Source of the DNA: Convolutriloba macropyga
Lineage: Eukaryota
Assembly: GCF_964194025.1 (NCBI RefSeq)
Contig: NC_134474.1
Location: forward strand, 54,250,001-54,314,000
Direction: 5' to 3'
DNA: 64,000 nucleotides
Shown: piece by piece, positions 1 to 64,000 of the stretch
Position numbering within the stretch: position 1 is the first letter of the stretch
How the letters are laid out: each line of letters starts with the position of its first letter
The notes under the pieces: generated by a model
Seen by the model: the letters and a program-made list of their open reading frames with translations, nothing else
What the model was told of the DNA's origin: nothing
Databases searched by the model: none
Translations under genes and position numbers: made by a program

Positions 1-2
1 TA

Positions 3-515
3 GTGATTCGGCACGACGTTATCAATAATACGCTGACACCTCAAAAGAAAACAGAAGCCTGTCCCATATCAGAATTATTATCAATTCTCCAAAAGTACAA
101 AACCCGTATCGAAGCCATTGTATATATTCAACGGTTTGGAGCTCCTCTGGCTCTCAGCCAGTTGAGGTCAACTGGAATCGTAGTTATCAAAGCTTTCAAG
201 AAGCTCATATCACACCGAAATAGAGAGAACGCCACGTTAATTAACGATTTAAGTCAACTCCATCCGTCAGTCAAATCGGAAGCTCGTCTGCTGTTTGTGG
301 TTTGGAAGAAAAGAGCTGAACTAGACAATTTTGGACCCAAGCAATTCAAAAAGTTTAGGCAGAAACCCAAAAAGAACATGCCCTCAAAGAAGCAACGACT
401 GAAAAAGAAAACAACAGGCAGCTTAAGTAAGTACTCTGTGTTCACACTGAGCCTTCTAGATCCTTTTTTGGTGGGGAGGCGAGGTTTGAGCATTTGTACT
501 TGCGACAATGCCTGA
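3..515 (+). CDS. ORF0 of LINE D: C-terminal part of an SGNH/GDSL-hydrolase-like protein with a Lys/Arg-rich tail (5' truncated by window edge)
   Basis: Open 170-codon frame; HDVINN, IEAIVYIQR, LHPSV align with the ORF at 44653-45132(-); its stop overlaps the ORF1 start (ATGccTGA, 508-515). The SGNH assignment is inferred from motif spacing. Confidence 0.65.
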   Translation: MIRHDVINNTLTPQKKTEACPISELLSILQKYKTRIEAIVYIQRFGAPLALSQLRSTGIVVIKAFKKLISHRNRENATLINDLSQLHPSVKSEARLLFVVWKKRAELDNFGPKQFKKFRQKPKKNMPSKKQRLKKKTTGSLSKYSVFTLSLLDPFLVGRRGLSICTCDNA

Positions 516-1487
516 AGGCACACGCTCTAGAAATCAATCTACCAAGTATCCATGCGGAGAATGTAAAAGCGAATGTAAGGACTCATGCCTTTCGTGTTTT
601 GCGTGTGGCACATGGTATCATTCAGGAATGTGTTCTGGTATAGCTGCCAGTATTTTAAGTTCGCTAACAAAGCAAAGTGGTTTAATTTGGTTATGCAAAA
701 ACTGTCAAGAAAGTGCAAAAAGCAAATTGAAAGGAACTGATCAAAACTTTGAGATGCATTCAAAAGTAACACAAATTGAGAAAAAGATGATGGAGAACAG
801 TGCTACAATACCGGGTCTGCCAAAAACAATTGAAAAAGAGATTGAGATCAACTTCTCCAGAATAATTTCGAGGCAAAATTGGATAAGCTAATTGAGAACC
901 AAGAGAAGCCAGAATTGCCTAAACCAACCTACCACACTCCAAATTTTCGAAGTATAATGCGAGAAACTCTAGAGCAGCAAGAGAAGGAAAAAATTGAGAT
1001 TGAAAAATCGGAACAAAACATCGTACTTTTTAGAGTACCGGAAAGCAAAAAGGATAGTCCGGAGAATAGACAATAAGACGACATCGAGTTTTTCTCCGAT
1101 TTTTATATAAACGGTCTTAGCTGCAATGTGCCTGAAGTACAGAAAGCTATAAGGTTGGGCGAACCTCCCTCGCCAACAGATCAAATCAGAAGAAATAGAC
1201 CTCTGAAAATTGTCCTGAGAGACAGAACTGAGAAAGAAGAAATCTTCAAATCCCTTAAAAACTTGAAAACTGCGGATCCTTCCTACAGAGGAATAGGCGT
1301 CTCACACGACTACTCTAAAGAAACGAGAGAACTCATAAAATTGAGGCTATCTGAAGCACGCAAAAAGGACGGACAAAATGCAGAGCGCTACATGTACTTC
1401 ATTAGGGGACCTGCCTCAAGACTTGAAGTCCAGCGTAGGAGAAGAAAATACATACCTCAGCCTGAATCTGAAAATGACGGCTTCTGA
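508..1487 (+). pseudogene. LINE D ORF1, PHD finger + coiled coil + RRM/CTD-like region, frameshifted
   Basis: CGEC..CFAC..WYHSGMC..WLCKNC; NIVLFRVPES, AIRLG, RPLKIVL and SHDYSKETR are typical CR1 ORF1 motifs; split over ORFs 508-891, 879-1076 and 1128-1487. Confidence 0.88.
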
Positions 1488-4322
1488 GTAAGAGGCTCGC
1501 TCAAGCTGCTCCTACTAAATGTTAGAAGCTTACTTAATCTACAAAAGCGAATTAAACTAGTTGATTTTGTCTTGAAACACTCATTTGATTTTTTTCTACT
1601 AACCGAAACATGGCTTACAAGCGACATCAAGAGCTCAGAACTGCTCCTATCTCAATATAATGTAGTTAGGGCTGATAGAAAGTCAAAGAACGAAAAATCT
1701 AAGCACGGAGGACGTCTGATAGCAGTACCAAACAACGTCGGCTTTACTGAAGTAGATATTAGCCACCTTCCAGATGCAATTCAAGAATCCCTGGTAGTTA
1801 TTAAACTAAACCAACCTGACCCAGCCGTAATAGCTCTTTTCTATAACCCACCAAAAGGGTGCTATTTTTTGCCTTCTATCAGTTTTCGCTAATCAAAAAA
1901 TTCTCTTTGCTGGTGATTTTAACTTACCCGGGATAGATTGGGACATATACCAATCTAATGATGCTTATGAAGACTGTTTTGTAAACAAACTTGTCGACGC
2001 TAATTTCAAGCAATGTATTGGTTTCAACACCACCAAATCATCCTGTTTAGACTTAGTCCCAGCCAATGATGAAGGTTTGATAACTTCAATTAATAGATTA
2101 GACGATTTAAAAGACTACTCTGACCATTTTCCAATTCAAATCGAAATAACTAGTGGATCAAGAGAGCCTCAAAAGAAACAAGAAGTGTACTTTAGCTATT
2201 GCAATTGTGATTTCGATTACCTAAATGAGCTCATTGCAAACAATCCTTTTGACCCCTACTGTTACAGCAGCATAGATAAAACCACAGATATGTGGTACGA
2301 TAGGATCTTTCATCTGATAGAAAAAACTACGCCTAGAAGAACTCGACGGAGACAAGAGCTTCCGCCTTGGGTATCATCTTAAACATCGCACAAATTAAAC
2401 AAACTCAGGACACTAAGACGTAAATCGGAACGTTGCGTGAATTTCTCTCCTTACCTAGCCACCCAATTAAGAAAACTAGAAAAACATTTTGCTATCCTGC
2501 AAGAAAGAGACAGACAAGAATACGAAGAAGAAATAATTTCGAGCAGAAACAGATCTAGAATATTCAAATATTTGAAAAGTTTCCAAAAAGAGAAATTCCC
2601 ACCAAAATTGTACATCTTGACTGGAATTCCATTGCACAAAACATCAAAGAAAAAGCAGAATTTTTCAACACGTATTTCTCATCAGTAGTTACTGATGAAA
2701 GTTATGAACAGATTGATGCTCCAGCTCTTCTCGAAGCTGCTGGACAGAAAATAAACTTCACCGAGAAACAAATTACCAAAGAACTGGAAATGCTGGTTGT
2801 CACAAAAAAGAGAGGCGCAGATGGCATTCCCCCAATTCTGCTTAAGAAAACTGCAAATACTGTTTCCAAATTCATTAAAAGTTTGTTCAACAACATTGGA
2901 AGGTTACACAATGTTCCCGGTTCGTGAAAGCATGGTTTGGTCTCACCAATATTCAAAGATGGTAATAAAAGTGAAGTGAAAAATTATAGACCTGTCACAC
3001 TGCTCAACATCATATCCAAAATTTTTGAGAAGTTAGTCTTGAAGTTTTTCGCAGAACATTTGTTGAATAACATTACATCCCGTCAATTTGGTTTTGTACC
3101 GCGGAGGTCTATAATCCTGCAGCTTATCTTGAGTCTGTCCAATATCTTTGAAAATCTTAGTGCATCAGAAGAGTTTTGTTTCCTACTGCTGTTTGACGTC
3201 TCTAAGGCCTTTGACAAAATAAAGCATTCAGTTTTGATGAAGAAGTTAGCAAGGATGAATATACCACGAAGTCTCTTTTTACTTATTAAAGATTATCTGA
3301 CTGGCAGAACACAAAGCGTAAATGTAGACGGCTACCAATCTGAGAAACGTCTGGTCTCTTGCGGAGTTCCCCAAGGCTCTGTACTGGGACCTATCCTCTT
3401 CCTGACCTACATTAACGACCTGCCAAATGTAGTCTTTTCATCTCTGGCACTCTTGTTTGCAGATGATTTAAAACTAATCCATTGTTCCAAAAATGACAGT
3501 CTAGACAAGCTGCAAGTTGACCTAAACAATCTCTACAATTGGAGTGTCCAAAACTGCCTCCTTTTCAATAACAAAAAGTGCTCTTTTACACAATTTGCTT
3601 TCGGGAGTCGTGTCGAGGAGGTTGTACTCTCTCTAGAAAATAATTTGATCCAAGAGAAGAGGGTCGTTAAAGATCTTGGGCTAACTATAGTCGACACCCT
3701 AAATTGGATAGAAAATGTGCGGAATCGAATAGCGAAAGCAATGAAGGCGTTTTATCTCATTCGAAGGAACACAAGCTGCCAAATTTCTATGAAAACTAAG
3801 GTTCACTTATATAGAGCTACTATAAGCCCGACATTAATGTTTGCATCTGAATGCTGGGAGCTAAAGCGAAACGAGTATGAAATTGTAGAGCGGTTTAATA
3901 AAAAGGTCATGAAATGGATGACAAACAGAAATTGTTACAAAGAAGCTATTGTTCAAAGCAATATACTGCCACCACTCTACTTTAAAGTCCTAAAAGAACT
4001 TCTACTTTTTAGCAGCATAGTGTCAGGAAAATACTATGTCGACTTGCGCAACTATTATGTTATTCAATTGGCCGGAAGAAGTTCTAGGGTTATACTGCCA
4101 GAGATTCGATACGAAGCTCAGAGACTCAAATTTTGGTATAGAACTGGATTTCGGGTGAACATCCTCCAAAGGAAAATTAACTTCTTTGACAACATTAATT
4201 CGAAAGGAAGACTTCTAGAATTGATGTGGAAATTTTTCAATGAAAACTGGGCTGAGAATAATTTCTGTAGTTGGATCTTTTTGTGCCTGTGCCAAAACTG
4301 TCGTGCAAATTCTATGTTATAA
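1488..4322 (+). pseudogene. LINE D ORF2: AP endonuclease + reverse transcriptase, several frameshifts/stops in the 5' half; RT portion 2937-4322 open
   Basis: APE begins in frame straight after the ORF1 TGA (VRGSLKLLLLNVRSLLN..FLLTETWL); RT motifs in the 461-aa ORF. Confidence 0.93.
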
Positions 4323-4380
4323 ATCCGGGACTTATACTCCCCGTGAAATTGTCACAAAGCCATAATAATAATAATAATAA

Positions 4381-4927
4381 ACATAGCCGGCAGATTGCCG
4401 GGAAATAGCCGCGATAGACGCTCGTGGCCTTCCATGAATTGAAACACCTAAAGAAATAAGATAGACAGATCGACCACCAGTCCTTTAATAGACCACTAGA
4501 CTTTTTGGGTTAGCTTTGGACTGTCAATTTTTTGACACATACGTTCTATAAGGAAAAAGTCCTTTAAGAGCTATTTCAAAATTGATATTCGAAATCAAAA
4601 ACTCAAGACTAATAATCACGAATTAGGGCATATAAGATTGGCACTACTTAGATGCACACTATTAACTAGTAAATATTCATAAAAAATTAAAGTTCCATAA
4701 GTGTGTTCAGAAGTCATTTTTTTGAGTGAGGTAAGTCACGCAATTGACCTAAAAGCAGAAACGACGTCACGTACATAAACTTTAACTGCAAAGCAATAGA
4801 AGTCACTGAAGTCAATTCCAAGAAGTCAATTCCAAGGAGTCAGGTCGTAAGAATCATCGATGGAGACGGCGAATTAAAAAAAAACCACGATGTCCCCAAT
4901 AATAGCCGCTAACGCTTCGCGGCTATT

Positions 4928-4929
<2 letters not shown>
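4381..4929 (-). mobile_element. Non-autonomous Helentron-type element (HINE/DINE-1-like)
   Basis: 11-bp subterminal inverted repeats AATAGCCGCGA (4404-4414) / TCGCGGCTATT (4917-4927); 10-bp hairpin at one end (4900-4928); short palindrome CCGGCA-GAT-TGCCGG (4387-4401) at the other; A/T-rich flanks, no TSD seen, no coding capacity. Confidence 0.7.
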
Positions 4930-4930
<1 letters not shown>

Positions 4931-4962
<32 letters not shown>

Positions 4963-4966
4963 TATT

Positions 4967-5004
<38 letters not shown>

Positions 5005-5006
5005 CA
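4931..5006. repeat. (TA)n microsatellite running into an assembly gap
   Basis: Direct reading; N gap at 5007-5206. Confidence 0.97.
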
Positions 5007-5206
5007 NNNNNNNNNNNNNNNNNNNNNNNNNNNNNNNNNNNNNNNNNNNNNNNNNNNNNNNNNNNNNNNNNNNNNNNNNNNNNNNNNNNNNNNNNNNNNN
5101 NNNNNNNNNNNNNNNNNNNNNNNNNNNNNNNNNNNNNNNNNNNNNNNNNNNNNNNNNNNNNNNNNNNNNNNNNNNNNNNNNNNNNNNNNNNNNNNNNNNN
5201 NNNNNN
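5007..5206. other. Assembly gap (N run)
   Basis: 200 Ns. Confidence 1.
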
Positions 5207-7019
5207 TATTGGTGCTTTCCTCTCCACTTGTTAGTTATTTTTGTGACTGGGCCATCTTTACACTGTCTGGAGGGGAACAGCTTGGAGTGCAGCATCCGGC
5301 TAAGTGCTACTGATCATCCCTTATTTTCCGACCTACATCCATCGTTGCCGAATGGTGTACACGGTCATTTTTATATATTTAAAAAACAAAGAGAGTAGAT
5401 AGAGTTATACGATTGAAGATTATGAAATCTGGGTCACCTGTCTACCTCTTTTTAAAAACAAGCCATCATCTGATGTGGATATCGAATTTCACAACAAAGC
5501 TGGAGCACAAATGTGAGCACGGATTCTGATTTTTAAATAAGACATTTTGAACGTACTTTACTAATAGAACGTGTAACATTATTCATTTGCCGACGAGTGG
5601 GGGAAAATACTGGATAGTCTTTGCAAAAAAAATCAAATTCGCCCCAGCTTCCACAAATGTCGCTGTGCCGTTTGCAGATGTTAAACGTAACTTAGAACAG
5701 TTGCTTTGAATCATATCTTTTTTTTACCTCTACCTTCTGTAAAGGCCTTTTTTAGCACTGTCAAAAATCTTTCAATGGTATATTTAAGTATTTAACTACT
5801 ACTACTGCCAAAATTGAAGACCAATAGAATTTCGTAGTAAATTGCTCTCTTAATAAACATACAAAAACTCACTCAAGAGTGCTTTTACACCTTTGGCTCT
5901 GGTAACTAGGACTCAATGCCAGACACACGGTCATGGTTTAAAACAGTGTGCTGCAGTAATTTAAATCTAATAAACACTCCGAATTCCCAAAAAAATGCTA
6001 TCAAACAAAAACAATGTGTGCAATGCGAATGCAGCGCGTCCCGATATGGTACACTCCAAAACGTCTACTTTTTCTCAAAATTGTCGAAACACAGAGAATA
6101 ATTTAGGACCTCGCCCGGCCGCTTAATGAACGCAAAGATCATTGGAAATAAAGGAACTATTGTTTGCAGACACAAAGCGTGACAAAATTGAACACCAAAA
6201 AATTCCAACTAGCGTTCAGCTTTTCAATAGCTGATTCTTGACACCATGAGATTCCTGAAACCCTGAGGCTTTGCAAAACAATATGAAGCGTGCAAGAGAA
6301 AGTTTATCTTTTCAGCCACTTTACTTACCTATTAGACCATTTGAGGAACCATTTCCTCCAAACAAAATTTTCTCTCTTGAAATAATACACTCTTAAAGAA
6401 ACTGACGTGAAAAAATTAAAATACCAGACAAAAAACATTTGGTTTTCTACTGGCGACTCCTGGAATCTTTATGATAGGCGTATGACATCACCTTTAGATC
6501 AACCAAAAGACTGAAAACAATAATAAAAATAATTTGAATTTACAACATGTTGAGGGGACTCTCGTCCCGAATTAAAAGTTTGAGTTTACAGTTTCGGCAT
6601 CCGCAAGCAATTCTCCATGAACACAGGTTGTTTTCGCTAAAGTTTTCAGTGAAGTATCACCAGAATATTCGAAGTAACGATGGTTTCAGCCCAATAGGTC
6701 TTGTAATGTCAATAGATGGAAGAAATGATAATAGTCGATTTGTGCGAACAAAAAATTCGTTGCGAGATGAGTCAAATCGTGGTTTTCTGCAACTTGGAAT
6801 TTTTCTTTTTTTCTCGTCTGAGTCCATCCTTCAGAGATATGAAGTCCTCCCAACAGAGATCGTATGCTCCATTGCATTTCTTTGTCAAAGTGAGAACGTC
6901 CAGCATTTCGAGGTAATGGAATAGGAGCACCTCTATAAAGAGTAAGCACTCTTTGTAGTCACTAATGGTTGGCAGAATGGAGCAGTTCTAACTTCATGTC
7001 GCCTCTTGAAGCGTACCAA

Positions 7020-7060
<41 letters not shown>

Positions 7061-7175
7061 AGAGACGTAAATTCCAACAAAAGGAATACATAGTAAAAGA
7101 AAGACATGACAGTACAAATTAACAAAGCACAGTAGCAAATTAAGATCTGCAGTCCACACAGCGACATTTAAGAAA

Positions 7176-9985
7176 TTATGTACATGGCCGATAGTAATTA
7201 AAAGAATGTGTTTTGGCTATGAGAAAATTATCTAAATTCTTGCAAAAAATTTTGAAAGATGACCTAAAGTCAATGAGGTTGATAGAAATTAAGTAATTGG
7301 CGGAGTGGATAGTTCGACTAAGAAAACAGTTGTCAGTTTGGATTTTTTTGTTCAACGGTTGTTCAAAAAAGGTTTTGACTGATCCTCGGGAGCTGAGTGT
7401 CGTACTATTGACATGTAGCTTTAAGTCACTCTCCATTGTTTCATGCCAAGTTTTCCATAGTAGAATAAGGTCAGCTCGCGCAATTTGATAGCAAATTGGA
7501 TACAAATTTAGTTTTGAAAGTGTCTCGTTGTAATCCTCAGACCTAATAACCCAGCGCAACACTTTGCGCTGAAAGTTTTCTAACACTTTCAAAATACCAG
7601 CTGTAACACACCAAGCTTGGGAGCAGTAAAGTAGCACAGCTAAAATCATCGTTTGGTACAACGGTTTCTTGCGGAGAATAGAAACTTGAAACGGTATATT
7701 TCTTTTCAAAAAATTAAAAATTTTATTACATTTCGCAAATTTCATCTTAACATGTGTTGTCCAACAGAAATCTTCAGTAACTAGCATTCCCAAACCCATA
7801 ATCTCTCTAGTGAAAAGAATTTCCGCTTCTCCTAGAAATAAAGGAGATTGGCTGCGTTTAAAGTTCATCGCTTTACACTTTTTTGGATGAAATTCAAGTT
7901 GACTTTTGCGTGACCATTCATAAATACCATTGATGTCAATTTGCAGACCTTCGAAACAATCAACGCATAGCAGCTTTAGGTCGTCGGCATATAAGTAAAC
8001 TTGGGAGTTTTGCAAATGGTCAACAAGATCGTTCATGTACAAGATAAACAGAAGTGGTTCAAGGACACTTCCTTGTGGGACACCAGATGTTACAACGGAG
8101 GGCCTAGAAAAACAAGATCCTCGACGGACAATTTGGTGTCGATCTTCGAGATAATCCGAAAAAAGATGAAGAAAAGCGTCGTCAAACCCAAATGCTGCCA
8201 GTTTTGTTAGTAATTTATGATGCGGAGCGGAATCAAAAGCCTTTTTGATATCAAAATAGACGCTAGCACAAGGAAAATTTTCGTCAGGATTGTTGTAAAG
8301 AACATCAAAATATGAAATAAGTTGAGTAGTTGTGCTGCGTTTCTTCATAAAACCGTGCTGAGCGTTTGTGACTAGCGGCCTAACTATCAGATACAAAAAA
8401 TTGAACATTTTTTTAAAAACAATAGAAAGCTTTGGAAGCAAGCTGATCGGACGATAGTTTATAACGTCACTTGTTGAACCATTTTTGTGCAGTGGTGTGA
8501 TATATGAAGTTTTCCACTCCTTAGGCCAATGCGAGGACTTTTGAATATTTTGAAATAATTCCATAACTGCTGGGGCTAAAACTTGACAGCCATCACGAAG
8601 CAAGAAAGATGGTACTTGATCTGAGCCCATGGAAGAACTGTCAACACATTTGCTCAATATTTTTTGAATTTCCAGAACTCCAAACGTAACATCTTGTAAT
8701 TCAATACTCGAATCTAAAGCTGTTGGAACATTTTTGTGAATTTTACAACCATAGACAGAGCTAAAAAAATCATTGAATGCATTTGCCTTTTTATCGTCAG
8801 TTGAAAAACTGACACCGTCGTAATTCATCACAGGCGGAAAAGCGCTAGTCTCTTTGAGATTCCTGAGTAGCTTGAAACAGTCATTCCTGCTCGTCAAATT
8901 ACATTTCTCAATAAGAAGACTCGTGCCAAGTTCAATTGACTCTGAAAGCTCTGTCTGACTTTCCCTCATTTTCAATGAGTCCGATAGTGTCCAATCTTTT
9001 TCCAGCCTTCTCTTGATTGTCGCGCTTTTATTTAACAAATGCATGGTTTGCGAAGAGTAGAAAAACGGAGCTGATACACGCTTTCGGCGTTTCTTAGCTA
9101 TCGAAACCGGGAACGCATTTTTTCAGCTCATAGTATCATAATGAAAAGAAATCAGAGGCTTTAATTTGGAAAGTTAGAAGTTCGTACAGCAAAAAAAGCT
9201 CTTGATTAAACGCTTGAATACTGAAAGATGATTTCGAGTAAGTAGAGATGCGTATACTTCTGTAATTATTGATGAGTGGAACTTGGAAAATTATTGGAAA
9301 GTGATCTGAGAAATGCTCTTTTGGGAGATGGAATGGAATTGACTCTAGAGAAGTGAAAATGAGATCTAGGCAGTTCCCACGAATGTGCGCAGCCTCATTA
9401 ATTATTTGATTTAGACCTAAGTCCGTGAAAAAATCCAATAAAACATTATCTGAAGAACTAGACGAGGAGAGACATGCCCAAGCTACCTTGGGCATGTTAA
9501 AATCACCTACAACATAGAGCTCGAAATTCGAATTCAGACCACGTTTAAGGCAGAATGTATTAAAATTGTTGATATAAAATGAAATCGATTCCATCAAAAT
9601 ATGATTGCTAAAGAAGAATTTCGAAGATGTTGGCGGTCTGTACACTACAATAAAGAAAACAGCTTTTTCTATTTTGACAACTGCACAAGCAGCTAAAAAG
9701 GGGTAACTGTCTTCTGATAAATCAAATACTAGATGGGACATAGCAGACGATGCTGCTATTAAAACTCCGCCATGTCCATCTTTTTTTTCTGTCTAAGCGT
9801 GAAATAACAGTGTGTGATCCACCAGGGAATATTTCAGAATCTGTAATCTGGTTATCGAGCAAAGTTTCTGTAAGCAATTTTAAGCTAATTTTTTCCACCT
9901 GCACTACTTTCAGCAATATTAATCGTTTTTCAAGACAATTGATAGATTGGCAATTTACAAGTAGACAATTAGCATTCGTTGTTAG
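7176..9985 (-). pseudogene. LINE A ORF2 (APE + RT), frameshifted in APE/linker; 622-aa RT portion open (7176-9044)
   Basis: VNCQS, LTET, VYRPP, GDFN, LDLIF, SDH; NYRPISLL, QHGF, DIKKAFD, GVPQGS, YADDLK. Confidence 0.93.
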
Positions 9986-10861
9986 TCAATTTACCGATTC
10001 ATTCAAGTTCACCAGGTTTTCCTGATAGAAAAGTTGTAAATTTCTGATTCGAAAATCCTTTTTACTTTTGCCTTCACCGATCATCTGAAATCTATTTGAC
10101 AGAATTCTCTTTTCCAATTCTCGATCGGATTGCGTCAAGAACTTTTTGATATTCACTGGAATGCGAAAATTTTTTAGATAATGGCTGCGTGCAAAACAAT
10201 TTTCCGTGAAATGTGGACTGTTTGTTGTAATCAGAATTGGTCTAAAAAGGCGTCTTTCATTGTTAGCAGGGTTTTTGAACTTTCCAAGGCGTCTTGCTTG
10301 CACAATATTTCCGTCTGATTTTAGACCCATAAAAGTGATAACCTCGTTAAGAAGCTTCCTGTCAGACTCTATAAGTTTGTTATAAGAATTTGCATTTTCG
10401 GGCAGACCGTTAATCAGAAACTGCATTGGCTCATTAGCCGTTTTGTGCCCCCTAAATTTCTTATTCGTTAGGACAGCATCACGAAAAGATGGCAAAGTCT
10501 CGTTGAAAACTTTTTCGAAATTGTCCTTGATATGATTAGGCAATGCTAGCTCAATAATTTTCGGTATTTCAGTACCGATTTTAGCAGACAAGGCAACAGC
10601 AACTTTGTCAGCAATTTTATTCTCATCTAAGGTCTTTGTCAACTTAGCTTCGGATGGGAAGAGCTGATCACTATCACAGGTATCACAAATCCATTTGCAG
10701 TTTTTCCTTGCTCCAAGCCAGTCCACATCGTCAACTGATAGAGATACACATGGACCACGGAACCAAAGCTCACACTTCTCGCATGATATTGCCGATTTAT
10801 CATTGTCTTTGATGTTCCATTTACACACACTGCACTTGCAAGGGTTTGACTGTCGTGTCAT
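9986..10861 (-). CDS. LINE A ORF1, PHD-finger protein, 291 aa (unit 1)
   Basis: CSVC..CEKC..WFRGPC..WICDTC (conserved His replaced by Arg); INGLPE, RRLGK, RPILI motifs. Confidence 0.9.
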   Translation of the reverse strand: MTRQSNPCKCSVCKWNIKDNDKSAISCEKCELWFRGPCVSLSVDDVDWLGARKNCKWICDTCDSDQLFPSEAKLTKTLDENKIADKVAVALSAKIGTEIPKIIELALPNHIKDNFEKVFNETLPSFRDAVLTNKKFRGHKTANEPMQFLINGLPENANSYNKLIESDRKLLNEVITFMGLKSDGNIVQARRLGKFKNPANNERRLFRPILITTNSPHFTENCFARSHYLKNFRIPVNIKKFLTQSDRELEKRILSNRFQMIGEGKSKKDFRIRNLQLFYQENLVNLNESVN

Positions 10862-13800
10862 TGTTTAGAGCATAACCAATATGAAACTATTTAATGAAAC
10901 TATTCAATAGGGCGATGCGTAGCTGATGACAGCGACGACTCTGCTTTTATACAGATTGAGCTTCGCACTAACTCTCAGCTTGGTGAAGACGTTCCTCCTA
11001 AGCAGATTGAGGGATCCGTATGCCTTGCCAGGCCTTCTCGATATGTTTTCTGACCATGACAGATTTGACGAAACTATGAGGCCCAAGGCCCGGTGACTAT
11101 TAATCGCGCCGTTTGACTCGTTGCAGAGCTTGTATTCGGGTTGCAGCCCCGAGACTATCAATATCTTGGTTTACTTGGGTGCAACTCCATTTTGTTGGCC
11201 AGTGACCAATTCTCCAGGTTTGCCAAGGATCGTTGAAGGGACGCACCGCTGGCTAAGAGCTTGCTGTCGTCTGCCATGAGGAACCATCACGAACAAATCA
11301 TTGATAGCTTCGGGAAGATCGTTTATGTACACCAAGAAGAAGAGCGGCGGTCCTAATCTACAGCCTTGGGGTACACCACTTTCTGATGACTTGGCATCGT
11401 CGATTTGAAAAACTGGTCTTCGATCATGTAAGTAGCTTTCGATTATTTTGAGCAATCGAGAACTGACTCCTAGAGCTTGAAGTTTTGCTACTAGAATGGA
11501 ATGATCCACTTTGTCGAAGGCTTTTTTCAGTTCTAAAGAGACAGCATGAATTGCCTTCGAGCTGTCCTTGCTCTCTGCGATTTTGTTCAGAGAGACCAGA
11601 AGCTGGAGTACAGATGATCTGCCTCCGCGAAATTCGAACACACTCGGAGATGTGGGGTTCAACAATTTCGAGTAGTTTGTTGTAAATGCATTTCACGAAA
11701 AATTTGCTGACACAAGATAACAAAGCAACAGGTAGTTAGCGACCTTGTCTTTGGCTCCTTTCGTGTGCAATGGCTTAATGCAAAAGAGTTTCCAGCATGA
11801 AGGGAATTTGTCGGTCTCTTTTGCTTTTCTGAAGATGGAGGACATGGAATTGGCTAACCCTTCCGCGCAAACTCCCAAGAAACATGGGGGAATGCCGTCA
11901 TAACCCGTTGCCTTAGTGATGTTGAGCTCTCTTAGTATTACGCATAGTTTCTCAGGACCTGTGTCAAAGTCACAAACGAGTGAATGTTGGAGGTTCTCAC
12001 TTTCGCATGTGCCTCTAGGGTTGTACACTGAGATGAAGTACTCATTGAACATGTTGGCTTTTTCTAGAGCTGTTCTGGCTTTCTGGTATGCTTATTTCAT
12101 TACAGGCGGTAGAACAAGTGCCCCTTTGACTCGCTTCAGATGTTTGAAGATTTTCTCTGTAGAACGTCCAGAAAAAAGATTGTCTTGATATTCAGATAGA
12201 TCCTCCTCAGACATGCGCTCCATATCAGGTTTCAGCTGCGCAAATTTGTATTTCAGATTTTCGGTTATTAAGCTTTTTTCAGCTCGGGTTTCTGCGGTTT
12301 TGAGCCTCCTGGTGACGTTGGAAATGGTTGCAGTAATCCATTGAGGCAGTGATGATCATTGTGCAATTTTTCTAGGAACAAATGTGTCCAATTTGGATTC
12401 TAACCATTCGTGCCAATGTTGAACCATCAGCGCAGGGTTTGTCCAGCAGTATGGAATGAATGGATCTTCTGTCAGTGCTTTTAGAATACCCTCTTTTTCC
12501 ATTTTCTTGAAATTAAAGAGGCATCTACTGTGTGATTCATTGGTGTCCTTCTGTGTGATTCATTGGACATCAAGGTGTGGATAAAGAGCGATTCGTGATC
12601 TGACATTGTCTGTCATCCAAGATTGGTGACGGATATGTGCTGACTGATACGATAAGTGATGGGCTATCTGATAAGCATACATCAAGAATGCGATCGTTTG
12701 TCTTGTTTAATTGAGTGAGATTGAAATCTAGAAAGATATCAACACACACTTGCTCACAAGAGTTGATTCTCGACATTTCGTCCCAGTTGACTGTTGATAA
12801 CTAATGTCCCCAGCAAGGATAATGAGAACCATGGGAAGCATAGAAGAAAGTGTGCTAAGAAGAGAACGAAAGAGGGCGGAGGGCCAGAGGTAATTTTAGT
12901 TGCGTGGAGGATTACAGACACAATGATTAATAAAAGAGGTTTCGCAGCCGCTGACGTTCTTGTTCTCAGGGAATGTAATTTCTTCGAAGTAAATTGAAGA
13001 GCAAAGTCCAATGAGAACTTCTCCATGTTGTCCATGATCTCTTTTGCTTCTAACCAAATGATAATCAGGTAAGAAAAGTTCCCCATCTTTAAAACTAATT
13101 TCAAGCCAGATTTCGCATAAACAAAGAATGTTAAATGTTTTCAGTGAAATACTGAAGGACCGGAGCGTTCTTATATTACCACCCACAAAAAGTGGTGACA
13201 AAAAATTATGATATCACAAATGAGATCACCCAACTCAAACTGGTGAACGAAAGACTGGATTATCAACGTCATAACGCATTTCGCTCCCTATAAACTTTGC
13301 TAAACATTTCGGCAAAGTGTCCCACACATAATTGTTCAGCAAACTGCAACAAGCTGATAGTCGCTTGATTAAAATGTGCGAAAAACCTCAAAAGTTGAAA
13401 ACATTGCATACGCCTCGGTTGCACAAAAATAGTGCAAACATCCACAACCACAGTATGAGTGGACTTCAGTTTGAGGGTGTTAACATACTGTTTCTATCAT
13501 CAGTAACGTAGGTGAGAAATTGGATCTGTTTTTGATACCATTTTGAAATTTATCAAGTTTTAATAGATTTTTGTTTCAGTGAAAGGCTCGATCATTAATC
13601 CAGTATCCAGGTTTAAAGACTAATGGAATATACAAGGCAGAAGAAAAAAGTGAAGTTTTAATGGTCTCACATAGTGTTCCAATGAATCAGTTTTGTTACT
13701 GCATTAATGACCTTCAAGATATATTTCAATATTTCCTGATAAAAAAATCAAACACAACTTGTAAAATGTCGTGATTATCTAGTCTTGAAGCGTTTAAAAT

Positions 13801-15718
13801 TATGAAACTCCAACAACAAACTTCAGTTTGCTCAAAGAACTGTTTCCTATCATTCTGGGATCCAACAGGATTTTAATTTGAATAACAAATCCCAGCCTAT
13901 ATATATTGGTGCTTTCCTCTCCACTTGTTAGTTATTTTTGTGACTGGGCCATCTTTACACTGTCTGGAGGGGAACAGCTTGGAGTGCAGCATCCGGCTAA
14001 GTGCTACTGATCATCCCTTATTTTCCGACCTACATCCATCGTTGCCGAATGGTGTACACGGTCATTTTTATATATTTAAAAAACAAAGAGAGTAGATAGA
14101 GTTATACAATTGAAGATTATGAAATCTGGGTCACCTGTCTACCTCTTTTTAAAAACAAGCCATCATCTGATGTGGATATCGAATTTCACAACAAAGCTGG
14201 AGCACAAATGTGAGCACGGATTCTGATTTTTAAATAAGACATTTTGAACGTACTTTACTAATAGAACGTGTAACATTATTCATTTGCCGACGAGTGGGGG
14301 AAAATACTGGATAGTCTTTGCAAAAAAAATCAAATTCGCCCCAGCTTCCACAAATGTCGCTGTGCCGTTTGCAGATGTTAAACGTATCTTAGAACAGTTG
14401 CTTTGAATCATATCTTTTTTTACCTCTACCTTCTGTAAAGGCCTTTTTTAGCACTGTCAAATATCTTTCAATGGTATATTTAAGTATTTAACTACTACTA
14501 CTGCCAAAATTGAAGACCAATAGAATTTCGTAGTAAATTGCTCTCTTAATAAACATACAAAAACTCACTCAAGAGTGCTTTTACACCTTTGGCTCTGGTA
14601 ACTAGGACTCAATGCCAGACACACGGTCATGGTTTAAAACAGTGTGCTGCAGTAATTTAAATCTAATAAACACTCCGAATTCCCAAAAAAATGCTATCAA
14701 ACAATAACAATGTGTGCAATGCGAATGCAGCGCGTCCCGATATGGTACACTCCAATACGTCTACTTTTTCTCAAAATTGTCGAAACACAGAGAATAATTT
14801 AGGACCTCGCCCGGCCGCTTAATGAACGCAAAGATCATTGGAAATAAAGGAACTATTGTTTGCAGACACAAAGCGTGACAAAATTGAACACCAAAAAATT
14901 CCAACTAGCGTTCAGCTTTTCAATAGCTGATTCTTGACACCATGAGATTCCTGAAACCCTGAGGCTTTGCAAAACAATATGAAGCGTGCAAGAGAAAGTT
15001 TATCTTTTCAGCCACTTTACTTACCTATTAGACCATTTGAGGAACCATTTCCTCCAAACAAAACTTTCTCTCTTGAAATAATACACTCTTAAAGAAACTG
15101 ACGTGAAAAAATTTAAAATACCAGACGCTAAACATTTGCTTTTCTACTGGCGACTCCTGGAATCTTTATGATAGGCGTATGACATCACCTTTAGATCAAC
15201 CAAAAGACTGAAAACAATAATAAAAATAATTTGAATTTACAACATGTTGAGGGGACTCTCGTCCCGAATTAAAAGTTTGAGTTTACAGTTTCGGCATCTG
15301 CAAGCAATTCTCCATGAACACAGGTTGTTTTCGCTAAAGTTTTCAGTGAAGTATCACCAGAATATTCGAAGTAACGATGGTTTCAGCCCAATAGGTCTTG
15401 TAATGTCAATAGATGGAAGAAATGATAATAGTCGATTTGTGCGAGCAAAAAATTCGTTGCGAGATGAGTCAAATCGTGGTTTTCTGCAACTTGGAATTTT
15501 TTTTTTTCTCGTCTGAGTCCATCCTTCAGAGATATGAAGTCCTCCCAACAGAGATCGTATGCTCCATTGCATTTCTTTGTCAAAGTGAGAACGTCCAGCA
15601 TTTCGAGGTAATGGAATAGGGAGCACCTCTATAAAGAGTAAGCACTCTTTGTAGTCACTAATGGTTGGCAGAATGGAGCAGTTCTAACTTCATGTCGCCT
15701 CTTGAAGCGTACCAATAG

Positions 15719-18700
15719 TAGTAGTAGTAGTAAAAGACGTAAATTCCAACAAGAGGAATACATAGTAAAAGAAAGACATGACAGTACAAATTAACAAAGC
15801 ACAGTAGCAAATTAAGATCTGCAGTCCACACAGCGACATTTAAGAAATTATGTACATGGCCGACAGTAATTAAAAGAATGTGTTTTGGCTATGAGAAAAT
15901 TATCTAAATTCTTACAAAAAATATTGAAAGATGACCTAAAGTCAATGAGGTTGATAGAAATTAAGTAATTGGCGAAGTGGATAGTTCGACTAAGAAAACA
16001 GTTGTCAGTTTGGATTTTTTTGTTCAACGGTTGTTCAAAAAAGGTTTTGACTGATCCTCGGGAGCTGAGTGTCGTACTATTGACATGTAGCTTTAAGTCA
16101 CTCTCCATTGTTTCATGCCAAGTTTACCATAGTAGAATAAGGTCAGCTCGCGCAATTTGATAGCAAATTGGATACAAATTTAGTTTTGAAAGTGTCTCGT
16201 TGTAATCCTCAGACCTAATAACCCAGCGCAACACTTTGCGCTGAAAGTTTTCTAACACTTTCAAAATACCAGTTGTAACACACCAAGCTTGGGAGCAGTA
16301 AAGTAGCACAGCTAAAATCATTGTTTGGTACAACGGTTTCTTGCGGAGAATAGAAACTTGAAACGGTATATTTCTTTTCAAAAAATTAAAAATTTTATTA
16401 CATTTCGCAAATTTCGTCTTAACATGTGTTGTCCAATAGAAATCTTCAGTAACTAGCATTCCCAAACCATAATCTCTCTAGTGAAAAGAATTTCCGCTTC
16501 TCCTAGAAATAAAGGAGATTGGCTGCGTTTAAAGTTCATCGCTTTACACTTTTTTGGATGAAATTCAAGTTGACTTTTGCGTGACCATTCATAAATACCA
16601 TTGATGTCAATTTGCAGACCTTCGAAACAATCAACGCATAGCAGCTTTAGGTCGTCGGCATATAAGTAAACTTGGGAGTTTTGCAAATGGTCAACAAGAT
16701 CGTTCATGTACAAGATAAACAGAAGTGGTCCATGGACACTTCCTTGTGGGACACCAGATGTTACAACGGAGGGCCTAGAAAAACAAGATCCTCGACGGAC
16801 AATTTGGTGTCGATCTTCGAGATAATCCGAAAAAAGATGAAGAAAAGCGTCGTCAAACCCAAATGCTGCCAGTTTTGTTAGTAATTTATGATGCGGAGCG
16901 GAATCAAAAGCCTTTTTGATATCAAAATAGACGCTAGCACAAGGAAAATTTTCGTCAGGATTGTTGTAAAGAACATCAAAATATGAAATAAGTTGAGTAG
17001 TTGTGCTGCGTTTCTTCATAAAACCGTGCTGAGCGTTTGTGACTAGCGGCCTAACTATCAGATACAAAAAATTGAACATTTTTTTAAAAACAATAGAAAG
17101 CTTTGGAAGCAAGCTGATCGGACGATAGTTTATAACGTCACTTGTTGAACCATTTTTGTGCAGTGGTGTGATATATGAAGTTTTCCACTCCTTAGGCCAA
17201 TGCGAGGACTTTTGAATATTTTGAAATAATTCCATAACTGCTGGGGCTAAAACTTGACAGCCATCACGAAGCAAGAAAGATGGTACTTGATCTGAGCCCA
17301 TGGAAGAACTGTCAACACATTTGCTCAATATTTTTTCAATTTCCAGAACTCCAAACGTAACATCTTGTAATTTAATACTCGAATCTAAAGCTGTTGGAAC
17401 ATTTTTGTGAATTTTACAACTATAGACAGAGCTAAAAAAATCATTGAATGCATTTGCCTTTTTATCGTCAGTTGAAAAACTGACACCGTCGTAATTCATC
17501 ACAGGCGGAAAAGCGCTAGTCTCTTTGAGATTCCTGAGTAGCTTGAAACAGTCATTCCTGCTCGTCAAATTACATTTCTCAATAAGAAGACTCGTGTCAA
17601 GTTCAATTGACTCTGAAAGCTCTGTCTGACTTTCCCTCATTTTCAATGAGTCCGATAGTGTCCAATCTTTTTCCAGCCTTCTCTTGATTGTCGCGCTTTT
17701 ATTTAACAAATGCATGGTTTGCGAAGAGTAGAAAAACGGAGCTGATACACGCTTTCGGCGTTTTTTAGCTATCGAAACCGGGAATGCATTTTTTCAGCTC
17801 ATAGTACCATAATGAAAAGAAATCAGAGGCTTTAATTTGGAAAGTTAGAAGTTCGTACAGCAAAAAAAGCTCTTGATTGAACGCTTGAATACTGAAAGAT
17901 GATTTCGAGTAAGTAGAGATGCGTATACTTCTGTAATTATTGATGAGTGGAACTTGGAAAATTATTGGAAAGTGATCTGAGAAATGCTCTTTTGGGAGAT
18001 GGAATGGAATTGACTCTAGAGAAGTGAAAATGAGATCTAGGCAGATCCCACGAATGTGCAGAGCCTCATTAATTATTTGATTTAGACCTAAGTCCGTGAA
18101 AAAATCCAATAAAACATTATCTGAAGAACTAGACGAGGAGAGACATGCCCAAGCTACCTTGGGCATGTTAAAATCACCTACAACATAGAGCTCGAAATTC
18201 GAATTCAGACCACGTTTAAGGCAGAATGTATTAAAATTGTTGATATAAAATGAAATCGATTCCATCAAAATATGATTGCTAAAGAAGAATTTCGAAGATG
18301 TTGGCGGTCTGTACACTACAATAAAGAAAACAGCTTTTTCTATTTTGACAACTGCACAAGCAGCTAAAAAGGGGTAACTGTCTTCTGATAAATCAAATAC
18401 TAGATGGGACATAGCAGACGATGCTGCTATTAAAACTCCGCCATGTCCATCTTTTTTTTCTGTCTAAGCGTGAAATAACAGTGTGTGATCCACCAGGAAA
18501 TATTTCAGAATCTGTAATCTGGTTATCGAGCAAAGTTTCTGTAAGCAATTTTAAGCTAATTTTTTCCACCTGCACTACTTTCAGCAATATTAATCGTTTT
18601 TCAAGACAATTGATAGATTGGCAATTTACAAGTAGACAATTAGCATTCGTTGTTAGTCAATTTACCGATTCATTCAAGTTCACCAGGTTTCCCTGATAGA

Positions 18701-19575
18701 AAAGTTGTAAATTTCTGATTCGAAAATCCTTTTTACTTTTGCCTTCACCGATCATCTGAAATCTATTTGACAGAATTCTCTTTTCCAATTCTCGATCGGA
18801 TTGCGTCAAGAACTTTTTGATATTCACTGGAATGCGAAAATTTTTTAGATAATGGCTGCGTGCAAAACAATTTTCCGTGAAATGTGGACTGTTTGTTGTA
18901 ATCAGAATTGGTCTAAAAAGGCGTCTTTCATTGTTAGCAGGGTTTTTGAACTTTCCAAGGCGTCTTGCTTGCACAATATTTCCGTCTGATTTTAGACCCA
19001 TAAAAGTGATAACCTCGTTAAGAAGCTTCCTGTCAGACTCTATAAGTTTGTTATAAGAATTTGCATTTTCGGGCAGACCGTTAATCAGAAACTGCATTGG
19101 CTCATTAGCCGTTTTGTGCCCCCTAAATTTCTTATTCGTTAGGACAGCATCACGAAAAGATGGCAAAATCTCGTTGAAAACTTTTTCGAAATTGTCCTTG
19201 ATATGATTAGGCAATGCTAGCTCAATAATTTTCGGTATTTCAGTACCGATTTTAGCAGACAAGGCAACAGCAACTTTGTCAGCAATTTTATTCTCATCTA
19301 AGGTCTTTGTCAACTTAGCTTCGGATGGGAAGAGCTGATCACTATCGCAGGTATCACAAATCCATTTGCAGTTTTTCCTTGCTCCAAGCCAGTCCACATC
19401 GTCAACCGATAGAGATACACATGGACCACGGAACCAAAGCTCACACTTCTCGCATGATATTGCCGATTTATCATTGTCTTTGATGTTCCATTTACACACA
19501 CTGCACTTGCAAGGGTTTGACTGTCGTGTCATTGTTTAGAGCATAACCAATATGAAACTATTTAATGAAACTATT
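15719..19575 (-). mobile_element. LINE A, unit 2 (extra frameshifts in the RT C-terminal region)
   Basis: TSD CAATAG at 15713-15718 / 19576-19581; ORFs 15848-17715, 17765-18412, 18657-19532. Confidence 0.95.
18657..19532 (-). CDS. LINE A ORF1 (PHD), unit 2
   Basis: 291 aa, near-identical to 9986-10861. Confidence 0.9.
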   Translation of the reverse strand: MTRQSNPCKCSVCKWNIKDNDKSAISCEKCELWFRGPCVSLSVDDVDWLGARKNCKWICDTCDSDQLFPSEAKLTKTLDENKIADKVAVALSAKIGTEIPKIIELALPNHIKDNFEKVFNEILPSFRDAVLTNKKFRGHKTANEPMQFLINGLPENANSYNKLIESDRKLLNEVITFMGLKSDGNIVQARRLGKFKNPANNERRLFRPILITTNSPHFTENCFARSHYLKNFRIPVNIKKFLTQSDRELEKRILSNRFQMIGEGKSKKDFRIRNLQLFYQGNLVNLNESVN

Positions 19576-22500
19576 CAATAGGGCGATGCGTAGCTGATGA
19601 CAGCGACGACTCTGCTTTTATACAGATTGAGCTTCGCACTAACACTCAGCTTGGTGAAGACGTTCCTCCTAAGCAGATTGAGGGATCCGTATGCCTTGCC
19701 AGGCCTTCTCGATATGTTTTCTGACCATGACAGATTTGACGAAACTATGAGGCCCAAGGCCCGGTGACTATTAATCGCGCCGTTTGACTCGTTGCAGAGC
19801 TTGTATTCGGGTTGCAGCCCCGAGAATATCAATATCTTGGTTTACTTGGGTGCAACTCCATTTTGTTGGCCAGTGACCAATTCTCCAGGTTTGCCAAGGA
19901 TCGTTGAAGGGACGCACCGCTGGCTAAGAGCTTGCTGTCGTCTGCCATGAGGAACCATCACGAACAAATCATTGATAGCTTCGGGAAGATCGTTTATGTA
20001 CACCAAGAAGAAGAGCGGCGGTCCTAATCTACAGCCTTGGGGTACACCACTTTCTGATGACTTGGCATCGTCGATTTGAAAAACTGGTCTTCGATCATGT
20101 AAGTAGCTTTCGATTATTTTGAGCAATCGAGAACTGACTCCTAGAGCTTGAAGTTTTGCTACTAGAATGGAATGATCCACTTTGTCGAAGGCTTTTTTCA
20201 GTTCTAAAGAGACAGCATGAATTGCCTTCGAGCTGTCCTTGCTCTCTGCGATTTTGTTCAGAGAGACCAGAAGCTGGAGTACAGATGATCTGCCTCCGCG
20301 AAATCCGAACACACTCGGAGATGTGGGGTTCAACAATTTCGAGTAGTTTGTTGTAAATGCATTTCACGAAAAATTTGCTGACACAAGATAACAAAGCAAC
20401 AGGTAGTTAGCGACCTTGTCTTTGGCTCCTTTCATGTGCAATGGCTTAATGCAAAAGAGTTTCCAGCATGAAGGGAATTTGTCGGTCTCTTTTGCTTTTC
20501 TGAAGATGGAGGACATGGAATTGGCTAACCCTTCCGCGCAAACTCCCAAGAAACATGGGGGAATGCCGTCATAACCCGTTGCCTTAGTGATGTTGAGCTC
20601 TCTTAGTATTACGCATAGTTTCTCAGGACCTGTGTCAAAGTCACAAACGAGTGAATGTTGGAGGTTCTCACTTTCGCATGTGCCTCTAGGGTTGTACACT
20701 GAGATGAAGTACTCATTGAACATGTTGGCTTTTTCTAGCGCTGTTCTGGCTTTCTGGTATGCTTATTTCATTACAAGCGGTAGATCAAGTGCCCCTTTGA
20801 CTCGCTTCAGATGTTTGAAGATTTTCTCTGTAGAACGTCCAGAAAAAAGATTGTCTTGATATTCAGATAGATCCTCCTCAGACATGCGCTCCATATCAGG
20901 TTTCAGCTGCGCAAATTTGTATTTCAGCTTTTCGGTTATTAAGCTTTTTTCAGCTCGGGTTTCCGCGGTTTTGAGCCTCCTGGTGACGTTGGAAATGGTT
21001 GCAGTAATCCATTGAGGCAGTGATGATCATTGTGCAATTTTTCTAGGAACAAATGTGTCCAATTTGGATTCTAACCATTCGTGCCAATGTTGAACCATCA
21101 GCGCAGGGTTTGTCCAGCAGTATGGAATGAATGGATCTTCTGTCAGTGCTTTTAGAATACCCTCTTTTTCCATTTTCTTGAAATTAAAGAGGCATCTACT
21201 GTGTGATTCATTGGTGTCCTTCTGTGTGATTCATTGGACATCAAGGTGTGGATAAAGAGCGATTCGTGATCTGACATTGTCTGTCATCCAAGATTGGTGA
21301 CGGATATGTGCTGACTGATACGATAAGTGATGGGCTATCTGATAAGCATACATCAAGAATGCGATCGTTTGTCTTGTTTAATTGAGTGAGATTGAAATCT
21401 AGAAAGATATCAACACACACTTGCTCACAAGAGTTGATTCTCGACATTTCGTCCCAGTTGACTGTTGATAACTAATGTCCCCAGCAAGGATAATGAGAAC
21501 CATGGGAAGCATAGAAGAAAGTGTGCTAAGAAGAGAACGAAAGAGGGCGGAGGGCCAGAGGTAATTTTAGTTGCGTGGAGGATTACAGACACAATGATTA
21601 ATAAAAGAGGTTTCGCAGCCGCTGACGTTCTTGTTCTCAGGGAATGTAATTTCTTCGAAGTAAATTGAAGAGCAAAGTCCAATGAGAACTCCTCCATGTT
21701 GTCCATGATCTCTTTTGCTTCTAACCAAATGATAATCAGGTAAGAAAAGTTCCCCATCTTTAAAACTAATTTCAAGCCAGATTTCGCATAAACAAAGAAT
21801 GTTAAATGTTTTCAGTGAAATACCGAAGGACCGGAGCGTTCTTATATTACCACCCACAAAAAGTGGTGACAAAAAATTATGATATCACAAATGAGATCAC
21901 CCAACTCAAACTGGTGAACGAAAGACTGGATTAACAACGTCATAACGCATTTCGCTCCCTATAAACTTTGCTAAACATTTCGGCAAAGTGTCCCACACAT
22001 AATTGTTCAGCAAACTGCAACAAGCTGATAGTCGCTTGATTAAAATGTGCGAAAAATCTCAAAAGTTGAAAACATTGCATACGCCTCGGTTGCACAAAAA
22101 TAGTGCAAACATCCACAACCACAGTATGAGTGGACTTCAGTTTGAGGGTGTTAACATACTGTTTCTATCATCAGTAACGTAGGTGAGAAATTGGATCTGT
22201 TTTTGATACCATTTTGAAATTTATCAAGTTTTAATAGATTTTTGTTTCAGTGAAAGGCTCGATCATTAATCCAGTATCCAGGTTTAAAGACTAATGGAAT
22301 ATACAAGGCAGAAGAAAAAAGTGAAGTTTTAATGGTCTCACATAGTGTTCCAATGAATCAGTTTTGTTACTGCATTAATGACCTTCAAGATATATTTCAA
22401 TATTTCCTGATAAAAAAATCAAACACAACTTGTAAAATGTCGTGATTATCTAGTCTTGAAGCGTTTAAAATTATGAAACTCCAACAACAAACTTCAGTTT

Positions 22501-24390
22501 GCTCAAAGAACTGTTTCCTATCATTCTGGGATCCAACAGGATTTTAATTTGAATAACAAATCCCAGCCTATATATATTGGTGCTTTCCTCTCCACTTGTT
22601 AGTTATTTTTGTGACTGGGCCATCTTTACACTGTCTGGAGGGGAACAGCTTGGAGTGCAGCATCCGGCTAAGTGCTACTGATCATCCCTTATTTTCCGAC
22701 CTACATCCATCGTTGCCGAATGGTGTACACGGTCATTTTTATATATTTAAAAAACAAAGAGAGTAGATAGAGTTATACGATTGAAGATTATGAAATCTGG
22801 GTCACCTGTCTACCTCTTTTTAAAAACAAGCCATCATCTGATGTGGATATCGAATTTCACAACAAAGCTGGAGCACAAATGTGAGCACGGATTCTGATTT
22901 TTAAATAAGACATTTTGAACGTACTTTACTAATAGAACGTGTAACATTATTCATTTGCCGACGAGTGGGGGAAAATACTGGATAGTCTTTGCAAAAAAAA
23001 TCAAATTCGCCCCAGCTTCCACAAATGTCGCTGTGCCGTTTGCAGATGTTAAACGTAACTTAGAACAGTTGCTTTGAATCATATCTTTTTTTAACTCTAC
23101 CTTCTGTAAAGGCCTTTTTTAGCACTGTCAAAAATCTTTCAATGGTATATTTAAGTATTTAACTACTACTACTGCCAAAATTGAAGACCAATAGAATTTC
23201 GTAGTAAATTGCTCTCTTAATAAACATACAAAAACTCACTCAAGAGTGCTTTTACACCTTTGGCTCTGGTAACTAGGACTCAATGCCAGACACACGGTCA
23301 TGGTTTAAAACAGTGTGCTGCAGTAATTTTAATCTAATAAACACTCCGAATTCCCAAAAAAATGCTATCAAACAGTAACAATGTGTGCAATGCGAATGCA
23401 GCGCGTCCCGATATGGTACACTCCAATACGTCTACTTTTTCTCAAAATTGTCGAAACACAGAGAATAATTTAGGACCTCGCCCGGCCGCTTAATGAACGC
23501 AAAGATCATTGGAAATAAAGGAACTATTGTTTGCAGACACAAAGCGTGACAAAATTGAACACCAAAAAATACCATCTAGCGTTCAGCTTTTCAATAGCTG
23601 ATTCTTGACACCATGAGATTCCTGAAACCCTGAGGCTTTGCAAAACAATATGAAGCGTGCAAGAGAAAGTTTATCTTTTCAGCCACTTTACTTACCTATT
23701 AGACCATTTGAGGAACCATTTCCTCCAAACAAAACTTTCTCTCTTGAAATAATACACTCTTAAAGAAACTGACGTGAAAAAATTTAAAATACCAGACGCT
23801 AAACATTTGCTTTTCTACTGGCGACTCCTGGAATCTTTATGATAGGCGTATGACATCACCTTTAGATCAACCAAAAGACTGAAAACAATAATAAAAATAA
23901 TTTGAATTTACAACATGTTGAGGGGACTCTCGTCCCGAATTAAAAGTTTGAGTTTACAGTTTCGGCATCTGCAAGCAATTCTCCATGAACACAGGTTGTT
24001 TTCGCTAAAGTTTTCAGTGAAGTATCACCAGAATATTCGAAGTAACGATGGTTTCAGCCCAATAGGTCTTGTAATGTCAATAGATGGAAGAAATGATAAT
24101 AGTCGATTTGTGCGAGCAAAAAATTCGTTGCGAGATGAGTCAAATCGTGGTTTTCTGCAACTTGGAATTTTTTTTTTTTCTCGTCTGAGTCCATCCTTCA
24201 GAGATATGAAGTCCTCCCAACAGAGATCGTATGCTCCATTGCATTTCTTTGTCAAAGTGAGAACGTCCAGCATTTCGAGGTAATGGAATAGGGAGCACCT
24301 CTATAAAGAGTAAGCACTCTTTGTAGTCACTAATGGCTGGCAGAATGGAGCAGTTCTAACTTCATGTCGCCTCTTGAAGCGTACCAATAG

Positions 24391-27300
24391 TAGTAGTAGT
24401 AGTAGTAAAAGACGTAAATTCCAACAAGAGGAATACATAGTAAAAGAAAGACATGACAGTACAAATTAACAAAGCACAGTAGCAAATTAAGATCTGCAGT
24501 CCACACAGCGACATTTAAGAAATTATGTACATGGCCGATAGTATTTAAAAGAATGTGTTTTGGCTATGAGAAAATTATCTAAATTCTTACAAAAAATATT
24601 GAAAGATGACCTAAAGTCAATGAGGTTGATAGAAATTAAGTAATTGGCGGAGTGGATAGTTCGACTAAGAAAACAGTTGTCAGTTTTTTTTATTTTTTTT
24701 GTTCAACGGTTGTTCAAAAAAGGTTTTGACTGATCCTCGGGAGCTGAGTGTCGTACTATTGACATGTAGCTTTAAGTCACTCTCCATTGTTTCATGCCAA
24801 GTTTTCCATAGTAGAATAAGGTCAGCTCGCGCAATTTGATAGCAAATTGGATACAAATTTAGTTTTGAAAGTGTCTCGTTGTAATCCTCAGACCTAATAA
24901 CCCAGCGCAACACTTTGCGCTGAAAGTTTTCTAACACTTTCAAAATACCAGTTGTAACACACCAAGCTTGGGAGCAGTAAAGTAGCACAGCTAAAATCAT
25001 CGTTTGGTACAACGGTTTCTTGCGGAGAATAGAAACTTGAAACGGTATATTTCTTTTCAAAAAATTAAAAATTTTATTACATTTCGCAAATTTCGTCTTA
25101 ACATGTGTTGTCCAACAGAAATCTTCAGTAACTAGCATTCCCAAACCCATAATCTCTCTAGTGAAAAAAATTTCCGCTTCTCCTAGAAATAAAGGAGATT
25201 GGCTGCGTTTAAAGTTCGTCGCTTTACACTTTTTTGGATGAAATTCAAGTTGACTTTTGCGTGACCATTCATAAATACCATTGATGTCAATTTGCAGACC
25301 TTCGAAACAATCAACGCATAGCAGCTTTAGGTCGTCGGCATATAAGTAAACTTGGGAGTTTTGCAAATGGTCAACAAGATCGTTCATGTACAAGATAAAC
25401 AGAAGTGGTCCAAGGACACTTCCTTGTGGGACACCAGATGTTACAACGGAGGGCCTAGAAAAACAAGATCCTCGACGTGCAATTTGGTGTCGATCTTCGA
25501 GATAATCCGAAAAAAGATGAAGAAAAGCGTCGTCAAACCCAAATGCTGCCAGTTTTGTTAGTAATTTATGATGCGGAGCGGAATCAAAAGCCTTTTTGAT
25601 ATCAAAATAGACGCTAGCACAAGGAAAATTTTCGTCAGGATTGTTGTAAAGAACATCAAAATATGAAATAAGTTGAGTAGTTGTGCTGCGTTTCTTCATA
25701 AAACCGTGTTGAGCGTTTGTGACTAGCGGCCTAACTATCAGATACAAAAAATTGAACATTTTTTTAAAAACAATAGAAAGCTTTGGAAGCAAGCTGATCG
25801 GACGATAGTTTATAACGTCACTTGTTGAACCATTTTTGTGCAGTGGTGTGATATATGAAGTTTTCCACTCCTTAGGCCAATGCGAGGACTTTTGAATATT
25901 TTGAAATAATTCCATAACTGCTGGGGCTAAAACTTGACAGCCATCACGAAGCAAGAAAGATGGTACTTGATCTGAGCCCATGGAAGAACTGTCAACACAT
26001 TTGCTCAATATTTTTTCAATTTCCAGAACTCCAAACGTAACATCTTGTAATTTAATACTCGAATCTAAAGCTGTTGGAACATTTTTGTGAATTTTACAAC
26101 TATAGACAGAGCTAAAAAAAATCATTGAATGCATTTGCCTTTTTATCGTCAGTTGAAAAACTGACACCGTCGTAATTCATCACAGGCGGAAAAGCGCTAG
26201 TCTCTTTGAGATTCCTGAGTAGCTTGAAACAGTCATTCCTGCTCGTCAAATTACATTTCTCAATAAGAAGACTCGTGTCAAGTTCAATTGACTCTGAAAG
26301 CTCTGTCTGACTTTCCCTCATTTTCAATGAGTCCGATAGTGTCCAATCTTTTTCCAGCCTTCTCTTGATTGTCGCGCTTTTATTTAACAAATGCTTGGTT
26401 TGCGAAGAGTAGAAAAACGGAGCTGATACACGCTTTCGGCGTTTCTTAGCTATCGAAACCGGGAACGCATTTTTTCAGCTCATAGTACCATAATGAAAAG
26501 AAATCAGAGGCTTTAATTTGGAAAGTTAGAAGTTCGTACAGCAAAAAAAAGCTCTTGATTGAACGCTTGAATACTGAAAGATGATTTCGAGTAAGTAGAG
26601 ATGCGTATACTTCTGTAATTATTGATGAGTGGAACTTGGAAAATTATTGGAAAGTGATCTGAGAAATGCTCTTTTGGGAGATGGAATGGAATTGACTCTA
26701 GAGAAGTGAAAATGAGATCTAGGCAGTTCCCACGAATGTGCGCAGCCTCATTAATTATTTGATTTAGACCTAAGTCCGTGAAAAAATCCAATAAAACATT
26801 ATCTGAAGAACTAGACGAGGAGAGACATGCCCAAGCTACCTTGGGCATGTTAAAATCACCTACAACATAGAGCTCGAAATTCGAATTCAGACCACGTTTA
26901 AGGCAGAATGTATTAAAATTGTTGATATAAAATGAAATCGATTCCATCAAAATATGATTGCTAAAGAAGAATTTCGAAGATGTTGGCGGTCTGTACACTA
27001 CAATAAGGAAAACAGCTTTTTCTATTTTGACAACTGCACAAGCAGCTAAAAAGGGGTAACTGTCTTCTGATAAATCAAATACTAGATGGGACATAGCAGA
27101 CGATGCTGCTATTAAAACTCCGCCATGTCCATCTTTTTTTTCTGTCTAAGCGTGAAATAACAGTGTGTGATCCACCAGGAAATATTTCAGAATCTGTAAT
27201 CTGGTTATCGAGCAAAGTTTCTGTAAGCAATTTTAAGCTAATTTTTTCCACCTGCACTACTTTCAGCAATATTAATCGTTTTTCAAGACAATTGATAGAT

Positions 27301-28257
27301 TGGCAATTTACAAGTAGACAATTAGCATTCGTTGTTAGTCAATTTACCGATTCATTCAAGTTCACCAGGTTTCCCTGATAGAAAAGTTGTAAATTTCTGA
27401 TTCGAAAATCCTTTTTACTTTTGCCTTCACCGATCATCTGAAATCTATTTGACAGAATTCTCTTTTCCAATTCTCGATCGGATTGCGTCAAGAACTTTTT
27501 GATATTCACTGGAATGCGAAAATTTTTTAGATAATGGCTGCGTGCCAAACAATTTTCCGTGAAATGTGGACTGTTTGTTGTAATCAGAATTGGTCTAAAA
27601 AGGCGTCTTTCATTGTTAGCAGGGTTTTTGAACTTTCCAAGGCGTCTTGCTTGCACAATATTTCCGTCTGATTTTAGACCCATAAAAGTGATAACCTCGT
27701 TAAGAAGCTTCCTGTCAGACTCTATAAGTTTGTTATAAGAATTTGCATTTTCGGGCAGACCTTTAATCAGAAACTGCATTGGCTCATTAGCCGTTTTGTG
27801 CCCCCTAAATTTCTTATTCGTTAGGACAGCATCACGAAAAGATGGCAAAGTCTCGTTGAAAACTTTTTCGAAATTGTCCTTGATATGATTAGGCAATGCT
27901 AGCTCAATAATTTTCGGTATTTCATTACCGATTTTAGCAGACAAGGCAACAGCAACTTTGTCAGCAATTTTATTCTCATCTAAGGTCTTTGTCAACTTAG
28001 CTTCGGATGGGAAGAGCTGATCACTATCACAGGTATCACAAATCCATTTGCAGTTTTTCCTTGCTCCAAGCCAGTCCACATCGTCAACTGATAGAGATAC
28101 ACATGGACCACGGAACCAAAGCTCACACTTCTCGCTTGATATTGCCGATTTATCATTGTCTTTGATGTTCCATTTACACACACTGCACTTGCAAGGGTTT
28201 GACTGTCGTGTCATTGTTTAGAGCATAACCAATATGAAACTATTTAATGAAACTATT
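24391..28257 (-). mobile_element. LINE A, unit 3 (extra homopolymer frameshifts)
   Basis: TSD CAATAG at 24385-24390 / 28258-28263. Confidence 0.95.
27339..28214 (-). CDS. LINE A ORF1 (PHD, additional Cys->Ser), unit 3
   Basis: 291 aa; AISSEKC versus AISCEKC. Confidence 0.88.
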   Translation of the reverse strand: MTRQSNPCKCSVCKWNIKDNDKSAISSEKCELWFRGPCVSLSVDDVDWLGARKNCKWICDTCDSDQLFPSEAKLTKTLDENKIADKVAVALSAKIGNEIPKIIELALPNHIKDNFEKVFNETLPSFRDAVLTNKKFRGHKTANEPMQFLIKGLPENANSYNKLIESDRKLLNEVITFMGLKSDGNIVQARRLGKFKNPANNERRLFRPILITTNSPHFTENCLARSHYLKNFRIPVNIKKFLTQSDRELEKRILSNRFQMIGEGKSKKDFRIRNLQLFYQGNLVNLNESVN

Positions 28258-31200
28258 CAATAGGGCGATGCGTAGCTGATGACAGCGACGACTCTGCTTT
28301 TATACAGATTGAGCTTCGCACTAACTCTCAGCTTGGTGAAGACGTTCCTCCTAAGCAGATTGAGGGATCCGTATGCCTTGCCAGGCCTTCTCGATATGTT
28401 TTCTGACCATGACAGATTTGACGAAACTATGAGGCCCAAGGCCCGGTGACTATTAATCGCGCCGTTTGACTCGTTGCAGAGCTTGTATTCGGGTTGCAGC
28501 CCCGAGACTATCAATATCTTGGTTTACTTGGGTGCAACTCCATTTTGTTGGCCAGTGACCAATTCTCCAGGTTTGCCAAGGATCGCTGAAGGGACGCACC
28601 GCTGGCTAAGAGCTTGCTGTCGTCTGCCATGAGGAACCATCACGAACAAATCATTGATAGCTTCGGGAAGATCGTTTATGTACACCAAGAAGAAGAGCGG
28701 CGGTCCTAATCTACAGCCTTGGGGTACACCACTTTCTGATGACTTGGCATCGTCGATTTGAAAAACTGGTCTTCGATCATGTAAGTAGCTTTCGATTATT
28801 TTGAGCAATCGAGAACTGACTCCTAGAGCTTGAAGTTTTGCTACTAGAATGGAATGATCCACTTTGTCGAAGGCCTTTTTCAGTTCTAAAGAGACAGCAT
28901 GAATTGCCTTCGAGCTGTCCTTGCTTTCTGCGATTCTGTTCAGAGAGACCAGAAGCTGGAGTACAGATGATCTGCCTCCGCGAAATCCGAACACAATCGG
29001 AGATGTGGGGTTCAACAATTTCGAGTAGTTTGTTGTAAATGCATTTCACGAAAAATTTGCTGACACAAGATAACAAAGCAACAGGTAGTTAGCGACCTTG
29101 TCTTTGGCTCCTTTCATGTGCAATGGCTTAATGCAAAAGAGTTTCCAGCATGAAGGGAATTTGTCGGTCTCTTTTGCTTCTCTGAAGATGGAGGACATGG
29201 AATTGGCTAACCCTTCCGCGCAAACTCCCAAGAAACATGGGGGAATGCCGTCATAACCCGTTGCCTTAGTGATGTTGAGCTCTCTTAGTATTACGCCGCA
29301 TAGTTTCTCAGGACCTGTGTCAAAGTCACAAACGAGTGAATGTTGGAGGTTCTCACTTTCGCATGTGCCTCTAGGGTTGTACACTGAGATGAAGTACTCA
29401 TTGAACATGTTGGCTTTTTCTAGCGCTGTTCTGGCTTTCTGGTATGCTTATTTCATTACAGGCGGTAGATCAAGTGCCCCTTTGACTCGCTTCAGATGTT
29501 TGAAGATTTTCTCTGTAGAACGTCCAGAAAAAAGATTGTCTTGATATTCAGATAGATCCTCCTCAGACATGCGCTCCATATCAGGTTTCAGCTGCGCAAG
29601 TTTGTATTTCAGCTTTTCGGTTATTAAGCTTTTTTCAGCTCGGGTTTATGCGGTTTTGAGCCTCCTGGTGACGTTGGAAATGGTTGCAGTAATCCATTGA
29701 GGCAGTGATGATCATTGTGCAATTTTTCTAGGAACAAATGTGTCCAATTTGGATTCTAACCATTCGTGCCAATGTTGAACCATCAGCGCAGGGTTTGTCC
29801 AGCAGTATGGAATGAATGGATCTTCTGTCAGTGCTTTTAGAATACCCTCTTTTTCCATTTTCTTGAAATTAAAGAGGCATCTACTGTGTGATTCATTGGT
29901 GTCCTTCTGTGTGATTCATTGGACATCAAGGTGTGGATAAAGAGCGATTCGTGATCTGACATTGTCTGTCATCCAAGATTGGTGACGGATATGTGCTGAC
30001 TGATACGATAAGTGATGGGCTATCTGATAAGCATACATCAAGAATGCGATCGTTTGTCTTGTTTAATTGAGTGAGATTGAAATCTAGAAAGATATCAACA
30101 CACACTTGCTCACAAGAGTTGATTCTCGACATTTCGTCCCAGTTGACTGTTGATAACTAATGTCCCCAGCAAGGATAATGAGAACCATGGGAAGCATAGA
30201 AGAAAGTGTGCTAAGAAGAGAACGAAAAAGGGCGGAGGGCCAGAGGTAATTTTAGTTGCGTGGAGGATTACAGACACAATGATTAATAAAAGAGGTTTCG
30301 CAGCCGCTGACGTTCTTGTTCTCAGGGAATGTAATTTCTTCGAAGTAAATTGAAGAGCAAAGTCCAATGAGAACTCCTCCATGTTGTCCATGATCTCTTT
30401 TGCTTCTAACCAAATGATAATCAGGTAAGAAAAGTTCCCCATCTTTAAAACTAATTTCAAGCCAGATTTCGCATAAACAAAGAATGTTAAATGTTTTCAG
30501 TGAAATACCGAAGGACCGGAGCGTTCTTATATTACCACCCACAAAAAGTGGTGACAAAAAATTATGATATCACAAATGAGATCACCCAACTCAAACTGGT
30601 GAACGAAAGACTGGATTAACAACGTCATAACGCATTTCGCTCCCTATAAACTTTGCTAAACATTTCGGCAAAGTGTCCCACACATAATTGTTCAGCAAAC
30701 TGCAACAAGCTGATAGTCGCTTGATTAAAATGTGCGAAAAATCTCAAAAGTTGAAAACATTGCATACGCCTCGGTTGCACAAAAATAGTGCAAACATCCA
30801 CAACCACAGTATGAGTGGACTTCAGTTTGAGGGTGTTAACATACTGTTTCTATCATCAGTAACGTAGGTGAGAAATTGGATCTGTTTTTGATACCATTTT
30901 TAAATAAATCAAGTTTTAATAGATTTTTGTTTCAGTGAAAGGCTCGATCATTAATCCAGTATCCAGGTTTAAAGACTAATGGAATATACAAGGCAGAAGA
31001 AAAAAGTGAAGTTTTAATGGTCTCACATAGTGTTCCAATGAATCAGTTTTGTTACTGCATTAATGACCTTCAAGATATATTTCAATATTTCCTGATAAAA
31101 AAATCAAACACAACTTGTAAAATGTCGTGATTATCTAGTCTTGAAGCGTTTAAAATTATGAAACTCCAACAACAAACTTCAGTTTGCTCAAAGAACTGTT

Positions 31201-33076
31201 TCCTATCATTCTGGGATCCAACAGGATTTTAATTTGAATAACAAATCCCAGCCTATATATATTGGTGCTTTCCTCTCCACTTGTTAGTTATTTTTGTGAC
31301 TGGGCCATCTTTACACTGTCTGGAGGGGAACAGCTTGGAGTGCAGCATCCGGCTAAGTGCTACTGATCATCCCTTATTTTCCGACCTACATCCATCGTTG
31401 CCGAATGGTGTACACGGTCATTTTTATATATTTAAAAAACAAAGAGAGTAGATAGAGTTATACGATTGAAGATTATGAAATCTGGGTCACCTGTCTACCT
31501 CTTTTTAAAAACAAGCCATCATCTGATGTGGATATCGAATTTCACAACAAAGCTGGAGCACAAATGTGAGCACGGATTCTGATTTTTAAATAAGACATTT
31601 TGAACGTACTTTACTAATAGAACGTGTAACATTATTCATTTGCCGACGAGTGGGGAAAATACTGGATAGTCTTTGCAAAAAAAATCAAATTCGCCCCAGC
31701 TTCCACAAATGTCGCTGTGCCGTTTGCAGATGTTAAACGTAACTTAGAACAGTTGCTTTGAATCATATCTTTTTTTTACCTCTACCTTCTGTAAAGGCCT
31801 TTTTTAGCACTGTCAAAAATCTTTCAATGGTATATTTAAGTATTTAACTACTACTACTGCCAAAATTGAAGACCAATAGAATTTCGTAGTAAATTGCTCT
31901 CTTAATAAACATACAAAAACTCACTCAAGAGTGCTTTTACACCTTTGGCTCTGGTAACTAGGACTCAATGCCAGACACACGGTCATGGTTTAAAACAGTG
32001 TGCTGCAGTAATTTAAATCTAATAAACACTCCGAATTCCCAAAAAAATGCTATCAAACAATAACAATGTGTGCAATGCGAATGCAGCGCGTCCCGATATG
32101 GTACACTCCAATACGCCTACTTTTTCTCAAAATTGTCGAAACACAGAGAATAATTTAGGACCTCGCCCGGCCGCTTAATGAACGCAAAGATCATTGGAAA
32201 TAAAGGAACTATTGTTTGCAGACACAAAGCGTGACAAAATTGAACACCAAAAAATTCCATCTAGCGTTCAGCTTTTCAATAGCTGATTCTTGACACCATG
32301 AGATTCCTGAAACCCTGAGGCTTTGCAAAACAATATGAAGCGCGCAAGAGAAAGTTTATCTTTTCAGCCACTTTACTTACCTATTAGACCATTTGAGGAA
32401 CCATTTCCTCCAAACAAAACTTTCTCTCGTGAAATAATACACTCTTAAAGAAACTGACGTGAAAAAATTTAAAATTCCAGACGAAAAACATTTGGTTTTC
32501 TACTGGCGACTCCTGGAATCTTTATGATAGGCGTATGACATCACCTTTAGATCAACCAAAAGACTGAAAACAATAATAAAAATAATTTGAATTTACAACA
32601 TGTTGAGGGGACTCTCGTCCCGAATTAAAAGTTTGAGTTTACAGTTTCGGCATCTGCAAGCAATTCTCCATGAACACAGGTTGTTTTCGCTAAAGTTTTC
32701 AGTGAAGTATCACCAGAATATTCGAAGTAACGATGGCTTCAGCCCAATAGGTCTTGTAATGTCAATAGATGGAAGAAATGATAATAGTCGATTTGTGCGA
32801 GCAAAAAATTCGTTGCGAGATGAGTCAAATCGTGGTTTTCTGCAACTTGGAATTTTTCTTTTTTTCTCGTCTGAGTCCATCCTTCAGAGATATGAAGTCC
32901 TCCCAACAGAGATCGTATGCTCCATTGCATTTCTTTGTCAAAGTGAGAACGTCCAGCATTTCGAGGTAATGGAATAGGGAGCACCTCTATAAAGAGTAAG
33001 CACTCTTTGTAGTCACTAATGGTTGGCAGAATGGAGCAGTTCTAACTTCATGTCGCCTCTTGAAGCGTACCAATAG

Positions 33077-36000
33077 TAATAGTAGTAGTAGTAAAAGACG
33101 TAAATTCCAACAAGAGGAATACATAGTAAAAGAAAGACATGACAGTACAAATTAACAAAGCACAGTAGCAAATTAAGATCTGCAGTCCACACAGCGACAT
33201 TTAAGATATTATGTACATGGCCGATAGTAATTAAAAGAATGTGTTTTGGCTATGAGAAAATTATCTAAATTCTTACAAAAAATATTGAAAGATGACTTAA
33301 AGTCAATGAGGTTGATAGAAATTAAGTAATTGGCGGAGTGGATAGTTCGACTAAGAAAACAGTTGTCAGTTTGGATTTTTTTGTTCAACGGTTGTTCAAA
33401 AAAGGTTTTGACTGATCCTCGGGAGCTGAGTGTCGTACTATTGACATGTAGCTTTAAGTCACTCTCCATTGTTTCATGCCAAGTTTTCCATAGTAGAATA
33501 AGGTCAGCTCGCGCAATTTGATAGCAAATTGGATACAAATTTAGTTTTGAAAGTGTCTCGTTGTAATCCTCAGACCTAATAACCCAGCGCAACACTTTGC
33601 GCTGAAAGTTTTCTAACACTTTCAAAATACCAGCTGTAACACACCAAGCTTGGGAGCAGTAAAGTAGCACAGCTAAAATCATCGTTTGGTACAACGGTTT
33701 CTTGCGGAGAATAGAAACTTGAAACGGTATATTTCTTTTCAAAAAATTAAAAATTTTATTACATTTCGCAAATTTCATCTTAACATGTGTTGTCCAACAG
33801 AAATCTTCAGTAACTAGCATTCCCAAACCCATAATCTCTCTAGTGAAAAGAATTTCCGCTTCTCCTAGAAATAAAGGAGATTGGCTGCGTTTAAAGTTCA
33901 TCGCTTTACACTTTTTTGGATGAAATTCAAGTTGACTTTTGCGTGACCATTCATAAATACCATTGATGTCAATTTGCAGACCTTCGAAACAATCAACGCA
34001 TAGCAGCTTTAGGTCGTCGGCATATAAGTAAACTTGGGAGTTTTGCAAATGGTCAACAAGATCGTTCATGTACAAGATAAACAGAAGTGGTTCAAGGACA
34101 CTTCCTTGTGGGACACCAGATGTTACAACGGAGGGCCTAGAAAAACAAGATCCTCGACGGACAATTTGGTGTCGATCTTCGAGATAATCCGAAAAAAGAT
34201 GAAGAAAAGCGTCGTCAAACCCAAATGCTGCCAGTTTTGTTAGTAATTTATGATGCGGAGCGGAATCAAAAGCCTTTTTAATATCAAAATAGACGCTAGC
34301 ACAAGGAAAATTTTCGTCAGGATTGTTGTAAAGAACATCAAAATATGAAATAAGTTGAGTAGTTGTGCTGCGTTTCTTCATAAAACCGTGCTGAGCGTTT
34401 GTGACTAGCGGCCTAACTATCAGATACAAAAAATTGAACATTTTTTCAAAAACAATAGAAAGCTTTGGAAGCAAGCTGATCGGACGATAGTTTATAACGT
34501 CACTTGTTGAACCATTTTTGTGCAGTGGTGTGATATATGAAGTTTTCCACTCCTTAGGCCAATGCGAGGACTTTTGAATATTTTGAAATAATTCCATAAC
34601 TGCTGGGGCTAAAACTTGACAGCCATCACGAAGCAAGAAAGATGGTACTTGATCTGAGCCCATGGAAGAACTGTCAACACATTTGCTCAATATTTTTTCA
34701 ATTTCCAGAACTCCAAACGTAACATCTTGTAATTTAATACTCGAATCTAAAGCTGTTGGAACATTTTTGTGAATTTTACAACTATAGACAGAGCTAAAAA
34801 AATCATTGAATGCATTTGCCTTTTTATCGTCAGTTGAAAAACTGACACCGTCGTAATTCATCACAGGCGGAAAAGCGCTAGTCTCTTTGAGATTCCTGAG
34901 TAGCTTGAAACAGTCATTCCTGCTCGTCAAATTACATTTTTCAATAAGAAGACTCGTGTCAAGTTCAATTGACTCTGAAAGCTCTGTCTGACTTTCCCTC
35001 ATTTTCAATGAGTCCGATAGTGTCCAATCTTTTTCCAGCCTTCTCTTGATTGTCGCGCTTTTATTTAACAAATGCATGGTTTGCGAAGAGTAGAAAAACG
35101 GAGCTGATACACGCTTTCGGCGTTTCTTAGCTATCGAAACCGGGAACGCATTTTTTCAGCTCATAGTACCATAATGAAAAGAAATCAGAGGCTTTAATTT
35201 GGAAAGTTAGAAGTTCGTACAGCAAAAAAAGCTCTTGATTGAACGCTTGAATACTGAAAGATGATTTCGAGTAAGTAGAGATGCGTATACTTCTGTAATT
35301 ATTGATGAGTGGAACTTGGAAAATTATTGGAAAGTGATCTGAGAAATGCTCTTTTGGGAGATGGAATGGAATTGACTCTAGAGAAGTGAAAATGAGATCT
35401 AGGCAGTTCCCACGAATGTGCGCAGCCTCATTAATTATTTGATTTAGACCTAAGTCCGTGAAAAAATCCAATAAAACATTATCTGAAGAACTAGACGAGG
35501 AGAGACATGCCCAAGCTACCTTGGGCATGTTAAAATCACCTACAACATAGAGCTCGAAATTCGAATTCAGACCACGTTTAAGGCAGAATGTATTAAAATT
35601 GTTGATACAAAATGAAATCGATTCCATCAAAATATGATTGCTAAAGAAGAATTTCGAAGATGTTGGCGGTCTGTACACTACAATAAAGAAAACAGCTTTT
35701 TCTATTTTGACAACTGCACAAGCAGCTAAAAAGGGGTAACTGTCTTCTGATAAATCAAATACTAGATGGGACATAGCAGACGATGCTGCTATTAAAACTC
35801 CGCCATGTCCATCTTTTTTTTCTGTCTAAGCGTGAAATAACAGTGTGTGATCCACCAGGAAATATTTCAGAATCTGTAATCTGGTTATCGAGCAAAGTTT
35901 CTGTAAGCAATTTTAAGCTAATTTTTTCCACCTGCACTACTTTCAGCAATATTAATCGTTTTTCAAGACAATTGATAGATTGGCAATTTACAAGTAGACA

Positions 36001-36937
36001 ATTAGCATTCGTTGTTAGTCAATTTACCGATTCATTCAAGTTCACCAGGTTTCCCTGATAGAAAAGTTGTAAATTTCTGATTCGAAAATCCTTTTTACTT
36101 TTGCCTTCACCGATCATCTGAAATCTATTTGACAGAATTCTCTTTTCCAATTCTCGATCGGATTGCGTCAAGAACTTTTTGATATTCACTGGAATGCGAA
36201 AATTTTTTAGATAATGGCTGCGTGCAAAACAATTTTCGGTGAAATGTGGACTGTTTGTTGTAATCAGAATTGGTCTAAAAAGGCGTCTTTCATTGTTAGC
36301 AGGGTTTTTGAACTTTCCAAGGCGTCTTGCTTGCACAATATTTCCGTCTGGTTTTACACCCATAAAAGTGATAACCTCGTTAAGAAGCTTCCTGTCAGAC
36401 TCTATAAGTTTGTTATAAGAATTTGCATTTTCGGGCAGACCGTTAATCAGAAACTGCATTGGCTCATTAGCCGTTTTGTGCCCCCTAAATTTCTTATTCG
36501 TTAGGACAGCATCACGAAAAGATGGCAAAGTCTCGTTGAAAACTTTTTCGAAATTGTCCTTGATATGATTAGGCAATGCTAGCTCAATATTTTTCGGTAT
36601 TTCAGTACCGATTTTAGCAGACAAGGCAACAGCAACTTTGTCAGCAATTTTATTCTCATCTAAGGTCTTTGTCAACTTAGCTTCGGATGGGAAGAGCTGA
36701 TCACTATCACAGGTATCACAAATCCATTTGCAGTTTTTCCTTGCTCCAAGCCAGTCCACATCGTCAACTGATAGAGATACACATGGACCACGGAACCAAA
36801 GCTCACACTTCTCGCATAATATTGCCGATTTATCATTGTCTTTGATGTTCCATTTACACACACTGCACTTGCAAGGGTTTGACTGTCGTGTCATTGTTTA
36901 GAGCATAACCAATATGAAACTATTTAATGAAACTATT
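33077..36937 (-). mobile_element. LINE A, unit 4 (RT portion 33209-35077 open)
   Basis: TSD CAATAG at 33071-33076 / 36938-36943. Confidence 0.95.
36019..36894 (-). CDS. LINE A ORF1 (PHD), unit 4
   Basis: 291 aa, near-identical to the other copies. Confidence 0.9.
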   Translation of the reverse strand: MTRQSNPCKCSVCKWNIKDNDKSAILCEKCELWFRGPCVSLSVDDVDWLGARKNCKWICDTCDSDQLFPSEAKLTKTLDENKIADKVAVALSAKIGTEIPKNIELALPNHIKDNFEKVFNETLPSFRDAVLTNKKFRGHKTANEPMQFLINGLPENANSYNKLIESDRKLLNEVITFMGVKPDGNIVQARRLGKFKNPANNERRLFRPILITTNSPHFTENCFARSHYLKNFRIPVNIKKFLTQSDRELEKRILSNRFQMIGEGKSKKDFRIRNLQLFYQGNLVNLNESVN

Positions 36938-39900
36938 CAATAGGGCGATGCGTAGCTGATGACAGCGACGACTCTGCTTTTATACAGATTGAGCTTCGCA
37001 CTAACTCTCAGCTTGGTGAAGACGTTCCTCCTAAGCAGATTGAGGGATCCGTATGCCTTGCCAGGCCTTCTCGATATGTGTTCTGACCATGACAGATTTG
37101 ACGAAACTATGAGGCCCAAGGTCAGGTGACTATTAATCGCGCCGTTTGACTCGTTGCAGAGCTTGTATTCGGGTTGCAGCCCCGAGACTATCAATATCTT
37201 GGTTTACTTGGGTGCAACTCCATTTTGTTGGCCAGTGACCAATTCTCCAGGTTTGCCAAGGATCGTTGAAGGGACGCACCGCTGGCTAAGAGCTTGCTGT
37301 CGTCTGCCATGAGGAACCATCACGAACAAATCATTGATAGCTTCGGGAAGATCGTTTATGTACACCAAGAAGAAGAGCGGCGGTCCTAATCTACAGCCTT
37401 GGGGTACACCACTTTCTGATGACTTGGCATCGTCGATTTGAAAAACTGGTCTTCGATCATGTAAGTAGCTTTCGATTATTTTGAGCAATCGAGAACTGAC
37501 TCCTAGAGCTTGAAGTTTTGCTACTAGAATGGAATGATCCACTTTGTCGAAGGCTTTTTTCAGTTCTAAAGAGACAGCATGAATTGCCTTCGAGCTGTCC
37601 TTGCTCTCTGCGATTTTGTTCAGAGAGACCAGAAGCTGGAGTACAGATGATCTGCCTCCGCGAAATCCGAACACACTCGGAGATGTGGGGTTCAACAATT
37701 TCGAGTAGTTTGTTGTAAATGCATTTCACGAAAAATTTGCTGACACAAGATAACAAAGCAACAGGTAGTTAGCGACCTTGTCTTTGGCTCCTTTCATGTG
37801 CAATGGCTTAATGCAAAAGAGTTTCCAGCATGAAGGGAATTTGTCGGTTTCTTTTGCTTTTCTGAAGATGGAGGACATGGAATTGGCTAACCCTTCCGCG
37901 CAAACTCCCAAGAAACATGGGGGAATGCCGTCATAACCCGTTGCCTTAGTGATGTTGAGCTCTCTTAGTATTACGCATAGTTTCTCAGGACCTGTGTCAA
38001 AGTCACAAACGAGTGAATGTTGGAGGTTCTCACTTTCGCATGTGCCTCTAGGGTTGTACACTGAGATGAAGTACTCATTGAACATGTTGGCTTTTTCTAG
38101 CGCTGTTCTGGCTTTCTGGTATGCTTATTTCATTACAAGCGGTAGATCAAGTGCCCCTTTGACTCGCTTCAGATGTTTGAAGATTTTCTCTGTAGAACGT
38201 CCGGAAAAAAGATTGTCTTGATATTCAGATAGATCCTCCTCAGACATGCGCTCCATATCAGGTTTCAGCTGCGCAAATTTGTATTTCAGCTTTTCGGTTA
38301 TTAAGCTTTTTTCAGCTCGGGTTTATGCGGTTTTGAGCCTCCTGGTGACGTTGGAAATGGTTGCAGTAATCCATTGAGGCAGTGATGATCATTGTGCAAT
38401 TTTTCTAGGAACAAATGTGTCCAATTTGGATTCTAACCATTCGTGCCAATGTTGAACCATCAGCGCAGGGTTTGTCCAGCAGTATGGAATGAATGGATCT
38501 TCTGTCAGTGCTTTTAGAATACCCTCTTTTTCCATTTTCTTGAAATTAAAGAGGCATCTACTGTGTGATTCATTGGTGTCCTTCTGTGTGATTCATTGGA
38601 CATCAAGGTGTGGATAAAGAGCGATTCGTGATCTGACATTGTCTGTCATCCAAGATTGGTGACGGATATGTGCTGACTGATACGATAAGTGATGGGCTAT
38701 CTGATAAGCATACATCAAGAATGCGATCGTTTGTCTTGTTTAATTGAGTGAGATTGAAATCTAGAAAGATATCAACACACACTTGCTCACAAGAGTTGAT
38801 TCTCGACATTTCGTCCCAGTTGACTGTTGATAACTAATGTCCCCAGCAAGGATAATGAGAACCATGGGAAGCATAGAAGAAAGTGTGCTAAGAAGAGAAC
38901 GAAAAAGGGCGGAGGGCCAGAGGTAATTTTAGTTGCGTGGAGGATTACAGACACAATGATTAATAAAAGAGGTTTCGCAGCCGCTGACGTTCTTGTTCTC
39001 AGGGAATGTAATTTCTTCGAAGTAAATTGAAGAGCAAAGTCCAATGAGAACTCCTCCATGTTGTCCATGATCTCTTTTGCTTCTAACCAAATGATAATCA
39101 GGTAAGAAAAGTTCCCCATCTTTAAAACTAATTTCAAGCCAGATTTCGCATAAACAAAGAATGTTAAATGTTTTCAGTGAAATACCGAAGGACCGGAGCG
39201 TTCTTATATTACCACCCACAAAAAGTGGTGACAAAAAATTATGATATCACAAATGAGATCACCCAACTCAAACTGGTGAACGAAAGACTGGATTAACAAC
39301 GTCATAACGCATTTCGCTCCCTATAAACTTTGCTAAACATTTCGGCAAAGTGTCCCACACATAATTGTTCTGCAAACTGCAACAAGCTGATAGTCGCTTG
39401 ATTAAAATGTGCGAAAAATCTCAAAAGTTGAAAACATTGCATACGCCTCGGTTGCACAAAAATAGTGCAAACATCCACAACCACAGTATGAGTGGACTTC
39501 AGTTTGAGGGTGTTAACATACTGTTTCTATCATCAGTAACGTAGGTGAGAAATTGGATCTGTTTTTGATACCATTTTTAAATAAATCAAGTTTTAATAGA
39601 TTTTTGTTTCAGTGAAAGGCTCGATCATTAATCCAGTATCCAGGTTTAAAGACTAATGGAATATACAAGGCAGAAGAAAAAAGTGAAGTTTTAATGGTCT
39701 CACATAGTGTTCCAATGAATCAGTTTTGTTACTGCATTAATGACCTTCAAGATATATTTCAATATTTCCTGATAAAAAAATCAAACACAACTTGTAAAAT
39801 GTCGTGATTATCTAGTCTTGAAGCGTTTAAAATTATGAAACTCCAACAACAAACTTCAGTTTGCTCAAAGAACTGTTTCCTATCATTCTGGAATCCAACA

Positions 39901-40090
39901 GGATTTTAATTTGAATAACAAATCCCAGCCTATCAGAGTCCATCAAAGCCCTAGCCAGTAACTACAAAAAACCTAGCCATAGATCATATATCTTTATAAA
40001 TATAAAGTCTAAGAAAGTCCCCTCTTCGCGGGAGGATGTAAGCTCATTTGCTAGTTTTGTTTGGGAGGTTGATGAAATAAGTAGTGACAG

Positions 40091-43000
40091 TCACTGAATG
40101 ATTTGCTTGTTCACTTTTCCAATCGCCTCTATGAACCTGCTGAGGGATTGAGAGTCATCGTAAGTCAGATTGAGCTCTTCAATGCTCTCTGGTCTGTAGT
40201 GGTCCCACAGACGGCAATAGAAACAATGAGTCGAGTTTTCCTCAGCTGAGCCGCACATACACAGGTGTGATGCACTCTAACTCAATCTCCATTCTGAGAA
40301 AAGAGGGTTGTTACCAAAAACAAGGCTGCCTTTTCTATTGGCTAAGAAAAGGATTTCCAAGGATCAGGGGGCTCCTGCTGTGGCAGTCTGGCTTTGTATT
40401 CCTAAACATTCTCAGGACAGCAAAGTCATCAGGTGAGGACCATCTTCTAAGCCACAGTTCACTGATGAAAGCAGTGACCGACTGAGTACTACATCCTTGT
40501 GAAGGACAGTTACCCGTGACATTTTCGAATCGTCTCAGACAGCTTTCGAGGAGATGACCTGTCGATCGCGTGTGACCAGGTGCGTTGAAGTGAGCTTCAG
40601 CCACTATATCCGGTTGATTCCGTTTCATTTTTGTCAAAAACTTTGCTCTAATGCTCTGGAACAGAATATCTAGTGGGGGGATTCCAAGCAAGATTTCACA
40701 GGCAGACACTGGCGGAGATTTTTCGAATGAGAATGTGCACAAATTGGGGAAGCATAGATGATTTGCAGTTGGATAACGGTTTTGAAAAGGAGCGTCTGAG
40801 TGTTAAGTGTGAGATCCCATCGCTTCGAACATTTCCGCCGGTTTGAGTTTCAACTTTTCTGTCCTTTACTGATAGCATAGTAGAGATGATTCTTCTATGT
40901 CAGTTGTCCTGTAGATGAAAAATCCTAGTGACTTAGTGAATTCTTTCGTTTTGCACAATTGACCGTTAAGATAGATTGTAGATGGTATGGCCTCATCTGT
41001 GTGGAGTGACAATTTTTCTGTTTCTGATCCGTTCATTTTCATCGTCCAGTTGAAGCAACAACTTTCTATTGAATTGCACAAATTTCCAAGCTGATCTGCC
41101 AGTCTAGCTGGAGAATCCGCATGAACCAGCACCGATGTATCGTCTTCATATTTGAACACTTTGTGCGGGCTGATCAAGAAATTTTTGATAAATAAGATGA
41201 ATCGGATCGGCAATAAATAGCTTCCCTCAGGCAGACCGATTTGGATTTCGAATTCGTCAGAGCAAAAAGAGTCAATCTGAATGTAAGCTTGCTTTTCTGT
41301 TTCGTAAGAATGTTTATATGAGCTTCAAAAGATTATTGCTGAATCAATAGCCTTTGAGTTTATAGAGCAGACCGTTGGTCCAAACACTATCAAAGGCGTT
41401 TTCCATGTCGATATTTACTAGGGCGCTAGAGTGGCTATTTTTCAGCTTCTCCGTTTCAAGGTGAAGTTGGTACAGCAAACGAACTGTGCCTCTGCGAGAT
41501 CTAAAGCCTTCCTGGTGTTCTTCAAGAAAATTAAATCTATCGACGTGTCGTTTTAGTGTGTGCTCGATCATTCGCTCAAAAACCTTTCCAATATGGAAAG
41601 CGATTGATACAGGCCGATAACTGGAGGGGACATCGTATAGTTTTTTGTCACCTTTTTTAATGAATATCACTCTAGAGGCGTAGAGGTGTTCCAGGGCCAG
41701 ATATTTTTCCTAAGGCACATATTGAGAGTCTTCGTAGGATCTCTATAAATCTGGCGCCGACTCTCTGCAGCATTTTAGTATGTATCTGATCATTGTCCTA
41801 AAAAGAGGAGCGAAGGCAATTTCTTAGAGCGCGGACATGTTCGCATTCGCAGAAGCCTTTGGAGAGGGGATCGTTGTCCGTGGTATGGAAAAAGCTGGAT
41901 GAGGTGACTAATGCTTTGACGTCAGCATCGTAAACTCTATTGAACAATTTCAGTTTGAGGTGCCTAGCTTCGAAGAACGTTTTTCTGTATTCCCCAGCAA
42001 TTTCTTTGGGTGAGCAGAGGTATTTTGCTTTGTCGTCTTTTACTGGTCCGGACGTTCCAGCCTTGAGTTTGAAAAATCGGTTATATGCCGCCAGAAGTCT
42101 TTGCCTTTTTTTGTGCACCAGAACCATGAGAGTATCTGACAACCACTTAGAGGAGTGTTTGCTAAGAAGCATTTTGAAGTACTCTCTTGCTGTATCGGGC
42201 TTAGCCCCGTTACTTGGATTAGAGTGATACTTGAACTTTTTTCTAAGGTATCGGAGATTGTGACTGGCAATCGTGAGTTCATCGTTCCAAAACGGTTTGC
42301 TGTGTTTTTTGGTAGTCTTGAAGGGTATAGAACTATCGGTCGCTTTGCGGACAATTTTTACAAGTTTTAGCCAGAGGGCGGTGCGATCAGCTTCTTGTAT
42401 GATTTCTAGTTTCCTTTCGATAAATTCACGCCATTCTTCACTTTTTTTTTCACGCCATTCTTCTCAATGGTTTTCTTTGAGAGCGGAAGGTTATTGAAGG
42501 GCGGCTCAAAACGACTGTGACGGGTGTAGGCCCCCTTTTGGGAGCCCCGGTGAAGCGCTCAACATCTTCATCGGTACCCAGAGTGAAGGTTTGGCTGGTG
42601 ATTTTTCCCGATATCAGGCATAGGTCAATGGCGCTGTTAACGTTGCAGGCTAGAAAAGTGGGCTCACCTTGTTGAGGATTTTGACACTTAAGTCAAGTTT
42701 TTCGTCTTGTACATCAACATGGGGTTAACTTTGGAATTACTCCAGTTATTATGTCGGGCGTTACAGTCACCTAGTAAGAGAAGCCCTTCCAGCTTATGGT
42801 ACTACACATACTCTTGAGCTTTTCTGTGCTGAGAAGGCCATATTTTTAACAGCGTTACTGAGTTGGGGCAAATATACGCCGTTGTGGCTAGAATTTTTAC
42901 ACTTTTTATCAAGACGACGATCCAGACAATATCAACCTCAAGTATTTCCAATTCTAAAATCCGAGTGTATGAGATACTCTCCAACAACAAAATGACAACG

Positions 43001-43182
43001 CCTCTATTATCGTGGGAACATTCGGCAATGAAGTTATCAAAATCATTTTTCTCAACAAAGGTCCTCGTTTCGTTGAGAAATCAAAGAGACTGTTTCGTAT
43101 TGTCCAGATATTAAGTTAAGCAGTGATCACTCAGTCCGTTTATATTCAGTTCCAAAAATTTACGTTCATTACCACCCGTCAT
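40091..43182 (-). pseudogene. LINE C ORF2 (APE-RT-CCHC), many frameshifts
   Basis: Starts MTGGNERKFLELNINGL (ATG at 43182, overlapping the ORF1 end); fragments 42802-42990, 41344-41670, 40866-41213, 40335-40742. Confidence 0.85.
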
Positions 43183-44362
43183 TTCCGATAGGGAGATGAT
43201 TCATCAGTTTTTGGATATTGGTTGGCAGGGTTGTACCTCGCGATGAAAATAAGTTTGATATACATTTCAGTTATGAGGGGCACTCAGTCGCATCAGCTTT
43301 GTGATTAGCGTTGCAGTTAGCACAATAATGAGGACTATTCTTTCTATCAAAGTTTTTGAAGTTGTGGTTGCCCGAGCAATGATCACATCGAGGTGTTGAC
43401 TTGCAGTTTTTACTAACACGCCCAAAACGTTGGCACTTAAAACATCGCAGGACTTGTATCGAACGTTGTTAGAAAATGATTGGTCTGTAAAACAAGCTTT
43501 CGATGATGATGCCAACTCTGATTGCCCTTTCCGCGTCGTTGAGGTTTTTGGCAACAAACTTAACGGTTTCCAGTTTAGTTCTGTCTTTTTTGATGAACCT
43601 GGATGCTTTTATGCCTTCGAAATCATTCGCCAGGAGCTTATCGATTTTCGAGTCTTCAAGTTCAGTGTGGGTATGCCTTTGATGAGCAGGCTAATGTTTG
43701 GTTTTTCGGGGTCAACTGCCTTTTTGAATAGCGTTTAAGAGCCGACGAAGTTACTCTTCCAAGAGGTCAAAAACTTCTTCCGCCTCGTGTTTCGTGAAGA
43801 ACTCTAGATGTATGTTGCATCGAACCGTGTGAAACGCAAACAGTAGTCGCTTGAGAGGGAAATGTTTAGAAATGTCCTATTTGATAACTACACTGTTTTC
43901 GCAAGAGTTTTTGACACGATTAGGATTTTTGACAGGTGTCTTGATACTGGTTTATCAAACAGTCTTGTTTTTTGTCGCGGCTTGAGCAGGGACAGCGGCA
44001 TTGTCCTTCGTTTTCTCCGCAAAAGTTGGCTTTGTATCTATTTGGGCTTGAAAGGCTTGTATAGTGGCAGTCATGTCTTTGATTTGGTTCTGCATTTCCA
44101 GTAGCGTGGCATTGTCGCAATTTCATTGATCTACAAAACCACCACGTTTTTGGATCAAAAGCTTGAATTGGTCTTGTTGAATGACAATACATTGCTGGGA
44201 CACGCAGTTTTTGCATATCCTTTGTACGGAGCCGTATTTCGCTCGAACAGTTAGATCCGCAGAGTCAATGTTGGCACAAGAACCATGTAGCCACTCTTGG
44301 CATTTATCACAACAGATAGCAAGGTTGTTGTTTCTGTCGAAGTTTTCCAACATTTTTGGCAT
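43169..44362 (-). pseudogene. LINE C ORF1: N-terminal PHD + C-terminal gag-like zinc knuckles
   Basis: ICCDKCQEWLHGSC..RICKNC; manual translation of 43280-43460 gives RCFKCQRFGRVSKNC-RCDHCSGNHNFKNF-CANCNANHKADATEC. Confidence 0.85.
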
Positions 44363-44487
44363 TTATCATCAGAAGTTGAAGTTAGATTGGCCCCCTCATG
44401 GTGAATTCTCGCACCCTCACCCCTGCAGGCAACTTCGGGATAGCTATATCCCTTTAAAGTCATCGTTACGGAAAAAGGAGAGAAAAC

Positions 44488-45132
44488 TCACCTAGGCTTG
44501 AGAGAGAGCCGTTTCTTCTTGCGGAATCTGGACTTCTTGGACTTCTTTTTCTGCCTTGTGACACCTGGCTGGGTCTGCCGATTATTGGGTCGGTTTTTCT
44601 GAATGAGACTTTGTAAGTTGTGTAATCATCTGAGGATAAGAGAGCTAAGTGTTTACTCGATGGTAACTGCCGGGTGAGTGTTGGTGAGGTTCTCCACAAA
44701 CTCACGGTTTCTCCGGGTCGGCTGAGTCAGTAGGTGTTTTGTGACCTGAATCACTAAAATTTTCGTTGATTGAAGTGCCGTTAGAACATTCGGAGCCAGC
44801 TTACGTTGCAGGTAAACAATCGCAACAATGTTGTTCTTCAGGCGTATCAGGTCTGCAACGAGAAACTGTACGGTGTAGGATTTCTGCGATGGTTTCCTAG
44901 GATGGCGCCAATCAGAGTTATTGATGGAGTCGTGCCAGATAATTAGTTTTTCCTTGGAAAGTTTGATGTATTGTTCTGCTCTCTGGTTAGGGTGGCATTT
45001 AGGGTGGAAGGTAAGACCGCTGACAGGTATAGTATGTTGCCTAATTGCTCGTTTGAAACCAATAGAGATCTCTTTGCTTCTGTCTTTAATAAGATAATTC
45101 AAGGAGCTGGCTCCTAGCAAAATAACCATCAA
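44488..45132 (-). pseudogene. ORF0 of LINE C: SGNH/GDSL-hydrolase-like protein with a basic tail (two in-frame stops after the 159-aa open part)
   Basis: ILLGASSL, SGL, WHDSINNS, IVAIVYLQR, THPAV; frame continues past the stops into RQKKKSKKSRFRKKKRLSLKPR*; homologous to 3-515. Confidence 0.7.
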
Positions 45133-45360
45133 GGAATGAACTCACCAAACAAAATAGAGGATAGAAAATTGTAGGATAGAAGGTTGGGAACGTAGGCTGG
45201 GTTGAAGGCCCACTTGCTGCGACAGACCAACAGAACAGCCCCAGAGACCAGATAGCCGGATCGTTCCAGCAGCGATACAAGTGAGTTATTGTTTACTACA
45301 ATCAGCACAGTCCATCTCTGAAACTATTTAACAGGTTTAACAAGTTTACCATTTAGCAAG

Positions 45361-45361
<1 letters not shown>

Positions 45362-45445
<84 letters not shown>
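45362..45445. repeat. (TA)n microsatellite
   Basis: Direct reading, ~42 units. Confidence 0.98.
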
Positions 45446-45446
<1 letters not shown>

Positions 45447-45694
45447 CTGTCCAAAAGCTGAGAAATTTGATGAAACGAACAGCGAACTTGAGTAAAATAG
45501 TAAGATCAGAGTCCATAGAAGAAGCAGACAAACTCCATTTTAGAAAACGCATCAATTCTCAAAACTAACATGGAGCCTAAATGATTATTTAAATTGATGA
45601 TACTACCTATGTTAACTTACATATTGCCAAGTCATCACATAACCAAAAAATCCTTACGCTGAATCAACTCAAAACATTCCAGGAAAGTCTTGAA

Positions 45695-45904
45695 ATGATT
45701 GTTCATCCCGTAGACCTACTGAACAAACAAGGATCTTTCAAGAAGATAGAGTTCAACCCGATTTGGATTGTTTTGAATGACCTACTGGAGATATTTTATA
45801 GGTGCCTATCCTTAATATTTGCTGATGATACGAAATTAACAAAGGCAAGCAACAGCAAAGTCCTGACTAAACTGGACCTGAAGCATTTATATTTTTTGCA
45901 GTAA
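45695..45904 (+). pseudogene. Short relic of a CR1-like RT
   Basis: LNDLLE..LIFADDTKL. Confidence 0.6.
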
Positions 45905-45992
45905 GTAATAGTTTTTTTTGCAGTTTAATTTTGTTAAGACCTTTTGGCTTCGGCATGCTCGTTTTTTTCCGTTACTACTTTACTTATTAGTG

Positions 45993-48821
45993 ATGCCTAA
46001 GAGAGACAACGTTTTTTGCAACGCCGAAAACTGCTCTGAGCCATCTGAATTATTAAACTGCATTCAAGGCACCTTTTGTAGAACTTGGTACAATGGTGTT
46101 TGCGAAAACTTAACTCTCTGTGAAAGTGAAAAACTAGAATTTTAGAAGTGTAAAATGTTCCAATGTTCGGTTAATAGCAGATCAAGCGCGTGTTCTATTG
46201 AGCTCATCCTTGAGAGTGTGATGAAAACCTCAAAAGCTCGGTTTTTGAAAAGAGTTCCCAAAGATTCACGTGCTCCTGCGGCTAACTGCTTAAACAAAAA
46301 AATTGATGATATAGGCAGATACCCGAGCGTGTGTCGTAGTTGGTTGTCTTTTTTTAGTGCCAACATGTCTTTTTGTGTCTTTTTCTTTTTGGTAAAAAAA
46401 TAACAGTATCCGTTCTGAAATCAACCCAAAAATTACTATGCAATAATATGACCTTGCCGACTGCTGATATAAATAACTCCAAGGTTAAAAACGACTCGGA
46501 TTTTTAAAAGCGTATAAAACTGATTTCAGCCAAACTCTGATGAAGGCAATGTAAAAGCGGGAAAAAGTTTAGCTAGCTCTGATAATTCTTTTGCTCCTTG
46601 TAACACTGAAAACTATGAAAATTTGCCCTCTAAACATTCGAAGACTAGCTGTATTAATGTTCCTTCCCTTGAAAATATAGACGGTTTTATAGCCAGCGAG
46701 TACGAAAAAAAATCTTTTCCAAATAGGTCTGGCGCTGGCCCCGATGGCTTAGCTCCTCAGGTTTTGAAAGATCTTGCATGTAAGTCTAATGGAAGTGTAA
46801 TCTTGCGTTGGTCTCAAGATTTCAAAATAGTTTAAAAAACTGGCGAATGTAATTGCAAGTAACAAAGTCCCAGAAAACATGAGATTATTTTTCTTTAAAG
46901 CCAAACCAATCACGTTAGTTAAAAAAGATGGTGGTCTACGGCCCATTGCGATAGGCAACACCTTGCGCAGAGTTGTTGCAAAGTGCGCTGGATACAATGT
47001 CTCAGATGAACGAAAGGAGTACTTTAGAAAAACCTAAGTTGGCTGTGGCACTCGCAAAGAAGCAGAGATCGCGGCCCATCTTTTCCAAAATCTTCTTCAA
47101 AATCGTCTCCTAAAACGTATATGTTGCTTAAGATGGATTTTAAAAATGCATTTAATTCCCTGAAAAATCAGATTGTGTTGAAACATGAGCATGCCATAAG
47201 AGCCAGTGTGTATCCTTTTGCCTTTTTAGCCTACAGCAAGCCTGGTTTCCAAATGTACGGCAATACAATCATCTCATCTGAAGTGGGGACGCAGCAGTGG
47301 GAGCGCGAAGCCCCTCCCCTTTTTGCAGAGACAATTCAACTACTTGCGATTGATATGCAGTCAAAAATTATTAAATGGTATGATTACAAATTTGTGTTGA
47401 AAGATCTTAAGCGGGTTATGAGCTCTGAAAAAGATCTCCGTTTAAAACTAAATTTTGCTAAATCTGAGCTCTGTTTTTTGGAGATCCTACTGTCACGCAG
47501 CATGACACATTTCTGCAAAAATTTTCAAAAAGTATGGCCCGGTGAAAAAGTGACAGCTAAAGAACAGCTTGTTATTTTGTGTGCCCCGCTTGGATATGAA
47601 GTTAAGCGCGACCTTTTGTCTACTAAAATAGAAGAAATTGGCCAATATCAAACACTGTTGATCCTCTAGACGCAAACTATGGTTAATATCTTCTGCGAAA
47701 CTGTTTTAGCATGTCCAAATTGTTTTATTTTTTGAGAACAAGTACCAGTTTTGCTCTGAAACGCCTACTGATAAAACATGACGATTTTTTGAAGAAAGCT
47801 CTAAGCAAAGTAACAAGTGTGTAATTCGTTGATATTCTGTTCACTCAATCACTTCTTCCGTCCTCAAAGAGTGGTTTAAGTGTTTCCTCTGCGCAACTAC
47901 TTGCTCTTACCGCTTTCTAGCTGCAGCAGTAGGTGCCCATGAAGCACTCGAAAAGCACATTGGAGTAGAGTTCGAAGTCAAAGATATCATTTGTGGCCTG
48001 AAAGAGTTTTATGCAGTAACAGGAACCCTTGAAGCACCAGACAACGAACATCAGAAGAATTTGTCCAAGTTTATGTATCAAAAGTTCTTACTGATTTGTT
48101 GACCAAGATAGATGAGGACGGATGAAACGGTTGAACGCCTATCCAGATAAGATTGTGTCACAATGGCTATGTATAATACCTTGCAAAAATCTTCATCTTA
48201 AGTTGTCAAATCAACAGTAGAAAATTACTGTAAGGCTTTTCTTGGATTCAAAAAGTTGTGTCTCATATGTGTTTGTGGTAAAAAAAGTGGAAGCCTCGGG
48301 ATTGCATGTGCTTTCTTGTGTAACGAGGACCACCTGTTAAAACAAATTTTAGCCTCTGTTCATGTTCCCTCTGTCTTAGAACCAGATCATCTCTACAGAA
48401 CCGACAACAAAAGACCTGATGATATGATTCTTGTACCCTGGAAACAAGGCAAACAGCTTTTGTGGGATGTAACTGTGGTGGATGCTCTGGCTTCCAGTCT
48501 TTTGTCTGATGGCTCGCTTGGTAACCCTGGAATTGCTGCCACGGAAGCCGAGGAGAGAAAAAATGACAAGTAAAGACATCTTGTTGAAAAAGATTATTTT
48601 GTTAAGCCTTTAGCGTTTGAAGTTCAAGAGTATGTGGGACCGTCAACAGAGGAGTTTTTGAAAGACCTAAGTAAATCCCCCTGTATTATGAATAATGAGC
48701 GTAGAGCTGGCAGTTTTTTTTTAGACAAAGAATCTCCCTTGAAATCCAAATAGCTAATGCTGCTTGTGTATTGGGTACTGTTAACGACAAATCCAAATTT
48801 GACGAGATTCTTTATTTGTAA
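45993..48821 (+). mobile_element. CRE-clade-like non-LTR retrotransposon 'E' (single ORF: PHD-RT-RLE endonuclease), degenerate
   Basis: N-terminal CNAENC..FCRTWYNGVC; KRVPKDSR; GAGPDGL; KKDGGLRPIAIGNTLRR; KMDFKNAFNSL; GTQQ; RLE KRPDD..PWKQGKQLLWDVTVVD..EERKNDK..PLAFEV..NAACVLGT. Confidence 0.88.
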
Positions 48822-49699
48822 TGTTTTTCTGAAAATGTGTTTTCAGCTAATGTTCGTAGCGCAGCTGTTTTTTTTGCTATTGTCCTGTCACTCAATCTGT
48901 CATTGTTATCGTTGAATTCCTTCTCTGTTGTTGAATTCCTTCTTTTGAATTGTTGAGAATGCCCATGCTTTTGTGATGACAGGTCCTTTTAACTGACTGG
49001 AGTCCCTAGCGCTCCTAATGATATTTTCTCTACAGTCTGATTTTTTTTAAAAAAATGCGAGATATGGAACTCAAAAAAATGCAGTTTGCAGTAAGGAAAT
49101 TAGCTAAATGGTTACAAATCCACAAAACTGAAACGCTAAAATTAAACTTCGAAAGATCTATCAAAAGAAGACAGCAACCCCTGTTTTATGGGATGCCTCG
49201 TGCAATTAAAAGACAACGGACTACCAAATCGAATAACCAAAATTCAGATTGAAAATTCTCAAAGTATACGTATTTTTTCGACCCGCTACAACTTGGGGAA
49301 ACAATCCTCCCGAAATTTTGAGTGCCTAGATACAGCAAAAACTGCTCGTTTGGCTCTTGTGTACTGCGGCTCTCATCCGAGCTCGAACTTGTAGGGCGAG
49401 ATCCAGCTAGATATTGCAGAGGGAATCTTTCAAAACATATCGCAACCATTTTCAGCACAGTTTTCAATCAACTCTCAGTACTAAACTACTGCCAATTGAC
49501 TTCAGCTGCTTAAAATTGTGAGTACAGGCAAACTTTTTATGCAACAAGTAAATTCGGTAAATTGATATTTGGTTATCTTCGTGCCGAAGAAAAAAATCAG
49601 AATATCTGTGGTTTCTTCCTACGGAATATCTAGTGGCCACATAATCCATCTTTGTATACAATTACAAACAACTGATTTCACACAAATAACAACATGCAT

Positions 49700-50957
49700 A
49701 CACGAATTTAAGTAACGAATTTAAGCAACACGCAAGACGTGGCTCAGGTATATTCAAACAATTCAAACTGTTACAAACTCTTAATTACCTTAACACCCTG
49801 GTCAATAACTGTAACAACCGAATTGAACTTATGAAACAATGCATTAACAAAAAAAATACCAGAATTTTCAGCTTTCGCGCTCCAAAAAATTGAGTTTTTT
49901 TCTGAACAGGCGGCGCAAAGTTTTCAAATAAAACTTCTGAAACAGGAAATAAATTGTGCTGAAAGAGGCCTTAAATTGTTCGAAGAAAAACTTGAATCAG
50001 ATAGGAGTAAGTTTATAGAGAAGATGAGACCAGAACTGATGCCATCCCTTGTTAGCAGCTTTCTGCGTGAAATATGGAATCACTTGGCAATGGTTCAAAT
50101 AGACTGGATGAAAAACTTGATGAACAGTCAGAGAGACAGGATAGACCGCTGCGGAATGGCTCCCGCCATTGTGATAATGCATGGTATTGAACTTCAAAAA
50201 TTTGTACTTGAAGTCATATCGTTTGGCTATAAACGCCTTGTGAGAGAGTTTAATTTGATGCACTTGCTCAAGGATTTTGACAAACTTGTACGTGAATTAC
50301 GCGCATACAAAACAGAGAGTGAGAAGATTTGTGAAATTGAGGCTTCCGCAAAATGGTATGCAAAAAATGTAAGCGAAACCCCGATAGATTGAGGGGTCAA
50401 AAAATTACATTATTACCCAAAAACCAAGGATTTGCTGGCGGTACCGTTTGACACGGCTCCGGTTTCTCTGTTATGAAGAAGCAAACGTTCAGAGAAAACA
50501 TTGACGATGTGCTATATGAATGTTCTCCCGAAAGAGCGAACCAGAACATAGAAAAGATAATAATTGGCAGTAAATATCAATTGCAAACAACGCCAAACAT
50601 TCGATCTCATGATAAACCAAAAACTTTTCTTCAATACACAGGCAACCTTACTCAAAACTTTGCATGCAAATTGAAAAAATTAAGCGATTTGCAATTGAGT
50701 TCTTTAGCGCGAAAATTGAGATCATTCCTCCCCACTCTAGATTCATCTTTTGATGTAGACCTGAAATCCCACATACTATATGAGATAAAATGTACAGGAT
50801 GCAAATCCATCTATGTTGGACAGACAAGCCGGCATGTTGAGACTAAGATATCAGAACATCAAAGAATATTTTGTTGAATATAGTGGTTCCAGGAATTACA
50901 TTGAGTTGAAAACTCTGGATGACTTTTGCAGAGTAGAGAAACTCATGAACATGGAAG

Positions 50958-51004
<47 letters not shown>

Positions 51005-51480
51005 CAAGTTGAAGACGGGAAAAACACACGCAATGACAATAGGGGCGGAAGCTCACGCTGAAGTATTAGTTCATATCTTAATTTTGACTTGGGATAGAAA
51101 AATGAGGCAAAGAACATTTTATGCATGACAAAACGAAATTTTTAAAACCCCCAGAAGAGGGATAGTTAGGGTAGGGACAAATTTGGAATTACCCTAGAAA
51201 TATTTAAAAACATGTTCTCAATTGAAAAATCCGGTTTGAATCGGAAAATGATTTAAAAGAACTTGATAACAGCTGTAAATATGAGATGCAAAAAGGCTAA
51301 TTATTGTAAAAAGAAAAAAGTTACGATAGTTCCTAGAGTTCTTTAAATTGTGGATTGAGATAATTGTATATACATATTCATTTTAACCTATAACAAATTG
51401 TGATGCAGTTTTAATCTCACGATGAAAGTAAAGTCCGAAAACATTTGTTTTAAATATCAGAAATAATATTAATTTGAAAA
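49700..51480 (+). mobile_element. Penelope-like element remnant (N-terminal domain + GIY-YIG endonuclease, RT deleted), copy 1; ends approximate
   Basis: SHILYEIKCTGCKSIYVGQTSRHV.TKISEH and EAIYI are PLE GIY-YIG motifs; no RT motifs between 50500 and 50560. Confidence 0.85.
50959..51001. repeat. (TA)n microsatellite inside the PLE GIY-YIG coding region (also 53579-53621)
   Basis: Direct reading. Confidence 0.97.
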
Positions 51481-51999
51481 ACTAATTTCTTCTACAAATA
51501 TGTTATGTCACTCGAAATATCAAAGATTTCAATCAAATTTTGCGAATGATACATGCGTTTAGGATCTTTGCCTTAAATTAGGTTTGAGAGCAGTTAAAAA
51601 CAGAGAATGAAATGAAAACGAAGACCTGATAAAATCAAACTTTTGACAAATCAAGTCAAATTTTTTTTCTTTTAAAAGAATTAAAAAAAAACAGAAAGTA
51701 AATTAAGAAAATTAAGCAACAAAAGATTTAAGAAATCATATATTTGCTCTTTGCGTCAAACAGAAGGAAAACACAATGGATTTATAGCGAAGGTCCTTGA
51801 CCTAAGCTGAATCAAGGAGCTGCTTTTAGCATTGTCTAGTAAAGTTAGTTCTAAAAAATTGGAGGCACTCAATTATAATTAAAAATAAAGAAATAGGATT
51901 GAGTGAGTTATGAACCTTGCAATGTTTATGGCTAAAAATTTGAAGGCTCAGAAAAAACGGCGGATGTGTAAAATTTCTTGAGAGCTCTACTTCTCCTGG

Positions 52000-52156
52000 G
52001 ACATAAGAGATATCTTTGAACCAGAATCGATTTGCCTTGATGTCCAGTTGAGCGTCGTCATCATTTCTTGTGATCTTGTGTTGAAGGAATTCATCTTGAA
52101 GAAACTGGAGCTTTGGCTCTCTTTTGATATCATAACAAACCATGTTCAAAAAACTT
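52000..52156 (-). pseudogene. Fragment of the CRE-like family F RLE region
   Basis: CYDIKREPKLQFLQDE..DDDAQLDIKANRFW. Confidence 0.7.
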
Positions 52157-52319
52157 TGTACAAAAATAAATTCGGTAAATTGATATTTGGTTATCTTCGT
52201 GCCGAAGAAAAAAATCAGAATATCTGTGCTTTCTTCCTACGGAATATCTAGTGGCCACATAATCCATCTTTGTATACAATTACAAACAACTGATTTCACG
52301 CAAATAACAACATGCATAC

Positions 52320-53577
52320 ACGAATTTAAGTAACGAATTTAAGCAACACGCAAGACGTGGCTCAGGTATATTCAAACAATTCAAACTGTTACAAACTCTT
52401 AATTACCTTAACACCCTGGTCAATAACTGTAACAACCGAATTGAACTTATGAAACAATGCATTAACAAAAAAAAAATACCAGAATTTTCAGCTTTCGCGC
52501 TCCAAAAAATTGAGTTTTTTTCTGAACAGCTGGCGCAAAGTTTTCAAATAAAACTTCTGAAACAGGAAATAAATTGTGCTGAAAGAGGCCTTAAATTGTT
52601 CAAAGAAAAACTCGAATCAGATAGGAGTAAGTTTATAGAGAAGATGAGACCAGAACTGATGCCATCCCTTGTTAGCAGCTTTCTGCGTGAAATATGGAAT
52701 CACTTGGCAATGGTTCAAATAGACTGGATGAAAAACTTGATGAACAGTCAGAGAGACAGGATAGACCGCTGCGGAATGGCTCCCGCCATTGTGATAATGC
52801 ATGGTATTGAACTTCCAAAATTTGTACTTGAAGTCATATCGTTTGGCTATAAACGCCTTGTGAGAGAGTTTAATTTGATGCACTTCCTCAAGGATTTTGA
52901 CAAATTTGTACGTGAATTACGCGCATACAAAACAGAGAGTGGGAAGATTTGTGAAATTGAGGCTTACGCAAAATGGTATGCAAAAAATGTAAGCGAAACC
53001 CCGATAGATTGAGGGGTCAAAAAATTATATTATTACCCAAAAATCAAGGATTTGCTGGCGGTACCGTTTGACAAGGCTCCGGTTTCTCTGTTATGAAGAA
53101 GCAAACGTTCAGAGAAAACATTGACGATGTGCTATATGAATGTTCTCCCGAAAGAGCGAACCAGAACATAGAAAAGATAATAATTGGCAGTAAATATCAA
53201 TTGCAAACAACGCCAAACATTCGATCTCATGATAAACCAAAAACTTTTCTTCAATACACAGGCAACCTTACTCAAAACTTTGCATGCAAATTGAAAAAAT
53301 TAAGCGATTTGCAATTGAGTTCTTTAGCGCGAAAATTGAGATCATTCCTCCCCACTCTAGATTCATCTTTTGATGTAGACCTGAAATCCCACATACTATA
53401 TGAGATAAAATGTACAGGATGCAAATCCATCTATGTTGGACAGACAAGCCGGCATGTTGCCACTAAGATATCAGAACATCAAAGAATATTTTGTTGAATA
53501 TAGTGGTTCCAGGAATTACATTGAGTTGAAAACTCTGGATGGCTTTTGCAGAGTAGAGAAACTCATGAACATGGAAG

Positions 53578-53624
<47 letters not shown>

Positions 53625-53850
53625 CAAGTTGAAGACGGGAAAAACACACGCAATGACAATAGGGGCGGGAGCTCACGCTGAAGTATTAGTTCATATCTTA
53701 ATTTTGACTTGGGATAGAAAAATGAGGCAAAGAACATTTTATGCATGACAAAACGAAATTTTTAAAACCCCCAGAAGAGGGATAGTTAGGGTAGGGACAA
53801 ATTTGGAATTACCATAGAAATATTTAAAAACATGTTTTCAATCGAAAACA
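52320..53850 (+). mobile_element. Penelope-like remnant, copy 2 (3' flank partly deleted)
   Basis: ORFs 52449-53012 and 53093-53497 are near-identical to copy 1, offset 2620 bp. Confidence 0.85.
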
Positions 53851-54189
53851 TTTTTTTTCATTTAACAGAATTAAAAAAACAGAAAGTAAATTAAGAAAAT
53901 TAAGCAACAAAAGATTTAAGAAATCATATGTTTGCTCTTTGCGTCAAACAGAAGGAAAACACAATGAATTTATAGCGAAGGTCCTTGACCTAAGCTAAAT
54001 CAAGGAGCTGCTTTTAGCATTGTCTAGTGAAGTTAGTTCTAATAAATTGGAGGCACTCAATTGTAATTAAAAATAAAGAAATAGGATTGAGTGAGTAATG
54101 AACCTTGCAATGTTTATGGCTCAAAATTTGCAAGCTCAGAAAAAACGGCGGATGTGTAAAACTTCTTGAGAGCTCTACTTCTCCTGGGA

Positions 54190-55998
54190 CATAAGAGATA
54201 TCTTTGAACCAGAGTCGATTTGCCTTGATGTCCAGTCGAGCGTCGTCATCAGTTCTTGTGATCTTGTGTTGAAGGAATTCATCTTGAAGAAATTGGAGCT
54301 TTGGCTCTCTTTTGATATCATAACAAACCATGTTCAAAAAACTTGTGAACGTGTCTCGGATTTTGTTATGGCGAATGTGAGCATACCAGCTTTCTTCACA
54401 ATGAAGGGCTTGAGTGATGATGAATTTTTTAACTCAATGACATGTACTTCAGGTTTTCGTTAACGCGTGGCCCTACAGTAGATCTAGTTCAGCTCAAAAA
54501 CCTAACTTGATTGAGCAGAAACTGTATTTTTTGAGTGCACAGCATTTATCCAACTAGAAACGCCTCTTTGTGAAGCAACTTTCAGGGAGTATTTTGTCTG
54601 TTGAGTCAGTGTTTCCTTCTGACTAAGTAGCTTGGTTGTTTTCTCGGACCAGTTTTATATTCATTTGCTAATTTTTTTTTAAACAGGCTTAGCCTTGATA
54701 GGTTCATGGTTGTTTGGAACCTCGGAGAGGCCAATCGAATCGAAGTAGTCACGTGTACTTGCGATAGAGTTAGCTATATTCAAACAAAACTGGCGCAAAG
54801 AAAGGGCATAAATAATCCGACGAGTTCTATCTAGAATTTTGAGACCTGTTGTAACTGGTATAATTTTCTCATTCAGAGTTGTTTTCACGGCTGTCAGGGC
54901 GTTGTTTAGGCGGGCGTTGTTCGATTGAGGAACGTTGGGCAAATTCCTGTTAGACGTTTTTGTTTGAGCAACTGTAAAACTTTTGCGGCAATGTTCGCGT
55001 AAATAATGAGAATTTTTCCAGCATTGACGTATATATACTCAAGGAAGCAGGGGTAAAATCAGAGCACGAAGAGTTTTCACCAACCAGGGAGCCTAAAATA
55101 CGTGTACATTTGCTGATTTTGACATAAATATTGGCAAAGATTGTTCTCGCATCCTCCAGTTTGACTACTCAATCCCTAACTGACATTCAGTTCCGTAAGG
55201 CTTGCCAATGAGACAAAGGCAATCAAAAAAATCTCGAATCTCGGTTAGTTTTCCCGCAGCGAAGCCATCCTCTGCATGCCAGTTCTGTTTTATGCCGCCG
55301 GTTTGAAAATAACTAGTCAGCGGTAGCTTTGCTATGGCGTACATTGACATAGCAATGAGATCACACTCAGTTGTCCCTTCAAGAAGCAAAATTGTGTCTT
55401 TCTCGAGATACACCGCAGACGGTGTTCCGCTCTTTAAGAGTTGTTTACAGCGTTTTTTAGGTGAAAGACACTGCTTGGAGATGTTATGAAGAATACGACT
55501 CAGTTGTTAGGAAGTATTTACAGCGTTTTTAGATGAAAGACACTGCTTGGAGATGTTATCAAGAATTCGACTCAGTTGTTTGGAAGTATTTATTGGCATA
55601 GTGCGTTGTTATTGTCCTCATTGTAGCAAGATCTCAACTTGTGGTTGGCATTTTCTATACCGCACTGTTGCCAAGGCACAGCGTGGTATTTCCTCCTAGA
55701 TTTTGCAGATCTTGTTTGACAAACGCTACAATACACTGCCCGATTACTCTCCAAAAAAACCTTCCCCTATTCCTAATGATCGTACACAAATTTTCTTCTC
55801 AAGCGGGATTAAAAGACAGTCAATGTGAGCGGCTAAATGACGCGAGAATAAAATTTCAATAGCAATTTGACATGAGAGTTTTGCAACATTTCTGCCAAGG
55901 TTGTTGAAGGATTTGTCAAATGCAGTAACTACCGGCTCCCTTCGTCAGCATCAAAACCTTAAGGCACATGGCTACCATTGATTTTTTGTGCAGCTTGA
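54190..55998 (-). mobile_element. CRE-like LINE family 'F', partial duplicated copy (RT to RLE)
   Basis: EGTTECDLIAMSMYA and WHAEDGFAAG (degenerate EGTTQGDP/WYADD); LSLRxFCLNI; EPKLQ..DDARLDIKA. Confidence 0.8.
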
Positions 55999-57250
55999 GT
56001 GAGAAGATTTGTGAAATTGAGGCGTCCGCAAATTGGTATGCAAAAATTGTAAGCAAAACCCCGATAGATTGAGGGGTCAAAAAATTACCTTATTACTCAA
56101 AAACCAAGGATTTGCTGGCGGTACCGTTTGACAAGGCTCCTGTTTCTGTGTTATGAAGAAGCAAACGTTCAGAGAAAACATTGACGATGTGCTATATGAA
56201 TGTTCTCCCGAAAGAGCGAACCAACACATAGAAAAGATAATAATTGGCAGTAAATATCAATTGCAAAACAACGCCAAACATTCGATCACATGATAAACCA
56301 AAAACTTTTCTTCAATACAGAGGCAACCTTGTTCAAAAATTTGCATGCAAATTGAAGAAATTAAGCGATTTGCAATTGAGTTCTTTAGCGCAAAAATTGA
56401 GATCATTCCTCCCCACTCTAGATTCATCTTTTGATGTAGACCTGAAATCCCACATACTATATGAGATAAAATGTACAGGATGCAAATCCATCTATGTTGG
56501 ACAGACAAGCCGGCATGTTGCCACTAAGATACCAGAACATCAAAGAATTTTTTGTTGGTTATAGTGGTTCCAGTAATTACATTGAATTGGAAAACTCTGG
56601 ATGACTTTTTGCAGAGTTGAGANNNNNNNNNNNNNNNNNNNNNNNNNNNNNNNNNNNNNNNNNNNNNNNNNNNNNNNNNNNNNNNNNNNNNNNNNNNNNN
56701 NNNNNNNNNNNNNNNNNNNNNNNNNNNNNNNNNNNNNNNNNNNNNNNNNNNNNNNNNNNNNNNNNNNNNNNNNNNNNNNNNNNNNNNNNAAAAAAACACA
56801 CGCAATGAAAATAGGGGCGGGAGCTCACGCTGAAATATTAGTTCATATCTTAATTTTGACTTGGGATAGAAAAATGAGGCAAAGAACATTTTATGCATGA
56901 CAAAACGAAATTTTTAAAACCCCCAGAAGAGGGATAGTTAGGGTAGGGACAAATTTGGAATTACCCTAGAAATATTTAAAAACATGTTCTCAATTGAAAA
57001 ATCCGGTTTGAATCGGAAAATGATTTAAAAGAACTTGATAACAGCTGTAAATATGAGATGCAAAAAGGCTAATTATTGTAAAAAGAAAAAAGTTACGATA
57101 GTTCCTAGAGTTCTTTAAATTGTGGCTTGAGATAATTGTAAATACATATTGATTTTAACCTATAACAAATTGTGATGCAGTTTTAATCTCACGATGAAAC
57201 TAAAGTCCGAACTTTTGTTTTAAATATCAGAAATAATATTAATTTGAAAA
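55999..57250 (+). mobile_element. Penelope-like remnant, copy 3 (5' truncated, contains gap 56623-56789)
   Basis: ORF 56244-56564 carries the GIY-YIG motif; 3' flank matches copy 1. Confidence 0.82.
56623..56789. other. Assembly gap (N run) at the position of the (TA)n tract in the other PLE copies
   Basis: Ns flanked by sequence matching either side of 50959-51001. Confidence 0.95.
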
Positions 57251-57769
57251 ACTAATTTCTTCTACAAATATGTTATGTCACTCGAAAGATCAAAGAATTC
57301 AATCAAATTTTGCGTTTGATACATGCGTTTAGGATCTTTGCTTTAAATTAGGTTTGAGAGCAGTTAAAAATAGAGAATGAAATGAAAACGAAGAGCTGAT
57401 AAAATCAAATTTTAAACAAATCAAGTCAATTTTTTTTTCATTTTACAGAATTAAAAAAACAGAAAGTAAATAAAGAAAATTAAGCAACAAAAGATTTAAG
57501 AAATCATATATTTGCTCTTTGCGTCAAACAGAAGGAAAACACAATGAATTTATAGCAAAGGTCCTTGACCTAAGCTGAATCAAGGAGCTGCTTTTAGCAT
57601 TGTCTAGTAAAGTTAGTTCTAAAAAATTGGAGGCACTCAATTGTAATTAAAAATAAAGAAATAGGATTGAGTGAGTTATGAACCTTGCAATGTTTATGGC
57701 TCAAAATTTGCAGGCTCAGAAAAAACGGCGGATGTGTAAAACTTCTTGAGAGCTCTACTTCTCCTGGGA

Positions 57770-60500
57770 CATAAGAGATATCTTTGAACCAGAGTCGATT
57801 TGCCTTGATGTCCAGTCGAGCGTCGTCATCAGTTCTTGTGATCTTGTGTTGAAGGAATTCATCTTGAAAAAACTGGAGCTTTGGCTCTCTTTTGATATCA
57901 TAACAAACCATGTTCAAAAAACTTGTGAACGTGTCTCGGATTTTGTTATGGCGAATGTGAGCATACCAGCTTTCTGCACAATGAAGGGCTTGAGTGATGA
58001 TGAATTTTTTAACTCAATGACATGTACTTCAGGTTTTCGGTAACGCGTGGCCCTACAGTAGATCTAGTTCAGCTCAAAAACCTAACTTGATTGAGCAGAA
58101 ACTGTAATTTTTGAGTGCACAGCATTTATCCAACTAGAAACGCCTCTTTGTGAAGCAACTTTCAGGGAGTATTTTGTCTGTTGAGTCAGTGTTTCCTTCT
58201 GACTAAGTAGCCTGGTTGTTTTCTCGGACCAGTTTTATATTCATTTGCTAATTTTTTTTTAAACAGGCTTAGCCTTGATAGGTTCATGGTTGTTTGGAAC
58301 CTCGGAGAGGCCAATCGAATCGAAGTAGTCACGTGTACTTGCGATAGAGTTAGCTATATTCAAACAAAACCGGCGCAAGGAAAGGGCATAAATAATCCGA
58401 CGAGTTCTATCTAAAATTTTGAGACCTGTTGTAACTGGTATAATTTTCTCATTCAGAGTTGTTTTCACGGCTGTCAGGGCGTTGTTTAGGCGGGCGTTGT
58501 TCGATTGAGGAACGTTGGGCAAATTCCTGTTAGACGTTTTTGTTTGAGCAACTGTAAAACTTTTGCGGCAATGTTCGCGTAAATAATGAGAATTTTTCCA
58601 GCATTGACGTATATATACTCAAGGAAGCAGGGGTAAAATCAGAGCACGAAGAGTTTTCACCAACCAGGGAGCCTAAAATACGTGTACATTTGCTGATTTT
58701 GACATAAATATTGGCAAAGATTGTTCTCGCATCCTCCAGTTTGACTACTCAATCCCTAACTGACATTCAGTTCCGTAAGGCTTGCCAATGAGACAAAGGC
58801 AATCAAAAAAATCTCGAATCTCGGTTAGTTTTCCCGCAGCGAAGCCATCCTCTGCATGCCAGTTCTGTTTTATGCCGCCGGTTTGAAAATAACTAGTCAG
58901 CGGTAGCTTTGCTATGGCGTACATTGACATAGCAATGAGATCACACTCAGTTGTCCCTTCAAGAAGCAAAATTGTGTCTTTCTCGAGATACACCGCAGAC
59001 GGTATTCCGCTCGTTAAGAGTTGTTTACAGCGTTTTTAGGTGAAAGACACTGCTTGGAGATGTTATGAAGAATTCGACTCAGTTGTTTGGAAGTATTTAC
59101 AGCGTTTTTAGATGAAAGACACTGCTTGGAGATGTTAAGAAGAATTCGACTCAGTTGTTTGGAAGTATTTATTGGCATAGTGCGTTGTTATTGTCCTCAT
59201 TGTAGCAAGATCTCAACTTGTGGTTGGCATTTTCTATACCGCACTGTTGCCAAGGCACAGCGTGGTATTTCCTCCTAGATTTTGCAGATCTTGTTTGACA
59301 AACGCTACAATACACTGCCCAATTACTCTCCAAAAAAACCTTCTCCTATTCCTAATGATCGTACACAAATTTTCTTCTCAAGCGGGATTAAAAGACAGTC
59401 AATGTGAGCGGCTAAATAACGCGAGAATAAAATTTCAATAGCAATTTGATATGAGAGTTTTGCAACATTTTTGCGAAGGTTGTTGAAGGATTTGTCAGAT
59501 GCAGTAACTACCGGCTCCCTTCGTCAGCATCAAAACCTTAAGGTACATGGCTACCATTGATTTTTTGTGCAGCTTGATTTACCTTTTAGCGCTTCTATTT
59601 ATGTACATTGAATGATGATAAAGAAGATTGGGATTTTCGACATCGAGTTTCAGTGCGGGTCGGGTTTGCTTGCAGCTGCGTGCTTTTCTTGAGAACATCT
59701 GGAACAGTGGACGATCCTATTGACTGGCTGAGAGACAACACTCTGCCGTTATGATCTGGGTCTAACTGCCAGATAGCTCTGAACATATTATCCTGGTGCG
59801 TGAGTCGGTTGAGATGGCGCACTTCATTTTGATTGTTCTCTGAAGCTTTTGATACGAAGCGTAAGGGCTTTGTTTTCAGGAAACAGCTCAACTAATTGTC
59901 CCTGGTTCCTCACGTCGAGTTGTTTGCTAATGGTCTCATTGACAAAACCGCCGTTCCTTTTCTTGGTGCAGAGCAGTAAATGATGTAGAAAGAGCATGGC
60001 AGCGTAGAGAGCAAATTCTGCAGGTTGCTCCTTTTCAGCTATTGGTCGGAGTAGCTCACTCAAGATATCCAAAGTCTCATAACCTGCTTCATTCTTGTGC
60101 ATAAAGAAGAACTGTGCTTTTCAATGGACCGTGGGGTTGTAGTGATTTTGCATTTTGTCTTAAAAAAAGTTGTTGGGATTTTGCCACAAAAAGTCAAATG
60201 TGAAGGGAGAGGGTTGATTAATTAAGAGGATATCAGGATTTGCAGAGATCGCGACGAATGAAGCGTTGAAGGTTAATATTTTATCCGCAGAGCGTTTCAC
60301 AGTACAGTGTCGGCATTCAAAACCATCAACATACTCGCGCCCAGAGGCCAAACCACTACAATTAATTTGGCTCTAACCACAAGAAAGGCAGCATAAACTA
60401 CCGCCTCTACTATGTCGCTGGCACTGGGTACAGTTCGACTGCGTCCGCATGATGAAAGAAGTTTACATGGGACTAGGAGTTGAATAAGAGATGAAAACAT
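57770..60500 (-). mobile_element. CRE-like LINE family 'F', longer degenerate copy with N-terminal PHD
   Basis: ATG at 60450: MRTQSNCTQC..CCLSCG*SQINC..FECRHC; LLLCTKK; GRVLSL; the same RT/RLE remnants as 54190-55998, offset 3580 bp. Confidence 0.82.
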
Positions 60501-63500
60501 GTAAAGACAGGTTTATTGAAATGAGATTTGTATATATTGAGTTTTATCAAAATGAGATTTGCGAGAAACAAAGTTTAAAATATTGTAGAACAGATGTTTA
60601 ACATAAAAATTGAAATCCACAGAATTTATACAACAGGGATTTATGACAACTGGGAATAGAAATCAAAAGAAATTATACAACGCACGATTTATGACAGCAT
60701 TATTAAATGCAGGGGAAACTATGAGCTTCCTTGAAGAGCTGGAGTCAATATAGCTGTAAAGCGATAACTCATGTTATATATTTCATTTTTCAAAAAACTG
60801 TTATTACTTGTGTGAATTGTCTCAGTTATGATTAGGTGTGAAGTATTAAAGAGTACAAGATTTATTTGGATTAAATAAATCAAATGGTCAAAAGAGGAGT
60901 GGGATGAGCAATTATCACTAAAACCGGCGATTGTCACGACAACTTCAAGTTTCGGCTAAGGATAGCCTAGCTCCTCTTTATATGTGAACTGCTCCTCCTG
61001 CCTTTTGTTCCCTGTTATACTTGATTCCGGACGTGCCTAATGCCAAGCTCGTGCACATCTCTGGTAGCTCATGTTGTAAGAATCTTGAGCTCTCCCTTTA
61101 TATCTAAACAAAACAGATGCAACAGAGAGAAAAAAAATGTGAAGGGGGTTAGCGCGAATGAAAAAAAAAGGGTAACAAAAAAAGACAATCTGGAGAGTTG
61201 ATGATATAAATTTAACCAAAATTCAACTTATATTTTCCTGAAAAAAATGCAAAGTTGTTTTAGATTTACAGTTATCAAAGTCAAAAGATCCATAAATTCA
61301 ATGTCATACGAGAGGTGGCTTGCAAGTCGCGGGAATCTGGTTAATAAATTTCGCTCAGCATTGCATTATGCAGATTAATTCACAGTTGAAAGATCTTGAA
61401 ATTAATGACAAAGAGTTGCATTTATCGTTTGATGGCCGATAAGTAGATAAAGGTCAAATATTTGCAAATTTAAGGAAGAATAGAGGATACAGTAATATAA
61501 TAAGACGAAGTTAAAGTTATTAGAGTTGTTTGGCCCTATTTTCTGCTTTCAAACTGTTTTATAAACCAGTTGAACAAAGAACGCCATGTTGACAAAAAAC
61601 GCCCTTCTGAAAAATATGGCCTCACCTAAAAACAAAACAAAAAACAAAAGCTAAATTAATAAATTTCCTTTCCCAACACTTGGTGAATATTGGCTTGTCC
61701 GGGGAACTCCCAGCAATCCGCCTTCATAAAGCAATCTTCATAAATTGTTCAAATCTATCAATTAGATGAGTCAAACCAATAATCCCAGTTCTTCAACCAC
61801 AGCTCCGAATGTTGCATCAACAATTTGGTACCGCCGGGTCCTTGAGCCTCGATTGCAGAGGGTGGAACTTTTTGGAGATCGTATTGATGACTGAGATGAA
61901 TTGAAAACCTAATCATACTAATTGAAAACTTCTGTTAACGCCTAAGCTTCGAACTGAATTTTACATAACAAATTCCTCAAGTTTTTGCTTTTTGAATTAT
62001 TTCTGTTAAAATTTAATCATGATAAAGTGTTGATTTAACTAGTTTTTCGGGGTCCTTTTGATAATGGAAACGTTAAAAAACATGAATTTTTTTGCTTATT
62101 TGAAAAAGTATTAGATCTAGTGCGACTTGTATTTGATGTGGGTCAGTAAAGTTGCAGTTAATACTTATGATGAAAGTATTCATTCCATATTGTACAAAAA
62201 ACAGGAGACAAAAAAACAGGACACAAAATTTCTGTTCATTGTCAGCCGGCCTGAGCTAGTAGCTAACGGTTCATAGGAGATGATTGTTCCGTTCATTCGT
62301 AATAGTGCCTTTTCCTCCTTTTCTCACAACAAAGTGCTGTTTTCCTCAAAAAGCTCACTTCACAGTCATATTTCATAATTGAGGACTTGCTCGTACAAAA
62401 AAAATATCCTGAAAGCGTCCTCTAGTTTGAAGATGAACTATCATTTTTCCTGAATAATTTTCCATTTCAAAAAATTTCGCTTTTCGTCTTTTAGAACACT
62501 TACGTCATGATTTTGCTTTTTTCGTAAAACTTTTGCTGACTTTAAATATTTAAACGTTTAATTTGTCAAATTGGATATTGTTGATGTCATTACATGTATT
62601 TCTGCAGACCTGTTTTTAATTAAGGTCAAGAATGATCAAATTTTTGCCCCTTTACTAGACGTTTTTCGCAGTAAACTATTTAATTTAAATGTTATTATGA
62701 CCAGTAACTTTTTCATTACTATGTAGTGATCGCACCGCCATCACCTGTTAATCTTCGATATACTGGAATACCTTTATAGGTGTACCTTCTCTGCCTCATT
62801 GACGCTTTTTGCCTTATTTTTTTACAGATTTTTCTGAATTTAATCAGTTTTTGAAGAAACAGAAACTGACATGTCAAAAGTACACATTTAAAAGAAATTG
62901 TGTTTTTGAATAACAATCCCTGTTGCTAATATTTTTTAATAGCAATCGGTAAAAACATTGCAAAAAGAACTTTCCAATTTTCTTCAGAAAAAAATGCAAA
63001 AATGTCGCTTCAAAACTAGTACCCGTGTTAAACATGAGATTTTCGGCAAAAACTTTCGTTTCTCAATCGAACAACTCCAAAGGCTCAGAACGCATCCTTC
63101 AATACAGAGAAAAAAGTCAAAACTGTTTTAGCTGCTATCGTTTATGGACTGGCCCGTTACTGACAACGCACGCCAGTTGAGTTCGCTATCAAATCGGATA
63201 GAAAGACTCAAACATCAGGGAGCCGATGGAATACAAAACGGACTAAGCTGTGTCACTCGCTGAAGATGAGTATCCTGGGAATGAAGATGCTGTTTACAAA
63301 CATCAACCTCAACAGGATAGGATTACCAAAAATCAAGGCAACGCTCGACTTATTAAGATTTAGGACCGCAAAAAAAGAGATCCTTCAAACGTTACCTGAA
63401 GCTAATGGTCACGTTGTTGGATTGGCATTTCAGAAAAGAGCCCCAAAATGGCTACCTGTCTCAATAATGAAACGCTCCAGTTCCACGCTAACAAAGGTGG

Positions 63501-64000
63501 AATTCCGCTGCGGTTTGTGTTTCCGGTACAATTTAGAAACAAAAAACAAACCTATTTACTGCTTTCGTGGTGAAAACTTCACAATAACTCAAACTCTCAT
63601 CTGTGACAGGAGTGTTAAACCCGCATTTGGCTCATCAAAGTTAGGGTCACGTTTGAATGGATAATGCACTTTGTATGCTATGACGTTGAAGACTAACCAG
63701 CTCTTCAGATGTTAGAAATCAAAATTTTTACCAAAAGTATTCTAGCACTGATGCCACCTTCAGTTTGACATCATGGCAAATTGTTTGTGAGGGTCTAGGT
63801 TCAGCCGAAACTTCAATGGCGCAAAGGATTTTAATCCATACTCAATTTAACATATCAACAGCGATTTATGGAAAATAAGAAATTAGTTTTGTTGCACTCG
63901 TGCTTTCCAGCATGTGAGGTGCAGGACCATGTGCAATAAACACTAAAAAACAACTACCTACAAATATCTCTGAAAAAAAGACGACACACACGGACGCAAA

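Follow-up and report, generated by a model that had tools for sequence, protein, structure and literature searches.

Two decayed LINEs in the 64,000-nucleotide stretch of Convolutriloba macropyga DNA analysed here (the window) carry the remains of a gene, ORF0, which in intact relatives stands as a gene of its own in front of ORF1 and ORF2, and which codes for a protein of predicted SGNH-esterase fold. Taking the explanation as a whole, we consider it probable that these are three-gene LINEs with an esterase-fold first gene, that this gene belongs to a module swapped between retroelements and that it has the function which we infer below.

In the first of the two, LINE C, which lies on the minus strand, ORF0 (44488-45129) is recognized by homology and by its predicted fold as a divergent SGNH-fold gene in decay. 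Read in frame 0 from 45129, it contains two in-frame stops, TAA at 44653-55 and TGA at 44626-28, and because the K/R-rich tail and the final stop (44488-90) lie beyond both of them, this copy is a pseudogene. The preliminary description had reported an ORF at 44488-45132; its homology and its motifs stand, but not the open frame through the K/R tail. A hairpin (44400-44492) begins at the ORF0 stop and lies in the spacer between ORF0 and ORF1. It is followed by the start of ORF1 with a PHD finger (44123-44362; Pfam PHD, E = 1.4e-5), the remainder of ORF1 being frameshifted, and by a decayed ORF2 (40214-43557) with RT pieces at 41670-41344, 41213-40866 and 40742-40335 and, behind the RT, a CCHC knuckle, CMCGSAEENSTHCFYC, at 40261-40214. 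The locus L001, considered as an independent copy of LINE C, turned out to be the same locus in another assembly (95.6% identity over 8 kb, flanks included), and the apparent pattern of a 5' end more similar than the rest was therefore dropped.

In the second, LINE D, on the plus strand, the 5' end of ORF0 (3-426) is cut by the window edge. By homology with the intact LINE L003, ORF0 once ended with the TAA at 424-426. This stop no longer lies in frame; ORF0 therefore reads on to 515, and its last ~30 codons are a frameshift run-on. What had been described as an ORF at 3-515 with a K/R tail of its own keeps its homology, but its tail is frameshifted. The spacer holds a stable hairpin (427-503; -36.8 kcal/mol, z = -4.8). 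ORF1 (508-1487), which has an N-terminal PHD finger and then a region resembling a coiled coil and an RRM, is split over three frames (508-891, 879-1076 and 1128-1487); the PHD finger, in the first of these, is under the Pfam threshold (E = 0.012), but the Cys/His pattern is present. The same-strand PHD ORF that had been placed directly 3' of each ORF0 is therefore found in both LINEs. ORF2 of LINE D (1572-4380) comprises APE pieces at 1572-2382 and an RT at 2937-4322 (RVT_1, E = 3e-33); a CCHC knuckle is absent, and the short 3' UTR has a terminal (TAA)n tail at 4362-4380. Both window copies are dead relics of three-gene elements.

That the two upstream ORFs are homologous, as the preliminary description had claimed, is borne out by BLASTP (44653-45132, minus strand, versus 3-515, plus strand; 38% identity over 96 aa, E = 3e-15). 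By tblastn no further significant ORF0 copy was found within the window. ORF0 is a member of a large family that is unnamed in the databases: a profile search gives 476 clusters at E <= 1e-3, with 237 still left at E <= 1e-10, and most of the members are stand-alone proteins of ~200 aa. Neither window ORF and none of the 96 members in the family alignment (mutual identity 20-35%) matched an SGNH/GDSL family of Pfam; weak Pfam matches to KaiA_N and TPR_ZFYVE26 were judged spurious. Among the PDB chains, those of ZfL2-1 included, nothing below E 1 was found for ORF0, either with a single sequence (phmmer) or with the profile (hmmsearch), and a feature search of the ESM Atlas returned only low-score, unrelated clusters. 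A scan of JGI metagenomes gave three short ORF0 loci with no surrounding context.

The ORF0 protein (ORF0p) has ~200 aa. Its predicted SGNH-fold domain opens with the initiator Met and is followed by a C-terminal helix and by a tail that is strongly basic, with a median K+R content of 45%. With the 96-sequence alignment AF2 gave a model of pLDDT 90.4 and pTM 0.80 (with a 5-sequence alignment the pLDDT was 41 and the model unusable). The Foldseek matches to this model in PDB and Swiss-Prot are nearly all SGNH/GDSL proteins, with probabilities of 0.9-1.0 and TM-scores of only 0.41-0.48, and all top matches were SGNH hydrolases also in two VIA-align runs; a comparison with 48,161 chains without the Foldseek prefilter gave the same outcome. 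The modelling thus supports the SGNH-like fold that had been proposed for the ORF.

The motifs quoted in the preliminary description (WHDSINNS/RHDVINNT, AIVY, HPAV/HPSV and GASS) are real and lie on the most conserved columns of the alignment, in which A7 is found in 87, S8 in 88, G38 in 89, H66 in 89, D67 in 89, N70 in 75, N71 in 92 and H152 in 88 of the 96 sequences. Block I, G6-A7-S8-S9-L10, comes right behind Met1 and strand 1, and the A7 count is that of sequences in which Ala has taken the place of the Asp of GDS. G38 in xPGLS (block II) and N70/N71 in HDVINN (block III) appear, as judged from the sequence, in the order and spacing of ZfL2-1 (S143, G165, N195; PMC10792757). Block V departs from DxxH: H152 lies in LHP(S), and the residue three positions before it is K, R, Q, S, A or T, with no conserved acid. 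The claim that Ser and His were kept and Asp was lost therefore holds for the family as a whole.

SGNH esterase domains have been found in the type IV ORF1p of CR1/L2/RTEX LINEs and of Penelope-like elements, an example being zebrafish ZfL2-1 (PDB 4C1B) (PMC3905857; for the type IV esterase see also Kapitonov and Jurka, 2003, as cited there). Like ZfL2-1, ORF0 is retrotransposon-encoded, lies upstream of the RT gene and has, according to the model, an SGNH fold. The blocks GDSIV / FPGARV / 191-HVGTND-196 / D..LHPS of ZfL2-1 (PMC10792757) correspond to the ORF0 consensus blocks GASSL / xPGLS / HDVINN / ..LHPS, the common register being G-x-S / PG / H-x-x-x-N / LHPS. The register includes a His before block III, His191 in ZfL2-1, which is described as conserved in transposon esterases only (PMC3905857). 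H66 and the residues behind it (H-D-V-I-N70-N71) are in register with H191-V-G-T-N195-D196, a register of sequence and not a superposition. A counterpart of Ser228, the transposon-specific residue with a hydrogen bond to this His in ZfL2-1, is not evident in the ORF0 sequence; at the corresponding offset stands A103 (A/G/C/S), and the invariant residue close by is Y106, kept in 91/96. Both proteins have a basic segment nearby, the ARM motifs in ZfL2-1 and the K/R tail in ORF0. Unlike ZfL2-1, in which the esterase is a domain of ORF1p, a coiled coil comes first and no other ORF precedes ORF2, ORF0 is a separate first cistron beside a complete ORF1 and its domain starts at Met1; it also has GAS for GDS, lacks the Asp of DxxH, goes undetected in Pfam and PDB profile searches, and occurs in BEL/Pao LTR elements too. 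Because the block register and the 'transposon-specific' His are in common, ORF0p may share its origin with the esterase domains in the ORF1p of CR1/L2/RTEX LINEs.

With no Asp in block V and with Ala where GDS has its Asp, catalysis by ORF0p is uncertain. The missing block V Asp does not exclude catalysis, because in five solved SGNH structures a main-chain oxygen replaces the Asp side chain (PMC10792757). By analogy, ORF0p could be a low-turnover Ser-His acyl-esterase and/or an acidic-lipid binder that brings the element RNP to membranes, and the basic tail would add affinity for RNA or acidic lipids or for nuclear import. The alternative is that ORF0p is a non-enzymatic SGNH fold, a basic RNA/lipid-binding scaffold like the OSK domain of Oskar, which packages or localizes the element RNA and in which Ser, Gly, Asn and His serve ligand binding or folding. 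Such a scaffold would fit the family-wide absence of the catalytic Asp, the change from GDS to GAS, and the strongly basic body and tail of ORF0p, as well as the finding that the esterase turnover of ZfL2-1 is very low and its liposome binding independent of the active site (PMC3905857). However, the four name-giving residues are kept in ~90% of the 96 sequences at an identity of only 20-35%, whereas Oskar-type non-catalytic SGNH relatives have lost them (PMC10792757). The Drosophila OSK domain itself (PDB 5A4A) belongs to a host germ-plasm protein and has lost its catalytic residues; ORF0p is transposon-carried and has kept S, G, N and H. Also, 4M8K and 4NRD, two of the five structures that manage with a main-chain oxygen, are among the best Foldseek matches to ORF0. 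We regard the non-enzymatic scaffold as possible but on the unlikely side, and prefer the low-turnover esterase and/or lipid binder as the putative role.

Intact LINEs show that ORF0 is a separate gene. In L002, L003, L004 and L005 the order is 5' UTR (218-277 nt), ORF0, ORF1 and ORF2 (APE+RT), the contigs of the last three being 5.2-5.35 kb long; several of the 'intact' elements are contigs made by metagenome assemblers, in which different copies may have been collapsed into a consensus. ORF0 of L003, at 277-891, is one of the intact copies. The SGNH domain opens ORF0, with no coiled coil in front of it; next comes an ORF1 that is separate and complete (it has a PHD and/or a coiled coil with an RRM-like region), and after that ORF2. 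This agrees with the three-ORF LINE of the preliminary description, in which ORF0 stands beside a PHD ORF1. One could also think that stop-codon readthrough or frameshifting links ORF0 to ORF1 or Gag, whose N-terminal domain it would then be, in which case the element would have two ORFs and an esterase-PHD ORF1p of the known type IV/III. ORF0 and the next ORF are indeed in one frame in L002, L004 and the BEL/Pao element L009, in the last of which just one stop and one codon separate them, and the hairpin right behind the stop resembles readthrough or frameshift signals. But the frames differ in LINE D, LINE C, L003, L005 and the BEL/Pao element L013, and the spacers span -8 to ~220 nt, so that no single recoding rule fits. 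In addition, the downstream ORF1s are self-complete, with their own ATG and a PHD or coiled-coil start, ORF0 has its own conserved basic tail as its end, and the histories of ORF0 and ORF1 differ, as described below. We give the fusion little credence.

As a separate gene ORF0 would be the first cistron translated; ribosomes would then get to ORF1 or gag by terminating and reinitiating, a step which the hairpin may help or regulate. Across the elements examined a stable RNA hairpin is often found 3' of ORF0. That of LINE C recurs in the related LINE L002, where 6 of 18 pairs are kept via changes on both sides; the core of the LINE D hairpin, CTAGATCCTTTTTTGGTGGG, is common to L003, in which the unit is present twice. 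There is no significant hairpin in L004, L005 and L015. Sequencing runs considered as RNA evidence were taken as DNA, since 74-96% of an arbitrary intergenic stretch was present in them.

ORF0 also lies between the 5' LTR and gag in two BEL/Pao lineages (L009, L012, L013 and L015, all of one layout). L009 has LTRs at 6680-6882 and 13061-13263 of its own sequence, which have TG..CA ends and are 99% identical, a 5-bp TSD, AATAC, and a PBS, TGGTGCC after the 5' LTR; in Pfam its gag-pol matches Peptidase_A17 (Pao; E = 6e-50) and DUF1759 (E = 1e-37) as well as RVT_1 and rve. The positions of the TSD and the LTRs argue against an origin of the BEL/Pao-linked copies by nested insertion. L013 has an intact gag-pol of 1730 aa and an intact ORF0 at 201-803. 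Between L009 and L013 ORF0 has a dN/dS of 0.15 and gag-pol one of 0.16: purifying selection acts with equal strength on ORF0 and gag-pol in the BEL/Pao-borne copies, to which this result is confined. Between the LINE copies L002 and L014, which are two different loci, dN/dS is ~1, as expected after insertion; calculated from just 9 differences, this value is uninformative.

The common sequence of L002 and L014 begins just 232 nt upstream of the ORF0 ATG. ORF0 is thus inside the mobile unit both of LINEs and of BEL/Pao elements, and in 12/12 contexts (eight distinct LINE loci and four BEL/Pao LTR loci) it is the 5'-most retroelement gene, immediately 5' of ORF1 or gag and on the same strand. 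These contexts also answer the question, raised in the preliminary description, whether ORF0 copies are mostly unlinked to LINEs or lie outside the TSDs, as might be the case for an independent repeat or a host gene that is a neighbour of LINEs by chance. The identical position and strand in all 12, the location within the LTRs and the TSD of L009 and that within the 5' boundary common to L002 and L014 refute a chance neighbour for the loci examined; nothing was found in its favour, and we give it next to no chance of being correct.

The LINEs that carry ORF0 differ in their clade marks. The CCHC knuckle behind the RT is present in LINE C and L002 and absent from D, E and L003-L005, and RT+RNase H proteins, including a fungal one, are among the proteins distantly related to the L002 RT; these indirect marks of the C-type fit an I-group affinity. 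The D-type, with no knuckle and with a PHD/coiled-coil/RRM-like ORF1, resembles CR1-type elements, a label that likewise comes from indirect marks. The RTs of the two types are ~28% identical and lie on opposite sides of the RT tree. Matches of ORF2 in the PDB were uninformative as a clade marker, only L1 and R2 being represented there.

A D+L003 clade is rejected by the RT data (p-AU 0.007), whereas the ORF0 data support it (100/99) and reject L003+L004 (p-AU 0.003). ORF0 of LINE D is 64% identical to that of L003 and 25% to that of L005, and D and L003 also have the ORF0-ORF1 spacer in common; ORF1 of LINE D is 42-48% identical to that of L005 and has no similarity to that of L003. The conflict between the ORF0 and RT trees argues that the ORF0 module has been exchanged between lineages. 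The reciprocal AU tests are thus in line with the exchange between LINE lineages that had been claimed, and the exchange reaches further than this, since BEL/Pao LTR retrotransposons too have ORF0 as their first gene. Without any exchange, ORF0 would have descended vertically from a three-ORF ancestor and the tree conflict would be the product of rate differences, long branches or chimeric assemblies. LINE C and L002 are in fact concordant in ORF0, ORF1, ORF2 and hairpin, the RT branches are long with moderate support, and some of the contigs were produced by metagenome assemblers. Nevertheless, congruence is rejected both ways by the AU tests, D goes with L003 in ORF0 and spacer and with L005 in ORF1, and the gene is present in LTR retrotransposons, which at this level do not descend vertically from an ancestor in common with LINEs. 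We judge purely vertical descent to be very improbable.

ORF0 is 5'-most and part of the mobile unit, usually has a hairpin behind it, is selected in its BEL/Pao-borne copies and has a phylogeny that conflicts with that of the RT. We therefore propose that a 5' module consisting of 5' UTR, ORF0 and spacer hairpin is swapped between retroelement lineages. Replacement of LINE 5' ends is a known phenomenon, and the module would plausibly be swapped by template switching or recombination.

PHD-containing ORF1s of types IIC and IIIA/B are found in CR1 and L2 LINEs, for which reticulate ORF1 evolution and modular shuffling of 5' coding parts were described (PMC4120745). As in these types, a PHD finger opens the ORF1 that follows ORF0 in C, D, L002 and L004. 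The elements of that survey have two ORFs, with the esterase only in vertebrate CR1/L2 subgroups and there as ORF1, and no ORF is reported 5' of a PHD ORF1 (PMC4120745). In bdelloid rotifers Vesta LTR retrotransposons and Athena/Terminon Penelope-like elements carry a GDSL esterase as ORF3, which was read as gene sharing between retroelements (PMC5408684). Like ORF3 of Vesta and Athena, ORF0 is a stand-alone SGNH/GDSL extra gene across retroelement classes. ORF3, whose catalytic residues are canonical, belongs to gypsy-like and Penelope-like elements and lies downstream of pol, whereas ORF0 is 5'-most, is found in LINEs and BEL/Pao elements, and has an Asp-less active site and a spacer hairpin behind it.

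The ORF0 family, which is large and has no name, is a very divergent branch of the SGNH-esterase type and acts as an independent first gene. It joins elements that already possess a full ORF1 or gag, and appears to be passed among LINEs and LTR retrotransposons together with a structured spacer. Because ORF0 is invisible to Pfam-based annotation of transposable elements, three-ORF LINEs and four-gene BEL/Pao elements have probably been mis-annotated. To our knowledge the SGNH esterase is the sole enzymatic activity known in LINE ORF1 proteins, and one accessory gene on different replication machineries is a natural experiment with which the role of the esterase in retrotransposition can be probed.

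Tentatively, and with somewhat less than an even chance in our estimate, ORF0 and its downstream hairpin may be a self-contained 5' cassette that is horizontally mobile among unrelated classes (LINEs of at least two deep lineages and BEL/Pao elements) and that spreads by supplying an enzymatic step, the hydrolysis of an acyl ester on a lipid, a glycan or a protein, which retrotransposition in these hosts needs or benefits from. If so, ORF0 would be a retroelement gene that is widely shared but has had no name so far, on a par with the gag-like ORF1, and would offer a way into the debate on what lipids and membranes do in the replication of LINEs and LTR retrotransposons.

Two LINEs in the window, C on the minus strand and D on the plus strand at the left edge, carry a small esterase-like gene (ORF0) upstream of a PHD ORF1, and the homology of the two copies, claimed in the preliminary description, is borne out (E 3e-15; 38% identical across 96 aa); a search of the whole window found no third copy. 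ORF0 of LINE D (3-515) is open from base 3; next comes a PHD-type ORF that begins at 508, and after it APE pieces, an intact RT ORF of 461 aa (2937-4322; RVT_1, E 3e-33) and a (TAA)n tail (4362-4380). ORF0 of LINE C runs on the minus strand from an ATG at 45129 to its end at 44488-90 and contains two in-frame stops (44653-55 and 44626-28) ahead of a K/R-rich stretch in the same frame; a spacer of ~125 nt leads to the PHD-finger ORF (44362-44123, minus strand; Pfam PHD, E 1.4e-5), and farther downstream are the decayed remains of APE and RT, together with a CCHC knuckle (40261-40214, minus strand). The description thus held with two amendments: C is a pseudogene and the C-terminal 30 codons of D are a frameshift run-on. 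Both copies are dead relics of a real feature.

The locus at 47000-39000 is also present in another assembly (L001, an ENA contig, 6132-14142; 95.6% over 8 kb, flanks included), where the first in-frame stop of ORF0 reads TAT (Tyr); the database protein on this contig, P0001, was called through a TGA, at odds with standard translation. Close to the presumed 5' end of LINE C, on its upstream side, is a long (TA)n microsatellite (45361-45460); another (4950-5006) adjoins the N gap that follows LINE D. This gap (5007-5206) sits at the left edge of an array (5207-39933) of four head-to-tail copies, about 99% identical, of an 8.69-kb unit, which reflects either a genuine tandem duplication of the segment or an error of the assembly. 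The unit harbors LINE E on the minus strand, with a PHD ORF1 (10861-9986), APE (9741-9136) and RT (9044-7176); its 5' end adjoins the 3' portion of a different LINE.

A word-indexed search retrieved only 4 relatives of ORF0; a profile search over every representative yielded 476 clusters at E<=1e-3, of which 237 reach E<=1e-10. The family members are mostly 185-235 aa long and align from residue 1; two come from NCBI assemblies, and none is named, bears a Pfam domain or has a UniProt source. In an alignment of 96 sequences, each 20-35% identical to the query, columns A7, S8, G38, W65, H66, D67, N71, Y106 and H152 are near-invariant, and the C-terminal tail has a median of 45% K+R.

Pfam detected no SGNH domain in the 96 members, and neither a single-sequence nor a profile search matched ORF0 to a PDB chain. 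The AlphaFold model of its protein, ORF0p, reached a pLDDT of 41 with 5 sequences, and of 90.4 (pTM 0.80) with 96; residues 1-175 are modelled as five strands alternating with helices, followed by a long C-terminal helix. Foldseek against the PDB and Swiss-Prot models returned almost exclusively SGNH/GDSL hydrolases (probability 0.9-1.0, E about 2e-3, TM 0.41-0.48), among them PAF-AH Ib alpha, GDSL-like lipases, IAH1 and TesA, and the AFDB clusters concur; the predicted fold is therefore SGNH-like, in line with what had been read from the sequence. The four residues that name the family are kept in order: S8 (GASSL), G38 (xPGLS), N70/N71 (HDVINN) and H152 (LHPS). Since the residue three before H152 is K, R, Q or S, the canonical Asp is missing family-wide, which agrees with the original reading that Ser and His are kept and Asp is lost; Ala replaces the Asp of GDS. 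A survey of SGNH enzymes lists five solved structures in which a main-chain oxygen replaces the acid, including 4M8K and 4NRD (PMC10792757). Both rank among the best Foldseek matches of ORF0p, and by analogy catalysis could still be compatible with the loss of Asp.

That ORF0 is a separate ORF in three-ORF LINEs was confirmed on contigs outside the window. Three of 5.2-5.35 kb, from three samples (L003, L004 and L005), share one layout, in which 218-277 nt of leader precede an intact ORF0 of 193-204 aa, followed by ORF1 (257-373 aa) and then by an APE+RT ORF2 (950-990 aa); this layout recurs in L002 inside a long genomic contig. L002 and L014 are one family at two loci whose similarity starts 232 nt before the ORF0 ATG, and ORF0 therefore lies inside the mobile unit; L010 and L011 hold further LINE-linked copies. 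ORF1 begins with a PHD finger in C, D, L002 and L004, and was called from a coiled-coil/RRM-like start in L003 and L005, the latter with tblastx similarity to the PHD region of D just upstream of the called ORF1. These ORF1s differ in start type yet are present, so ORF0 has not replaced ORF1. ORF0 overlaps the next ORF by 8 nt in D and is separated from it by 43, 79 or about 220 nt elsewhere; the two share a frame in L002, L004 and L009 and differ in frame in C, D, L003, L005 and L013. Such variation argues for a separate first cistron and not for one recoding rule. Three contigs from different samples carry a 31-nt motif, GCCTAATTGTTGTGATAAACTTATTAAATAG, at 100-140 nt before the ATG of ORF0 (L003 ~135-165, L005 ~70-100 and, as reverse complement, L004 ~120-150); it was not found in the window at <=3 mismatches and may be a promoter element, a target site or some other repeat.

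The RTs of the ORF0-bearing LINEs are 25-34% identical to each other overall, and the ORF2s compared are of two types: C and L002 have a post-RT knuckle C-x(1-2)-C-G...H...C, which is absent from D, E and L003-L005. On these indirect marks, LINE C would fit an I-group-like element by its knuckle and by RT+RNase H proteins, one of them fungal, among the distant relatives of the L002 RT, and LINE D would fit a CR1-like one by its PHD/RRM-like ORF1 and missing knuckle. C and L002 are concordant throughout (48% identity in ORF0, co-linear similarity of ORF1 and ORF2, hairpins alike), which indicates vertical descent. ORF0 and spacer of D are 64% identical to those of L003 and 25% to those of L005; its ORF1 is 42-48% identical to that of L005 without similarity to that of L003, and its RT groups with that of LINE E, which has no ORF0 as it now stands, next to the other LINE. 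A D+L003 clade fails the AU test on RT data (p-AU 0.007); the ORF0 data support it (100/99) and reject L003+L004, the grouping seen with the RT (p-AU 0.003). This conflict supports an exchange between lineages, as raised initially. The D/L003 homology extends beyond ORF0 across the spacer and ends no more than about 30 nt short of the ATG of ORF1 in D; the swapped piece was therefore the whole 5' module.

ORF0 also occurs in BEL/Pao LTR retrotransposons. In L009 the relative P0016 has a 203-bp LTR on one side and on the other a gag-pol ORF that encodes DUF1759, Pao peptidase, RT and integrase domains; the LTRs are 99% identical, start with TG, end with CA and are flanked by a 5-bp duplication (AATAC), and TGGTGCC directly follows the 5' LTR. 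L012 is a second genomic copy; in L013, which comes from another sample, an uninterrupted gag-pol of 1730 aa follows ORF0. L015, found in an NCBI assembly, is a separate BEL/Pao element; its ORF0 is only 35% identical to that of L009 and also lies inside LTR-like repeats. Between L009 and L013 dN/dS is 0.15 for ORF0 (dS 0.28; third positions account for 32 of the 50 differences) and 0.16 for gag-pol, so ORF0 is under selection as strong as that on the core genes. The BEL/Pao ORF0s nest among LINE ORF0s and are not shown to form a single clade (p 0.32). In L014 (10999-15606) the LINE copy is cut at about 10127 by an oppositely oriented BEL/Pao insertion (Pao peptidase, integrase, DUF1759), which shows that both element types were active in one genome.

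In five lineages a stable hairpin directly follows the ORF0 stop: D (window 427-503; MFE -36.8 kcal/mol, z -4.8), L003 in two copies (-23.0 and -28.1 kcal/mol, z -1.9 and -2.7), L002 (-33.7 kcal/mol, z -5.3), L009 (-36.8 kcal/mol, z -5.9) and L013 (-31.5 kcal/mol, z -3.6); no significant one was found there in L004, L005 and L015. Between C and L002, only two independent lineages, 6 of 18 pairs are kept via changes on both sides. We infer that the hairpin belongs to the ORF0 cassette; it may act in termination-reinitiation or may be a junction for joining modules.

The ORF1p esterase of the zebrafish LINE ZfL2-1 (4C1B) has the blocks 141-GDSIV, 163-FPGARV, 191-HVGTND and D..LHPS-284 (PMC10792757), and the ORF0 consensus is in like register in all four, including the His four before the block III Asn. 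According to Schneider et al., transposon-encoded esterases are the only ones to conserve this H191, which they read as pointing to one common origin (PMC3905857); a clear counterpart of its partner Ser228 is missing in ORF0. Judged by sequence register, not superposition, ORF0 would be a divergent offshoot of the retrotransposon esterase stock. Earlier work has described SGNH esterases that form part of ORF1 in CR1/L2/RTEX and Penelope-like elements, GDSL genes (ORF3) common to rotifer LTR and Athena elements, and reticulate ORF1 evolution of LINEs (PMC3905857, PMC5408684, PMC4120745, PMC13343379). In full-text literature searches we found no description of a stand-alone esterase gene 5' of a complete ORF1 or gag, of this Asp-less GASS family or of this esterase gene in BEL/Pao elements.

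The analysis establishes for ORF0 an SGNH-like fold at the level of the model, conserved residues, a first-cistron position inside the element, selection and exchange. The ZfL2-1 esterase is hydrolytically active with low turnover and binds acidic phospholipids and liposomes (PMC3905857). By analogy with it, ORF0p may be a Ser-His esterase and/or a lipid binder that aids the RNP of the element at membranes, and its K/R-rich tail would add affinity for RNA, acidic lipids or nuclear import.
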